61,235 nucleotides of DNA, filler included, from Stramenopiles sp. TOSAG23-3 (GCA_900128585.1; 6 parts of 6 records of this genome joined end to end with filler, not necessarily neighbours in it); one strand, 5' to 3'; positions 1 to 61,235 are shown, numbered from the whole stretch's first letter. Notes: generated by a model from the sequence alone, not told the origin. Made by a program: numbers and translations.

Positions 1-882
1 CATCTCCCCCATTGCCTATAAAACTTGATCCAGCAACCAACTTAACAGTTCCCCCACTGCCTTTGTCTTTCCCAGCACCACTTCCGAGCAAAGAAATCCC
101 TGCGTCAGAGAACACCATCCTTAGCTCAGGAGCGGGGGTGGACACGTTGTAGCGTGGGACAATGCCCTCGCTGTCGACAACATTGCTTTTTTGTATGTTA
201 AAATTATGGTGGACAGTACTAATGCCAACGTAAGTCTGGAGCGTTAGACTCCTGTCTCTCATATATGTTGTGTGCATAATGCCCTGAATGAGCCCAGCTG
301 TTAGATTTCGGGGCACAACTTTTAGGTCTTCAATTCCTGTTTGCGCTGGATCATAGCCATCAAAATTATAAGCACTTCCGGCGTTGATTTTCAAAATTGG
401 GACCCCGTGAGTAGTGTCGCCGGGGAAATCGTGCGTCAGCAGCAGCTTGGCCGTCTGCACGGCGTTCGCTGCCGAAGAAACTCTAAGAAAATATCCACCA
501 ACAAAAACGGTCTCACCGGGGGCTATGATATTAACTGCAGTAGTGTACAGTGTTAAGTGTCGAACCCCTTTCGAGGCAGAGCATGTAATTTGCGTGTCAA
601 CGGTATACCCAGGCGATCCCGCCGGTGCCCCACCACCTCTTCCACCCCTCCGTTGTCCGCTGCTTGATGCCTTTGACTGCCCCCCCCCCCAACTGGGCCA
701 TTCGCATCCAAAATGTAAAAACTTCTTGTCATTGGGTCTCCAATAGTAGTAGCCGGTTCTCCTGCCGCACTGAGCGGCAAATAAAACATTAAAAAAACTG
801 TAAGGAACAGAACTACAACAGTTTTTGAGGGGAGATTAATGGATTTCGATTTTACATGCGCAGCGGTCATCTCGAATGGCAA
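1..882 (-). CDS. Secreted or membrane-anchored protein of unknown function, 3'-truncated, with a frameshift at the C11 homopolymer (680-690)
   Basis: ORF 553-882 has a hydrophobic signal-like segment (VVVLFLTVFLMFYLPLSAA). Adding one G in the G11 run continues a stop-free frame (…QSKASSSGQRRGG…YTVDTQITCSAS…GSSFIGNGGD) to position 1. Confidence 0.6.
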
Positions 883-1194
883 TTTTTTCTTCTAATCGTA
901 TGCTCTATTTCAAATTTTCAAAAGGATCGGCACGCTTCGCCTTTCAATAACCGGTATCTTACGCAGTCCTGGTATATGTACACGCACAAAGCAATTTTTA
1001 TTGCCGTATGTTTTTGCAAAACGTTACCGTTCTTTATTCCAAATAATATATACGTGCCTTACAAACTACTTATGCATACTGGTGATCATCTTTTTAATGC
1101 ATTCTTGATTCTTATTTAATCTTAAGAATCAAATAAAAAATCAATCATTTTAAAATACGTACAAAAGTTCATTTGAAAATCGAGGAGACGACGA

Positions 1195-1286
1195 AGAAGG
1201 AAAGGAGGAAGGAGGAAGGAGGAAGGAGGAGGAAGAAGGAAAGGAGGAAGGAAGGAGGAAGAAGGAAGGAGGAAGGAAGGAGGAGA
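1195..1286. repeat. Purine-rich GGA/GAAG low-complexity repeat
   Basis: Tandem ggaa/gga units seen directly. Confidence 0.8.
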
Positions 1287-1897
1287 ATTATAGTAAACTC
1301 ATTCACTCATTCACCAATCAAAGTCAATGAATTACATTTATAAAACAGCCGTTCTATATTCTATATAGTACGAGTATCTAATGACAGATGACAGACTACG
1401 TCGTCTAGATAATTCATATTAATATAGGGGAAAACAACTACAAGTATACGATTACCGTACTATATACAATCGTGTACAGTGAAGTACGAGGAAGAGGAGA
1501 GAGTCCATCATTCTCAGAATTCTTTACTTCTTCTTCTGGCTATTTCTGTATATTGATAGGAATTTTTATTTTGAATAGTACTTGTAATATGTATAATCAT
1601 ATTTTTCTTGCTCATAAAATATAAAAAACGGCTTTCTGGTACTGTGTCGTTGTTTATTTTTTTTATTATAATAATAGTCGTCTCAAAAGAGAAGCAGAAG
1701 AAGTGAAGAAGAAAAATAATAATACCACTAAGCTAAATAGACCGATGATGAAGATTTTATTAATTAAAATCTGTTCTCTCTTCAATTCGATATTTCCTGG
1801 ATACTACAATATAGGTTTTCGCAGATAATGAATCAAGACAATGAACAACGATCGACCTTCTTAAAAAGCGTAAAGTTGTTTTGGTTTATAGAAATCT

Positions 1898-3373
1898 GTG
1901 AAAGGCTTGCTGCGCTCGTTGCTTACTGCCAGCATGATCACATCTAAAACCCTCGTGGCCATTGGGTACAAAAACATCCAGTATGCTGGGGCTGGGGAGT
2001 GGAGCACGAATGACAAAATACTGGATCCGAATACCACGATTGATGGATACATGAACAAGTTGGAAAGTTTGAAAGAAATGAAACAACAACATTTTTCACC
2101 ATCCCGCGTTGGAACGATAAGAGCCTCGAATTTTTCCCGCTCCATTAAAACACCAGCATATTCCGATGCACGACGAATTAGAACATCTAGGCAAAGGCAG
2201 TTGAACAACCTGCACAGTCGACTGACGCATGTTGGTAAAAGCATCTCCACTCCGAATATTTTTTCATTTAAGCGACAGCATAGACAAATTGGCACAACTG
2301 GGCGCAACAGTTGGAAGAAAGAGCGCGCGATCAAGAACAGACGAAGTCAATCGCTAAAAGTAAAATTAAAATTTAACAAAGCTAAACAACCAAGACCGCT
2401 CACTTTTGCAGAAATGGAAAATTTGGAAGAAGCAAAGCGACAGCGAAGTATAAATTTGCTGGATTTGGGAGATTCCTTGTCTGTCCAAGTATGCAGTGTA
2501 AATAAAAGCATTCGTAAAGTCCAATTTGGATTTAGAGCTCGTCAAAAAAATGGTTCTGAGGAGGAAGGCGATAACGACGGCAGCGGTAGGAATTCTCCAA
2601 CGACACACTACGTCGGAAACAATCTGAATACCGATGGAAGCAAACCTGCAGATACGCAACCATCGAACTCCTCTACTCGCCCGAGTACTGTTCAATTTAA
2701 TTTTTCAGGCATTGGTCAACCCTTCGGGTCACAGCACAAAAGCGATGAATTTGGTGCTGACCGTCCTAAAATATTGTGCAAAAAAGACTTGTACATGGAG
2801 AGTTTACTGGCAAAACAAAAGATTTTGGAAGGTGCTGTACAGCCTGCGCCTGCAGCATTGGAGCTCGCCATTTCTCGCATAGAATCTGGTGAGGCAGCGG
2901 CCAATAACGACGAAGTGCAACGTTCAGGGCAAAATAACCCGGAGCCCATTGCAACCCAGTCCGAAAATAGAGACGTGGGAGTAGAGGTTCCCATAGAAGA
3001 TCCACCTATAGAACCAGAAAGGCGCTGCGTGTCACCATCCGTAGAGTTTAAATCGTTGTTCAATTACGACGATGTGCCCGTTTACAAAGAGGATAATGAA
3101 AGCGAAGAAGGGCTTTCTGTCAAATTGAAAATTACAAAATCTATGGAGAGTGAAGAATCCCACCAAATTCATGGTGTTTGGCCCAGGCAAACAGGGGTCG
3201 GCCGCCCGAGTAGAGTAAATATACTAGCATCCGATGAGTATAACAACCCGATGCAAAAACGAGGCCCGTCTCTGGCAATGGCAAATGAACCCTGGTCACC
3301 TCCCAGTACCGCAGGAGGACACAGTATTCGACCTTTTACCCCCGGCACTGATTTGCAAGAGTGGTTTCAGTGA
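1898..3373 (+). CDS. Hypothetical protein (basic N-half, disordered acidic C-half); start uncertain
   Basis: 491-codon ORF with coding-like composition between AT-rich flanks. First in-frame ATG is at 1934. No recognisable domain. Confidence 0.65.
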   Translation: MKGLLRSLLTASMITSKTLVAIGYKNIQYAGAGEWSTNDKILDPNTTIDGYMNKLESLKEMKQQHFSPSRVGTIRASNFSRSIKTPAYSDARRIRTSRQRQLNNLHSRLTHVGKSISTPNIFSFKRQHRQIGTTGRNSWKKERAIKNRRSQSLKVKLKFNKAKQPRPLTFAEMENLEEAKRQRSINLLDLGDSLSVQVCSVNKSIRKVQFGFRARQKNGSEEEGDNDGSGRNSPTTHYVGNNLNTDGSKPADTQPSNSSTRPSTVQFNFSGIGQPFGSQHKSDEFGADRPKILCKKDLYMESLLAKQKILEGAVQPAPAALELAISRIESGEAAANNDEVQRSGQNNPEPIATQSENRDVGVEVPIEDPPIEPERRCVSPSVEFKSLFNYDDVPVYKEDNESEEGLSVKLKITKSMESEESHQIHGVWPRQTGVGRPSRVNILASDEYNNPMQKRGPSLAMANEPWSPPSTAGGHSIRPFTPGTDLQEWFQ

Positions 3374-3623
3374 CAATAAAGAGCTCGGAAAGTATCTCAA
3401 ATATGAGTTAAATATTTACCAAGACTTTTACTATCATAAATAACAGTCTAATTACAGGACCTAGATGGCATACGCATATGTTAGATATAATATCATATGA
3501 TATGATATTGATTTTGTTTTGAAATTATTGTTTTTGTTATCATAATAACAAGAAAAATTGGCTGTTATTTTATAGTGAAATTAAAATTTTTGTTAAATCA
3601 TCAATTTATATAAAAGAGTACAC

Positions 3624-4468
3624 ATGAACCCCTGGTCAGTACATAGTGTACAAGGACCGAGTGCAAAACTTCTTGTATAGCAACACGAAACCCGTAGTAT
3701 CTGCCGACTTCGTAGACAGGCTACGCGAGTGTTTGGAATCGGCGAATACAATTGTAGAAAAATCATCAGGGGACGGCTTTCATGCTGATGGCACCTGGAA
3801 CGGTGCAAATGACGTGGACTTTGGTGCATCGTTCGATGAAGAAGGTCGTTCAGAAATATCCCCGGCGCAGATGCCCCGAGTAAAAAGTCTTTCACCCCCA
3901 TTGTCAATAGAATCGAATGTCGATAACAGCAGTAGAGACACCGTAGATCTGATTCACGAATTACAAAATTCAGCCCATTCTGTGCCTTCTTTAAAGACCT
4001 CTAGCGGGCCGAAACTGGTGGCAGTTGTGCAGAAAGCGGGTCGAAAGTCTAACCAGGAGACGGACGGGGTGACTGTTTCAAATGACCATCGGGAAATGCC
4101 TACTTTGGACGCCGCCAAAAAAATGAAAACTGCCAACAACGTTGAAGATTCATCGCAAAATGCAAAGATTGACACAGAAACCTTTGTGCAAGACGAAATA
4201 CAAAATGACAGGCCATGGAGTGCATCTTCCACAAAGCGACCGTGGGATGTACGGGTACAGTTTACCAAAGTTGGCAAAACAGGTGCAGCATGACTTCGCA
4301 AAGCGAGTAAAGCGAGAGCAGATCATGGGGCAGAGTTTAGACGGGGAAGGGTCGATCATCGAAGCACTGGAGTCGTTATATCCTGTGCCAGAGTTTACAC
4401 TCGAGCAATTTGTCTCAGAGAGGGACTTTAAATCTTACCAAGACAGCGGCGAGCTGCCTGACTTTTGA
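3624..4468 (+). CDS. Hypothetical protein, apparently split by frameshifts (ORFs 3646-4293 and 4142-4468); possible pseudogene or assembly errors
   Basis: Coding-like sequence from ATG 3624 to TGA 4468. Frame changes are needed near 3630 (C run) and near 4240. Confidence 0.45.
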
Positions 4469-4958
4469 CAGGGTTGGTTTTAAAGAACAAATAATTACTC
4501 TGTTATTTAAAAAAAACAAATTATATAGTATGTTTTAAGACTCTCATTTTAAATCAATTACTCTGTTATTTAATACATATAATACTACAATTAAGCCGCT
4601 GCTTGGAAAATCGTACAAGGATTGAGTCACCTATGAGTGAGATATCGGATGAGGCATTTAATGGACAAAAGGAATTAAATTGTTCATTGGAATATATCTC
4701 CTCAGTGATTGATTGACAACCAACAACGACACAAAATATTACATAATCAAGTTAGGATTAGGGTATGAGAAAGCTAAATTTAATTACTTAGTCTATTAGT
4801 CTAAATAACAGCCAATTTTCTTGTTTTAATGTACCAAGGTACTTTGGTAAAAAAATAATGCCAACCACCGGACTGTTTTGTTTCTTTTTACTCCCCATTT
4901 CCAAATATAGGAACACAGTACAGGTTTAAATACATAGAGATAGCATTTATTTAATTTA

Positions 4959-5425
4959 TTAAAATATCAGCAGCTCATCTTTCATCTCCAACACGTATCT
5001 TTGGCGCGAACTTGAAATGTTGCAAACGACTTTGTGATAACTATTTGAAACAAAGAGATCTTTATGAAAAAAGGATTTATTTTTTAGTTTTAACGTCAGA
5101 AAACTGGTTTCAGATAGATAAAAGTATGGTGGTGCATTTCGTTTTGCTGATACGTTCATAAAAATAAGTGTTTGTTCCGGTGGCGTTTGGTCTAAATCGT
5201 CCATTTCATACAAAATTGTCCCTCGGAACCGTAATTCCAAGTCATTCGAGGGCAAACAATTTATAAACGTTCGTTCAGGATCGGACAGGGCTTGAGGAAC
5301 GATTGCCTGGTCTAGACTTATGCATTTGGGCGTCGTCCTACCTTTTTTCTGGTATTTTCTTTCCGAATGCTTCCATACTTTGAAAATCGAGTCGGATTTT
5401 TTTTCGCGCCAAGGACACTGAACAC
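4959..5425 (-). CDS. Possible small hypothetical protein or exon
   Basis: The frame of ORF 4959-5255 stays open upstream to ~5425 without an in-frame ATG there. No known domain. Confidence 0.25.
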
Positions 5426-5610
5426 TTTACAGAACATCTAAATAACATGGCGTTTTTCTTGAAGAAAAACAACTTTTTATTTTTTTAGAGTAAGGATAAC
5501 TTTTACATTGAATAGCATTAAAACATTTTTTATCTAAAAATCAACAATCAACATCTATTTACAGTTTTGTTTTTGTTGTTGTTCTTAAAAGGCATTTCGT
5601 GCGTTACATA

Positions 5611-8106
5611 TTATCGCTTTGCCTGACGATTGGTCCTTCTTCGAACTGGTTCGTACTCCCGCAATATTCGTTTCTTTAGGGATTTCCCCTGGGCCTTGTA
5701 CCGTGGTTGCCGCTTCGCCTCGGCCATGGACACTTCCAGCGCCCACATTTCCTGGAGTATTTCGTCGTCAATGTCCTCTCGTGGCGCGGACTTTGTCTGG
5801 CTCTCCAGAGACCTGTACCGCGAGCGCATGGAATCTAATGACTCGAATCGGCGAGGCACAAAACCGATTTCTCTGCCCCCCGTTGGATCTGTGGCGCTTC
5901 CCCGAAACAGGGGTGCCACCGGGTTCTTCTCAAACGTAGGTTTGTAGTGGCGTAGGACAGGGGAGAGCTTAGGGTTGTTCAAAGGCTTTACCCATCCGCG
6001 CTTCTCCGCCGCCAGCTCTCGCGCGTGCCTTTTGCACTGCCGATCGAGGTTTGAACAAAGCTTTTGGAGCTTGTCGGCTACCTTGTCGCTGAAGAGTCGG
6101 TCCCTCACCTTCGAAGAGGACGCTGAGGACGCCGTCGAAGCGTTGGGCGCAAAACTACTTTGGGACAGGCTCGACCCCCCCGGGGCAGTCTTTCCGCCCA
6201 GACGATGGGACCCGTTCTGAAGCGTAACCTTCAACTTTTCCCTTTCCCTCGCCAACTCCTTCTTCAGCTTAACCAGTTCCTCTTTTATGTCCTTTTCCGT
6301 CCAACCACCTTCCAAAGCAATCTCTTCGTCCAGCATAGAAATCTGTTTCAGCGCTTTGAACCTGTCTTTTATGCTCGATATGGACGCCCTCATCTCTACC
6401 ACCCTTTCGAATACTGGGGAGTGCTGTGCTGTAACGACCCTGCTCGACTCGCCCTCAACGGTCTCTGAGACAGGGGAGACCTGGACCAGTGGGGCTCGGT
6501 GTATCGCCGAAACACTGGAACTCTTCTCGACAGTAACAAACCCGTCACTATCGACTTGCACGGACGCTGCGCTCCTGGACCCCACCATTCTCCCCCCCCG
6601 ATTCCCTTTCTTCGACCTCAGCAGGCCGTGGCTACTTCTTCGTAAAGCTTTGGCGTTCTTTTTGGAGGACTTGCTCATCAACAATTCGTACGGCGACTTG
6701 TGCTTCGAGTCGTCCAGGGCGATGGGAACCATGGGGTCCTCTTCCATATCCTGTCGGCTCGTCACGCGCATCTCCTCGATGCGTTCGGCGTCCGTCGCTG
6801 CCGGGGCGACGGAGGCCTCCTCTTCGGTCGGGAGAAGTTCCGTGACTGGTTCTATTTTTTGTTCTATCTGTTGGGCGGATGATTCTTCGTATTTTTCGCT
6901 GTACGATTCCTGAACGGGCTCGTCCACTGCCACCGCTGGGACGGTTTCCTCTTTCTCTTCCGCGACTTCGCCCTCCGCAGGCGGCGCGTCCGCAGTGGGG
7001 ACCTCCTCCTTCTCACCGACCTTTGTCTCGGTTGGAGACGGTTCTAGCCCTACCTTGGTCTCAGGAACAGTCTCGACGGCCGGTTCTGCTGTCTCTTCTT
7101 CGACGGCCTCTGCTGCCTTCTCCTCGGGCATTTTCGCACCTCCAACCACCTCCTCCGCACGCTCAGCCACGTTGGCCTCTGCCTCTGCCCGCTTGGCCCG
7201 AATCTTGTCCACACGTTTCTTTGCACTTTTCTGCCGCCCTATATTCTGTATTCTGACGGCCGCCGCCGCCCGCATCGTCTCTTCGGTTTCGTTCGCAGGA
7301 GAAGCGGGCCGAGACGTTTGCGGAGAGCTTGGAGGGGAGGGGGAGTAAGGAAGCATCTTGTGCTTCATCTCTTCGATCTCTTCCATGCGCTCCTCGTGGG
7401 ACGACGGTGAGGACGGGCGCGGCAACGCCGCCGCACCACCGTCGCCCGTCATGGTCGAGGGTTCCTCGGACGCCTGCGGCTCTGCGGGGATCGTTGTCGC
7501 CTGTGCCAATCCATTGTCGACAGGAACTTCCGCGGCAACCTCAACCGTATCAGCAGGAAGCGTTGAGTCGGCTTCCGCCGCCCCGATGGTTTTCTCCGTC
7601 CCTGGTGCTCGGCTTTCGTCTTCGACCACTCCCGTTTCACTGGCGATCTTCTCTATGGCAGCTTCGGGCTGAGGATGTTCCGCTGGCGCGGCTGGAACGT
7701 CGGTAGGAGCATCATTCACAACAGCGGGCGCGTCGGAAGCTTCCACAACGCTGGAGACTACTGACTTTTCACTATCGACAACTATTTCACCATTCTGTTC
7801 GGCCACGACAGTTTGCTCGTCCAGTACGCTGGAGTTCTGCGCACTTAAAGGGGCGATGGACTCACTGCCGACCTCAAAGTCGTCACCATAGCTTTCGGCT
7901 ATCGACGATGCAGCTACAAGCGAAGGCTCCTCTGTCACAGAAATTTCTTTTACAATCGATGGTTCAGCGACAGATTCTTCAAAATCATCGGCGTAGGACC
8001 CATCAGGAGACAAATCGAACTCATCCGTCACCGCCGCCGTCAAGGCTGCCTCTGTCCCTGCGGCCAGACCAACCCCAGTTTCGTCCGGAATGCTCTGCTC
8101 CTCCAT
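5611..8106 (-). CDS. Acidic low-complexity protein with an IQ calmodulin-binding motif and coiled-coil C-terminus
   Basis: 831 aa ORF; AAAVRIQNIGRQKSAKKRVDKIR matches the IQxxxRxxxxR/K pattern. Confidence 0.8.
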   Translation of the reverse strand: MEEQSIPDETGVGLAAGTEAALTAAVTDEFDLSPDGSYADDFEESVAEPSIVKEISVTEEPSLVAASSIAESYGDDFEVGSESIAPLSAQNSSVLDEQTVVAEQNGEIVVDSEKSVVSSVVEASDAPAVVNDAPTDVPAAPAEHPQPEAAIEKIASETGVVEDESRAPGTEKTIGAAEADSTLPADTVEVAAEVPVDNGLAQATTIPAEPQASEEPSTMTGDGGAAALPRPSSPSSHEERMEEIEEMKHKMLPYSPSPPSSPQTSRPASPANETEETMRAAAAVRIQNIGRQKSAKKRVDKIRAKRAEAEANVAERAEEVVGGAKMPEEKAAEAVEEETAEPAVETVPETKVGLEPSPTETKVGEKEEVPTADAPPAEGEVAEEKEETVPAVAVDEPVQESYSEKYEESSAQQIEQKIEPVTELLPTEEEASVAPAATDAERIEEMRVTSRQDMEEDPMVPIALDDSKHKSPYELLMSKSSKKNAKALRRSSHGLLRSKKGNRGGRMVGSRSAASVQVDSDGFVTVEKSSSVSAIHRAPLVQVSPVSETVEGESSRVVTAQHSPVFERVVEMRASISSIKDRFKALKQISMLDEEIALEGGWTEKDIKEELVKLKKELAREREKLKVTLQNGSHRLGGKTAPGGSSLSQSSFAPNASTASSASSSKVRDRLFSDKVADKLQKLCSNLDRQCKRHARELAAEKRGWVKPLNNPKLSPVLRHYKPTFEKNPVAPLFRGSATDPTGGREIGFVPRRFESLDSMRSRYRSLESQTKSAPREDIDDEILQEMWALEVSMAEAKRQPRYKAQGKSLKKRILREYEPVRRRTNRQAKR

Positions 8107-8875
8107 CGCACGTTAAAGGTGTGTTTTTAAAAGTCGTCGATCAGATAAAAATCAAACCAAACAACCTTTGCAGATCTATCTTGTCCTAATGAACCTAGAA
8201 GATTTCATACACATTCTTCTGTTTCCTTTTAAATTGATATTAAGTATACGTATGTAACCTTTATTCGTATATAGAAGACTATAAACATGAGGCGTCATTG
8301 TTGTTGGAGGAGGAAGGTCAAAAAAAGATTATTTTAACATACCAAGGTAGAAGGAATACAGCATCGACATGGTCAAACATCGTCAACGGTACTTTGTATA
8401 TAACCCTAATCTAACCCTATTAAGAAAAAATAGAAACCGATAATAATAATATAAAAAAATAATAATAATAAAAAAATGATGTCACAAATATTTATTTAAA
8501 AGTTGCAATAAGCTTAGTCTAAATATTCATTGCCGGAACTTCGGAAACCTTTCTTCTTTTTCTTCTTTTGGTTTGGTGGTAAAGTCACTATTATTTAGTA
8601 TAGGGATAGCAACTCAGCAGTATAATTATTATTAGTGTGTGATGATGTTTATATAAGTAGTATTAATATTGGTAGTAGATGAGGACGACAAAAAAAAAGA
8701 ACAACAATGATTCTCTTCACTTGGAACATGTTCCTCGCAGCCATGGTTTGTTCGATGTCAATACGACCAGAATACAACAGAAGAACAAAAATCATCCTCT
8801 CCTTATATATTCTTTTCGCGCAAGGAATAGAGTAAAAATAAGGAAAGCATTGACACGACTACTCTTTCAAAAATT

Positions 8876-9550
8876 ATGAGTAGGTCAGTGCGTCAGCGCA
8901 GGGCGGAGGCTGCTCGAAGGCTGTATTTTACAGCAACCGCTCGTCGCCCCTTTTATATAAGTCCCAAGAAACCCGATCCTCCCCCAAAGCCCCCGAAACA
9001 GTTTGTTATGAGAAAAATAGTGCACAATCCAAAGTGTGACCCAGCGCCTTGGATGCGACCACAGCCAAAGAAGCCGGAGATTAGGAGAAATTTGGAGAGA
9101 GAAAAACAAGAGAAGGATCTAATCGAGCAGGAGCTACGGCAAGTCGAGCAGTTCTACGATGACACAAAAAGTTCACTATCAGAGATTGACGACGCTGAAA
9201 TGCGGCGAACAATAAAGGCGACGGTTGCGATGGGGGAAAAAGAAATGAAGCTTTTGAGGCGGCGTTTGCGGCAGCACAGATTTGATTTTAAGAGTGCCAA
9301 ACGTCTGAGGAAAATGCGAAAAGAAGAGAAATATGGCGACGAACTTGTTGACAAAGCTCAGCATGCGCCCGATATTGGTACGGGGAAACTGTACCTCAAG
9401 GAAGCCGAAGATCACTACATTGCTGCTGGGGCGGTCGACAAAATAAACATGCTCCAGAGATTTTGGGCCAATCGGCCGGTGAGCTCCGAAAGCGAAGGGA
9501 GCGAACAATCCGACGTCCTACCCATCACGGATGGGGCAACGAAAGAGTAA
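8876..9550 (+). CDS. Hypothetical charged coiled-coil protein
   Basis: 224 aa ATG-initiated ORF between AT-rich spacers. Confidence 0.7.
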   Translation: MSRSVRQRRAEAARRLYFTATARRPFYISPKKPDPPPKPPKQFVMRKIVHNPKCDPAPWMRPQPKKPEIRRNLEREKQEKDLIEQELRQVEQFYDDTKSSLSEIDDAEMRRTIKATVAMGEKEMKLLRRRLRQHRFDFKSAKRLRKMRKEEKYGDELVDKAQHAPDIGTGKLYLKEAEDHYIAAGAVDKINMLQRFWANRPVSSESEGSEQSDVLPITDGATKE

Positions 9551-9790
9551 ACAACTAAATCTTCGCGAGGTAAATATGAAATTTAAGATTAAAGAGGTCG
9601 TACGAAGAATTAAAGATCTTTTAAAATTTATTTTATAAAAGCTGAGCACATTCATTTTCGCGATATACCGAGGAAGGCTAAAATTTAATTTTTACTTCTA
9701 AATAACACAGCCAATTTTTTATTTTTAAAAATTTGTTTAATTTTAAGAATTTTTGTTTAATTTAAAAAAGACCTCACATCTCACAAATTC

Positions 9791-11002
9791 TCACATAGAG
9801 AACTCCACCGAGACTGTCTTTGGGCCCAACACTTTCAAATACGTGTCGACCATTTTTTTATCCTTGAACAGGCGGGGCGACTTCTTATACTTCGTCTGTC
9901 GGTTCTGAATGTATCGACTTCTAGTTTCGAGTGGTGAGTCTGTCATCAGGCTGATTAGCCGATTCGTTTTTGTAGATTTTCTTGTTCTCTTTCTGCGCAA
10001 TTTTCGTTTATTCTGCTTGCCTTTCTTGCTGTTAAAGGAGTTCTTGACTATTAAATTGCATGGTTTCTTCAACCCGTCTTTTCGTACAGCTGGTAGCAGC
10101 CTCGAGCTAGATTGTGTCTCATGCAGCTGCTTGACTAATTTTTTGTAGTACCGTTTGGTTTTCAATATATCCTTTCTGTACGCAATCAGACGGGCCTTTC
10201 CACCATTTCCGCAGGGTGCTTTTACGTCTGCGCGCCGCAAAGGGCCTCTGTTGACGCAATTTCCAGTAATCGGCGGGCAAACCCATGGCGACTTTTGCGA
10301 TGCACCGCTTTTGGCTGTTTCCTCCTCGTCTTCCGTTGTCGCCAATGGAGGCATAAGTTTCCAAATTGCAGTCTCGGGTTCGAATGAATGCGGGGCGGTG
10401 CAAAGCTCAGGAAACGACTGGTGCTTTCTCAAGGATCTGTTTTGCTGATGCTGTCTATTCCTTCTGCTTTCATTTGGGAATGAATCCGGTTGTTCAAAAC
10501 GGAAATCAATCGTTGGTGACTTCATTCTTATCACCTCAACACGAGGGGGGGAACGGTTTGGTGCGTCGCTGTAGTTTCGCACCTTTCTATATCTAATTTG
10601 ATCTTCTTTAATTATATCCTGCGGAGTCGCAATGTTCCCTCGCCTAGATCTCAAGACCCGAGCGTTACCGCTACTTATTAACGGCTGGGACTTCAGCGAC
10701 TTTGGGGACACCCCTTGCAAATACCCAGTCGACCCAATCGACGGTGGTGGGGACATGGCCAAGGACCGATTCCTCACCGATGCCCCTTGAGATTTGGACG
10801 TTCGTCCCTTATGTACATTTTTTTCCTTTTTCCTGAGCACTCGACTTCTGGATTGGCTCCTTTCTTGTAACTGTTTCTCCAGCGTTGGTGTTGTAGCCCG
10901 CCATCCAATCATATCACTGTCGTCATTGCGCGGTGGCGACCACTGCTGGAAAGGAGGCGACGGTGGCCTCGGCGGGGCGGACCGTATTGGCGATATGTTC
11001 AT
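9791..11002 (-). CDS. Hypothetical basic, SP/R-rich disordered protein
   Basis: 403 aa ATG-initiated ORF between AT-rich spacers. Confidence 0.7.
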   Translation of the reverse strand: MNISPIRSAPPRPPSPPFQQWSPPRNDDSDMIGWRATTPTLEKQLQERSQSRSRVLRKKEKNVHKGRTSKSQGASVRNRSLAMSPPPSIGSTGYLQGVSPKSLKSQPLISSGNARVLRSRRGNIATPQDIIKEDQIRYRKVRNYSDAPNRSPPRVEVIRMKSPTIDFRFEQPDSFPNESRRNRQHQQNRSLRKHQSFPELCTAPHSFEPETAIWKLMPPLATTEDEEETAKSGASQKSPWVCPPITGNCVNRGPLRRADVKAPCGNGGKARLIAYRKDILKTKRYYKKLVKQLHETQSSSRLLPAVRKDGLKKPCNLIVKNSFNSKKGKQNKRKLRRKRTRKSTKTNRLISLMTDSPLETRSRYIQNRQTKYKKSPRLFKDKKMVDTYLKVLGPKTVSVEFSM

Positions 11003-11857
11003 TAATTATATTATTCCACAATTTCCACAATTTCGTTTACACCTCAAGGAAGCGAAAAAAAAAAAATGAACGGAAAAAACGTTTCATGAAACAAAGAAAA
11101 AGCAATTGAACGGAAATAGTATTCACTAAATGTCAATATGACGAAGAAAGACATCTTACTTTGCTTACTCATCAAAATGTAATTGTGTTTCTTTCATACA
11201 TTTACATTACAGATTAGAGTCGTTGTTGTTTTTTTCATTTTTATTATATATTACGCGGTTGTTGTTAAAAAATAGATATAACTCTCATCTCATCATTCGC
11301 CCGGTATGTAATAATTATACCTGGATACCTCCTATTATAAGAAAAGAAGAGTAAAGAAATTGTCAATTATGCTGAGAATCTGAGAATAGATAATCCTCGC
11401 TCCTCCGTTATATTGGTAATACATTTATCAAGGCTCCTTCCTTTTTTTTAAATAAACTAGACGAATAGTATTAATAATACAATTATCCAAGAAGAAGTGT
11501 TATTACATTAATAAATATAATAGCACCACAGCACAATACACTGAAATTGAGGAGTTGTTTTGTTTACCCCCCCCCCCCCCCCCAAATAATAATAATTTAT
11601 TATTTTATTTTTTATTATTATATACGAATTATTTCATTAAATAAATCTCTACTATATAAATTTAATTTTGTTCTTAGATTGGGGAACGTTGTCCGTTCTA
11701 ACAAAAATATTAGTATTGAAGTTAGGTATAGAAATGGAAGAAGACAGGGCATAAATGATCAGGGCCACACGTTTCAACTCGCATTCTTCCATCATTTAAG
11801 GGTTGGTTGGCGTTATTGTTCTGGTTGTTTCAGATACGGTAGATATAGATACGTGGT

Positions 11858-13456
11858 ATGACTTTAGGGATGGGGTGCCGTGGTTTGTTGCTCTGGCTGG
11901 GCTGCAGTGTTTTTCTCGTTGTTGCAGAGGCTGGCAAACCAAACATTCTCTTTCTTATGGCCGATCAAATGCGGTGGGATGCGAGAGGGCCAGATGTAAC
12001 GCCAAACCTGGACAGTATGGGAAAGGAGGGCGTAGAATTCGTAAAAGCGTACTCGACAACGCCCACGTGCACCCCGGCAAGGGCTGCGATTTTAACAGGA
12101 AGGAGCCCCTGGTTCCATGGAATGTTAGGGTACGGGAAAATTGCGGACAAGTACCCGCAGGGTGAATTTGTGCCTTTGTTGAACAAGCTGGGGTATACCA
12201 CCGCGTCGGTAGGCAAAGACCATTTTGGCTGGAATTTTACTTCCAATAAGGGAATCTCGCATGGCTTTTCTTCCACCCTGCTTTACGATGGAATTGGAAA
12301 CGGCTTCAACGTCACGAATGTGGAGTTCGACAATTACGACCAGTGGTTTCAAAGCGTAATGCCGAAAAAGGACCCCAACAAAGGTTTTGAAAGCCACAAT
12401 GAATGGAAAGCGTTGCCATACCCATACGATAAATTTTACCACCCGACAGCGTGGACGGGGCGCCACGCCGTTGACTTTATCGCAAACTACAGGAATAGGA
12501 GTCGTGGTAGTGTGCCGCCGCAGCCCTTTTTCCTGAAGGTGAGTTTTCATCGGCCACACTCACAGTATGATCCTCCAAGTTCCTACTTTGAGAAAATTCC
12601 CTTGGAAAGAGTCCAAAAGCCTACAGTGGGCGGAAACTGGGACAGCATTTACCGGGATTCCCCGGGCTGTGGCCCGAGCGATGCAAACGCCTGGTGCGGT
12701 GATATGGGAACAAACGAGACGATGTATTCCAGAAGAAGTTATCTTGCGAATGTGCTGTTTGTTGACGAACAAATTGGGTTCATCACGAACGCTTTGAAAG
12801 CTCACGGTTATGGGGAAAACACGTTTGTTCTTTTTGTAAGTGACCATGGAGATGGACAAGGGGATCATTACCACTGGAGAAAAGGTTATCCTTATGAGTT
12901 CTCTTCTCACGTCCCTATGCTTGCCTGGTGGCCTCAGGGCATGTTTCAGGATTTTCCGCGCGGCTTGCGGACAAAGAAGGTCGTCGAATTGCGCGACCTG
13001 TTTCCAACGTTTCTTGACGTGGCAGACGGCTCTGACCAGGTACCGTTAGGCATCAATGGAAGCTCCTTACTAAATATATTAAGACCGGATGACGTGCACA
13101 AAAAACCCTGGCGCCAATGGATCGATTTGGAGCACAGCACTTGCTACAACGCGACAAACCATTGGAATGCGCTGACGGATGGGGAAATCAAGTACATTTA
13201 CCAGGCTTTCTCAGGGGACGAGCAACTCTTCAATTTGGCAGTCGACCCGATGGAATTGAACAACCTGGCGGGTGATGCACATCACAGCAATACATTGATG
13301 ACGTGGAGAAACAGAATGATTCGTCAATTTTTGGACGAAGGCCGGGGCGAAGACTGGACGAAGCGGTCGAGCAGTGGAAAGGTGGAGCTGCGGAAACGCA
13401 CTCAACCCATGACCTACTCTCCATATTATCCAAAGAATGATTTCGCCAAATTTTGA
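11858..13456 (+). CDS. Secreted formylglycine-dependent (S1) sulfatase / arylsulfatase
   Basis: Signal peptide; KPNILFLMADQ, CTPARAAILTG (CxPxR), GKDH, HRPH and SDHG motifs. Confidence 0.95.
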   Translation: MTLGMGCRGLLLWLGCSVFLVVAEAGKPNILFLMADQMRWDARGPDVTPNLDSMGKEGVEFVKAYSTTPTCTPARAAILTGRSPWFHGMLGYGKIADKYPQGEFVPLLNKLGYTTASVGKDHFGWNFTSNKGISHGFSSTLLYDGIGNGFNVTNVEFDNYDQWFQSVMPKKDPNKGFESHNEWKALPYPYDKFYHPTAWTGRHAVDFIANYRNRSRGSVPPQPFFLKVSFHRPHSQYDPPSSYFEKIPLERVQKPTVGGNWDSIYRDSPGCGPSDANAWCGDMGTNETMYSRRSYLANVLFVDEQIGFITNALKAHGYGENTFVLFVSDHGDGQGDHYHWRKGYPYEFSSHVPMLAWWPQGMFQDFPRGLRTKKVVELRDLFPTFLDVADGSDQVPLGINGSSLLNILRPDDVHKKPWRQWIDLEHSTCYNATNHWNALTDGEIKYIYQAFSGDEQLFNLAVDPMELNNLAGDAHHSNTLMTWRNRMIRQFLDEGRGEDWTKRSSSGKVELRKRTQPMTYSPYYPKNDFAKF

Positions 13457-13773
13457 ACGAAGGGTGAGGCGAAGACTGGACTAACCCTCTCTGTGTCAGT
13501 CTATCCCGGTATTCCGGTAGCATTTTAATTTATTTTTTTGTTAGACAATGATACAAAATGCAATTGCTGTTATTTGTAGATATTACTCTAAAGTTGTACA
13601 TTTACATTTATTTTCTCTTGAAATTTCCGATTCAGCCCTTCCTCCTCTTCTTTTTGCAATGAATTACTTTAACCTTTAAGAAATTTTTTTTATAAAACAC
13701 ATGTCGTATTTAGTAGACCGAAAAGGTTGTTTATATTAATAAAAATATCGATTTTTAAAAAAACTATTAAAAT

Positions 13774-14880
13774 TTAAAACTTTTGATCTAAATTTTGATT
13801 ATAACCCAATATTGAAAGCCGTTTAGCTATGAACATGGACTCTTCCTCAAAGCCATGTTTTCGATAGAACTTGCCAAGTTTTTCGTACCTGCTGACAACA
13901 TCACACTTTGTTGCTATGTGAAGTTTTTGTAAACAAATCGGGCACAATGAGAACGGGACCTTCTCGTCGCCATTGTTTCCATTCATGCAGCAATGGTAGT
14001 AAATGCAATGTTTCATGCCCAGTATGTGCCCAGTTTCGTGCACCATTGTTCTCAATGATTTTTTCAAAAGTGCCCTCTGCTCTTCGGTGGTCAATGTTAT
14101 GTCATTATGCAAACTCCAAAATTTAGGGGAATACCGGGCAAACGAAAACACGCCAACTCCCTCGGATAACGAGGCCTGTCCGTATACAAAATTCCATCCC
14201 TCCCCAGGCGTTAAATCTTGCATCGTGACAATAATTCTAGCAAATGCCGTCCGTCCTGTTTTCAGTTTCTTCAAATAATCCAGTGCATCTTTACAGAGCA
14301 ACTGTTTGTCGTTATGTAAACCCGATGTTGCCACATTTTTTAACGGGACCACTTTCATAATTTTCGCTTTGCATTTACCGCCTAAATAGAGCTCCATGAA
14401 TTCGCGCAAGTCTTCCAGTGGGGGAGACTCGCCGTCGATGAATTTTCCTACGGGAATAATTTCGATGGAGTCATACGTCGCGTGTGGGTGACACACCACC
14501 GATTTGCGATTGAACGACTGTACACTCTGCCCCCTTTCTTCGTGACACGATAACCAGTCGCCTGCTTTTGGCAAAGGCATTTTTTTGAAACAGTCGCCCG
14601 TGACTGCCTTGCTCGTTGTAAATGCACACTTACAATTTTTGTCCAAACATTTAAAAGTTGGTTTATGCTCTCCCGCAGCAAACGCAATTTCCTTCGCCGT
14701 TTTTCGCTTAAATTTTTGCCGTTTTGCTGCAATCTTTGTGTTGCCCCCTTCGGCAAGAACCGCCTTTTCAATGTTGTCGACAAACGCTTTGTTCATTCTG
14801 TCGAAGGCTGCTTGAAATTCTTCCCATCGCTCTTCTATTGACCTGGTATCGTTGGACTTCTTTTTTACAGAGTGGGACAT
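13774..14880 (-). CDS. Archaemetzincin-like zinc metallopeptidase (M54)
   Basis: DLTPGEGWNFVYGQA, HETGHILGMKHC, CCMNG and LCPICLQKL motifs typical of AMZ proteins. Confidence 0.93.
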   Translation of the reverse strand: MSHSVKKKSNDTRSIEERWEEFQAAFDRMNKAFVDNIEKAVLAEGGNTKIAAKRQKFKRKTAKEIAFAAGEHKPTFKCLDKNCKCAFTTSKAVTGDCFKKMPLPKAGDWLSCHEERGQSVQSFNRKSVVCHPHATYDSIEIIPVGKFIDGESPPLEDLREFMELYLGGKCKAKIMKVVPLKNVATSGLHNDKQLLCKDALDYLKKLKTGRTAFARIIVTMQDLTPGEGWNFVYGQASLSEGVGVFSFARYSPKFWSLHNDITLTTEEQRALLKKSLRTMVHETGHILGMKHCIYYHCCMNGNNGDEKVPFSLCPICLQKLHIATKCDVVSRYEKLGKFYRKHGFEEESMFIAKRLSILGYNQNLDQKF

Positions 14881-15829
14881 TGGAAATACTTGCTAGCGTA
14901 ATTGGTAATGTTAAGCAGTTGTTGAGTTTAATTTAAAATCGATGAAATCTTTAAAAAATGATATATGTGTACGTGTCGTAAACAGAAGTATTCTTTTCTT
15001 TGGGATAGAAAAGTAAAATTGTCTTTGGGTAAAGACGAAAAAACAACACAACTCGTCGTCGTAGGAATTCGTTTTTTTATTAAGCTTAACCACCTCCTAT
15101 AATATAATATTATTAGGACTAATTATTTTATTATAAAAAAATAATAATAATAATAAAAAAAAGAAGAAGAATTTAAAGCTCTTTTTTTAGAAGAATCCAA
15201 TGCTATGTTTATGCTAAACACTTTGCAAAGAAATATTTATTTTCGATCCTCGTAATCCATCCTGTGAATATGTTAATCATGTTTACGAATTCTATCTTTC
15301 TTGAGCTTGTGCTTTCTTTCTTCTTAGACTTTGTAGGTGAATGTCTTCTTTCCTTTTTATTAATTTGTAAAAATCTACATGTGCGTGTCCGGTACGGTAC
15401 ATTAGACTATTAAAACAAGTACTTAATAAAGTAAATCATATAGGTAGGTAAATATTATTATTATAAATAAACAACAGTAATATACTACATAATGCTGTGT
15501 ATATATAGATAAATAAAACCTACTCCGATACTAGTCTAGTAAGGACAGCACTGAAAAAACAGCAGGGAAGAAGAAGGAAGAAGAAGAGAGAGAAGAAGAA
15601 AAAAGAAACTGTGAAGTCAATTGGAAGAAAGGGGGGGGGCTTGGCATTCCAAGAAATAGTCGTCTAGTCCGTTCGGTTTGTGCAATTATACACAACTTAT
15701 TTTCTCTCGGAGACGTTTTTTGTTCGACTTCGTATTGTTTCTAAGAATTCGATTGCAGTTCGTGAAGTATTCAATAGAGTACGCCGTCCCTTCTTCCGTC
15801 CGCACGACGCCCTTAGTTGCCGTCTTTAT

Positions 15830-16252
15830 ATGAATTTTCTAGTCGCCCTGCCGGTGAAATACTCTGTCCTCCTTTGTTGGTTTTTGTTCCTTTGTTCCTT
15901 TTCTTGCGCAGCCCGGGCTTTGTCTCGGAAGTCCAGGCTGGGTGATTCCCCTAAGAATCCGTCAAATTCCAGAAAAGTTAGACCATTTTTGCAATTCACG
16001 AAAAATTTCGTGAAGCAGGACGAAGTTGCTTCCCTCATTGAAGAAAGTAGAAGCCTGGTGTCCTCTGGTATGAGAGTAAAAGCGAAACACTTAGCTGGCG
16101 CTCTGGCCAAGACTTTTGCAGAGAATCGTTATATAGCGGAAGGCGACGATTGGAACAACGAAGAAGGATTAGCAGATATGTCCCCAGATTGTCAAAAACA
16201 GTTTAAAGCTTTGGTGACGGAGTGCCATTGGTTCGGAGGCTCAGGCTCGTAA
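15830..16252 (+). CDS. Small putative secreted protein
   Basis: ATG 15830 within ORF 15680-16252, followed by a hydrophobic signal-like stretch (YSVLLCWFLFLCSFSCAA). Confidence 0.55.
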   Translation: MNFLVALPVKYSVLLCWFLFLCSFSCAARALSRKSRLGDSPKNPSNSRKVRPFLQFTKNFVKQDEVASLIEESRSLVSSGMRVKAKHLAGALAKTFAENRYIAEGDDWNNEEGLADMSPDCQKQFKALVTECHWFGGSGS

Positions 16253-16383
16253 ACGGGATAAGTTTAATTTTAATGGAGATTCTTGAATTGTAAATAAGTG
16301 CTTACGATGCTCTGATATCTAAGACATAATAAAACAAAAATATTAAGTAACAGCCAATTTTTTGTTTTTAATACATGCTGCCT

Positions 16384-18040
16384 CTAATATACGGTCCCAG
16401 GGCCGACATTCCCTCCTTCCGCGGTACTGACGGGCATGTCCATCTCCTTCCGCGTCTCGATTTCCAAAACTTTCAAGTCGGCGTTCGTCAGCGGGATTCT
16501 CATCGCCGTTGAAATAACTGTATGCCCAGGGACAGAAAGGGGAAACTCTTCTAACATTCTTAGGACATGCTCAAAGTTATGCTCCCTCAAAATGTCATCC
16601 CGGAGGAGATCCACCAGGGCCAGTGCAACCTTGAAAATTATGCTCCAGCCCTCCGACATGAAAATGTCCCATACCCGAACGACGACGTCGAGGGGGAAGG
16701 AGTATGTAAAAATTGTCAAAAACCATTTAGAAGCAAACATGCTAGGGAGCATCATGAGTTCGTCAAAGAAGTGGGACGCAATTTGCGGCAGCCTGATCCT
16801 TATCAGCTTTTCCAAGACCACGTGGTACAGCTGCAGCTTCGGCAACCCTTCTTGGTACAACCCTTCCATTTCGTGCTTCTGCATCAAGGACACCATGGTC
16901 CAAAACGCGTCCTCTTCGTTCAAGTAACAGAGCAAAAGCGCGCAGATGTACCCCATCCCTTGGCAGTACCCGACCTCAGGGTTGTACACACTGTATGCCC
17001 TCAGGACGTGAAACATGGACCGCTGGCCCAATCCCCCGGTGACACGAAATTGTTGATGGCGGGGGAATGTCCGACTGATGTCTCGAGATATCGTTTCCTC
17101 GAGGCCGCTGTCTGCGGCAAGCAGGCACTCGCTGTACACACTGGCGTTGTGGTATTTCGCAACGCCAGCCCCGGTGAGGGACATCCACATATGACCTCGG
17201 AGCACGTTCGGTATTCCCCGGCGAATCCGCTGGCGTATCTTTCCCGGGTACTTTTGCTCAAAATGCTCCCAGTGAGACATCATACGCCGCCATTTCTGCA
17301 GCCTCACTCGCTCCCTTTCCCGCCTTTTCCGTTCAAAAATCGTAACGCCCCCGTCGCCATGCGCTTCTGAACCGACGTTGTCTTTTCCAGCACTGCTCCC
17401 GTCGCTACTTTCAGTCTCAAAATCGTGCTTTGGGGCGAGAAATTTTGGTCGTGGCGGCGAGGAGGCTGGTGCTGGCACTGGTTGGGGAGGCTTTTCCAGC
17501 GGTGGGGAAGGGGGGGACGGGGCCGCGGTTTCCTGTGGAAGCGGCGACAGTTGGACGTTCGGGACCACTGGGAGTGTAATTGGTACAGTGGGGGGGGGGG
17601 ACCTGCACAGTCAACGGCGCAGTAGATTTTTTCGTTTCTTTCCGCGGCAGCAGCGGCGGCGGCGGCGGCGGTGATGCTCCTGAAACTTCGACTTCGTCTG
17701 TTGTAGTCTTTGGGGGGAAGTTGGTCTCTGGCTTGGTGGGTGGCGGATCTTCGCCAGCTTCTTCTGTCTGTTCCGTTTCCTCTGGTGGCTTGGCGACCGC
17801 CACGGGTTCCTCTAGCCGGCGGCCGCCCTCGTCGCCCGAACCTTCATCCGTGCTCTTTCCAGCAGCCTCTTCCAGGACCATTTGGTCTTCTCTCACCGCC
17901 ATCGTCGGTTCTTCTACAGATATGTTGTCCACCATGTCATTTCCCGCCGCTATAACTTGTTCATCAACAACTCCTTCCGCGGCAACGGGAGCTACCGCCT
18001 CCCGGACCGCTACCGGTTCTTCTCCCCCGTCCCGACTCAT
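16384..18040 (-). CDS. TBC-domain Rab GTPase-activating protein; frameshift at homopolymer 17590-17600
   Basis: GIPNVLRGHMW, ISRDISRTFP, YCQGM, WFLTIF and RVWDIF motifs. The N-terminal ORF 17417-18040 joins ORF 16384-17568 if one base of the G11 run is removed. Confidence 0.92.
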
Positions 18041-18387
18041 TCTATACTACGCGCACGTAACTTCTATCCTGTTCGACGTAAACCAACAAATGCACAAAAT
18101 CATAAAATCATTCGATTTAAATATTGTCACCCTATCTCATCCACCCATATCTTTTCTTTCTTTCCTTCCATTTTTCTTTCTTTCTTTGTTATTCATTCAA
18201 TTACGATTAGGAATTAGATTACTACTGTAAGAAGTAATTCGAATATAATAATAATAAAAAAAAAAAAAAATAATAATAATAAGAAGACTAGTCGTCTATA
18301 TTTAATTATTATTACTTCTTACATGACGTTTATGTTTTATGGTCGATAATGCTACTGGCCAAACATCAGGGGGGGGCATCGACTCGC

Positions 18388-18487
18388 NNNNNNNNNNNNN
18401 NNNNNNNNNNNNNNNNNNNNNNNNNNNNNNNTTAATTAATTAANNNNNNNNNNNNNNNNNNNNNNNNNNNNNNNNNNNNNNNNNNNN
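18388..18487. other. Artificial scaffold linker (N-TTAATTAATTAA-N)
   Basis: Stop-in-all-frames spacer within Ns. The same linker recurs at 36821-36920, 55243-55342, 57241-57340 and 59239-59338. Confidence 0.97.
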
Positions 18488-18488
18488 G

Positions 18489-19850
18489 GATTACAAGGAA
18501 GGGGAGGAGGTATTCATTAGTTACGGGATTATGACCAACCCTGACTTGCTGATCACCTACGGGTTCGCCTTGGCTGACAATGCGTATGAGACTGTTGGAT
18601 TTGGCCTGGGCATGGAACAAGCAATGGCGAGCGAGATAGGAAAGCTGGACGAACTGCTTCCTGGAAAACTGAAATTTTTGGAACGTAAAACAATTGACCC
18701 AGCATTGCAAACTCACATAGCCCTTGACGGCCGCCCGTCTGGGCGATTTCTTCAGGCAATGCGGGTGAAAGAGCTGACCATGAGAGACGTGCTGCCCGAC
18801 GATGCGTCGTGTGCTAAACCGAGTGCCACTGCGGTTCCGCCTGGAATGGCGGGGGTGCCAGGAGCAGGTGGTAGGCCGCCCCCACCAGGCTTCCACCCGC
18901 AACCGGGAGCTGTCCCGGGCGCCCCGCCAGCACCGGGGGCCGGGCAACCAAACTTGCAAATGGACGCGATGATCCAGGAAGCAATCCAAGGCGCGCTATC
19001 GGGAATGGGAATGGGCGGTAAAGCGCCTCCAGGGGGCGCTGTGCCCGACGTGAGCGCACTTGTCCAAGAGGCGTTGAAAGGTTTAAATCTTCCCGGGATG
19101 GGGGGGCAGGGGCAGGGGGAACCTTTGAAACCAAAGAGTGGTTTGAGCGACGAAGAGAAGAAGCGAATCGCGAAGGTCGAGAAAGCCGTTTTGGAGGTGA
19201 AGCCTCTCAAGCCCATTAGTAGCGACAACGAACTGTCGGTCCACTCGGCGCTCATGTATGGGGCGGAGCGACTCTTGGGGCAATACCCGACATCACTAGC
19301 GCAAGATCTGTCCTATTTTTCCCCCGAATCGCCGCACAAGCCAAATATGATTCAAAGGCAAGCCCTGATTATGCGCATTGAAATCAAGCGCATTCTGCAC
19401 GCATGCATTTTGGAATCAATGAAGGGCATGAAAGCAGCGTTTCAAATGCAAGTGGGTGAGCGCGACTACGATGTTGCAGACGAAATTACGGAGGGCATGC
19501 ATGAGCTGGAGGTGAAACGCATCACAATACATAAGCAAATGTTAAAACATTTCGAGGACGGTAATGCGAAATGGGATGCCCAGTGGGAGAAGTGGAGGGA
19601 GGATGTCCGGTTAGCGTGGGGGGAAGAATCGGCGTTGCCAAAGAATTCCGACCTGCTGTCGCACATGGGCAGCAGCGAAGAGATTCTAAGGCAAGCAAGG
19701 CAGCAATTTGAGTCGATTGATGACAATACTGATGGAATCAGAATTGGCGATTTTTTGAAGTTTACCGACATTGTTGAGGACTTGGTCAAGGAAGAAATGA
19801 CAAAGGAAGCGATGAGCGCAGAGGAGCAGGGCCTTCCCGTTTCGATGTAG
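18489..19850 (+). CDS. SET-domain lysine methyltransferase (SETD3/Rubisco-LSMT-like), 5'-truncated at scaffold start
   Basis: DYKEGEEVFISYGIMTNPDLLITYGF is the SET C-terminal motif; LLGQYPTSLAQDL resembles the LSMT substrate-binding domain. Confidence 0.85.
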   Translation, partial: DYKEGEEVFISYGIMTNPDLLITYGFALADNAYETVGFGLGMEQAMASEIGKLDELLPGKLKFLERKTIDPALQTHIALDGRPSGRFLQAMRVKELTMRDVLPDDASCAKPSATAVPPGMAGVPGAGGRPPPPGFHPQPGAVPGAPPAPGAGQPNLQMDAMIQEAIQGALSGMGMGGKAPPGGAVPDVSALVQEALKGLNLPGMGGQGQGEPLKPKSGLSDEEKKRIAKVEKAVLEVKPLKPISSDNELSVHSALMYGAERLLGQYPTSLAQDLSYFSPESPHKPNMIQRQALIMRIEIKRILHACILESMKGMKAAFQMQVGERDYDVADEITEGMHELEVKRITIHKQMLKHFEDGNAKWDAQWEKWREDVRLAWGEESALPKNSDLLSHMGSSEEILRQARQQFESIDDNTDGIRIGDFLKFTDIVEDLVKEEMTKEAMSAEEQGLPVSM

Positions 19851-20468
19851 AGATTTTAATCGCGTTTTGCCCCACCGCATTTTTGTTTGACACAGACGGA
19901 TTAACATGTGCGTGGTCGTCTCTGCTTAAAAAACAAAAATATAAAGAGTTCAGTATTAAGTAATTAAAATTAATGTACTGCGAACTGAAATCTAGATTTG
20001 GACATTCTAGGTTTGCATTCCTTCATGAACTGCGAACTTATCTTTGCTCTTTTGGTTTTACTAATCGGTATACCCTTGTCACTTAGTCTTGACTATACTA
20101 TATATTTTGTTTTTTTTTCATTCTCAGATGTACTCCATTCATAATCTGAACGTTGTTCTTTTGAACGTTGTTCTTTTTTTTTTTTTTTTTCCTTTTCTCA
20201 ATTTCTCGTTTCTCTATTTGCTCAGCTTTTCGTTTCTCTTTTTTTTCAGTTTCGCGTTTCTCTGCCTCTTCCTCACTCCACATTTCATGGGGCAAAATTG
20301 TAAGAGTACTAGTACTAGAAATGGATATATTTATAAAAATGGAAGGAAATAAATAAAAAACAAAAAATTGGCTTTTTTTTACTAGAGACACTAATAAGTA
20401 ATAATAAAATATATGTGCAGAGAAAAAAAATACTATCTTTTACTACACTACAACCGGTAAAACCAAAT

Positions 20469-21824
20469 TCACAGAAGGGCAGGGTTGAGTTTTTCATCAG
20501 GGTCTTGTTGCGATATCAACGTATTGGGTGTTCCTTCTGCGGGAGCGTTGGTCTTCTCCTCTTCGTTCCCAACGACTTCTTCAATTCGATCTGTGCTGTA
20601 ATTGTTGGTGTAAACCCACAAAAAAAGGCACACCGCAGAGGAAAACAACCCCAGCATCCCAGGCGCTCCAGGGCCTAACCTCCAAACGACTGTGGAGAGA
20701 AGGGAACCGGCAACAGCACCGAGCGCACCCGCCCCGAAAAGTATACTTTCCAGGACTCCATTTAATCGAGACGGGTTGTTTTCTTCCTCCCCTCTTCGTT
20801 TCGCCAATACTATATTTCCCACCAAGCCCAAGTTTGCCACGACGAGCATTTCAAACTGGAAAAAACAAAAAAACACTGCGACCAATCCCAATGCCAAGCC
20901 CATATTTGGTTGCCATGCAACCATTAGAAAAACGAATGCGATTATATAACCAACAAAACCAAAGACCAAAAATTTGCGGCCTGCGTAATGCTTGAGCACT
21001 TTAATCAGGGTGATTTCCGCGAGTAAATCGGCAGCACCGATGGTTAATGACGCAGCCCCAATTCCCGCAGCATCAAACCCATGCACTTCTGTAAGCCATA
21101 AACCAAAAGAAACAAAAACCACGTACATCGAAGACATGAGCAGAACCGACGTTAGGAAGACTGCAATTGCTAACGGTGTGTGGCAAACTTGCTTTGCCAC
21201 CGCACACAACATAGAAAAGTTGAACTTCGTCTTCTCTTTATTTTCATCGCCTTTGCTCTGAACGACATGCTTCAGGATGCGCCATCCAACTGCAGCAAGA
21301 ATGAAGCATATTATCCCTAGGATAACAAACGGAATTTTGAAATCTGTACTCATAAGAAAACCTACAGCGGGAACTCCAATTATCGACGACAGCCCCCATG
21401 AAATCTCTACCTTTGCAACCACTTTTCCTTGTTCCTCCTTTTCGCAGATAGAGTTTGCAGTCGCCAGAATGGTGGGCCACAAAAGTCCTTTTGCAACGCC
21501 AAAGAGCACAATAGAAACTGCGATTTGAATGAAGGTCCCAGAGAAGGCGACTAGTTCTAACAAAATTCCTTGGCCTGCAAGGCAAACCACGCTCATGTTT
21601 CGCAAACCAAAAAATTGCTGCGCCGACGGGGCAAGTGCACAGACAAATACGTTCACAAATTGGAACGATGCCAGGAGCGCCGTTATCTGGCTAACATCTA
21701 CATCCAGGTGCAGCGCAATCACCGGTGCGAGCGGATACATGGCCCTGTAACCGGTGGCCACAATAAATTTTGTCGCCAACAACCAAGTCGGCACATGCTT
21801 AAACTTTTCCAGCAGTGGGCTCAT
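20469..21824 (-). CDS. Major facilitator superfamily transporter
   Basis: 451 aa with about 12 hydrophobic segments in two halves; MFS-like spacing. Confidence 0.88.
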   Translation of the reverse strand: MSPLLEKFKHVPTWLLATKFIVATGYRAMYPLAPVIALHLDVDVSQITALLASFQFVNVFVCALAPSAQQFFGLRNMSVVCLAGQGILLELVAFSGTFIQIAVSIVLFGVAKGLLWPTILATANSICEKEEQGKVVAKVEISWGLSSIIGVPAVGFLMSTDFKIPFVILGIICFILAAVGWRILKHVVQSKGDENKEKTKFNFSMLCAVAKQVCHTPLAIAVFLTSVLLMSSMYVVFVSFGLWLTEVHGFDAAGIGAASLTIGAADLLAEITLIKVLKHYAGRKFLVFGFVGYIIAFVFLMVAWQPNMGLALGLVAVFFCFFQFEMLVVANLGLVGNIVLAKRRGEEENNPSRLNGVLESILFGAGALGAVAGSLLSTVVWRLGPGAPGMLGLFSSAVCLFLWVYTNNYSTDRIEEVVGNEEEKTNAPAEGTPNTLISQQDPDEKLNPALL

Positions 21825-22551
21825 TCTTCTTCTCCTATGCCCTCCTCAAAAAATGTAGACAAAACCCGAACATTGAATTCTATATATACTCAATTTTAAA
21901 ATTATTCCTCGGAGATGAATATTACAGAGATTCCACTGAATTATGCGAATGTATCGATAACAATTTTCTGTTCAATCTGATACAAAAATGGTCTGAATTA
22001 TTATCATCGTTTCGTGAGTTGAAGCAGGAATCCGGCGGGGGGGAATGAATTTAAACATAATTATAATAATACCAAGTAATGAAAAAAGAAGAAATTACCG
22101 CCGCCGCCGTAGTACCAAGTAGTATTATTATATTTTTTTTTTTATAAATTTTTTTTCTTTCTTCTTCTCTTCTTCTTCTTCTTCTTCTTTTCTTTCTTCT
22201 TCTTCGTGCGTAGAAGAACAACAACAAACAAAAAAATGTTCTTTCTTCTTTCTTCTCTCTTTTCTTCGTCGTTGCTTTTTTTGTTTGTTGTTGTTTGTTA
22301 TATACGACTAATATATGTTGTTGACCTGTTGACCTGAATCCTGAATACCAAGGTATTATAATAAAGAACTGATGAAGAAGTGATGATCTGAAAATAAAAA
22401 ATTATATGATGCTGTGTTCTGTATTTTAATATACTTCTGTGCGTGTTACACCCGCACGTCAACGTACGAACGTTCTGAATAATATCAACGGGCGGCTAAA
22501 CCAAAGTAAATTAAGAAATAATGTTTCGCTACAACAAAACAATTTAACAAA

Positions 22552-24309
22552 TTATGCAAGGTCGCTTAAATCAAGGGGTTCGTCCACCAGATCGCCCCCA
22601 AGGTCAAGGGGTTCGTCCAAGTCGATCGCTTCGTCTTCATCCGATTCCGTGAACCGTTCCGGCTCCCCGCCGTACTGAATGCCGCCTCCTCCGCCGTTTC
22701 CAGACGGGGGTACGGGCTGATAGGTCTGTGGGGGAGTTTGCGGCAAGCCTGCACCATACCCCCCACCACCAGCAGCAGCGACTTGGGGAAGGGAAATTTG
22801 CATTCTTTGGCACCTCCTCCTACTGCAAAAATACTCCATCATTTGTTTCATACCATCACCAGTCATGGGCACGCCTGCTTCCATGGCCTGCCTGGCAAAG
22901 TTTTCGACCGCATCTGCAGGATCCTGGTGCGGCCGGACCGTGAGCCTCCCCACACCCTCAATTTCCAGAGATATCGGTTCGCCCCCGGCAGCAGCAGTAG
23001 CAGCCCCCGCTGGCATCGAAAGCCCCATCCGTTCGCACTTCCGCCTACTGCAGAAATACTGCATCATTTGCTTCATTGCATCCCCCGTCATGGGGACGCC
23101 CGCTTCCAGCGCCTGCCTAGTGAACTCTTCGACCACATCGGCGGGGTCTTGGTTCGGGTTTACAGTAACCTGGCCGACCCCCTCAATGTTCATGGTTACT
23201 GGTTGGGCAACCTGAGGCATGGCGATTTGCATCCTTGCACACGGCCGCCGGGAGCAGAAGTACTGCATCATCTGCTTCATCCCTTCCCCCGAAATAGGAA
23301 AACCGGCCTTGATCGCCTGCGCGGCGAACGCCTCGACAACATCTGCTGGGTCCTGGCGCGGCCCACACATAACGCTCCCCACCCCATCAACTTTTAGCTT
23401 AAGGGGTGGTGGAAGCGTCGGTACCTGGATTTGCATCCGACGGCAGGGGCGCTTGGAGCAGAAATACTCCATCATTTGCTTCATCCCCTCCCCCCCCATC
23501 TCCACACCAGCCTGGAGTGCTTGCGTCGCGAACGCTTCGATCACGTCCGCGGGGTCTTGGAGGGGGGCGACAGTGACAGAGCCTACCCCGGTGACGTTCA
23601 AGGTCATTGCATCGGGGAGCTTTGGAACGTTCAACTCTTTGCGAATGCAACGCCTTCGGCTGCAAAAGTATTCCATCATTTGCTTCATCCCTTCCCCGTC
23701 CATTTCGATTCCAGCGGTGATCGCCTGGTTCGCGAAATTTTCGACAGCGTCTGCTGGGTCTTGCCACGGGTTGACCGTCAGGGCACCGATGTCCTGCAGC
23801 TCGAGCCTAATCGGCGGGGCAATGTTCCGAAGGCAAGGAACACGTTCGCAGAAGTACTGGATCATCTGGTTCATCGACTGGCTGTCAACGGGGACTTGCG
23901 ACGCGGAGAGGCGCTGGGAAAATTCTTCTACCAGGCTCGCGGGTTCCCGCCACGGGGGGCACCGAAGCTTCCCGACGTCCATCGCCAGCTCTACCGTTTG
24001 GTTGAGCAGAGGCTTCTTGCACGCGCGCCGTGTGCAAAAGTAACTGTAGAACGTCTCCATGTTCTCCGTGTTCATCGGCACTCCGATCTCTGCCGCTTGG
24101 CGAGAAAAGGCAAGGACTACGTCGGCCGGTTCTTGGTTTGGTCTGCACACGACGCTACCAACTCCTTCCACTTTGAGCTCAATGTCCCCGGTTTCCTGCG
24201 GAGGGGACGGTGCGCTCGCAGCCTCTCCATCACCACTATCTGCTTGCGCATTTGCAATGCCCAGCAGAGCTAGGGCGAGCAGGGCAACCTTGAACGGACG
24301 GGTCACCAT
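22552..24309 (-). CDS. Secreted protein with seven tandem ~65-75 aa Cys-containing repeats
   Basis: Signal peptide; repeat consensus GVG.VTV.P.QDPADVVE.F..QA..AG..M.GEGMKQMM.YFCSRR.C. Confidence 0.9.
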   Translation of the reverse strand: MVTRPFKVALLALALLGIANAQADSGDGEAASAPSPPQETGDIELKVEGVGSVVCRPNQEPADVVLAFSRQAAEIGVPMNTENMETFYSYFCTRRACKKPLLNQTVELAMDVGKLRCPPWREPASLVEEFSQRLSASQVPVDSQSMNQMIQYFCERVPCLRNIAPPIRLELQDIGALTVNPWQDPADAVENFANQAITAGIEMDGEGMKQMMEYFCSRRRCIRKELNVPKLPDAMTLNVTGVGSVTVAPLQDPADVIEAFATQALQAGVEMGGEGMKQMMEYFCSKRPCRRMQIQVPTLPPPLKLKVDGVGSVMCGPRQDPADVVEAFAAQAIKAGFPISGEGMKQMMQYFCSRRPCARMQIAMPQVAQPVTMNIEGVGQVTVNPNQDPADVVEEFTRQALEAGVPMTGDAMKQMMQYFCSRRKCERMGLSMPAGAATAAAGGEPISLEIEGVGRLTVRPHQDPADAVENFARQAMEAGVPMTGDGMKQMMEYFCSRRRCQRMQISLPQVAAAGGGGYGAGLPQTPPQTYQPVPPSGNGGGGGIQYGGEPERFTESDEDEAIDLDEPLDLGGDLVDEPLDLSDLA

Positions 24310-25438
24310 GATTGAATACTATTTGTTTCGTTCCAACGCCGTCTTCCTCGGTGTACGGCTCACGACACTGTGCACAGCACTACCACACTTTCTTCTTCTT
24401 CGTGCACTAACTAAACGAACAAACGAACGAAACAAGACGAACCAATGGAAAATTATTAAATTTCACGTGAGAAATAAGTATTGATGCAAAAGCAAAAACG
24501 TGCATTATCATTGTATTCGTTTTTCTGAGAAAAGGGATTTGCCATAGAAGGTAGAAGTGGCGATGTTTCGTTGTTGCCATTGGTTGGCGCGTTGTATTAA
24601 TAAATACCGCGGTGTTATTCTCGTCTATTTCGATTATTATTATTATTATTGAGATCTTAAAATTAAGTGAGAGAGAAGAAGAAGAAGAAGAGGGGAAGAG
24701 AGAAGAGAAGAAGAAGGAAGAAGAAAGAGAAGTAGAAGAAGAAGAAAAGAAGAGATTTCAATTTTTTTTCATTCTTCTTCTATCTTCTTTACGTCCTCGT
24801 CGTCTTTCACATATATAGGAAGAATAGTATATAATTTCTTTATTATAAGTACAATTTAAAGTGGATTCAATCCAATCCCACTCAAATATCATACTAAAAA
24901 TAAAAATAAAAAACGCACGAGGGAGGAGGACTGGAGGATGGACTCTTTCTTTTGCTTATCATAGCTGTACGAGGAGTATTTGTAGAACGAGAATGGAAGT
25001 ATTAAACTGTACTTGTACCGGTATTAATCGTAGTCTTTCTATAGTATAGAATAAAAATAATAAATTAATTAAATTTCTCATTACAACAGTATAGTACTGT
25101 ATAGTTTAAATAGTATTATTATTTTATTTATAGATGATATTGAAAGAAAGAGTATTTATTGGTATTCATTTATAGGGATTAGTATAAATAAGTACATCCA
25201 ATTGGGGATTGATTTGATTGGTTGTTGGAATTTTATTATTTTTTAGTTAGATTAGAGACTCAGACGCTCAGACGACTACTATCTTCTTCTTCCTTCTAAA
25301 TAACAGGAATACAGTATAGTATAAAAAAGAAGAGTTTGATTCAATCTTCTTTTTTTTTTTCTTAGTTATAATATTTTTTGGATCTTTTCTTTCATTAGTG
25401 TTAGAATTAAGGTAATTGTATTTAGAGGAGAGTCTACC

Positions 25439-26848
25439 CTACCCCTTCAGGAGCACGGACAGGGATCCTGTTTTCCCGTCCTTGCTGGTACTTTGGATAC
25501 CCTTCACAATGTCGACGTAAGTCATCAGGTCTCCCCGTCCCTTCTTAATTTCGACGTAAAACATCGATGGCGACTCCCCCATGCGTTGAATGGAAATGGA
25601 AATCTTGACCGCGCCGCGGCCTCCCAAGAACGTAGCTACAATGTAATAGTCAACGGTCGAAGCGAAGGTAACTTGATGGGAGATATCCTGGCCGACGCTC
25701 CGGCACTTGGCCTCGATGTCTCTCTTCACCGTCGCCAGGGGCTTCCCGGTGAGGTAGACGGTTGTCCGCTTCACGTGCATCTTGTGCTCTTTGGACATAA
25801 AGATACGGTTGAGGCCGGTGTGCGTCAAGTTGGAGACGATATCGAAGATCGTCAAGTCCGCCAGGACGCCCTTGTGGTCGACTGCGTCGCTGCCGTCCTC
25901 GTCGAAGTTCTCGCTTTCCCCCGTGCTACTCAGCGCTTTCACGGCCAGCTTGAGGTCGTAATCGCTCGGGCTGATATTCTGGGCCGTGGCCTTCCCATCT
26001 CCATCGACAGTGCCTCCGGTCGCGTCCATGCCCTTCAGCCAGGCGTGCTTCAGGGCCTCATCGAGCGATATGCGCTTCTTCGGATCGGCTTGAAGCAATT
26101 TTTCGATCAGGTCCTTCGCGTCCCCGACCACCCAGGTCGGGTACTCGAAGTCGGCCTTCGCGATGCGTTTGAAGAGGAGCGACATGGTCGGCTCGTCGAA
26201 GGGGAGGTAGCCCGCGAGCAGGACGAACAAAATGACGCCGCAGGACCACGTGTCCGCCGCTTTGCCATCGTAGCCCTTGTCGGCCAGCACCTCCGGGGCG
26301 ACGTAGTTCGGCGTCCCACACGTGGTGTGCAGCAACTCCTTCATCCCCCCCTCGAGCTCATCCGCCCCGGCAAGGTTCATCGCCGATAGGCCAAAATCGG
26401 AAATCTTCAAGATCCCGTTCGAGTCCAGGAGCAGATTCTCCGGCTTAAGGTCGCGGTGGGCCACCCCTTGCCCGTGACAGTACAGGACACCGCTGCACAA
26501 CTGGTGAAAGTACTTTCTGGACCGCTCCTCGGAAAACCTACCGGCTTCTACAATTTCATCGAACAGCTCCCCACCAGTGACCAACTCCAACACAATAAAT
26601 ATTTTCGAACGGCTGGCCAACACCTCCACCAAGTTGACCACGTTCGGGTGGTTCACCAGCTTCATGATCGAGATCTCTTTCTTTATTTGGGACCCCATGT
26701 TTTGCTGCTGCAACTTCACCTTGGACAAAACTTTCACAGCAACTTTATTCCCCGTCTCTACATCGGTCCCTAACTGGACTTTTCCAAAGGTCCCCTCCCC
26801 CAACACTTTCCCGAGCTCATACTTTCCGACGGTCTTACTTTTCGGCAT
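25439..26848 (-). CDS. CIPK/SnRK3-like Ser/Thr protein kinase (CAMK group)
   Basis: [19 protein letters not shown] and [17 protein letters not shown] motifs; C-terminal LTIFDIVS resembles a divergent NAF/FISL motif. Confidence 0.93.
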
Positions 26849-27859
26849 TCTCGGTGCGTTCGAGTGGTGCTCTGCAACAACGTAACGCGTAAGAAGAAGA
26901 AGGAGAGCAAAACCACGTTCGTGCGTTCCTTTTATATGTTAACTGTTTCAATACAAAAAGGACGATAAAACATGTGCTTCGAATGGAATCGAAATGAATT
27001 CATTTGTGCATATGAAGTAGAAGACATTAAAACAAAATTATTATTACTACTGTAATAATTATTATTTGGATTGAAGAAGAAGAAGAAGAAGAAAGAAAGA
27101 GAAAGAAGAATAAAAAACGAAGGAGGAAGAAAAAAGAAGACAGAAGAAGAAGAAGAAAAAAAAGAAGGAAGAGGAAGAAGAAGAGAAGAAGACCAGACTC
27201 TCGAGGGAACAATGTGACATATTAAGTATAATAGTTGTAATCTATGGTCATATATATCCTATGTATAACATATTAAATACTACACAGTATATAAAAAATG
27301 AACCTCCATCTCTCTACCACATTGATCGATCTTCTGATGAACTAACTTTTTAACTCCTCGATCTTCCAGTTTAAATTACAACTTATTATAATTATTTTAG
27401 ATTGTACTCTAAGTAAGCCCCTAATAATTTTAAGATAGTAGTCTTCTCTACGTAGAAGATAGATTCTATACTGAATGCTATTCGATGTTACTAAAACTGT
27501 GACTTTACTACTTTTTTCAGTTAGTTCAATATTTTATTTAGATCGACCTGTGGAGAAAGAACACTATTAAATGAATACGAATAGTACTAATAATAACCTG
27601 TGGAGGGAAGGAGGGAGGGAGGGAGAAGAGGAGAACCGACCCTGTCTGTGGTGGAGACGGGGGACCGACCGACCTCTTCTGTTCCTAAGTGGTCCTGTGG
27701 TGGAGCGACCACCAATACGATAATTAAATAATAATAAAGAGACAGGTAAAAGACAATGAGCGAATAATTTAAAAATTATTATTTAGACTAGTTATCCTCT
27801 ATCTATCCAACTAATCCCCTCCTACTACTATAATAATAATACTACAATGGAAGTCGTTC

Positions 27860-27938
27860 TATGATGTCACATATAGAGATACCTCCCCTTCCTTTCATTT
27901 CTGATTCTATTCTCATTCTATTTAATTCTACAGCCCTT
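27860..27938 (+). repeat. 79-bp sequence identical to the reverse complement of 36742-36820
   Basis: Direct base-by-base comparison; both copies end at N gaps. Confidence 0.9.
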
Positions 27939-27975
27939 NNNNNNNNNNNNNNNNNNNNNNNNNNNNNNNNNNNNN

Positions 27976-28050
<75 letters not shown>
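27976..28050. repeat. (TTTC)n microsatellite
   Basis: Tandem TTTC at a contig edge. Confidence 0.95.
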
Positions 28051-28503
28051 AAATATAAATTGATACTGTAAGATATTCTTCTTTTCCTTCTTCATTTCTT
28101 CTTCTTCATCGATCTGTTTCTCTTGTTTTGTTTGTTGTGGTACGTTGAGTTGTTGTTGTTAAATAAAAAATAATAAAAAAAAGAGAGAAATAAATATATT
28201 AATATTATTATTATAAATAAAAATAATAATAGAAGAAAGCGAGAAAGAAGATTACTAAAAAAATAATCATTCAAGTTTACTACAGAGGAGATGGAGAAAA
28301 CGAATATGTGTTTTATAGAGAAAGTAACGAAAAGAAAGAAGAGAACGAAAACAAAACCAAAATAAAAATTAAGATTCTTAAGACACCAACCAGACCATTG
28401 CTGTGTATATTTTTCCTCCAGTCAATTATAAAAAAGAAGAACTAGACTCGGTTGCCTTGCCTGCCTGCCTGCCTCCCTTCCACTCCAAAAGTTTATAGGC
28501 AAC

Positions 28504-30762
28504 ATGACGACTATGCTTAGTGGGGCCAAGATATCCACTGCGGTGCACAAAGCGACGGACGACTCCATGCAACCAGTACCAGGGTACATGTTTCAGGAAA
28601 TCATCAACACAACCCATGCGAATCCGTCCAGCTGCGACGCCTTCGAAAGGGTCATTTTTGCCCGTTTGAGGAAGAGCCAGCCAAATATCAAGTGGAAGTG
28701 CCTTATGGTGATAAAGCACGTCACCCCGAAAGCGAACCAGAGCTTCAAAAGGTGCATGCAGGACCACGTCGGCGACATAAAGGCCTGCCTGCAGTTCCGC
28801 GGCCCGCCGCACCCGACGTACGGGGATTCGCTATACAAACGGGTCCGCGAAGAAGCGAAGAGCGCGCTAGAGTCGATATTCCAGGACGCCCCGCGGCAGT
28901 CGAACCCCAGGGCCAACCTGCAGGGGCGCATACAGGGCATCGGCGGCGGCTCGGGGGGGTCGAACGGCGCACCGCGCTTTGGAAGCAACATTTCGTCCAA
29001 CGCCCAGGCTGCGCTCGCGGCAAACATGTCGAACGCGTCGACCAGAGGCCACTCGGGTGGCCGTCAAGGAACGTCTAGCATGGGCAACGTAGGGTCTGCG
29101 AACGCCGCGATTGCTTACGGGGGGATGAACGGAAGGAAGATGCAAGGGTTTGGGAACCCAAACTTCAACAACGAGCCCAAGAAGGAGTCCTACTTCGACA
29201 AGATGAAAGAAAAGGCGCTCAACAAGGCGAAGGAGCTGGCCACGGGGCAGAAGGCCCCAGGGCCAAAGTTTGCAAACGGGGGGAACCCGGCGTGGATGAA
29301 CAACGCGACGGGCGCGGCCACGTACAACTACGCGAACAACAGAGGGGCGGGAAGCGCGGCCGTCGGCTCCGGCGGGGGCTACAGCGGCCCCAACCGCCCC
29401 GCGGTTGTGGTGGTAGGGCGCGACGCTTTGAACTCTCCCGGGGGGGCGAGAGGGAGGAGCGCTAGCTTTGAGAGAAAGAAGGGGCAGGTCGGCGGGGTGT
29501 GGGGCAACCAAAGCTCGAACGTTACGTCGTTTGGAACTTCTGGAGCATCGACGACCTCGTTCGACCGCCGCGATAGCGCCCGGTCGGGCAACGCCGGGCT
29601 GGCCTCCAAAGACGGCGTTTACGAGCAGACGTTAGTGGATAGTATTTGTAGCTCTGGTGGCCTCCGCCCGGTCCCTAACGCCAAGGAAGTCGGCGCATTT
29701 GTAAACCGTTGCAAAAATTTGGATGCAACCATAGTTGGAGGGTTGATAGTGGCCAAATTGGACGTAGAAGACTGGAAAGTCAACCTGAAAGCGCTGGTCA
29801 TTATGGAGGCCATGGCGAATGACCCGTCGTTTGCGAAGTATGCCGACTTCTTCTACGACGAGAAGGAGGCGCTCGAAGATTTGTTGGAAGACACGAACCA
29901 AGCGCAGGTTCGCAACCGTTGCAAGAGGGTCTTGAAAGGCCTTGGGGTCGAAGGGTACGAGAATGCGACGGACGATGCAACCAAAAGGAAGAAAGCAGTA
30001 GGACGCGTGCCCATGCCAGTCCAGGCCGTGCAGCCCAATTTACTAGACGTGGGGGCTGGCGCCCCGGCCGCGCCGCAGACCGCACCCGAGGATTTGTTGG
30101 CCGGTTTGACGATGGTAACCCCCGCGGCGCCGGAAGCTGCCGCGCCAGAGGGGGGGACAGGGTTCGATTTTCTCCAAACCCCAGCACCGAAACCGTCCCC
30201 CCAGCCGGCGCCCGCCACGGCAGACTCTGCCTTCAGTTTCCTTGACGCGGCCCCTTCATCCTCCCCGAGCGGTTTGGGGAACGGCATGGACGATTTGCTG
30301 AAACCCATGAGCTCTGCCCCCGCTTCCACGAAGCCCGCAGCCCCCGTAGTCGCTGCGGACCCATTCGCGGATTTAATGGGCGCTTCGCAAAAGCCAGCAA
30401 TCATGGCTGCGGCCGCCCCGACAACGTCCGGCTTCAACTTTTTGAGCAGCACACCGGCCACTGCCGCCCCAAATGCGGCAACCCCAGCCCCGGCGGCCGG
30501 CGGGATGGCCCAAATTCAACAGGCACAGCAAATGTTTCAGATGCAGCAGCATATTAAAATGCAGCAAATGCAGATGATGGCGATGCAGCAGAAAATGCGC
30601 GGGAAACCCATGGCAAACAACAGCATGATGACTGGGGTTCGAGCTGCAGGCTCGGTCAAAACGATGGCACAGGACATGTTCAAGCAGCAGGCAGAGGAAG
30701 ACAAGAAGAAGAAGCAGGCTGCTGCGTTTAGTTTCGTGAACGATGCCTTGAACCAGAGTTAG
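28504..30762 (+). CDS. TEPSIN: Tepsin-like AP-4 accessory protein (ENTH plus VHS-like domains)
   Basis: KATDDSMQPVPGYMFQEI, IKWKCLMVIKH and FRGPPHPTYGDSLYKRVREEAK, plus a second domain YEQTLVDSICSSGGLRPVP, are characteristic of tepsin. Confidence 0.85.
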   Translation: MTTMLSGAKISTAVHKATDDSMQPVPGYMFQEIINTTHANPSSCDAFERVIFARLRKSQPNIKWKCLMVIKHVTPKANQSFKRCMQDHVGDIKACLQFRGPPHPTYGDSLYKRVREEAKSALESIFQDAPRQSNPRANLQGRIQGIGGGSGGSNGAPRFGSNISSNAQAALAANMSNASTRGHSGGRQGTSSMGNVGSANAAIAYGGMNGRKMQGFGNPNFNNEPKKESYFDKMKEKALNKAKELATGQKAPGPKFANGGNPAWMNNATGAATYNYANNRGAGSAAVGSGGGYSGPNRPAVVVVGRDALNSPGGARGRSASFERKKGQVGGVWGNQSSNVTSFGTSGASTTSFDRRDSARSGNAGLASKDGVYEQTLVDSICSSGGLRPVPNAKEVGAFVNRCKNLDATIVGGLIVAKLDVEDWKVNLKALVIMEAMANDPSFAKYADFFYDEKEALEDLLEDTNQAQVRNRCKRVLKGLGVEGYENATDDATKRKKAVGRVPMPVQAVQPNLLDVGAGAPAAPQTAPEDLLAGLTMVTPAAPEAAAPEGGTGFDFLQTPAPKPSPQPAPATADSAFSFLDAAPSSSPSGLGNGMDDLLKPMSSAPASTKPAAPVVAADPFADLMGASQKPAIMAAAAPTTSGFNFLSSTPATAAPNAATPAPAAGGMAQIQQAQQMFQMQQHIKMQQMQMMAMQQKMRGKPMANNSMMTGVRAAGSVKTMAQDMFKQQAEEDKKKKQAAAFSFVNDALNQS

Positions 30763-31010
30763 GCGCGGAAGCCTCCTCCGAAGATTTCACAGAACATAGT
30801 ACACGAAGTACGTAAAATATATTTAAAAAAACAAACTCTACAGTGACCCCCTTGCATAAACGGGCGTAAAATATAAGAGAGAAACCATGCTTGCATCCGC
30901 AATTCTGAAAAGCAAAGGTACGTACGTGGTACGAAAGCGATAAGTTTAGATGTCGTAATGTTATGTACTCGTATGCCTTTTTTTTATGTACACGTGCTCT
31001 CCGCAAGCTC

Positions 31011-31502
31011 TCAGTCTTCGGCCCCTTCCTCCTCTTCGACAAAGTCGTTTATCTCTTCGTAGCACCGGCTGATGCCTGCGTTGAACTGTTTGCTTCTCTT
31101 CTTCTTATACATCCTTTTTGGTTGCCTTCGTCCCATTAATGGTATGGCCCTATTTCTCGCCGTGGCCAAGGCGTTCAGCAGCCCCTTCCTATCCCTTGGC
31201 TGTGCGTTCAGTTTCAGCAACTGAAGCTTCAAGCTTTCTTTGTTATTCGTGTGCGCCGCCATTTCTCTCGGGTCTGGCAAGACTATATTTGTCGTAGTGA
31301 GTACTCGGTCCGCCATGACTTGGAAAGAGTTCAAAGCTTCTTTCCAGGAAAGATTCCTCTTCCTGTTCTGCGTATCAATACATTTGTGCAGCCGTTTCGT
31401 TTGGTCTTCAACTTGTCGAAGGACATCCTTTGCCAACTCGTTCCGAGGCATTCTGAGTTGAAGGCACCGCTCCCCCCTTTTCAATAATGAAACAGCGCTC
31501 AA
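31011..31502 (-). CDS. Small hypothetical basic protein (first ATG gives MPRNELAK…)
   Basis: 163-codon ORF with coding-like composition; no recognised domain. Confidence 0.5.
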   Translation of the reverse strand: MSAVSLLKRGERCLQLRMPRNELAKDVLRQVEDQTKRLHKCIDTQNRKRNLSWKEALNSFQVMADRVLTTTNIVLPDPREMAAHTNNKESLKLQLLKLNAQPRDRKGLLNALATARNRAIPLMGRRQPKRMYKKKRSKQFNAGISRCYEEINDFVEEEEGAED

Positions 31503-32026
31503 GAAAGATAGCTAGCTCTGGAATATTGTGGTACCTAAATGTCACACAGAATAATTCGTTTTTTTATTTTTGTTAATTCCAAATATGAATTAACAAATGC
31601 ACATAAATATTGATGGGTTTAAATGTTACATGACTTCCCTTACTTTACTTTCACGTCACAATTACGAGTGTAAATGTGGTGTGTAGTATGTGTGGTGGGG
31701 TCGACAACGAACAACCACTTAGAGGTTAGAGGAGGAGGAGACTTGTTTTCTGCAGGTCCGTACGTACGTACGTACTAATTATATATTGTCACTTTATAAA
31801 AACTAAACCAATATTATTATTATGATAAATAATAAATATTATTATTACTCCTCTTCTCTCTCTATAATAATTGTAAATTTTTATTTGTTTCTCTCTTCTT
31901 CTCTCTTCTTCAGTTGTTGTCTGTGTTATTTTTTATAATAATATATTTTATTTATTATTTTTTTTGATAACGCACGGCGGTAATGTACGAGCTCGAAGTA
32001 TTTATTTTATAATTGGTATCTTGATT

Positions 32027-34034
32027 TCACGAAAAGGAATATGGTGCGACATTACTCGTCATTCGACTCCAGCCAATTAAAATCCCACTGACTTTCTCGT
32101 TTGACAGCAATAATCGCACGGCTTGTAGAACGCTTCCGAAGTATCGAACTACGTTCCAATGCATGTGTTTGTCGTGTGCCATGAAAATGGGATGGAGATC
32201 GTCCGGGATATGCTCGCCTAAAAACTTTATGAACGCGATCGTTTCTACTTGAGTGTACGGTTGAAAAAATTCAGTAACATCACCAAACCTAACGGTTAGC
32301 TTAGACCGCTTTCTACTGAGACCTTTCGACATTTGGTAGTCCCCACTTGCCCCATGAGAGTACCGTTCGTATGCGCGCATTGAGCATGCCCTGCAGGCCC
32401 CTACGCCAATCTGGCACTGAGACTTTATGTGAGGGCAGAGGAAGGTTAAGAGGGTTCTTTGTGAGGTGCGCCGAAGAATTGACATCAAATCGTCGTGGTC
32501 TTTAACGGGGGAACTGTTCGGAACCTGTTCACAGCTGGCTCTGTTGGACAAGGTCGACGACACGTTGTCCAGCAGAAGCAGCCCACGGACGAGGGTCTCG
32601 TTCAATACGACTTTGCTAGATTTGTCCCATTTATCGACGGCTTGTTTGTACTCTGGGGATGTGTCTACGCTCCGGACGTGAACAAAGGCAGTCCTTCCAT
32701 GGCGTTGCTTCACCAACAGCTCGATGTAGTCGCCGAACTCGACCAACGGGGCTGAAATTACTTGGGGCTCCGCATATTTGCCTATCACCTCCGACCTGTG
32801 CCGATGCTCTTTGGGGTGAAACCCCATGGTTTCGGTATTATTCATTCTGCAGACTATGTATATGCTCGAGGTGCAGACGTATAAGTCATCGTCATTGTCT
32901 TTCATCGACCAGAGCAGGTTCAACACAGAAACTGTTTCTGCAACCAGCAGAGGAAACTCATGGCGCCCTGCTCTTCCAGATACGTTGTGAACAATGGCAT
33001 CGAAATCGTTCTTGTCGAGGCGCTTTGCAGGTAGCTGAGGGTTCCACATCTGCAGCCGCATTCTGTCTTTGCCCGATCTCTTGCCCATGCCACTTTTCTG
33101 CTCGTCATCTTTCTGGCACTTTATCAGTGCACCCCTAAAACGATTCCATGTCCACAGCTGTCCGGTATCGATGTCAACATCGTGGAACTGGATCTCTTTG
33201 CTACTTCTTGGCACGGGGGGGGTAGGGTTCCAATCACGCCACCTGTTTAGTGCTTTATAATTTTTCTTTGGGGACACTTGTCGTTCTTGCATGCTCACAA
33301 TCACATTCGCCCACTCTCGCCCTTCGCGTACGACCCCACTTTCTATGCGCCACTCTTTGCGAAGAGTCGGGCGTTCTGGCGGGACTGAGGGAACCATCTT
33401 TAGCGGGTGGGTCGGATTATCTTTCCCAGCGGGTTGTTCAACAGGAACTTCGTTGAAATTTTCATTGGACGACGGGTCCTCACTGTAGGGGGACGCAATC
33501 TGGTCTACTACTTGTTTGGCTTTTAGAACAACCGACGACCTTCTTGCCACATGATTGTAAGAATGCTTCTCCCTTTCCCCTCGAATTTTCCTGGCACTCT
33601 TTTTTTCTTCGTTTTTGTCGGCCATGTTGCGACTCAACATAATCATGCTTTGGATTCTATCCCAATGCTTTGAGTGAACGCTTCCATCGTCTAACAGCGA
33701 AGTCTTGGGCAACGGCGACTTCGGCGTCCCTATACTCTTCGGGGTGTCGACCGTGCTCAAATCATCTAACGTCAGTGATTTTTCGTTGCCGCTGCTTGTC
33801 AGGCTGTTCATTTTTGGCGTAGACATACCTACCGATTGGAACAAGGAAGATGTCAATTTTGGTTTTTCGGCCAAGTGAATATTCAGGGATTTCGCAAGGG
33901 CAATCACGCTACTCATACCACCAGTTACAAACGAATCCCTCAAGCAATCAATTTCTATTTCGTACTGAATATTCTGTTCATCAATAAATTTGTTGAACTC
34001 ATCCATGTTGATCGATTTATCAGAAGCGGCCATT
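32027..34034 (-). CDS. Hypothetical protein
   Basis: Long ORF (681 codons from TTG 34072; first ATG 34034); no recognised domain. Confidence 0.75.
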
Positions 34035-34317
34035 GCCTCGTATCGCACCGGTAAACAACGGCGACTAAACAAATGAAACGAATGAGATGCCCGTTTATCT
34101 ACGACAGCTTTTCCTGGAGCTTTAAAAATATTTAGTGCATTAATTAATATCGTTTTCTTTCCTTCGTTCGTCTAAATATTTTAATTGGTTTGATTCTCTA
34201 TCTTATAGATCATTTTCTTCAGATGCTGCTAAAAATAAAGAAGGAAGAAAAAAAGAAGAGAAAGAAGAAAGAAGAAGAAACGATTTTCTCTTATTATTAT
34301 TTTGGTTGATTTCTCTT

Positions 34318-34396
34318 CCGGTACCAGGTATTACCGGTACCTGGTAATACCAGGTACAGGTACCAGGTACAGGTACGGTACCTGTACCGTACTACA
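34318..34396. repeat. GGTACC/CAGGTAC-rich quasi-palindromic simple repeat
   Basis: Repeated ggtac/gtacc units; a similar tract lies at 41240-41315. Confidence 0.7.
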
Positions 34397-34617
34397 GGAG
34401 GAAGGAAGCAGAGAAAGACGTCGAAGTTTAAATTAAAAAAAGGACGGATATGAACACAGGAACAAAGAATGAGGGTGATTTTTAACTAATACAGGGAATT
34501 AGCAGAGAAGAATTGTGTTTTTCTTTATTTCACAAAAAAATGTTTTATTTTATTTTCACTGTCACTTAAATGACAGCCAATTTTCTTTTGTATTACAAGT
34601 ACAAAAATACATTGAAT

Positions 34618-36019
34618 TTAAACCCCATGCCATGCTCCAAACCGCACAAAATCTCCGTGGCCTTTGCTGCATTCAAAATCAAAAAATTTTGCTTTGTATC
34701 GTTTCGCCTTTGGGTCCAACTCCTTCCATTTGGCTATCAAAAGGTCAAGTTTTACATCACCAAATTGCAATCCCGATTTCTTTCCCGTTTCTGGCGGAAA
34801 ACAGACGACCAGGAGGGTTGCTTTTGAGCCTAATTGGAACAGGAAAGGCAGCGGGCGATCGGTTGCCCCTCCGTCTTTCGTCATTTTTCTGCAAAAACTG
34901 GCAACGTCGTAGAATTTGGGCACCCGTGCTACGACAGCATCGCAGTGGTCCCTTACTGCTTCGCAAAGATCAGCAAGTGGCATTGAACCGAGTGGCAGAT
35001 CATTTTCAACGGACACTCCACTTTTTTCAACGTTTGCGTTGCAATAATTAGTGGTGTAATTTGTGCCTCCCTGTTATTTGGGCGCGCGGGGGGGGGGGTG
35101 GTTGGTTAGAAGAATCTCAATGTGGCGCTGGGAGAAAAGACAAAGAGAGAGGAGGAAAGGCGGGTAAAACTTACCCATGGCGGATCAAAGAAAATAATAT
35201 TTTGACGCGGCAGTGCTTTGTACAGATTGCAAAAGTCTCCACTGTTAATTTTTGAGGGGAAATGATGGTTGGTTAGGAATCGTCCATGTGGCGCGGTGAG
35301 AAAGAGAAGGCAGGAAAGACAGACAAAACTTACCAGTGCACGCTTACATTGTGGAAGCCGCACACAGTCTCGACATTGTGCTTTAAATAAGAAGCTCGGA
35401 CAGAGTCAATTTCGATTGCATTAACATGATGGAACAGCTTTGCAAAGGCGAGTGTGTTCCCCCCCACGCACGCGCACGCGTCGGTAATTCCAATGGAAAA
35501 TTGTGCATCTTTTTGGCTCCGTTTTTGCGCCCCTCCAACTCGACACAAAACACTCAACAACTCGTTGATTTCTTCTGCTGTATTCATATCGGTGACGGAA
35601 AAGAGAGCCACGCTATCTAACTTGAGTTTTTTTCGCTTGCTGTACGGGAGATTTTGAAACAGCGTGTCCCGCTTCCCAGATGGTCTCGATACCTGTAGGA
35701 TGTTCCCATCGATTTCAACTTTAAGGTTCACGTCTTCAATGGCTTTGTCTGCCATGTCGACGTTGACGTACGCGTACCCAAGGCACTGGTTCAACGAGTT
35801 GAACGCCACTTTGATCTTGCATCTTTTCGAGCTGTACTTTCGAAATATTTGCGCCAATTTTCTTTTGATACCCCTGCCATTGCGAGGCAATCCTGAAACG
35901 AACAAACGGGCTGCCCTGGCTGTACGCTTTCGCAACTCCCGAAGTTTCTCTCGCCTGGTCCACAGCGCCCATGTTAACGCAGCGGCAGCAGAGGGCAAAA
36001 GGAATGCCAGGGGATTCAT
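34618..36019 (-). CDS. Tgs-like RNA cap guanine-N2 methyltransferase with N-terminal hydrophobic segment and RRM; 3 exons (36019-35334, 35241-35175, 35070-34618)
   Basis: RRM motifs LFVSGLP and LGYAYVNV; SAM motif ITDACACVGGNTLAFA…AIEID. Splicing two GTAAGT…CTAAC…AACAG introns rebuilds HCGDF…IFFDPPWGGTNY in frame. Confidence 0.88.
35071..35174 (-). other. Spliceosomal intron 2 of the Tgs-like gene (104 nt)
   Basis: GTAAGT donor, CTAAC branch point, TAACAG acceptor; removal restores the DPPWGG motif. Confidence 0.9.
35242..35333 (-). other. Spliceosomal intron 1 of the Tgs-like gene (92 nt)
   Basis: GTAAGT donor, CTAAC branch point, TAACAG acceptor; removal restores the frame. Confidence 0.88.
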
Positions 36020-36741
36020 TCCAAAGGGCTATTTTCGTTATTCAAAAAAAATCTCGTTCCAAAATACAAATAATCATAGGCTTTCCCCTCCCTTGTCAGA
36101 AATCTTTCAGCGTTAATCTGTACTTTCTTCTTCAAATGTTTAAAATCAATATTCGTTTTCACGCACTATTTTTAAAAGGACATGGAAAAAAATTATTACA
36201 CAGCCGCCAGCCAGGTACGAGGAGTTCTCGTACCAGAGCGGGAACACAGGATGTGGTTGGACTCATAAATAAAATAAATATCTTACTCCTATTCATTCAC
36301 GTATAATAATTACGAGGACGTAAGGAAGTAGGTAATATAATAATTTTTAAAATCTCGTGCTGCATATTTAATTATAAAATAAGTAGTAGGACTATAGCTA
36401 AATAATATACAAAAATAAAAATAAAATAATTTCCTCCTTCCTTCGTCGTTCTTCTTAAAGTTCTTGCTTGGTGACTTGCTTAATTATTTTTTTATAAGAT
36501 TTTTTATATTAGACCAACTAACTACTGGTATTATACCTTGGTAGTCCTTATATGGAGGAGGTGTTGTACTCCTCGTACGGCGTTGTACGGTGTTGTTTTT
36601 ATTTTGTTAGAATTAGTATTAGAAAGACTTTATATTATTATTATTAAGGAGTATATTTTTTTTTAGGTGGAGAGCTTATCTATCCTGCATCAATCATCAC
36701 GAATATCATCCTTCCCGTAAAAAAATATGAAGAAGAAGAAG

Positions 36742-36820
36742 AAGGGCTGTAGAATTAAATAGAATGAGAATAGAATCAGAAATGAAAGGAAGGGGAGGTA
36801 TCTCTATATGTGACATCATA
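36742..36820 (-). repeat. Inverted copy of 27860-27938 at scaffold end
   Basis: Exact reverse complement, 79 bp. Confidence 0.9.
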
Positions 36821-36920
36821 NNNNNNNNNNNNNNNNNNNNNNNNNNNNNNNNNNNNNNNNNNNNTTAATTAATTAANNNNNNNNNNNNNNNNNNNNNNNN
36901 NNNNNNNNNNNNNNNNNNNN

Positions 36921-36994
<74 letters not shown>
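36921..36994. repeat. (TTTC)n microsatellite
   Basis: Tandem TTTC at a scaffold start. Confidence 0.95.
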
Positions 36995-36996
<2 letters not shown>

Positions 36997-37431
36997 ATAC
37001 TCTTCATTAAATAAAATAAGTGTCACCTACGTTTTTTTAGACTATACATTTTGGTATTTATACTTGATAGAATATAATCGTCTATTTTAATTTATAAGCA
37101 GCAAATACGACACACGACACATCATCTAAATATCTTCTCTATTTTATTATTACTTTATAATAATAGACTAAATAAGAATGAAATATTTTTTTTATTATAA
37201 TAATAATAAAAGAAGAAGAAGAAGAATGAAAGAATTGAATGGAACGGATGGTGGTGTGATACATTTATATTATATATATAAACAACAACTAGCCAAGACA
37301 TACTTTATTAGAATTCAGGAGATGTTAAGAATTGTAAATCGTTCTTTCTTTGTATTTTTTCGAGAAACACACGATCATTAGACCAGTGCTGTATTTTTTA
37401 GAATTTTCTCAGACAATTGACTGACCACAAG

Positions 37432-38328
37432 ATGGCAACTTCCACGATGCAGTTGAAACTATTGACCAAGGTCCAGAGCAGGTACATTCGCAACAAGTAA
37501 GTACGCCTCCCCCTCTCTTCCCCCCACCCCTTATCAAACAAGCACTAACCCTTGCTTCTCCACAACAGCAAAAAGAACGGGCAGAAAAACATTCGGTGCT
37601 TTCCTCGGTGCGTCCCGGGGGGGCACCGTATGGCTGGCTTTTGTGGCTCGAACGTCCTGGTGTCCGCGAAATTCCCCGAACCCCCGGCCGCCCCCGCAGA
37701 CGGTGACGAGGACAGCATCGTAAAGATCGCGGAGCAGCAAGGCGCCGCGCTTGAGGAAGAGAAAAGCAGTTCCGAGCCGTCGACGGGAAAGAAGCAAGCC
37801 AGCGAAAGCGAGGACGAACTGCCGTCCTTGCACAACACCATAGTCATGTCAGAATTTCTCGTCGCGAACGACCCCAACAAGGAGGGTCCCGGCCCCGTAC
37901 GAATCCAGATCAAACTAGGGAGCTACTACGATAGCAAACCGATCATGGACCTGCTGAAGCTTGCGATCAGGCAGTCGTTCAGCAACCCCGGGGAAAGACC
38001 ATGCCCTCAACCATTTTTGGCCCGACTAGAGGGCGGCGCGGAAAAGGCCCGCCAAGCGGACGGGTCGTACATCTTCAACGTCCAGCCCAAATGCTGGCAC
38101 TACGGGTGGAAGTCGCACAAGCATGCGAACTGTACAAACCATTTTTTGCGAGTTTACGCGTTTCAGAAAGTCGGCAACGCCTTCAAGTGCGTTGCAATGG
38201 ACGACTCTGAGTTTTTTACCGTCTCCAGCAGCAAACGGTTTCGCCGCGATTGCAACATGACCGGGAGGGAGGACATCTCAGGCGCCCCCATCGTGAAGCG
38301 AATGAAAGGCAAAAGCCAGACCCCGTAG
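37432..38328 (+). CDS. Hypothetical protein, 2 exons (37432-37496, 37569-38328)
   Basis: A 72-nt intron GTAAGT…CACTAAC…ACAG links ATG 37432 in frame to give YIRNNKKNGQKNIRCFPRC…GFCG. Confidence 0.8.
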
Positions 38329-39151
38329 AGAAACTTACGCACGGGCCGGGGAATATGTGCCCGGCCGATGCAAAGGGAGGGTGTAGTCTGTAGGTAGTGA
38401 TTTTTTCCGTGGGGGTGGGGGCATATAATAATTCCTTTTGCGTGTGTAACGAAAGACCAAAATATAATTAAATTTTAGGGTAAAATATATTAAATGCATA
38501 AAAACATTGTTGTCAATTTCAAATCCTCTGTGTACGAAATTGCTTTTTTAATCTTCCTTCACACACATACATCTTTTTGTTTTTGTTTCTTTCCGTTGGT
38601 GTTATGTTATGGGGGAAGGACATGTGGTAAATATGTTAAATATATCAATTAACCCAAAAGCTGGTTTTTTTTTTATTGCTTCTTTACTTACAGCCAATCG
38701 TCCAATTTCAATAGGTAAGAAAAGATTATTAATATACAATGAAGTACGATATGTAAAAATATCATCATAAAGAAATATCGAAAAGAATAATAGATTTATT
38801 TAATAATTGTATTGATTATTAGTATACAGTAATAAATAGATGGAGGATGGAGGAGTGGTGGATTTTGTAATANNNNNNNNCTCCAGACTCCAGACGACGA
38901 CTCTCTCCATCATCATCATCATCCCATTCCAGCTCTCCTCCCAGCAGCAAGCGCTCGTCGTTCTTCTTCTTTCTTCTCCTTCTTGGTTGAAGTAGAAAGT
39001 ACTTTTAATTGATATAAAACACTTTCACAAAGAAATAGAAAGATAGGAGAGAGTGTACAAGAAAGAAGAAGAATTTATGTTTATATATATATATATGGTA
39101 TTTATTACCCAGAGAGTGTGCATTTTGTGATCTTTTTGCGTATACGCAAGA

Positions 39152-39868
39152 ATGGCTTCGAAGAAGAGCATTTACTTATTTTACGACTGCCTCTCGCCAT
39201 TTTCGTACTTTGCGTTTAAATGCTTAAGGCGTTACGAGCATTCTTGGAACTGCAATTTGGTGTTGAAACCGGTGCTTTTGGGGGGAATCATGGCGGCGAC
39301 GAAGAATGTGCCCCCCGCGGTCCGGCCGTGGGCTGCGCATACAAAAAAAGTGAGCGCCCAAGATATGGAGAGGAATAAGAAGTGGTTCAATGTGCCCAAC
39401 ATGAAGCCAATGCCGAGTAATTTCTTCGGCCCAAAGGGGCCCGCTGATAAGTCTGGGCTCGCTCGAGACATGCGGTACATGAGGCTGGCTACGGCGGTCT
39501 CGCTCTACCACCCCGACGCCCTGGGCGCTGTTACCGATGGTCTGTTTGGCATGATTTACGAGGAGGAGCGCGACGAGCGCGATAGGGTCGTCATTACTGA
39601 AACTCGGTTGGAGAACATATGCGTAGCGTCAGGCATTGCCAAGGGCGCTGCCAAGGAAGTTGTGGACGCCATCTCTACGGAAGAGGTGAAGGGCGCACTG
39701 AAGCACAACGTTTTAGAAGCCCTGGAGTTGGGGGCGTACGGGGCTCCCTTCATGGTATGCGAAGGACAGGTGTATTTTGGCAGCGACAGAATGGAGCAAC
39801 TGGCGTTCACCCATGAATTGCCTTGGTACGGCCCAGACCCTGAACGGCCAAGCATCGCAAAGTTGTGA
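39152..39868 (+). CDS. GSTK1: Glutathione S-transferase kappa / DsbA-like (HCCA isomerase family)
   Basis: FYDCLSPFSYFA, PVLLGGIM, GAYGAPF and YFGSDRMEQLA motifs. Confidence 0.92.
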   Translation: MASKKSIYLFYDCLSPFSYFAFKCLRRYEHSWNCNLVLKPVLLGGIMAATKNVPPAVRPWAAHTKKVSAQDMERNKKWFNVPNMKPMPSNFFGPKGPADKSGLARDMRYMRLATAVSLYHPDALGAVTDGLFGMIYEEERDERDRVVITETRLENICVASGIAKGAAKEVVDAISTEEVKGALKHNVLEALELGAYGAPFMVCEGQVYFGSDRMEQLAFTHELPWYGPDPERPSIAKL

Positions 39869-40064
39869 GGCTGTAAACTTTGGTCTGTAATCGGGGGGCG
39901 GTAGCAGGGCGTTGTAATTTATAAAAACAAATAATCTAGGCGCACACGAAATGTGTGTGTGCAAAAATATTCATGAGCCTCAGTGGCCAAATCCGTAATC
40001 GCCAGATGCATACAAAGTAATTCTTACGAACACCAAAATCAGAGTTTAACACACAGGCCCACCC

Positions 40065-40817
40065 TCACCAGCTCTCTTCGTAGTACACCCTCAACCCTTG
40101 CTCGCTTTCAAACAAGTTGTCCATGGTCGAACATTGCGTTTGCAGCACATTCTTTGCCAAATCATTCATCTCATGGCTGATTCGGGATATTATAAAAGCC
40201 TTCAGCTTCTTGTCAAACATGACCAAATTGTTGTAGACGTAGCTGTTCTCTAGTGGCAGTGCTTCCAATTTCTCATACACGCTGAGCAAAACCTCACAAA
40301 ACCTATCAAATATCATAAAGTAGTCCAAGTCGGATGCGTTCGCGGGCACTTGCAGAAACTCAAGGACGATTTCATTTTGAAACTTTGACACGTTCACGTT
40401 TGAGGGTTCGGTCTCCTTATAACCAAGAAGGGATTGAGGGTAGTTACTCCCCTCCCTGGCATAAAGGAGCTTCATCATTTGCGCCGGCCCACTGAGCAAA
40501 AAGTGGTACTCAAACTCGGAAAACAAAATCAGCAGCGCGTAAAGCATCTGGGACGGACTTTCGATGTCCAACAGGCTGGACATACTCGTACCCAAACAGA
40601 GCAGCTGCTTTGCCCGGGAAGCGAGTTCCCCGGCATCGTAGTGCTGCCGGATGTTCTCGTGAGTCAAACGGATAGCATTAAGCCATAACAACGAACCCTC
40701 GTGAAGACGCTTAAAATAACTAACATTTACAACCCGTTTTTGTATCATTTTCAAGGCCCTGTCGCAGTTCCCTACGACTGGGTCAGACGACGACGACGGG
40801 GCAGTTATTGCGGCCAT
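40065..40817 (-). CDS. Conserved-looking hypothetical helical protein
   Basis: 250 aa from ATG 40817; KRVVNVSYFKRLHEGSLLWLNAIRL looks globular, but the function is not recognised. Confidence 0.7.
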   Translation of the reverse strand: MAAITAPSSSSDPVVGNCDRALKMIQKRVVNVSYFKRLHEGSLLWLNAIRLTHENIRQHYDAGELASRAKQLLCLGTSMSSLLDIESPSQMLYALLILFSEFEYHFLLSGPAQMMKLLYAREGSNYPQSLLGYKETEPSNVNVSKFQNEIVLEFLQVPANASDLDYFMIFDRFCEVLLSVYEKLEALPLENSYVYNNLVMFDKKLKAFIISRISHEMNDLAKNVLQTQCSTMDNLFESEQGLRVYYEESW

Positions 40818-41317
40818 CTTCAAGCGCACCACCCCAGATTAACAATAAAAGCAGATACCCCAGGCCCGATGAATCCAACGGCCCGCCCTTAATATTTCTC
40901 TTGTCACTAAACTGTTTACTTTCACATTCCTGAAGTTTCTTTTTCGTATGCTTTTAATTTCTTCTACAGAAGAAATAAGAATATATAATAGCTAATAATT
41001 ACAGTCTAAGTGATTCATGTCGCTCGCATTTTTTTAATTAAAATTATTTTGTTGTTGTTTGGAAGAAACCAACCACCCTTTTTTTATTCGTTTTGTATTC
41101 TAATGTGTTTTGATAGGGATATTTATTACATAGGCATATCATTGGGTTGGTTTCCAAAATGGATTATTTAATAAAATTATTATTATTATTATTATTATTT
41201 CTTCTTCTTCACACCTCCACCACCCTCCATTGTATTAATACAGGTACGTACCGTACAGGTATAATATTAATACCCAGGTACCAGGTATGAAAACCAGGTT
41301 CCAGTTCCTGTTCCTGG

Positions 41318-41642
41318 CCCGTGATAAATTCCTAGACAGGGTTACACTCCTAAATTTGTTTCCTTTACCAACTACGCTGAACTCCAGCTCGCCATTGACA
41401 TTCTTAATGTCTGAACGTTGGAGTCTTCGAGCCTCCGACAAACGCAAGCCTAAATAGAATAAAAGCTTGAGCAACAGACGATCGTTCCCCTTTGCGAGAA
41501 CCAGCATACGGAGCACCTCCCCTTTGGAGAGCTTCCTCTCGACACGAATCAGCGTTCGCCTTGGTACTTTCAAACACCGCCCAACGTCCGTGAGAATGTA
41601 TCCCTGATTATAGCAATATGTCAGGAAGGACTTCACCGCTAG
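41318..41642 (-). mobile_element. Truncated tyrosine recombinase (Xer/phage integrase-like) fragment
   Basis: LAVKSFLTY (end of core-binding domain), DRLLLKLLFYLGLRLSEARRLQRSDI (box I Arg) and VVGKGNKFRSVTL (catalytic Lys). HxxR and catalytic Tyr are absent; the frame runs into a simple repeat. Confidence 0.85.
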
Positions 41643-41647
41643 CCCGC

Positions 41648-43300
41648 ATGATGCAGCTCGAGTCGTACGATTACGTGATCGTGTGCACAGGCGACGCCAA
41701 ACAGGCCGAGTACTGGCAGCGCCGGCTCACGCGCATGAACGGGCAGGTGTTTCTCGGGTCCAAGGTGCTGGCCGTGGATGAGTCGGCATGGAATGGAGGC
41801 GCCGGCAACGGATTTGGGACGCTCTTTGCCTTTGAGAACGCATGCAAAAAGTGCCAGGAACTATACGGAGAGGACCTGACGGCACGTCTGCGCGAGGGTG
41901 CTAGCGTGTCGCTGTACCACACGGCGGGGAAAGGGACGCGACTCGCGCCGCTGCCCGGGTCCGAGGTCAACAACAAGCCGGGCGTGCAGCTGCCGGGCGT
42001 GCTCATGCAGCAAGAGCAGTTTAACGGCAATGGGACGACGTACTCCTATGAGAACATCTCCATCCTCGAGGCTGTCATCAAGCAGACGGGCGTCTACGCC
42101 ACATCACGCGGTGGACGACTCTCTGTTTATTGGGGTGATCAGATTTTTATCCCCTCGGCCGATGCCTCGTACATACCCACGCACGAGGTCGACATCATGT
42201 GCACACTGCGCGAGATGCCTGATGCTGCAACCTGGGCCGCGGAGGGGCTCGACAAGTACGGGCTCATCGCAGTCAATGCGGATGGGAACGCGGCGCAGGT
42301 CGAAAAGGTCTCGCATGCCACCGCGACGTCCTTACTAAGCGATGGTCTTGGTGAAGTAGCCAGTGTCGGGACGAGCCTCGGCTCATTCAGCGTCTCGGTG
42401 CGGTTCCTTGAGGCTATCATGGCCGAGTTTGCGCCCGAGTTGGCCAAGAGGGAGGGCAGCCGCGACACGGATCCTCATTTTTGGATGCCGCTGACGCTCT
42501 CGCGCGACAGCTACCTTTCCATCATGGCGCAAAAGGGCGTGAATGCCGATACGGCCGCGACAAACTACGACCGCATGGCAGGCTTTCGCGCCACGTTTGA
42601 AGCGGCGACCGGCGTGGGCTCGGGCGCGGCTGGTGAAGGAAAAGAAGACAGTTGCAGTGTGCGCATGTTTGGCGCCGTGGACATCGGGCGTGACACATTT
42701 TGGTGGGACTATGGGCAGCTGAGACTCTACAATAAATTCAACAAAATGATGTGCCGAAACAACCCCGAGGCAGAGGCGATGCGCGGGTTCTTTGGCGTTA
42801 CCCCCGGAAGAGTGGTCGCCTCTGAGGCGCTCACGGCCGAGGGCTCGCAAGTCGTGATCGACGAAGCTTCATGCGTCGTTGCCTGGGCCGGCCCCACGCC
42901 TCCGACTCAGGGTGGCCGAGTCGAGAGCTCATGTCTGTCCCGCGTCTTTGCCAGCCAGTCCCTCGATGTGCAGGACTCACTGCTTGTGGGAGTGACGGCC
43001 AAGAAAATCTCCGCGCACGGCGCGCTGTGCTACAATGTTGTGGACACGACTGATGAGGGCGTTGTACTTACGCCGGGGCAGTGCCGCTGCGACGTCATCA
43101 TCGACGGGGCGCGGCAGTCGCTGCTCTGCGACACGGAGCACGACGGGCGTGTCTCGTGGAAGCTCAAGGTTAGCGGCAACAGCATGACGTTTGAGGAGGT
43201 GTGGAAGTACAATAAGACGCAGGACTGTGTCGCGCTGCTGCTGAAGGCGAGGAATGACCATGCCACCGCCATCCGAACAATGAGTGAGGCAGGGAACTGA
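41648..43300 (+). CDS. Sugar-1-phosphate nucleotidyltransferase-fold protein, resembling fucose-1-phosphate guanylyltransferase / fucokinase N-terminus
   Basis: YDYVIVCT…QAEYWQRRL, GAGNGFGTL, LYHTAGKGTRLAP, WGDQIF, VEK and WWDYG motifs fit the NTP-transferase fold. Start is ATG 41648, or 41618 inside the antisense recombinase fragment. Confidence 0.7.
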   Translation: MMQLESYDYVIVCTGDAKQAEYWQRRLTRMNGQVFLGSKVLAVDESAWNGGAGNGFGTLFAFENACKKCQELYGEDLTARLREGASVSLYHTAGKGTRLAPLPGSEVNNKPGVQLPGVLMQQEQFNGNGTTYSYENISILEAVIKQTGVYATSRGGRLSVYWGDQIFIPSADASYIPTHEVDIMCTLREMPDAATWAAEGLDKYGLIAVNADGNAAQVEKVSHATATSLLSDGLGEVASVGTSLGSFSVSVRFLEAIMAEFAPELAKREGSRDTDPHFWMPLTLSRDSYLSIMAQKGVNADTAATNYDRMAGFRATFEAATGVGSGAAGEGKEDSCSVRMFGAVDIGRDTFWWDYGQLRLYNKFNKMMCRNNPEAEAMRGFFGVTPGRVVASEALTAEGSQVVIDEASCVVAWAGPTPPTQGGRVESSCLSRVFASQSLDVQDSLLVGVTAKKISAHGALCYNVVDTTDEGVVLTPGQCRCDVIIDGARQSLLCDTEHDGRVSWKLKVSGNSMTFEEVWKYNKTQDCVALLLKARNDHATAIRTMSEAGN

Positions 43301-43324
43301 CCTTGGCCTTGGCGGCGGCGGCGG

Positions 43325-43459
43325 GGGCACATCATATGCACAATAAACTCGTGTGCCCGCCGTCTCTTTACAACTCTCGTCGCTTAGCGACGAGAGTCGT
43401 TCAGCACGCCTCTTTGACTTAACTGTACTACAAGCTACAAGAGAGTTGGAAAGAGACGG
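43325..43459. repeat. Cluster of inverted repeats/palindromes downstream of the nucleotidyltransferase-like gene
   Basis: GGGCACA/TGTGCCC stem around AATAAA; 12-1-12 palindrome at 43373-43397; 19-bp arms 43360-43378 and 43441-43459 with one mismatch. Confidence 0.85.
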
Positions 43460-44446
43460 TCTCGGTCATCTGAATAAACTATGCCGGGTACGCTAGATCA
43501 TAAAATGTAAAATGATAGAGGTAGGTGTTTTGTGTTTTACCCGGTAGTTTCCTTTTTGGATTGCACCAACCTTCTTAAGCCCCCGGGAAATCAGACCTAC
43601 AGCCTACAGCAAAAAGCTCAATGTCATGCATCAGTCCTACGGGTAGCACTACCTTAAATTACAGTACCCGGTATCTTCGTGCTCGACCTATCACTGAACC
43701 AGCGGAGCGTGCGCACAATAAATTTTATAAATCGAGAGAATCCCATCTCAGTACTTTACTCTACATAGTTTCATCCTCAGCGCACACTTTCCCCCCGTTC
43801 CCCCGGCCCCTCTGGGTCGCCCCCGCCCACCCGGAGCGGACCGGAGCCGCTCTGGGTTCATCCAAGGCCAACGCGCCCCCGTGGTACTTCTCAGCCGCCC
43901 GTCCACGCGGCCGGAGCGGGGAAACCACGGCCCACCGTGATTTGTTGCGAGGTTGCTGACAAAAATCAGTACAATAAACTACTGGGAATTGTGAGAATAA
44001 CGGTTCAAGAGTCCGGGTCCGACTGGTTCACTAAGGTAAACTACTTGGCATTCTGACATCCTCAATATTAAGTACTTAACAGTATGCGTATGATACTTGG
44101 GTACTGTACAGTGCGGTACTGTAGTACTGTGTGTATTTAATTTAAAATAATATAAAATAATAAAAAATAATAATAAGCCAATTCATTCTTCCGGATAGAC
44201 TCTATTACCAGTATTATAACGGTTGTTTCACCTGCTGTTGCACCCAGAAGATGTACTCGTAGAATAATATATGCGACGGATGAAGAAAAAAAGTACGTAG
44301 CAACACTTTTTTCATTGTATGCTTCATGGGTGTCGATTCGTAAAGGCGTGAGCAATGAAATCCTGCACGAATGTAGACAAATTTTATATTTATTTTTTCA
44401 ATTCGTAGGTATAGAGAGGCAAGACCGGTTTGTCGTTAGAGAACAC

Positions 44447-45247
44447 ATGTTGCGCCGGATTTCCAGAGCGGTGGCGTTCCTTGCCGTCGGAGGGGTTGGG
44501 ATTGTTGCTGCAGAGTTAGCAATTTTGAAGAAGAATACCCCGCGCCTGCCCCGGGCGCCTGGGCCGGTTAGGGGGAAGATCAATGGCAAGGGAAAGCCGT
44601 TAAATGTTTTGATTTTTGGGGATTCTGTTGCGTGCGGGGTGGGTTGCGAGTCGAATGAGCAAGCGCTTTCGGGTGCGGTGGCCGAAACCTTGCGCGAGAA
44701 AACAAAGAGGCCGGTGGTATGGACGGTGTTGGCAGAAAGTGGGTACACGGCTGGGGATATGAAAGAGAAACTCCTGCCAAAATTAAGGAGGCGGTCGAAA
44801 GAGCAATTTGACGTGGTGATCATATCGGTAGGGGTCAATGCTGTCTTGTCGGGGCATAGCCCGACCCAGTACAAAGACGAGCTCACCTCGATGCTATGTG
44901 AACTTCGGGAAATTGTTGGTTACAGAACGTCGATCGTTTGTATGGGCATGCCGCCGATGGCGTCCTTTCCACAAATATCTTACCTCAAGCCACTAAATGC
45001 CATTGTTGGGCTGTATGCTGGCTGGATCAACCAAGCAAGCCATGCCGCGTGCAAAATTACGAATACGGCGGTATGTATGGACATTTTGATACCAGGCGAT
45101 GGGGAAAGCAACCCCGAAAAATACATGGCCCCGGATGGCTTTCATCCGAATTTTCTTGCCTGTAAATTTATATGCGAAGAGAACAAGATGGTAGGCGTTG
45201 CGTTGGAAGAATTGCAAAGACGGCGCGAGAAGCACCATCGTTGTTAG
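44447..45247 (+). CDS. SGNH/GDSL hydrolase (lipase/acylesterase)
   Basis: FGDSVACGVG block I, SG block II, GVN block III, DGFHP block V; N-terminal hydrophobic segment. Confidence 0.92.
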   Translation: MLRRISRAVAFLAVGGVGIVAAELAILKKNTPRLPRAPGPVRGKINGKGKPLNVLIFGDSVACGVGCESNEQALSGAVAETLREKTKRPVVWTVLAESGYTAGDMKEKLLPKLRRRSKEQFDVVIISVGVNAVLSGHSPTQYKDELTSMLCELREIVGYRTSIVCMGMPPMASFPQISYLKPLNAIVGLYAGWINQASHAACKITNTAVCMDILIPGDGESNPEKYMAPDGFHPNFLACKFICEENKMVGVALEELQRRREKHHRC

Positions 45248-45292
45248 CTTCATTTACGCATTTTATAAAATCTATTTTAAATGTCTAAAAAT

Positions 45293-48200
45293 CTAATTTA
45301 CTTTTATTGAGCCGACTATTTCCGCGTCCGCTGCGGAAGTACCAACGAAAACATTGTGAACGCTGCCCCTGGAGACGCTCCATTTGTCGGCGTCCGCATC
45401 AAAGAATTCAACGGCCCTGCGAACATTGACATCGATTGCTACGGAGCGCTCTTCCCCTGGCCCTAGCCAAACTTTCAAAAATCCCTGCAACTGTTTGGCA
45501 GGAAATCTATCTTTCTCCCCAACGTACACTTGCAGTACCTCCGCGCCGCGAAAGTTACCCGTGTTCTTCACAAGCACGGTGCACGTGCCATTGGCATCGT
45601 CGTGCTCAAAGTTCGCCTTTCTGGTTTCAAACGTAGTATAAGAAAGTCCATGCCCAAAGGGGAACAACACCTTGCTCTGGTGTTCTGGCTTGTCGTAGTA
45701 CCGGTACCCGACGTCCAGGCCTTCCTCAAACGAGCATACCATTTCGTTGTTTCCGGGAAAGCGGGTGTAGTCGCCCTCTGTCGTGTACGTGGGGTTTTCT
45801 TCGAACCGTGTGGGGACCGTGAACGGCAACTTCCCCGACGGACTAACCACTTTTCCTAGAAGAATTTCTGCCAACGCCCCTGTCCCCTGCTGTCCACCAT
45901 ACCACGTTTGCATCACCCCGTCCACCTTTTCCAGCCACCCTGCCATCCCAACCGGCGAGCCAGCGTTCAGGCACACGATTGATTTACGGTTCTCTTCCCT
46001 GGACGCAAGCGCAACCGCGTTCAAAAGGTCCACTTGGCCTTTGCCCAACTCCATGCTCAACACGTCGATCATCTCCGTCTCCTCGGTCGCCTTCCTGCCG
46101 AGCACGGCTACGTTGTAGTCGGACTCGGCCGCGGCCACTTTCACGCGTTCCAGAACGGTGTCCGCCATGGTTTCGCTGCAGTACTTTAGCTCAAACGCAA
46201 AGGGGCACGCCTCGTTGACGCCCTGGTACTGGGACTCAAAACCGTAGGAAAACTTCTCCGACACAAAGCCTTCGTGGGCGGCCCACTCGATCACAACGTC
46301 ATGGTCGACGGCGTTTTCCAGCTGCACTGTAACTTGTCGAGGTTTGCAGCCGAATGATACTATGTTCCAGCCGACCGTGTCGGCGTCCAAGAAATCGTCG
46401 CTGATTTCCAGAACCACGTTTCCATCGACCGACAGCCTCGATGGCCCGGACGTGGAGAGTGAAAAGGTGTGGTTCGCCACCTTCTTCGGCCCTTTCTGGG
46501 CCTTCAGGACGGTCGATACCTTTACCCCTGCCTTGTTCCATTTTGCGACCGGAAACACGACGCTGGACATGAACGACCAGGTGATCAGGCTCAGCGAAGT
46601 GCAAAACATTACACCCTTCTCCAGCGTGATGTACCCAAGGCAGCCGTTGTGGTGGCCCATCTCCGCCGCAGAGGCAAACACTTCTACCAAGAACGGGTCA
46701 AACTTTACCTCCTCGTCCGTCGACGACGCCAGCTCCAAGCCGATGTGCTTGCCCGCTTCAACTCGGACTTCGGCTTGGCAGTTGTGCTTCTTCAGCTCGT
46801 CGCGAAACGCGTCGAGCAGCGCGCAAGGCGTTGGGGGAAGGGTTTCTACGCTCCCCCCCCCCGTCACCGTGTAGTTTGCAGCGTTCGGCCCGTAAAGGGT
46901 CACGATGGTCTTCCCCTCCCCCGGGCCCACGCACTGGATGGGCAAGGCCCCATTCGTATTTTTCAGCAGGACAATGCTGTCTCTGGCCGCGCGGTACATC
47001 GTGTCTAGCTCCTCCTTCGAGGTCATCGCTGGGGCTTCCGCTTCGTGGCTCAGGCTTACGCCCGGGCCAATGCCCCGTAGCTTCTCCGTCAGCCTTACCA
47101 GGCGCAGCACGTGGGTGTCAATGTCCCCCTCGCCAACGACCCCGTCTTTCACGGCCTTGACAAGTTTCTTCCCCCGGATGTAGGGTGGTCCTGGCATCTC
47201 CAAGTCCAGTAAGTTTGCTTTCGCCGATTCGGCCGTGTCGTGCGTTCCGTACCAATCGCTCATGACCACGCCGTCAAAGCCCCACGACCGCCTCAGCACG
47301 TCGTCCAAAAGGTACTTGTTGCTGCACGCGTACGAACCGTTCACTTTGTTGTACCCGGTCATGATGCAGCCGACCTTCCCCTCTTTGACCACCATTTCAA
47401 AGTGCCGAAGGTACAGCTCATGAAGGGGGCGCTTGTCGACGTGGCAGTCCATGGTCATGCGGAAACGTTCGAACTCGTTGCACGCGTAGTGCTTCGCGCA
47501 GGCGGCGATGCCGGGGACCGACTGCGCGCCCTTGACCCACTCTGTACCAAACCGGCCAGCGAGAAACGGGTCCTCCCCATAAGCCTCGAAGTTTCTCCCT
47601 CCCGTGGGCGTCCTGGTCAGGTTCAAAGTTGGCCCAAGGAGCACGTTCGCCCCTTTCTGTCTCGTATCTTTGGCGATCAGTTTCCCGATTGCAAATGCCA
47701 TGTCTGGGTCAAACGTAGCCGCCAAGCACGTCCCGCACGGTGCGCAGACGGAGAATGTCCCGGGTCCGAGCATGAGAATGTCTGGTATTTGCGTCTGCCC
47801 TACCTCAAGGTACCAGGCCCGGGCGTTGGTGTTCGGGTCTTGAAACTTGCTCTTTCCGGAGATCAAGGGCAAGTCCGAAAACACCCCGAGCTCCAACAAG
47901 GACAGGGGCATGGTGGCCATTCCCCTGGCCCCGGAGGGGCCGTCCGTAAACTTTACAGGGGGCACGCCCAGCCTTGGGCAGCCCCCCATTGCAAACGTCG
48001 ATGACCCCCCCATCATGTACACCTTTTCCTCCAACGTCATCTTCTTCACCGTCTCTTCCGCGGTCAACCGCTCCATCCTGGGGCACGCAAAACACTTGTA
48101 GGCCTTCAGCGCGCAAACGTAGAGCAGCACGAACGGGGACGCTGCGAGCCCCCCGAGGGCAGCAGCGAGCGAGCCCACGTACATGAACAGCCGTTTTCGC

Positions 48201-48316
48201 AGCGAACGGGATGCCGGCGCCTTCCTCGTTCTTCGCGGCGGGTTGAGCGCAAAGCATACCTGAAGCGCCAACTGCACCACGGTCTCGCCCGCCACCGTCC
48301 CCTCACCCGTGCTCAT
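45293..48316 (-). CDS. GH3 beta-glucosidase with N-terminal membrane anchor, PA14-like insert and Fn3-like C-terminus
   Basis: DGPSGARG, GGRNFEAYGEDP, KHY, VMSDW (nucleophile), SPSGKLPFT and FPFGHGLSYTTF motifs. Confidence 0.95.
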   Translation of the reverse strand: MSTGEGTVAGETVVQLALQVCFALNPPRRTRKAPASRSLRKRLFMYVGSLAAALGGLAASPFVLLYVCALKAYKCFACPRMERLTAEETVKKMTLEEKVYMMGGSSTFAMGGCPRLGVPPVKFTDGPSGARGMATMPLSLLELGVFSDLPLISGKSKFQDPNTNARAWYLEVGQTQIPDILMLGPGTFSVCAPCGTCLAATFDPDMAFAIGKLIAKDTRQKGANVLLGPTLNLTRTPTGGRNFEAYGEDPFLAGRFGTEWVKGAQSVPGIAACAKHYACNEFERFRMTMDCHVDKRPLHELYLRHFEMVVKEGKVGCIMTGYNKVNGSYACSNKYLLDDVLRRSWGFDGVVMSDWYGTHDTAESAKANLLDLEMPGPPYIRGKKLVKAVKDGVVGEGDIDTHVLRLVRLTEKLRGIGPGVSLSHEAEAPAMTSKEELDTMYRAARDSIVLLKNTNGALPIQCVGPGEGKTIVTLYGPNAANYTVTGGGSVETLPPTPCALLDAFRDELKKHNCQAEVRVEAGKHIGLELASSTDEEVKFDPFLVEVFASAAEMGHHNGCLGYITLEKGVMFCTSLSLITWSFMSSVVFPVAKWNKAGVKVSTVLKAQKGPKKVANHTFSLSTSGPSRLSVDGNVVLEISDDFLDADTVGWNIVSFGCKPRQVTVQLENAVDHDVVIEWAAHEGFVSEKFSYGFESQYQGVNEACPFAFELKYCSETMADTVLERVKVAAAESDYNVAVLGRKATEETEMIDVLSMELGKGQVDLLNAVALASREENRKSIVCLNAGSPVGMAGWLEKVDGVMQTWYGGQQGTGALAEILLGKVVSPSGKLPFTVPTRFEENPTYTTEGDYTRFPGNNEMVCSFEEGLDVGYRYYDKPEHQSKVLFPFGHGLSYTTFETRKANFEHDDANGTCTVLVKNTGNFRGAEVLQVYVGEKDRFPAKQLQGFLKVWLGPGEERSVAIDVNVRRAVEFFDADADKWSVSRGSVHNVFVGTSAADAEIVGSIKVN

Positions 48317-48520
48317 CGTTCAAGGCAAGGCAGACGCGCGCCTACAATATATATATATAATATACGAATATATATATTGTTTTGCCTCTCAGCAATCGAA
48401 ACAGTCGGGCAATTTTAAAAGAACAGGCGTTCCAACACGAAGAAGAATACACGATGATCAGAATTATTTAAAAGTTTTAAATCAATATCAATGCCAAGCC
48501 CATTCATTTTTTTTATCTTC

Positions 48521-48565
<45 letters not shown>

Positions 48566-49065
48566 TTCTTCTATTCTTTTCTTCCTTTCTTGGTCCTCCT
48601 TGGTTGTTTTGGTGTAATAATAATATGTTGATTTGATAGAGAGTGTTTACTCTGTAGTATAATAAAAACGTAGTTATGTCCTGTTCTTTTTATACTGATT
48701 GAATTGTACTTATATAATTCCTATTAGTTATTGTATACTAAGTGTATAATTATATATCAACAACACAGCACACTCCAATAATAATATTATATCTTCTTCT
48801 TTCTTTTTTGTGCATCTCGTCACTCGTCGTCATGCGTGCGTGTGGGTGCGGTGGGTGTCCTTCCTACTACTTATTCATTATCAATTCATGCATGATGATT
48901 AATTCTGTAGTTTCAACTGTTGTTTTTAAATATATCTTTTACAACAATTTATTTTATTCATTTCGTTTCATATTTGATTTTCTCGAACTGCTTTCACCGG
49001 GTGGATCTTTTTGTTTTGTTTAACCGTTATTTCTCTTTGTTGTTACTACTAGCACACGCGCCGCC

Positions 49066-50193
49066 ATGTCAAGCTTGCTTGCCGTGAACGAAAATAATGC
49101 AGCGGCAGGGTCCGCAGAGCCAGAATTGACGCACGCGTTCAGTCTCGCCGTTGTTGAACGATCCAACGGTGGTTCGGAGAGGGAGTACATTTTGGTGCAC
49201 GAAAAGGCGAATCGGGGGTGGTGGCTCCCTGGTGGGGGCATCGACGAAGGTGAGACTGCCGAAGAGGCTGCTCTCAGGGAGTGCGTCGAGGAAGCCGGGG
49301 CCAAAATTTCAGTGGACGGGATTCTCCGAGTCGAAACAAACCCCAATCGAATGCGTGTGATTTACAGGGCGCATTTAAAAGAACCAGGGAGGCCCCTAAA
49401 ATCCATCCCTGACAAAGAAAGCAAGGGTGCAATTTGGGCGACAGCGAGCCTTGCAGAGGCATTGCAGAGGCGGGAGCTAAACATGGAGGACAACTGGCTT
49501 CGTGGCAAAGAGCCAAAGTGGTGGTTTCGCTACCTGAGCGACGGCCATAGAGTGGCGCCTTTGGGGTTCTTAAACTCTTCAAAAATAGGCACCCCCCCAG
49601 AAAACCCAAAAAGTAAGTGCGGGTCCCTGATGACCAAGCTGATAAGGGTCGTTGTGCTGAACGACAGTGCCTGTCCAACCATGTGCATGTTGACCAAGTT
49701 CGAAAGTGAAGGGAAATGGAAAGTGCCGGGGGGGAGCTTTTCAAGTGAATATGAGCGGCGAGGGTACTTTTCACGTGCTAATGCGTTTGAATCACGGGCG
49801 CGGGAGCTTGTCGGCAAAGATTTTGGACTTGTGGGGATTTTGGGTGTGGATCATTATGTAAAGTGCGGGGCGAACGATACGGACAAGCAAACGGCAATGT
49901 TACGCGTGTGCTACCTAGCCGCCCCAATAAAGAGCGGAGATAGCAAAGGTGTGTTTGAAAATGAGTACCATTGGAGGCTTGTGGATGAAATAGTAAAGGG
50001 AAAAAATGCTAACATTTGCGAAGACAATTTAGCAGGATTTCCAAGAATGGATCTGAGCCTTTACTTGAAGAGGGCCATCGAGGGTGAAGTTCAGCCACTG
50101 TCTATGGTAGCGATGGAGCATGTAAAGCCGCCTATGCTGAGAAAAAGAAGAAAAGAAGGAGATACACTGAAGAGGGCCCAGGTTTATGACTAG
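49066..50193 (+). CDS. Nudix hydrolase, with a possible degenerate second Nudix fold
   Basis: Nudix box GGGIDEGETAEEAALRECVEEAG; later WKVPGG…ARELVG. Confidence 0.88.
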   Translation: MSSLLAVNENNAAAGSAEPELTHAFSLAVVERSNGGSEREYILVHEKANRGWWLPGGGIDEGETAEEAALRECVEEAGAKISVDGILRVETNPNRMRVIYRAHLKEPGRPLKSIPDKESKGAIWATASLAEALQRRELNMEDNWLRGKEPKWWFRYLSDGHRVAPLGFLNSSKIGTPPENPKSKCGSLMTKLIRVVVLNDSACPTMCMLTKFESEGKWKVPGGSFSSEYERRGYFSRANAFESRARELVGKDFGLVGILGVDHYVKCGANDTDKQTAMLRVCYLAAPIKSGDSKGVFENEYHWRLVDEIVKGKNANICEDNLAGFPRMDLSLYLKRAIEGEVQPLSMVAMEHVKPPMLRKRRKEGDTLKRAQVYD

Positions 50194-51132
50194 CTTCTAT
50201 TTCGTAAATTCTTTTAATAATTACTTATACTCCACATCTTTCTTCCAAAAACACTAATCACGCCTTTCTGGGTACGCAATCGGCACCTCGTGGCGTGTTG
50301 GAACATCCTCACCCTTACTGCCCCAGACCTGTTCGCACATTTGAAAAAACAAAATATCAATCTTCCCCCAAATCTCTGATCATCATATTTTTTATTCTCC
50401 AATCATCTCTTTCTTCTTCATAAAAAAAAATATAAAATAATAAATAATAATAAATAAATAATAATATTTAATAAGAAGAGAGAGGAGGAGGAAGGAGGAA
50501 GGAGGAAGGAGGAAGAGATATAATAATAAATAAAAAAATAATAAATAAACAAACAAACAACAACAAATAAAAAAAAGGACAACACACACCACCATTTTAA
50601 ACCAACCACAAATTAATTATTATTATTAATTTAATAATGTCATTGTATTTATATATTATCCCCCAATAATAATATAATACTTATTTATTAGAGTTGGAAT
50701 CTTCTTCTTCTTTTCTTTCTTTCTTTCTTCTCTTCCTTCTTCTCTTAATTTTATTATTTTATTCTTCAGAGGAGTAGTGTAAATTGTAGTTTATATTGAA
50801 TATATAGTAATAGCATAGGTATAAATAATTGCGGTAGACGGAGGACGACGACGACGACTTGCGGACTTGCGGCGTCGTGCCACGGTAGTTAGTGACATAA
50901 GAAAGAACAAACGAGTATGCGAACGTTTTGTGTTTGGCGTGTTGTCGTTGTATTATAGCGACAGGAGGATATACCGAAGGAAGTGTTCATCGTGTGAAAG
51001 GAACGGCACAGAGGCTGCGTATTGTATACCGACTGCTGCGCTGATTTTGTCGTGTAGGGTAGTCTCGTGGCGGAGTGTATATAAACACATAACTAGTTGG
51101 TATTGCCATTTTTGTCGGAGTCGAGAGAGACG

Positions 51133-52938
51133 ATGGAAGATTCACTGTTCAAAAGCCTGAATTCAGGGACTCGGTTCAATAAGAAACGTTTCGGGGACCA
51201 GATACAGCTGTTCTCGAACGGGAAGAAGAAGTCCGCAGTAGCAGCCAGCGTCGGGGGTTCCGGGGATAACAGCACCGGGCCAGCAAGCACGCTTGACTTT
51301 TTTGGGAATAGCGAGCTAAAGCCTGCCCCAGCGTCCAAGCAGAAGAGGAAGAGGAAGCAAGGTTCCGAGGGAAACGCCGAGGGGAGCGACGGGCAGCGGA
51401 AGAAAAGGAAGAAATCCAAAAAGTCGAAGAAGGAAAGCAAGGACGAAGCGCGCGATTCGGGAGACGCCGCCGAACCGACCATGGAACTATTTCGGGACGG
51501 GGGCGTGGCTTGCAGCCATGAGCAGAAAAGCAAGGCGGCGGCCCCGAACGTTGCCAAGCAGCGTGCCGAAGAGATTCGGGCGTTTCGCCGCCGTTTGAGA
51601 ATACACGTGAAGGGGAACGCCGTACCGGACCCCTGCGCCAAGTTCGAGGGGATCCCGTTTGCGCGCGGCGCCGAGCACGTGAGGCACATTGTGCTGCAGA
51701 ACGTAGAACTGTCCAAGTACAAGGAGCCGACGCCGATCCAGATGCAGGCGATCCCAGCGATGATGCACGGGCGGGACGTTCTCGCTGTCGCCCCGACGGG
51801 TTCGGGAAAGACGGCGTCCTTCCTGCTCCCGATCATCGGCCACACGCTGAAGGCCCCCAAAAGCGTCGGCATCCGCGCCTTGATACTTACCCCCACCCGG
51901 GAGCTGGCGGTCCAGATCCTTCGGGATTTTCACCGGCTCAGCATCGGGAAGAAGTTCCGAGCGACGGTCCTTTCAAAGGCCAACACCGGCCAGGGCACGT
52001 TCGGCGCGAATGGCTCGCAGCGGTTCGACCTGGTGATCGCGACGCCTTTGCGCTTGGTGACAATGCTACGGGAAGAGCAAATCTCCTTGGGAGCGCTGAA
52101 GTGTCTGGTGATGGACGAGGCCGACAAACTCTTCGAGGAGGGATTTTTGCAGCAAATAGACGAAATCATAGCCGCGTGCAACGGTCCCGACGTTCAGCGT
52201 GGAATGTTTAGCGCGACCATGCCGGAGGGCATCGAAGAGATGGTCCAGTCAATCCTCCGGGACCCGGTCCGCGTCCAAATCGGGCAGCGCGGCGCCGCCA
52301 CGGAGATGGTCGACCAGAAGCTGCTCTTCGTCGGGCGGGAGGAGGGGAAGCTGCTGGCCATGCGGCAGATCATTCAGGAGGGCCTGTCGCCGCCGACCAT
52401 GGTGTTCGTGCAGAGCAAGCAGCGGGCGACGGCCCTGTACCGCGAGCTGGTTTACGATGGCATCAACGTCGACGTCGTGCACGCGGACAGGACCAAAGCG
52501 CAGCGGGACGATATCGTGAAACGCTTTCGCATGGGGGAAGTATGGGTGCTGATAGCGACGGACTTGATGGCCCGGGGGATGGACTTCAAAGGCATCAACT
52601 GCGTGATCAACTACGATTTTCCGCAGAGCACGGTCAGCTACGTCCACCGGATCGGGCGCACGGGGCGCGCGGGGCGGAAGGGGAAAGCGATCACCTTCTT
52701 CACCGAGTCGGACATGGAGTACCTTCGGAGCATTGCGAACGTCATGAAAATATCGGGCTGCGACGTCCCGGAGTGGATGTTGACGATGAAGAAGACCAAC
52801 AAGAATCGCAAAAAGTATATGAAAAAGTATGCGCCAAAACGGAGTGGGATAGAGACCCAAACGGGGTACGACAAGCAGCGAATTCACAAGAAGAAGCAGT
52901 TCCGCCAACAGCAGCGCCCGAAGAAAGGGGGGCAGTAG
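51133..52938 (+). CDS. DDX52: DEAD-box RNA helicase DDX52/ROK1
   Basis: PTPIQMQAIP, APTGSGKT, PTRELA, DEAD, SAT and HRIGRTGR motifs; ROK1-specific EEGKLLAMRQ and GCDVPEWM. Confidence 0.93.
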   Translation: MEDSLFKSLNSGTRFNKKRFGDQIQLFSNGKKKSAVAASVGGSGDNSTGPASTLDFFGNSELKPAPASKQKRKRKQGSEGNAEGSDGQRKKRKKSKKSKKESKDEARDSGDAAEPTMELFRDGGVACSHEQKSKAAAPNVAKQRAEEIRAFRRRLRIHVKGNAVPDPCAKFEGIPFARGAEHVRHIVLQNVELSKYKEPTPIQMQAIPAMMHGRDVLAVAPTGSGKTASFLLPIIGHTLKAPKSVGIRALILTPTRELAVQILRDFHRLSIGKKFRATVLSKANTGQGTFGANGSQRFDLVIATPLRLVTMLREEQISLGALKCLVMDEADKLFEEGFLQQIDEIIAACNGPDVQRGMFSATMPEGIEEMVQSILRDPVRVQIGQRGAATEMVDQKLLFVGREEGKLLAMRQIIQEGLSPPTMVFVQSKQRATALYRELVYDGINVDVVHADRTKAQRDDIVKRFRMGEVWVLIATDLMARGMDFKGINCVINYDFPQSTVSYVHRIGRTGRAGRKGKAITFFTESDMEYLRSIANVMKISGCDVPEWMLTMKKTNKNRKKYMKKYAPKRSGIETQTGYDKQRIHKKKQFRQQQRPKKGGQ

Positions 52939-53338
52939 GGAGAGGCGCTCTCAACAAATAAAATTAGTGTTGTGTGCTTTATTTCATATGTACGAAAATG
53001 TAAAGTTTAGAGTTTTATGGTTACATAAGAAACGGGGGCATCATACCATACCGAACCAACGATACACATCGTAGTGTTCTTACGCCAAGATTAACATTTT
53101 ATGAAAAATCAATTTTGACATTTTCGCCGCTTGTATGGTGCATAGGATAATTGTTTGAACACCAAGAACGTGCCCGCCGCAAGGGGTAAGTTCACTCTGG
53201 GCGCATGTTCAAGAGTTCGTAAAGCGTTGCTCTCTGTACCGACCGTCGCTTTGTAGGAAGCGTAAGATTCTTACATGTATGTACGCGTAGCTGAACGATT
53301 AAAATCTACCATTATGGTGACAGGGCTAGCCCCTGGAG

Positions 53339-54514
53339 TTACTTTATAAAAATTCGCACGTCGTCTACGCCCCAGGTCGCTTTCGTATTTGTACACATAC
53401 CCTCGACGCACTCGAAACTATTCTTGTCGCAATCGGATTTTCCCGTGCACTTTTGGCCCGTGGTGAGGAGGCCGCCAAACTCTAACGTAACGGCCCCTTT
53501 CCCCTCCGTGCGAAAAATAACATCTACCGGTTGACTTAAACTGTCGCTAAAATTGGGGTCCCCGCACGTGTCCAAGGCCCCGTTGTCGATGATGGAGCTT
53601 GGCTCGCATTTCTTCTGCGGGAACTCAGTGCACCACCGGTGGCTCTTGCTCCATTTGACCCCGCCGTTGGTCTTCATGTAAACGGCCTCGCCCTCCCACA
53701 TGTCGAGGAAGTGGACGCGCGCCGTCACACGGATGAACTCGTGGAATGGCAGCTGGAAGGTCTTCATGACGCGCACGTTGGAGAACGCGCCGAGGAAATA
53801 GTCGGAGTTTCCGTGGGGGTGTTTCGCACAGGTCGTGACTTGGTCGCTAACACTAACATTTTCCGAGGCACTGCGCCAGTCTTGGACGCCGCCCTTGACG
53901 AAGTCCTCCTCGGCAATCATCCGCCACTGGCTCTCGCCCTGCACGGTGACCTTCCCGTGCTCGCTGGAGACGATCTTCCCTGTCGACGTGAGGCGGCCTG
54001 CCGGGGCGGTGACCATCCGGCTGTAGGAGCGGTTGCTCGCCGGGGCGGCGACCTCCGGGAGGGCTTTGGCCGCCGCGAGGGCGGCGTCGGCCGCTCCCTC
54101 GACTTGGAGCAGGCGGCGGGCAAGGTTCTTTGCGCGGCGGAGGCGCTGCGCGTGCCGGGTATTTTCCTCTAAAAGTACCGTGGCGGCGGTGGCGTTCGCC
54201 GGGGCGTCCGGTTTAAGGACGATACTATTGGTTTTCCCTGCGCCGCCACTTTTGCCGAGGATCTTGAAGAGGGACTTCCCCCCCGCCGTCTTCACGTTGA
54301 GGACGTCGGCCTCCGCGGCGTTGTAAACTACTTTGAACGTGTCGTTCGCCTCGGAGCCCGTCTGAAAGATCAGGGAGGCTTTGCCGCTACCATCTGCATC
54401 TACAATCATATTCAAATCCCTGGCCCTCGGAACCTTCGGGGCGACCCTCGTGTCAGCCGCAAAGCAACTCGTCGTCGCAAGCGCAAGCACCAACGCACCA
54501 GCTAGTCTCGACAT
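53339..54514 (-). CDS. Secreted protein with a C-terminal Trp/Cys-rich beta domain
   Basis: Signal peptide from ATG 54514 (MSRLAGALVLALATTSCFA); QWRMIAEEDF, LPFHEFIRVTARVHFLDMWEGE and WGVDDVRIFIK. Confidence 0.8.
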   Translation of the reverse strand: MSRLAGALVLALATTSCFAADTRVAPKVPRARDLNMIVDADGSGKASLIFQTGSEANDTFKVVYNAAEADVLNVKTAGGKSLFKILGKSGGAGKTNSIVLKPDAPANATAATVLLEENTRHAQRLRRAKNLARRLLQVEGAADAALAAAKALPEVAAPASNRSYSRMVTAPAGRLTSTGKIVSSEHGKVTVQGESQWRMIAEEDFVKGGVQDWRSASENVSVSDQVTTCAKHPHGNSDYFLGAFSNVRVMKTFQLPFHEFIRVTARVHFLDMWEGEAVYMKTNGGVKWSKSHRWCTEFPQKKCEPSSIIDNGALDTCGDPNFSDSLSQPVDVIFRTEGKGAVTLEFGGLLTTGQKCTGKSDCDKNSFECVEGMCTNTKATWGVDDVRIFIK

Positions 54515-55185
54515 GGTAAAGTGATGAAGGAGAAGAAGAAGAAACAAAGAAACAAGAAAGCCACAAACCACAAAGGGGCGAAATGGAATCTAATCTCTGT
54601 CGTAAGATATTCGTTCACTTCACTCTTAAACACACATAGAGTTTCTACACTTCGTTTCCTTTACCTTTACCTCTCTCTCACACTCTCCCTCTCTTTTGTT
54701 TCCTATTCTTCCCTTCTTTCAACCGTTTTGATTCTCCTATTCCTTTGTTATTTCAATGTTGATGAAAATTCATTATATTAATACAGATAGGTAAAATATG
54801 TATACACTATAACATAGTAATAAGATACATTTTATAAAACGATATAGGAAATACATTGTATACTATTTAACATTTAATTTATACTTGTATGAATTAATAC
54901 TACAATCCCTCGATCCGAATGCATTATACTGTCTTATAGTTTATATAGCTAATATATGTACTTGTTGTTTCAATATAATAATAAAAGGATATTAAATATA
55001 AGTATTAATATGTAATAAATATCCTATTTGATCTTTTTATTTTATAACCCTATTATTAACTATATTGATAGTTGATACGCCCCCCTTCTTTTAATTTCAT
55101 TTCTTAAAAAAGAGGAGATTGTCACCTTCTTTTTTAAAACCATGCTATCCATATGGTAACAAATTAAAGCTCTTGCTATAATTAT

Positions 55186-55186
<1 letters not shown>

Positions 55187-55240
<54 letters not shown>

Positions 55241-55242
55241 AA
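55187..55242. repeat. (GAAA)n microsatellite
   Basis: Tandem GAAA at a scaffold end. Confidence 0.95.
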
Positions 55243-55342
55243 NNNNNNNNNNNNNNNNNNNNNNNNNNNNNNNNNNNNNNNNNNNNTTAATTAATTAANN
55301 NNNNNNNNNNNNNNNNNNNNNNNNNNNNNNNNNNNNNNNNNN

Positions 55343-56771
55343 TTAACAAATTGATGGGGTCGTGGTACATCAGCTCCGTCTTGACATCGTCCGGCAAGGC
55401 CAGCAAATGTTTTGCAGAAATCGCGTTTTCCGTAGATGCCCAGGTGTACGTAAGGAACGCACGGATTTTGTTTCTAGTTTCCAGGGGAATGTCTCTAAAC
55501 TCGAGGTACTTGTTCGCCCCGTCCAATTTTTTCTGAAATGCAAGGGCCCGGCTGTCTTGCTTCAAAACCAAAAGCGTCAAGTTTGCAACAGCGGCAGCCG
55601 TCAGCAGCATTCCAGCGTACAGCGACAAGGTAGTAACCCAAGTCGCAATAGGACTCTGCGGCACAATGTCGCCCAAACCGATAGTCACCATGGTAATAAT
55701 TGCCCAGTACTGGGAACGGCAGTATCTGTTGAAGCCAGACGTCAGAAAACAGAGCGTTGCCAATCCTTTGCCATTTTCCTGGGTAAACGTGGTTGCCATG
55801 GTCGCCAGGCAGGGCGCGCTGCTGTTCTGCGCCGGGCTGGATGTGCCATTCGCGGGAGGAAAGCCCCCTGGGTCTTGAAGAACCACCCACAGCCCGTCCT
55901 TTTCCGGCCATGTAGGCTCATCGGGGTACGCCCGAGCCACGTACAGGGCGCAAAAATAGAAAAGGCAACCAAAGTAATGAGCAAACGTGTACATGCACAT
56001 AAACAGGAAGACCATCCTTTCGTACGCGATGTCAAACGTTTGGTCATCGCCCAAGAAATCGGTGAAGTGGTACCGTTGAAGACGAATCATTCGAAACAAA
56101 CGGTTCGATCGAAGAACTGCAAACAAGAAATCGCCCCGAGCGCCAAAGAGTGCAGCAAAAAGTTCAAACGGTACAGTTGCAAACATGTCTACCCAAAACG
56201 TACCGTTATGCTCATAGGAGAGCATTTTGTTATCGTCCCGACCCCTCTTTCGGCGAAGATATATGTCTATGGCGCACAAAGAGTCCACGACGTAATCCAT
56301 CACGTGCAGCCCGGTGTTACGGCCGTTCAGAATGTTGTAGTTCAGGTAACATATTTGAACTGGCGTTACAAAAACGTTATAAAGCAGGCATACCAATTGG
56401 AGAATCATCCACAACAGGGCCTGCCGTTTCGTATAGCCTTTGTGCCTTAGAGCCAAGGACTCCGCTCTATTCATGTTGTAAATGTCTACGTCCACTATTT
56501 GCCTATCAACGTGAACAAGAGAGTCTGCCCTGAAAAGTTCCCGCGCAGTTGCATCCGCGGAGGGACCCCCTTCGCCAGACATTTCCAATTCAAAAACAGC
56601 CTTGGGGACGGTACCATCCCCCTCTTTCTCGCCACGGTGGCTTACCTCGAGGCAAACCTCTTCGGTTTCGACAGACTCAGACTCCATCGCAACCGCCGCT
56701 GTGCTGTTGTTCACCCTGGCAATTTTATCTTGAGAGAAAAACTGTCCAGCTGGTTCTTCAACGCTCGTCAT
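55343..56771 (-). CDS. Voltage-gated / cyclic-nucleotide-binding-domain family cation (K+) channel, 3'-truncated
   Basis: S1-S6 pattern; S4 LRSNRLFRMIRL; pore YWAIITMVTIGLGDIVP; C-linker IPLETRNKIRAF…LPDDVK. Confidence 0.9.
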
Positions 56772-57167
56772 CAATCACCAACGCTTCAATCGCCCAAATG
56801 GCGTTTACTATACTTTAATGCATACAACGTCGTACTAAATTAAATAAAACCGAACGAACATCATCCGTAATATATCATCGTCATATTTTATCACATTTAA
56901 AGTAATAAACAAAAACAACTGGAATAGAAACACAGTTGTTTCATGTGATAAGCTGCTTGAAGAAAGAAGATGGTGGTGGTGGAGAAAAAAATTCAAGATC
57001 AATAATAGAGTTAATGAGAGAATATAAAATTATATAGGAATATTATTTTAAGTATAGCATAGCGTAGACTAGACACCACTTTATTTAGGGCTAGGACTAA
57101 CTATAAGCCCTAATCGAATCTATTATATCTTTCATAGTATATATAGTTAAAATTTGCTTCTTCTCTT

Positions 57168-57240
57168 GAATGCGTGCATTTCATGCCTATAGCACCGATA
57201 CCCATCCCGCACATCGAAGTTAAGCGGCATCGAGCAAGGT
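57168..57240 (+). rRNA. 5S rRNA, 5' part (truncated by scaffold end)
   Basis: GAATGCGTGCAT…GCACCGATACCCATCCCG…CGAAGTTAAGC…GAGC aligns to the eukaryotic 5S consensus; ATGCC/GGCAT can pair as helix II. Confidence 0.85.
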
Positions 57241-58328
57241 NNNNNNNNNNNNNNNNNNNNNNNNNNNNNNNNNNNNNNNNNNNNTTAATTAATTAANNNN
57301 NNNNNNNNNNNNNNNNNNNNNNNNNNNNNNNNNNNNNNNNCCATTTCCAGCCTTGGTGGGCTCGCCACTGCCGTCGTGGGGGCTGCGTTCGACGCTGCCA
57401 GCAGCTGGTGGGGGGGGGGGGGGGGGGGGGGGAAGGCAATGCACGCAAGTCGACGCTAACAGGCAAAATACCTCCGTCCGAATCAATAGATAAACAAGTA
57501 GACGTCTACTCTTTCGTTGATTATTCCAAGTATATAAAAAAAGCGCTGTGAAGCTTCTTCCATGTGTTGCAATAATCCATACAACAAGAAGAAGAGGAGG
57601 TTGTTTGAATAAATACACGGTGGTGGTGTGACAATAATTTAAATTAATTAATAATAAAAAAAAAAAGTGGTGGTTGAATTCAACAATTCTATTAGTCTTC
57701 TATAATAATACTTAAAGGAAGTACTATTTGAATATAACAGTGCAACAACAGGGAAAAAGAAAATAATAAAAAAATATTAAATACTCTGGAAGGAAGAAGG
57801 AAGAAGGAAGGAAGGAAGGAAAAAGAATCCAATCTCTGTGTTCTCAATGCTTTGTTCCCTTTTAAAGTGATTTAAAAAGGGGTTCATGCGTTCATGGTGA
57901 AAAACTAAAATAGTTACCTATCTAACATTACATACAGATATATATTATATACAAACAAACAAGGACAGATAATAATTACAATCTTAAATACAGAAAACAA
58001 TACAGGCACCTTGCATTGCAAGAAAAAAGAAAAAGAAGGAAAAAGGATTTTTTAATAGATAAAGAGTACCCTAACCATAACAGGGACACAATTGGATGTA
58101 CTTTGAAAAAAAAAAAAGGTAAAAACAATTAAACAGGGACACAGGACGATGTATAAGAGATTAAAAAAATAAATTGATTAACCGTGAAAAAAAGTCACTG
58201 GAAATATAGTGAAAACAACCATTAAGGATAGTTGCCCGCTGTGCAATTGACGGACCGTGAAAAAATATCGACCTTAATCCAAGCGTTGGGTGCATTGAAA
58301 TAGTGAAGAAGAAAAACAAAAATTAATG

Positions 58329-58410
58329 TGTCCGCTGTGGGGTTTGAACCCACGCATTCGAAAATATCACGGCCTTAACGTGACCCCTTAGACCACTCGG
58401 GCAAACGGAC
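58329..58410 (-). tRNA. tRNA-Leu (anticodon AAG)
   Basis: GTCCGTT/AGCGGAC acceptor stem, CCGAGTGGTCTAAGG D arm, TCACG-TTAAGGC-CGTGA anticodon arm, long variable arm, GGTTCAAA T loop, downstream T run. Confidence 0.95.
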
Positions 58411-58675
58411 AGGTCTTTTTCATCGTATGATATGTTTCATACATTGTATTTAATGTAGTCACTTTTTACATATTTATATAAAATAGTAATGAATAAAGGG
58501 TAGTTATAGTTAGTACTATGGATGTACATCCTTCTATTTAAAAGGAATGAAAGGGATCCTTGAATGTACATAGAACATAAAACATAGAAATAAATACGAG
58601 GATAGCTTTAAATACTACAGTAGCTAAAAGCTATCTCTGTATAAATAAAAGGAAGAAGGAAGAAAGAAAGAGTCG

Positions 58676-58676
58676 A

Positions 58677-58736
<60 letters not shown>

Positions 58737-58738
58737 AA
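58676..58738. repeat. (GAAA)n microsatellite
   Basis: Tandem GAAA. Confidence 0.95.
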
Positions 58739-59636
58739 AACAAAAAACAACAACAACAAAAAATTCAAAAAAAAAGAAAAAATCAATTTATTTTTATCTA
58801 TATAAATACAGCATTACATAACTACAGCATAGATAAAACATAAATAAAATCAAAGAAAAGATATTTTAAATTAAATAGGGAAATATCCTAGTCTAGTTTA
58901 GTACTAAGTAAGGCTTAGGTTTGAGTTTAAGTTGTACTTAACTTAAACATAACACTATAATTGAAAATTATTTTATAAAATTAAATAACGCTTACTTCTT
59001 TGTTTTTTCACTTTCTGTTGCATGCTGTGTAAGTGTATACTTTACAAAAAATGGGAATTTATTTCTTCTTTTTCAATTTTTTATTTTCAATTTTATTATT
59101 AAAATTATTTATTTATTATTATATTTTCAATACTATTATTTTTCAACGATACTAAATTCTTCTTCATCCTTATTAATATTATAGCAGAGGAGGGTTCCTT
59201 TTCCCTATGCTATGTCAATATATTTCAATATAGAATTTNNNNNNNNNNNNNNNNNNNNNNNNNNNNNNNNNNNNNNNNNNNNTTAATTAATTAANNNNNN
59301 NNNNNNNNNNNNNNNNNNNNNNNNNNNNNNNNNNNNNNTTGACTTCTTCTTCGTTCGTCGCGAAGAAAGAAGGAAAATATATTAAGAATATTTTGTTGGG
59401 ATTCGCGTTGTATTTTATTGATTGTTGTGCACGGAGAGGCAGAAGAAAGAAGAGCGCTACAAATTCAAAGTATATATGGGGTTTACGGACTGTCCACGAA
59501 GAAAATTGCAAAGGCCCTAGAAGTATCTACACCCTTTGCGTCTTGATCAGACACAAACATTTCATCATTTGTGCACGCGCGCATTATTTCCTCCCCTATC
59601 TCTTTCTGTCCCCCTCCCACACACACTCCCACCAGC

Positions 59637-61235
59637 ATGGACCGGCCAGCAAAAAAACAAAAGGTCGGACCTTCCAGCATTAAAATTTGTCTATTGGGAG
59701 CAGGTCGGATGGGGAAAGTGCGCGCACCACTAATATACGCGAATCGATATTTGGAATTGGCTGCAATAGTGGATTTAGATGAACGTGCTGGAACGCTCCT
59801 TGCCTCAGAATTTGGGGCAACATACTGCTCTTCTCTTGAGTCTGCCGTGGCAGGCATCAGTTGCCGTGCAGTTTGGATTTCAACACCAACATTTACGCAC
59901 AAATCAGCCATCACTGCAGCGTGCTCACTGCCGAATGTTTCCCATATATTCTGTGAAAAACCTGTCGGGAAGGATTCCGAAGAGATCAAGGTGCTCTTTG
60001 ACCTGTGCCGTGCACATGGCACGACGCTCTGTTGTGGGTTTCAGCGAAGGTTTGACCCGAGTTACGTGGATTTAAAACGGAGGGTGATGTTGGGTGAAAT
60101 AGGGAAGGTGACCATGGGAAATGTCTTCTTTGCGGACCATCCCTGTCCATCGTTAGAATTTCTGAAGAATGGCGGTGATCCATTCCTGGACCTGGCCCCG
60201 CACGATATTGATTTTTTGCGCTGGGTTCTGGAAGACGAGGTAGTGGAGATTTTTTCAACGGGTTCTTCCTCACACCCAGAACTGAAGGAGTGCGGGGTTG
60301 TTGACAATGCAACAATGCTGTGCAAGTTTAGCAGTGGCTCTGTGATCACAATCATGATGTCGAGATCGTCCACATACGGGTATGACCAACGCGTGGAATT
60401 ATTTGGGACCAAAGGGTGCATAAGCGTGGAAAACCAGAACAGAACATCTACCGTTGTGAAAGACGGATCCGGAATTCGAAACGACTGTTTCAAGTACTCG
60501 TTTCCGCAGCGCTTCCACGAAGCGTTTGCTGCAGAAGTGGACGCATTCGCAAAGACTGTTCGTTTTAACGAAGTTTGGCCGGTTTCAGAGGATGATTGCA
60601 TCTTAACACAAGTGGTGGCAGAAAAAGCTGGTGTTTCTTTTACTTTGGGAAAGAAAGTGACTCTGGAAAATTCCCCGACGAAGCGCAAGACGGGACTAGT
60701 GGTCAGGCAGATTGGAACTGGGAATTTTGGGAGCTACATGGACAATCTCCTACGGTCTCGCAGCGACGGGTCGAAGTACTTTCAACTCCCGGCCTACTCG
60801 AGGTCTAAATGTCCCCATTTGCAATGGCCACGAGACGTTGTCGACAATGTCTCGACAGAAGCCTTCTATGTTTGCAGCCCCGATCGTCACCACGAGATGC
60901 ATGGGGTCCAATGCCTGAAGGCCGGGAAGCACGTTTTAATAGAAAAGCCGGTAACGCCAGACTTTGACAGAGTAATGAAGACAGCGTTGGCAGTTTCTGA
61001 TCAAATGCAAAGGGAGCTTGTTGTCATGGTTGGTTTTCATAGGAGGTTTGACTCCCAATTTGTTGAAGCAAAGAGATTCGTTCGTATGAATCGTGTAGAC
61101 ACGGTGTGCATCACGTCGTTCGACCCAGTGCCGCCAGAACCAAATCTGGAATTTGTCGTTAAAAATTCGATGTGCCACGACCTGGACATGCTGTTTTTTT
61201 TGTGGCCAGATGCAGAAAGGGTAGAACTCACTAAA
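59637..61235 (+). CDS. Gfo/Idh/MocA oxidoreductase (myo-inositol 2-dehydrogenase-like) with two tandem modules, 3'-truncated
   Basis: Frame open from ATG 59637 to the window end. Module 1: GAGRMG, CEKP, GFQRRFD, HDID, YGYDQRVE. Module 2: IGTGNFG, IEKP, GFHRRFD, HDLD. Confidence 0.9.
   Translation, partial: MDRPAKKQKVGPSSIKICLLGAGRMGKVRAPLIYANRYLELAAIVDLDERAGTLLASEFGATYCSSLESAVAGISCRAVWISTPTFTHKSAITAACSLPNVSHIFCEKPVGKDSEEIKVLFDLCRAHGTTLCCGFQRRFDPSYVDLKRRVMLGEIGKVTMGNVFFADHPCPSLEFLKNGGDPFLDLAPHDIDFLRWVLEDEVVEIFSTGSSSHPELKECGVVDNATMLCKFSSGSVITIMMSRSSTYGYDQRVELFGTKGCISVENQNRTSTVVKDGSGIRNDCFKYSFPQRFHEAFAAEVDAFAKTVRFNEVWPVSEDDCILTQVVAEKAGVSFTLGKKVTLENSPTKRKTGLVVRQIGTGNFGSYMDNLLRSRSDGSKYFQLPAYSRSKCPHLQWPRDVVDNVSTEAFYVCSPDRHHEMHGVQCLKAGKHVLIEKPVTPDFDRVMKTALAVSDQMQRELVVMVGFHRRFDSQFVEAKRFVRMNRVDTVCITSFDPVPPEPNLEFVVKNSMCHDLDMLFFLWPDAERVELTK

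Follow-up and report, generated by a model that had tools for sequence, protein, structure and literature searches.

Duplication of an intron within a single gene has been described before but is rare. Among fungal introns, 82 were classed as same-gene duplications, that is, as similar or near-identical introns duplicated within one gene, with only a few of them in each genome (Collemare et al., 2013; PMC3609843). Intron transposition, in which the new intron shares homology with one already present and brings along its own donor, branch site and acceptor while the coding sequence stays unchanged, is described for Mycosphaerella and Oikopleura (PMC3443670; PMC4122922). A review counted 14 unambiguous events of this kind from these two genera, with reverse splicing inferred and no in vivo demonstration (Yenerall and Zhou, 2012; PMC3443670). 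Introner families were defined as at least four similar introns left after the removal of similarity between related proteins, and were found in 39 of 230 aquatic vs. 35 of 1367 non-aquatic species; many of the families carry target-site duplications or terminal inverted repeats (Gozashti et al., 2022; PMC9860276). The introner-like elements (ILEs) of Dothideomycetes are described as multiplying as introns without transposon hallmarks, as having stable predicted secondary structures and hundreds of copies, and as degenerating into ordinary introns over time (PMC3609843).

In this study, two sequence-related introns in a single gene of Stramenopiles sp. TOSAG23-3 were analyzed, and their likeness would be explained somewhat better than evenly by a same-gene duplication that was exact to the intron borders. 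Like the fungal cases, the pair consists of similar introns within one gene; in contrast to them, the host is an uncultured protist, the copies have already diverged by 17%, and the closest relatives of the host gene include giant-virus genes. The pair is placed in the same-gene class provisionally, the alternative being a low- or high-copy family. As in Mycosphaerella and Oikopleura, one intron is homologous to another, has its own splice signals and leaves the coding sequence unchanged; an RNA intermediate and a reverse transcriptase are here only proposed. Whole-intron similarity, a protist host and absence from the homologues seen are features shared with the introners of Micromonas, Aureococcus and the families of Gozashti et al., but the present pair amounts to two copies in one gene, with neither inverted repeats nor a clear target duplication. 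The pair likewise resembles the Dothideomycete ILEs in its lack of transposon hallmarks. Among the literature matches listed, none reported introners for uncultured stramenopile single-cell genomes, and a printed report may nevertheless exist.

The window and the host gene

The window, that is, the whole stretch of 61 kb (61,235 nt) that was analyzed, consists of six contigs joined by N44-TTAATTAATTAA-N44 spacers, so the gene neighbourhood across the spacer points is artificial. The gene carrying the intron pair lies on contig 18488-36820, and a third intron, used as a control, is found on the next one; since the window is made of joined contigs, the two genes are on different contigs. The coordinates of the features are collected in Table 1. 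A (TCTT)n microsatellite occurs at 27976-28050, directly past a gap at 27939-27975, and another at about 36921-36990, at the start of the contig beginning at 36921.

Table 1. Positions of the gene parts, shared repeat blocks, control intron and contig spacers, counted from the first letter of the window.
Feature	Position	Strand	Description
Exon 1	35334..36019	-	686 nt; ATG 36019-36017
Intron 1	35242..35333	-	92 nt, phase 2; GTAAGT...CTAACCAACCA...TTAACAG
Exon 2	35175..35241	-	67 nt; encodes (C)GDFCNLYKALPRQNIIFFDPPW
Intron 2	35071..35174	-	104 nt, phase 0; GTAAGT...CTAACCAACCA...ATAACAG; C-rich/GC tail
Exon 3	34618..35070	-	450 nt (35070..34621) and stop codon 34620-34618
Repeat block D1, intron 1 5′ end	35298..35334; partner 35139-35175	-	37 nt, 78%, spacing 159
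Repeat block D2, holds GCGCCACAT	35283..35303; partner 35117-35137	-	21 nt, 86%, spacing 166
Repeat block D4, CTAACCAACCA, putative branch site	35266..35276; partner 35099-35109	-	11 nt, 100%, spacing 167
Control intron	37497..37568	+	72 nt, phase 2; gene on next contig
Contig spacers	18388-18487, 36821-36920, 55243-55342, 57241-57340, 59239-59338		N44-TTAATTAATTAA-N44

The host gene is read from the minus strand as three exons separated by two introns. The exon 1 product comprises a hydrophobic N-terminus, a weak RRM-like stretch and the beginning of a Tgs1-type methyltransferase domain. Its residues 178-218 matched the Pfam family PF09445 (Methyltransf_15), the RNA cap guanine-N2 methyltransferase (Tgs1) family, with an E-value of 2.7e-6 and 27.5 bits (cutoff 22); the human TGS1 chains 3egi/3gdh matched the same residues weakly (E 0.03), and the RRM chains of HuD and SRSF10 matched the exon 1 product at E-values of only 0.16-0.45. 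The SAM-binding VGG(N/D)T motif and the DPPWGG motif both aligned with homologues of the host protein, and exon 2 aligned with their G(D/N)...D(I/V)(I/V)(Y/F)(L/I)DPPW stretch. With the PF09445 match and both motifs present, the gene belongs to the Tgs1-type RNA cap guanine-N2 methyltransferases. Compared with its viral relatives, the protist protein has about 170 additional N-terminal residues, which include the hydrophobic start and the weak RRM-like stretch, a 12-residue insert right behind DPPWGG, and a C-terminal tail with no Pfam match.

Frame and homology support two spliceosomal introns

Both intervening segments carry a GTAAGT donor, a CTAAC motif and an AACAG acceptor, with the putative branch A of CTAAC lying 31 and 35 nt from the 3′ end, respectively. 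Joining the three exons yields a coding sequence of 1206 nt (401 codons) with no internal stop, and the spliced product was collinear through both junctions with all seven database homologues in an unbroken alignment. Splicing restores the G(D/N) position past intron 1 and the DPPWGG motif across intron 2. As had been predicted from the sequence, intron 2 interrupts this motif, in phase 0 between W and GG; the motif is uninterrupted in six of the seven homologues, and the seventh has DPPW, a gap and then EN. When the spliced protein was searched against giant-virus loci (L011-L089) by tblastn, all 79 were matched in one segment (residues 116-310) that crosses both junctions, the best at 37.8% identity over 217 aa (E 9e-33). 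Judged by frame and homology, both segments appear to be genuine U2-type GT-AG spliceosomal introns.

No spliced or intron-less form of the protein was found in the protein database with exon-1 queries (127-406 aa) and exon-3 queries (82-263 aa). The matches were unspliced ORFs of the same organism, one C-terminal fragment of 76% identity, and distant homologues; P0009 is the window's own exon-3 ORF, and P0010 and P0028 are 76%-identical partial relatives, P0028 coming from a 26-kb contig. Among the sequencing runs that share sampled words, 14 reached at least 0.64, none of them recorded as RNA, and six RNA runs lay at 0.20-0.31.

In the exon-1 protein cluster, five of the six members terminate in ...VSVHW and a stop codon, as expected from reading into intron 1; these forms are the public gene model P0013 (188 aa, source name g8018.t1) and four ORF variants. 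Since P0013 (locus at 34618-36041, minus strand), which also has a doubtful N-terminal exon, reads into intron 1 and stops at its donor, the public annotation misses exons 2 and 3, the half of the enzyme that holds the catalytic DPPWGG. The halt of this model at intron 1 would also fit a reading in which the segments are not introns and belong to a broken pseudogene or an assembly artefact. Such a reading is very improbable, given that both segments carry GTAAGT, CTAAC and AG, that excising exactly these two restores the frame together with a motif that is contiguous in most homologues and spanned by unbroken viral tblastn segments, and that 26 contigs (2+18+2+4) and one gene model are on record with ORFs of exon 1 that stop at the donor of intron 1.

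A second near-consensus donor, GTAAGC, is present at 35342-35347 (minus strand), 14 nt upstream of the donor of intron 1; splicing from it to the intron-2 acceptor would keep the reading frame but remove the catalytic motif. Over 18 nt, the C-rich/GC tail of intron 2 (35079-35096) shows 83% complementarity with a G-rich segment of exon 1 (35459-35476). These two stretches lie 362 nt apart and could pair in the pre-mRNA, although the match may be due to chance.

The two introns are related well beyond their splice signals

The global alignment of intron 1 with intron 2 contained 74 identical positions among 89 aligned (83%), with few and short indels of up to 7 nt. The original prediction of two sequence-related introns in one gene is upheld by this alignment, and its intron coordinates proved exact for the minus strand. 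The predicted extension of the similarity well past the splice signals was also found: after GTAAGT and AACAG were stripped, the score reached z=8.3 over 2000 dinucleotide shuffles, and a second scoring scheme gave 63 of 78 identical interior positions and z=7.6, with no shuffle (0/2000) attaining the observed score under either scheme. With the shuffles confined to 3, 5 or 8 zones, which holds the pyrimidine-rich 5′ half in place, z values were 11.5-13.5. Identity was 59/66 from the 5′ splice site through CTAACCAACCA and 15/23 in the tail. The p-distance between the two introns was 0.169 and the JC distance 0.19, equivalent to differences at 17% of the aligned sites, with indels besides. An independent repeat search returned three collinear direct-repeat blocks common to both introns (Table 1). 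Introns 1 and 2 therefore look alike over their whole length in a way that would make them diverged copies of each other, in which case one probably arose as a copy of the other.

The similarity ends at the intron borders

When the 67-nt exon flanks of the two introns were compared, z values of 0.76 upstream and -0.09 downstream were obtained, and each intron compared with each exon in both orientations gave z values between -1.14 and 1.59 in all 12 tests. Alignment to the homologues revealed no duplicated protein segment between the two junctions. The similarity appears to stop at GT and AG, and the flanking exons appear unrelated. A segmental duplication carrying exon sequence was ruled out by the unrelated flanks and the lack of a duplicated protein segment, and a tandem duplication of an AGGT-containing exon segment was ruled out because the introns resemble no exon of the gene.

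On the minus strand, TGG-like bases precede both introns (35336-35333; 35177-35174), and GGAG stands behind both (35241-35237; 35070-35067), with a 1-nt offset at intron 1. The registers of these flanks are shifted by one base, and an exact target-site duplication was not reconstructed. The flanks could reflect either a proto-splice-site preference or microhomology used in copying.

A control intron shares only the basic signals

The control intron on the neighbouring contig has the predicted junction ...YIRN-N-KKNGQKNIRCFP, and contiguous YIRNNK(K/S)NGQKN was found in 10 of the 15 homologues of its gene; the other five are the gene's own unspliced ORF, one protein with a later Met start and three fragments lacking the N-terminus. 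Compared with each of the Tgs introns, it gave z=-0.49 and -0.53, and a profile built from the two introns did not match it at E<=100 (nhmmer). The claim that the intron at 37497-37568 lacks the similarity is thereby confirmed, with the addition that it is located on a different contig. All three introns share GTAAGT, a pyrimidine-rich 5′ half, CTAACC and AACAG, and the Tgs introns are longer than the control by only 20-32 nt. GCGCCACAT, CAACCA and the other blocks seem confined to the pair, judging by a single control. The concern raised with the original prediction, that the shared motifs might be general to all introns of this species, found no support in this validated control.

The gene of the control intron (37432-38328, plus strand) belongs to a conserved family with no Pfam match, marked by YIRNNKxNGQKNxRCFP and CWHYGWKSHKH...HFLRVYA, for which fifteen relatives were found. 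The position of the control intron is uninterrupted in the ten relatives that reach the N-terminus, one of them on a 76-kb contig.

Shared constraint instead of common descent could in principle produce similar introns, either through extended intron signals or through a common regulatory element; for example, the RRM-like N-terminus of the encoded protein could recognize a binding site and autoregulate splicing of the 67-nt exon. The signals common to all three introns would agree with such a constraint, as would the closer likeness of the region between 5′ splice site and branch than of the tail. Nevertheless, constraint is an improbable explanation, considering that the third intron has none of the pair's further likeness (z about -0.5; no profile match), that a collinear identity of 83% over about 90 nt, inter-motif spacers included, is unlike convergence, and that neither intron has an Rfam match at E<=1 or a fold.

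No further copy is found in an intron-poor window

The window is intron-poor. It holds about two dozen long ORFs, and intron architecture was recognized at 3 of its 26 GT[AG]AGT sites; scans for donors, for branch plus acceptor, and for frame joining brought up no convincing candidate besides the three introns already known. Kinase, DEAD-box helicase, sulfatase, RabGAP-TBC, GH3 C-terminal and other Pfam domains are each contained undivided in one ORF. The intron-poor setting assumed for this genome is borne out as far as the 61 kb window reaches.

A search of the window for a third copy gave none: blastn-short produced only chance words of 10-14 nt, and nhmmer --max recovered the two introns at E 1.9e-26 and 5.3e-22, with the next match at E 1.5. 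The further family members that the prediction looked for did not turn up in the 61 kb, and no similar intron occurs in another of its genes. The pattern GCGCCACAT-N(5-14)-CTAACCAACCA was also scanned in other collections, where it matched three metagenome contigs, six prokaryote genome contigs and one viral contig; these ten matches look like chance because none has GTAAGT upstream or AACAG downstream. As the scanned collections did not return the locus itself, the scan says nothing on family size.

Neither intron contained inverted repeats in the repeat search or an Rfam match at E<=1, and their minimum free energies of -5.4 and -4.8 kcal/mol were no lower than expected from 200 shuffles (z=0.51 and -0.06), that is, no stable fold beyond the shuffles was found. 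A non-coding RNA inside the introns was rejected for want of an Rfam match and of such a fold, and transposon ends were rejected for want of an inverted repeat in either intron. The terminal inverted repeats and/or target-site duplication that mark introners of the DNA-transposon type are missing here, as is the stable secondary structure of the fungal ILEs; against the hundreds of structured copies described for the latter, the present pair folds no better than shuffles.

These findings bear on a further explanation, namely that a dispersed introner family with additional copies elsewhere in the genome gave rise to both introns, by independent insertions or by local hopping. Intron lengths of 92-104 nt fall within the range of introner elements. 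The similarity spans the whole intron and ends at its borders, as in introners, and these are over-represented in aquatic species (PMC9860276). On the other hand, no further copy was seen in 61 kb at E<=1, terminal inverted repeats, a clear target-site duplication and a stable fold are all wanting, and the data at hand do not reach the four-intron threshold given for a family (PMC9860276). Moreover, with three introns recognized in the window, a sparse family would hardly place two of them 67 nt apart by chance, so two independent insertions of a dispersed family at that distance are unlikely. The explanation as a whole is credible but rather unlikely; it is compatible with a local copy.

Homologues and the putative gain of the two introns

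Relatives of the Tgs1-type protein are encoded in 125 viral stretches, and the closest ones include small giant-virus proteins of about 200-250 aa. One database homologue, P0002, is a giant-virus gene and shares 99% identity with the viral contigs that match best. PF09445 is present in the nearest Atlas clusters; the top cluster is 67% viral with a score of 0.95, and eukaryotic Tgs clusters score 0.93.

Both introns are absent from every homologue seen, that is, from the seven database homologues and the giant-virus loci, from which we infer that both intron positions are gains. The preference for gain over ancient introns is not firm, because the intron-less homologues are distant (35-45% identity) and at least some of them are giant-virus genes. 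Giant-virus genes would be without spliceosomal introns anyway. Should the gene have come from a virus, both introns would be post-transfer gains. The original description of a recent gain holds in part: the gain is backed by distant homologues alone, and it can be called recent only in a relative sense, as 17% of the sites differ and indels add to this. From the JC distance of 0.19 between the copies, the relative of 76% identity (P0010/P0028) is predicted to have no more than one of these introns.

An old origin has also been weighed, in which both introns were kept alike by gene conversion between neighbouring copies; they are in direct orientation and only 159-167 nt apart, a distance that permits conversion. 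However, conversion needs prior homology, and a common origin of the two introns would therefore still be required; besides, no conversion tract reaches into the flanking exons, and no homologue seen retains either intron. Long-term conversion is accordingly held to be quite improbable.

Discussion

The evidence inclines us, by a modest degree, to read the pair as a same-gene, intron-exact duplication. The two introns would be paralogous, one copied from the other or both from one source, and the copy would have been inserted whole, exactly from GT to AG, at a distance of 67 nt within the same gene. Between the two origins first offered, an introner family or local copying, the second has gained from the GT-AG borders, the unrelated flanks, the short distance and the absence of another copy in the window, and the first is not borne out within the window, with two copies in one gene and neither inverted repeats nor a stable fold.

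The most likely route for the proposed duplication would be intron transposition, in which the intron, once excised, inserts by reverse splicing at a nearby site of the transcript it came from, and reverse transcription of that RNA yields a cDNA that recombines with the gene; the direction of copying and the RNA intermediate are what we infer here. Alternatively, a templated copy could have been made at the DNA level during break repair. The TGG and GGAG matches at the flanks would also fit such a microhomology-guided copy, and no direct signature of reverse splicing is seen at this locus.

A wider and more speculative idea, which we consider unlikely, is that new introns may mainly come from existing introns that copy themselves through RNA, and that this gene has been caught at the two-copy stage. 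Both introns would then have been gained once the gene had entered or left the viral pool, in a lineage in active intron gain, and the pair would represent a young, low-copy introner free of transposon hallmarks, perhaps with further copies elsewhere. The control intron is also missing from the ten homologues that reach its position, which would fit a lineage actively gaining introns.

The origin of new spliceosomal introns is still debated, and clear-cut examples are few of a new intron that can be seen to copy its neighbour exactly to the intron borders while the exons stay unduplicated. Should the pair be confirmed by comparative and RNA data, it would provide a protist example in a very intron-poor genome, where every intron could easily be catalogued and the parent-daughter relation could be dated against close relatives in marine metagenomes.
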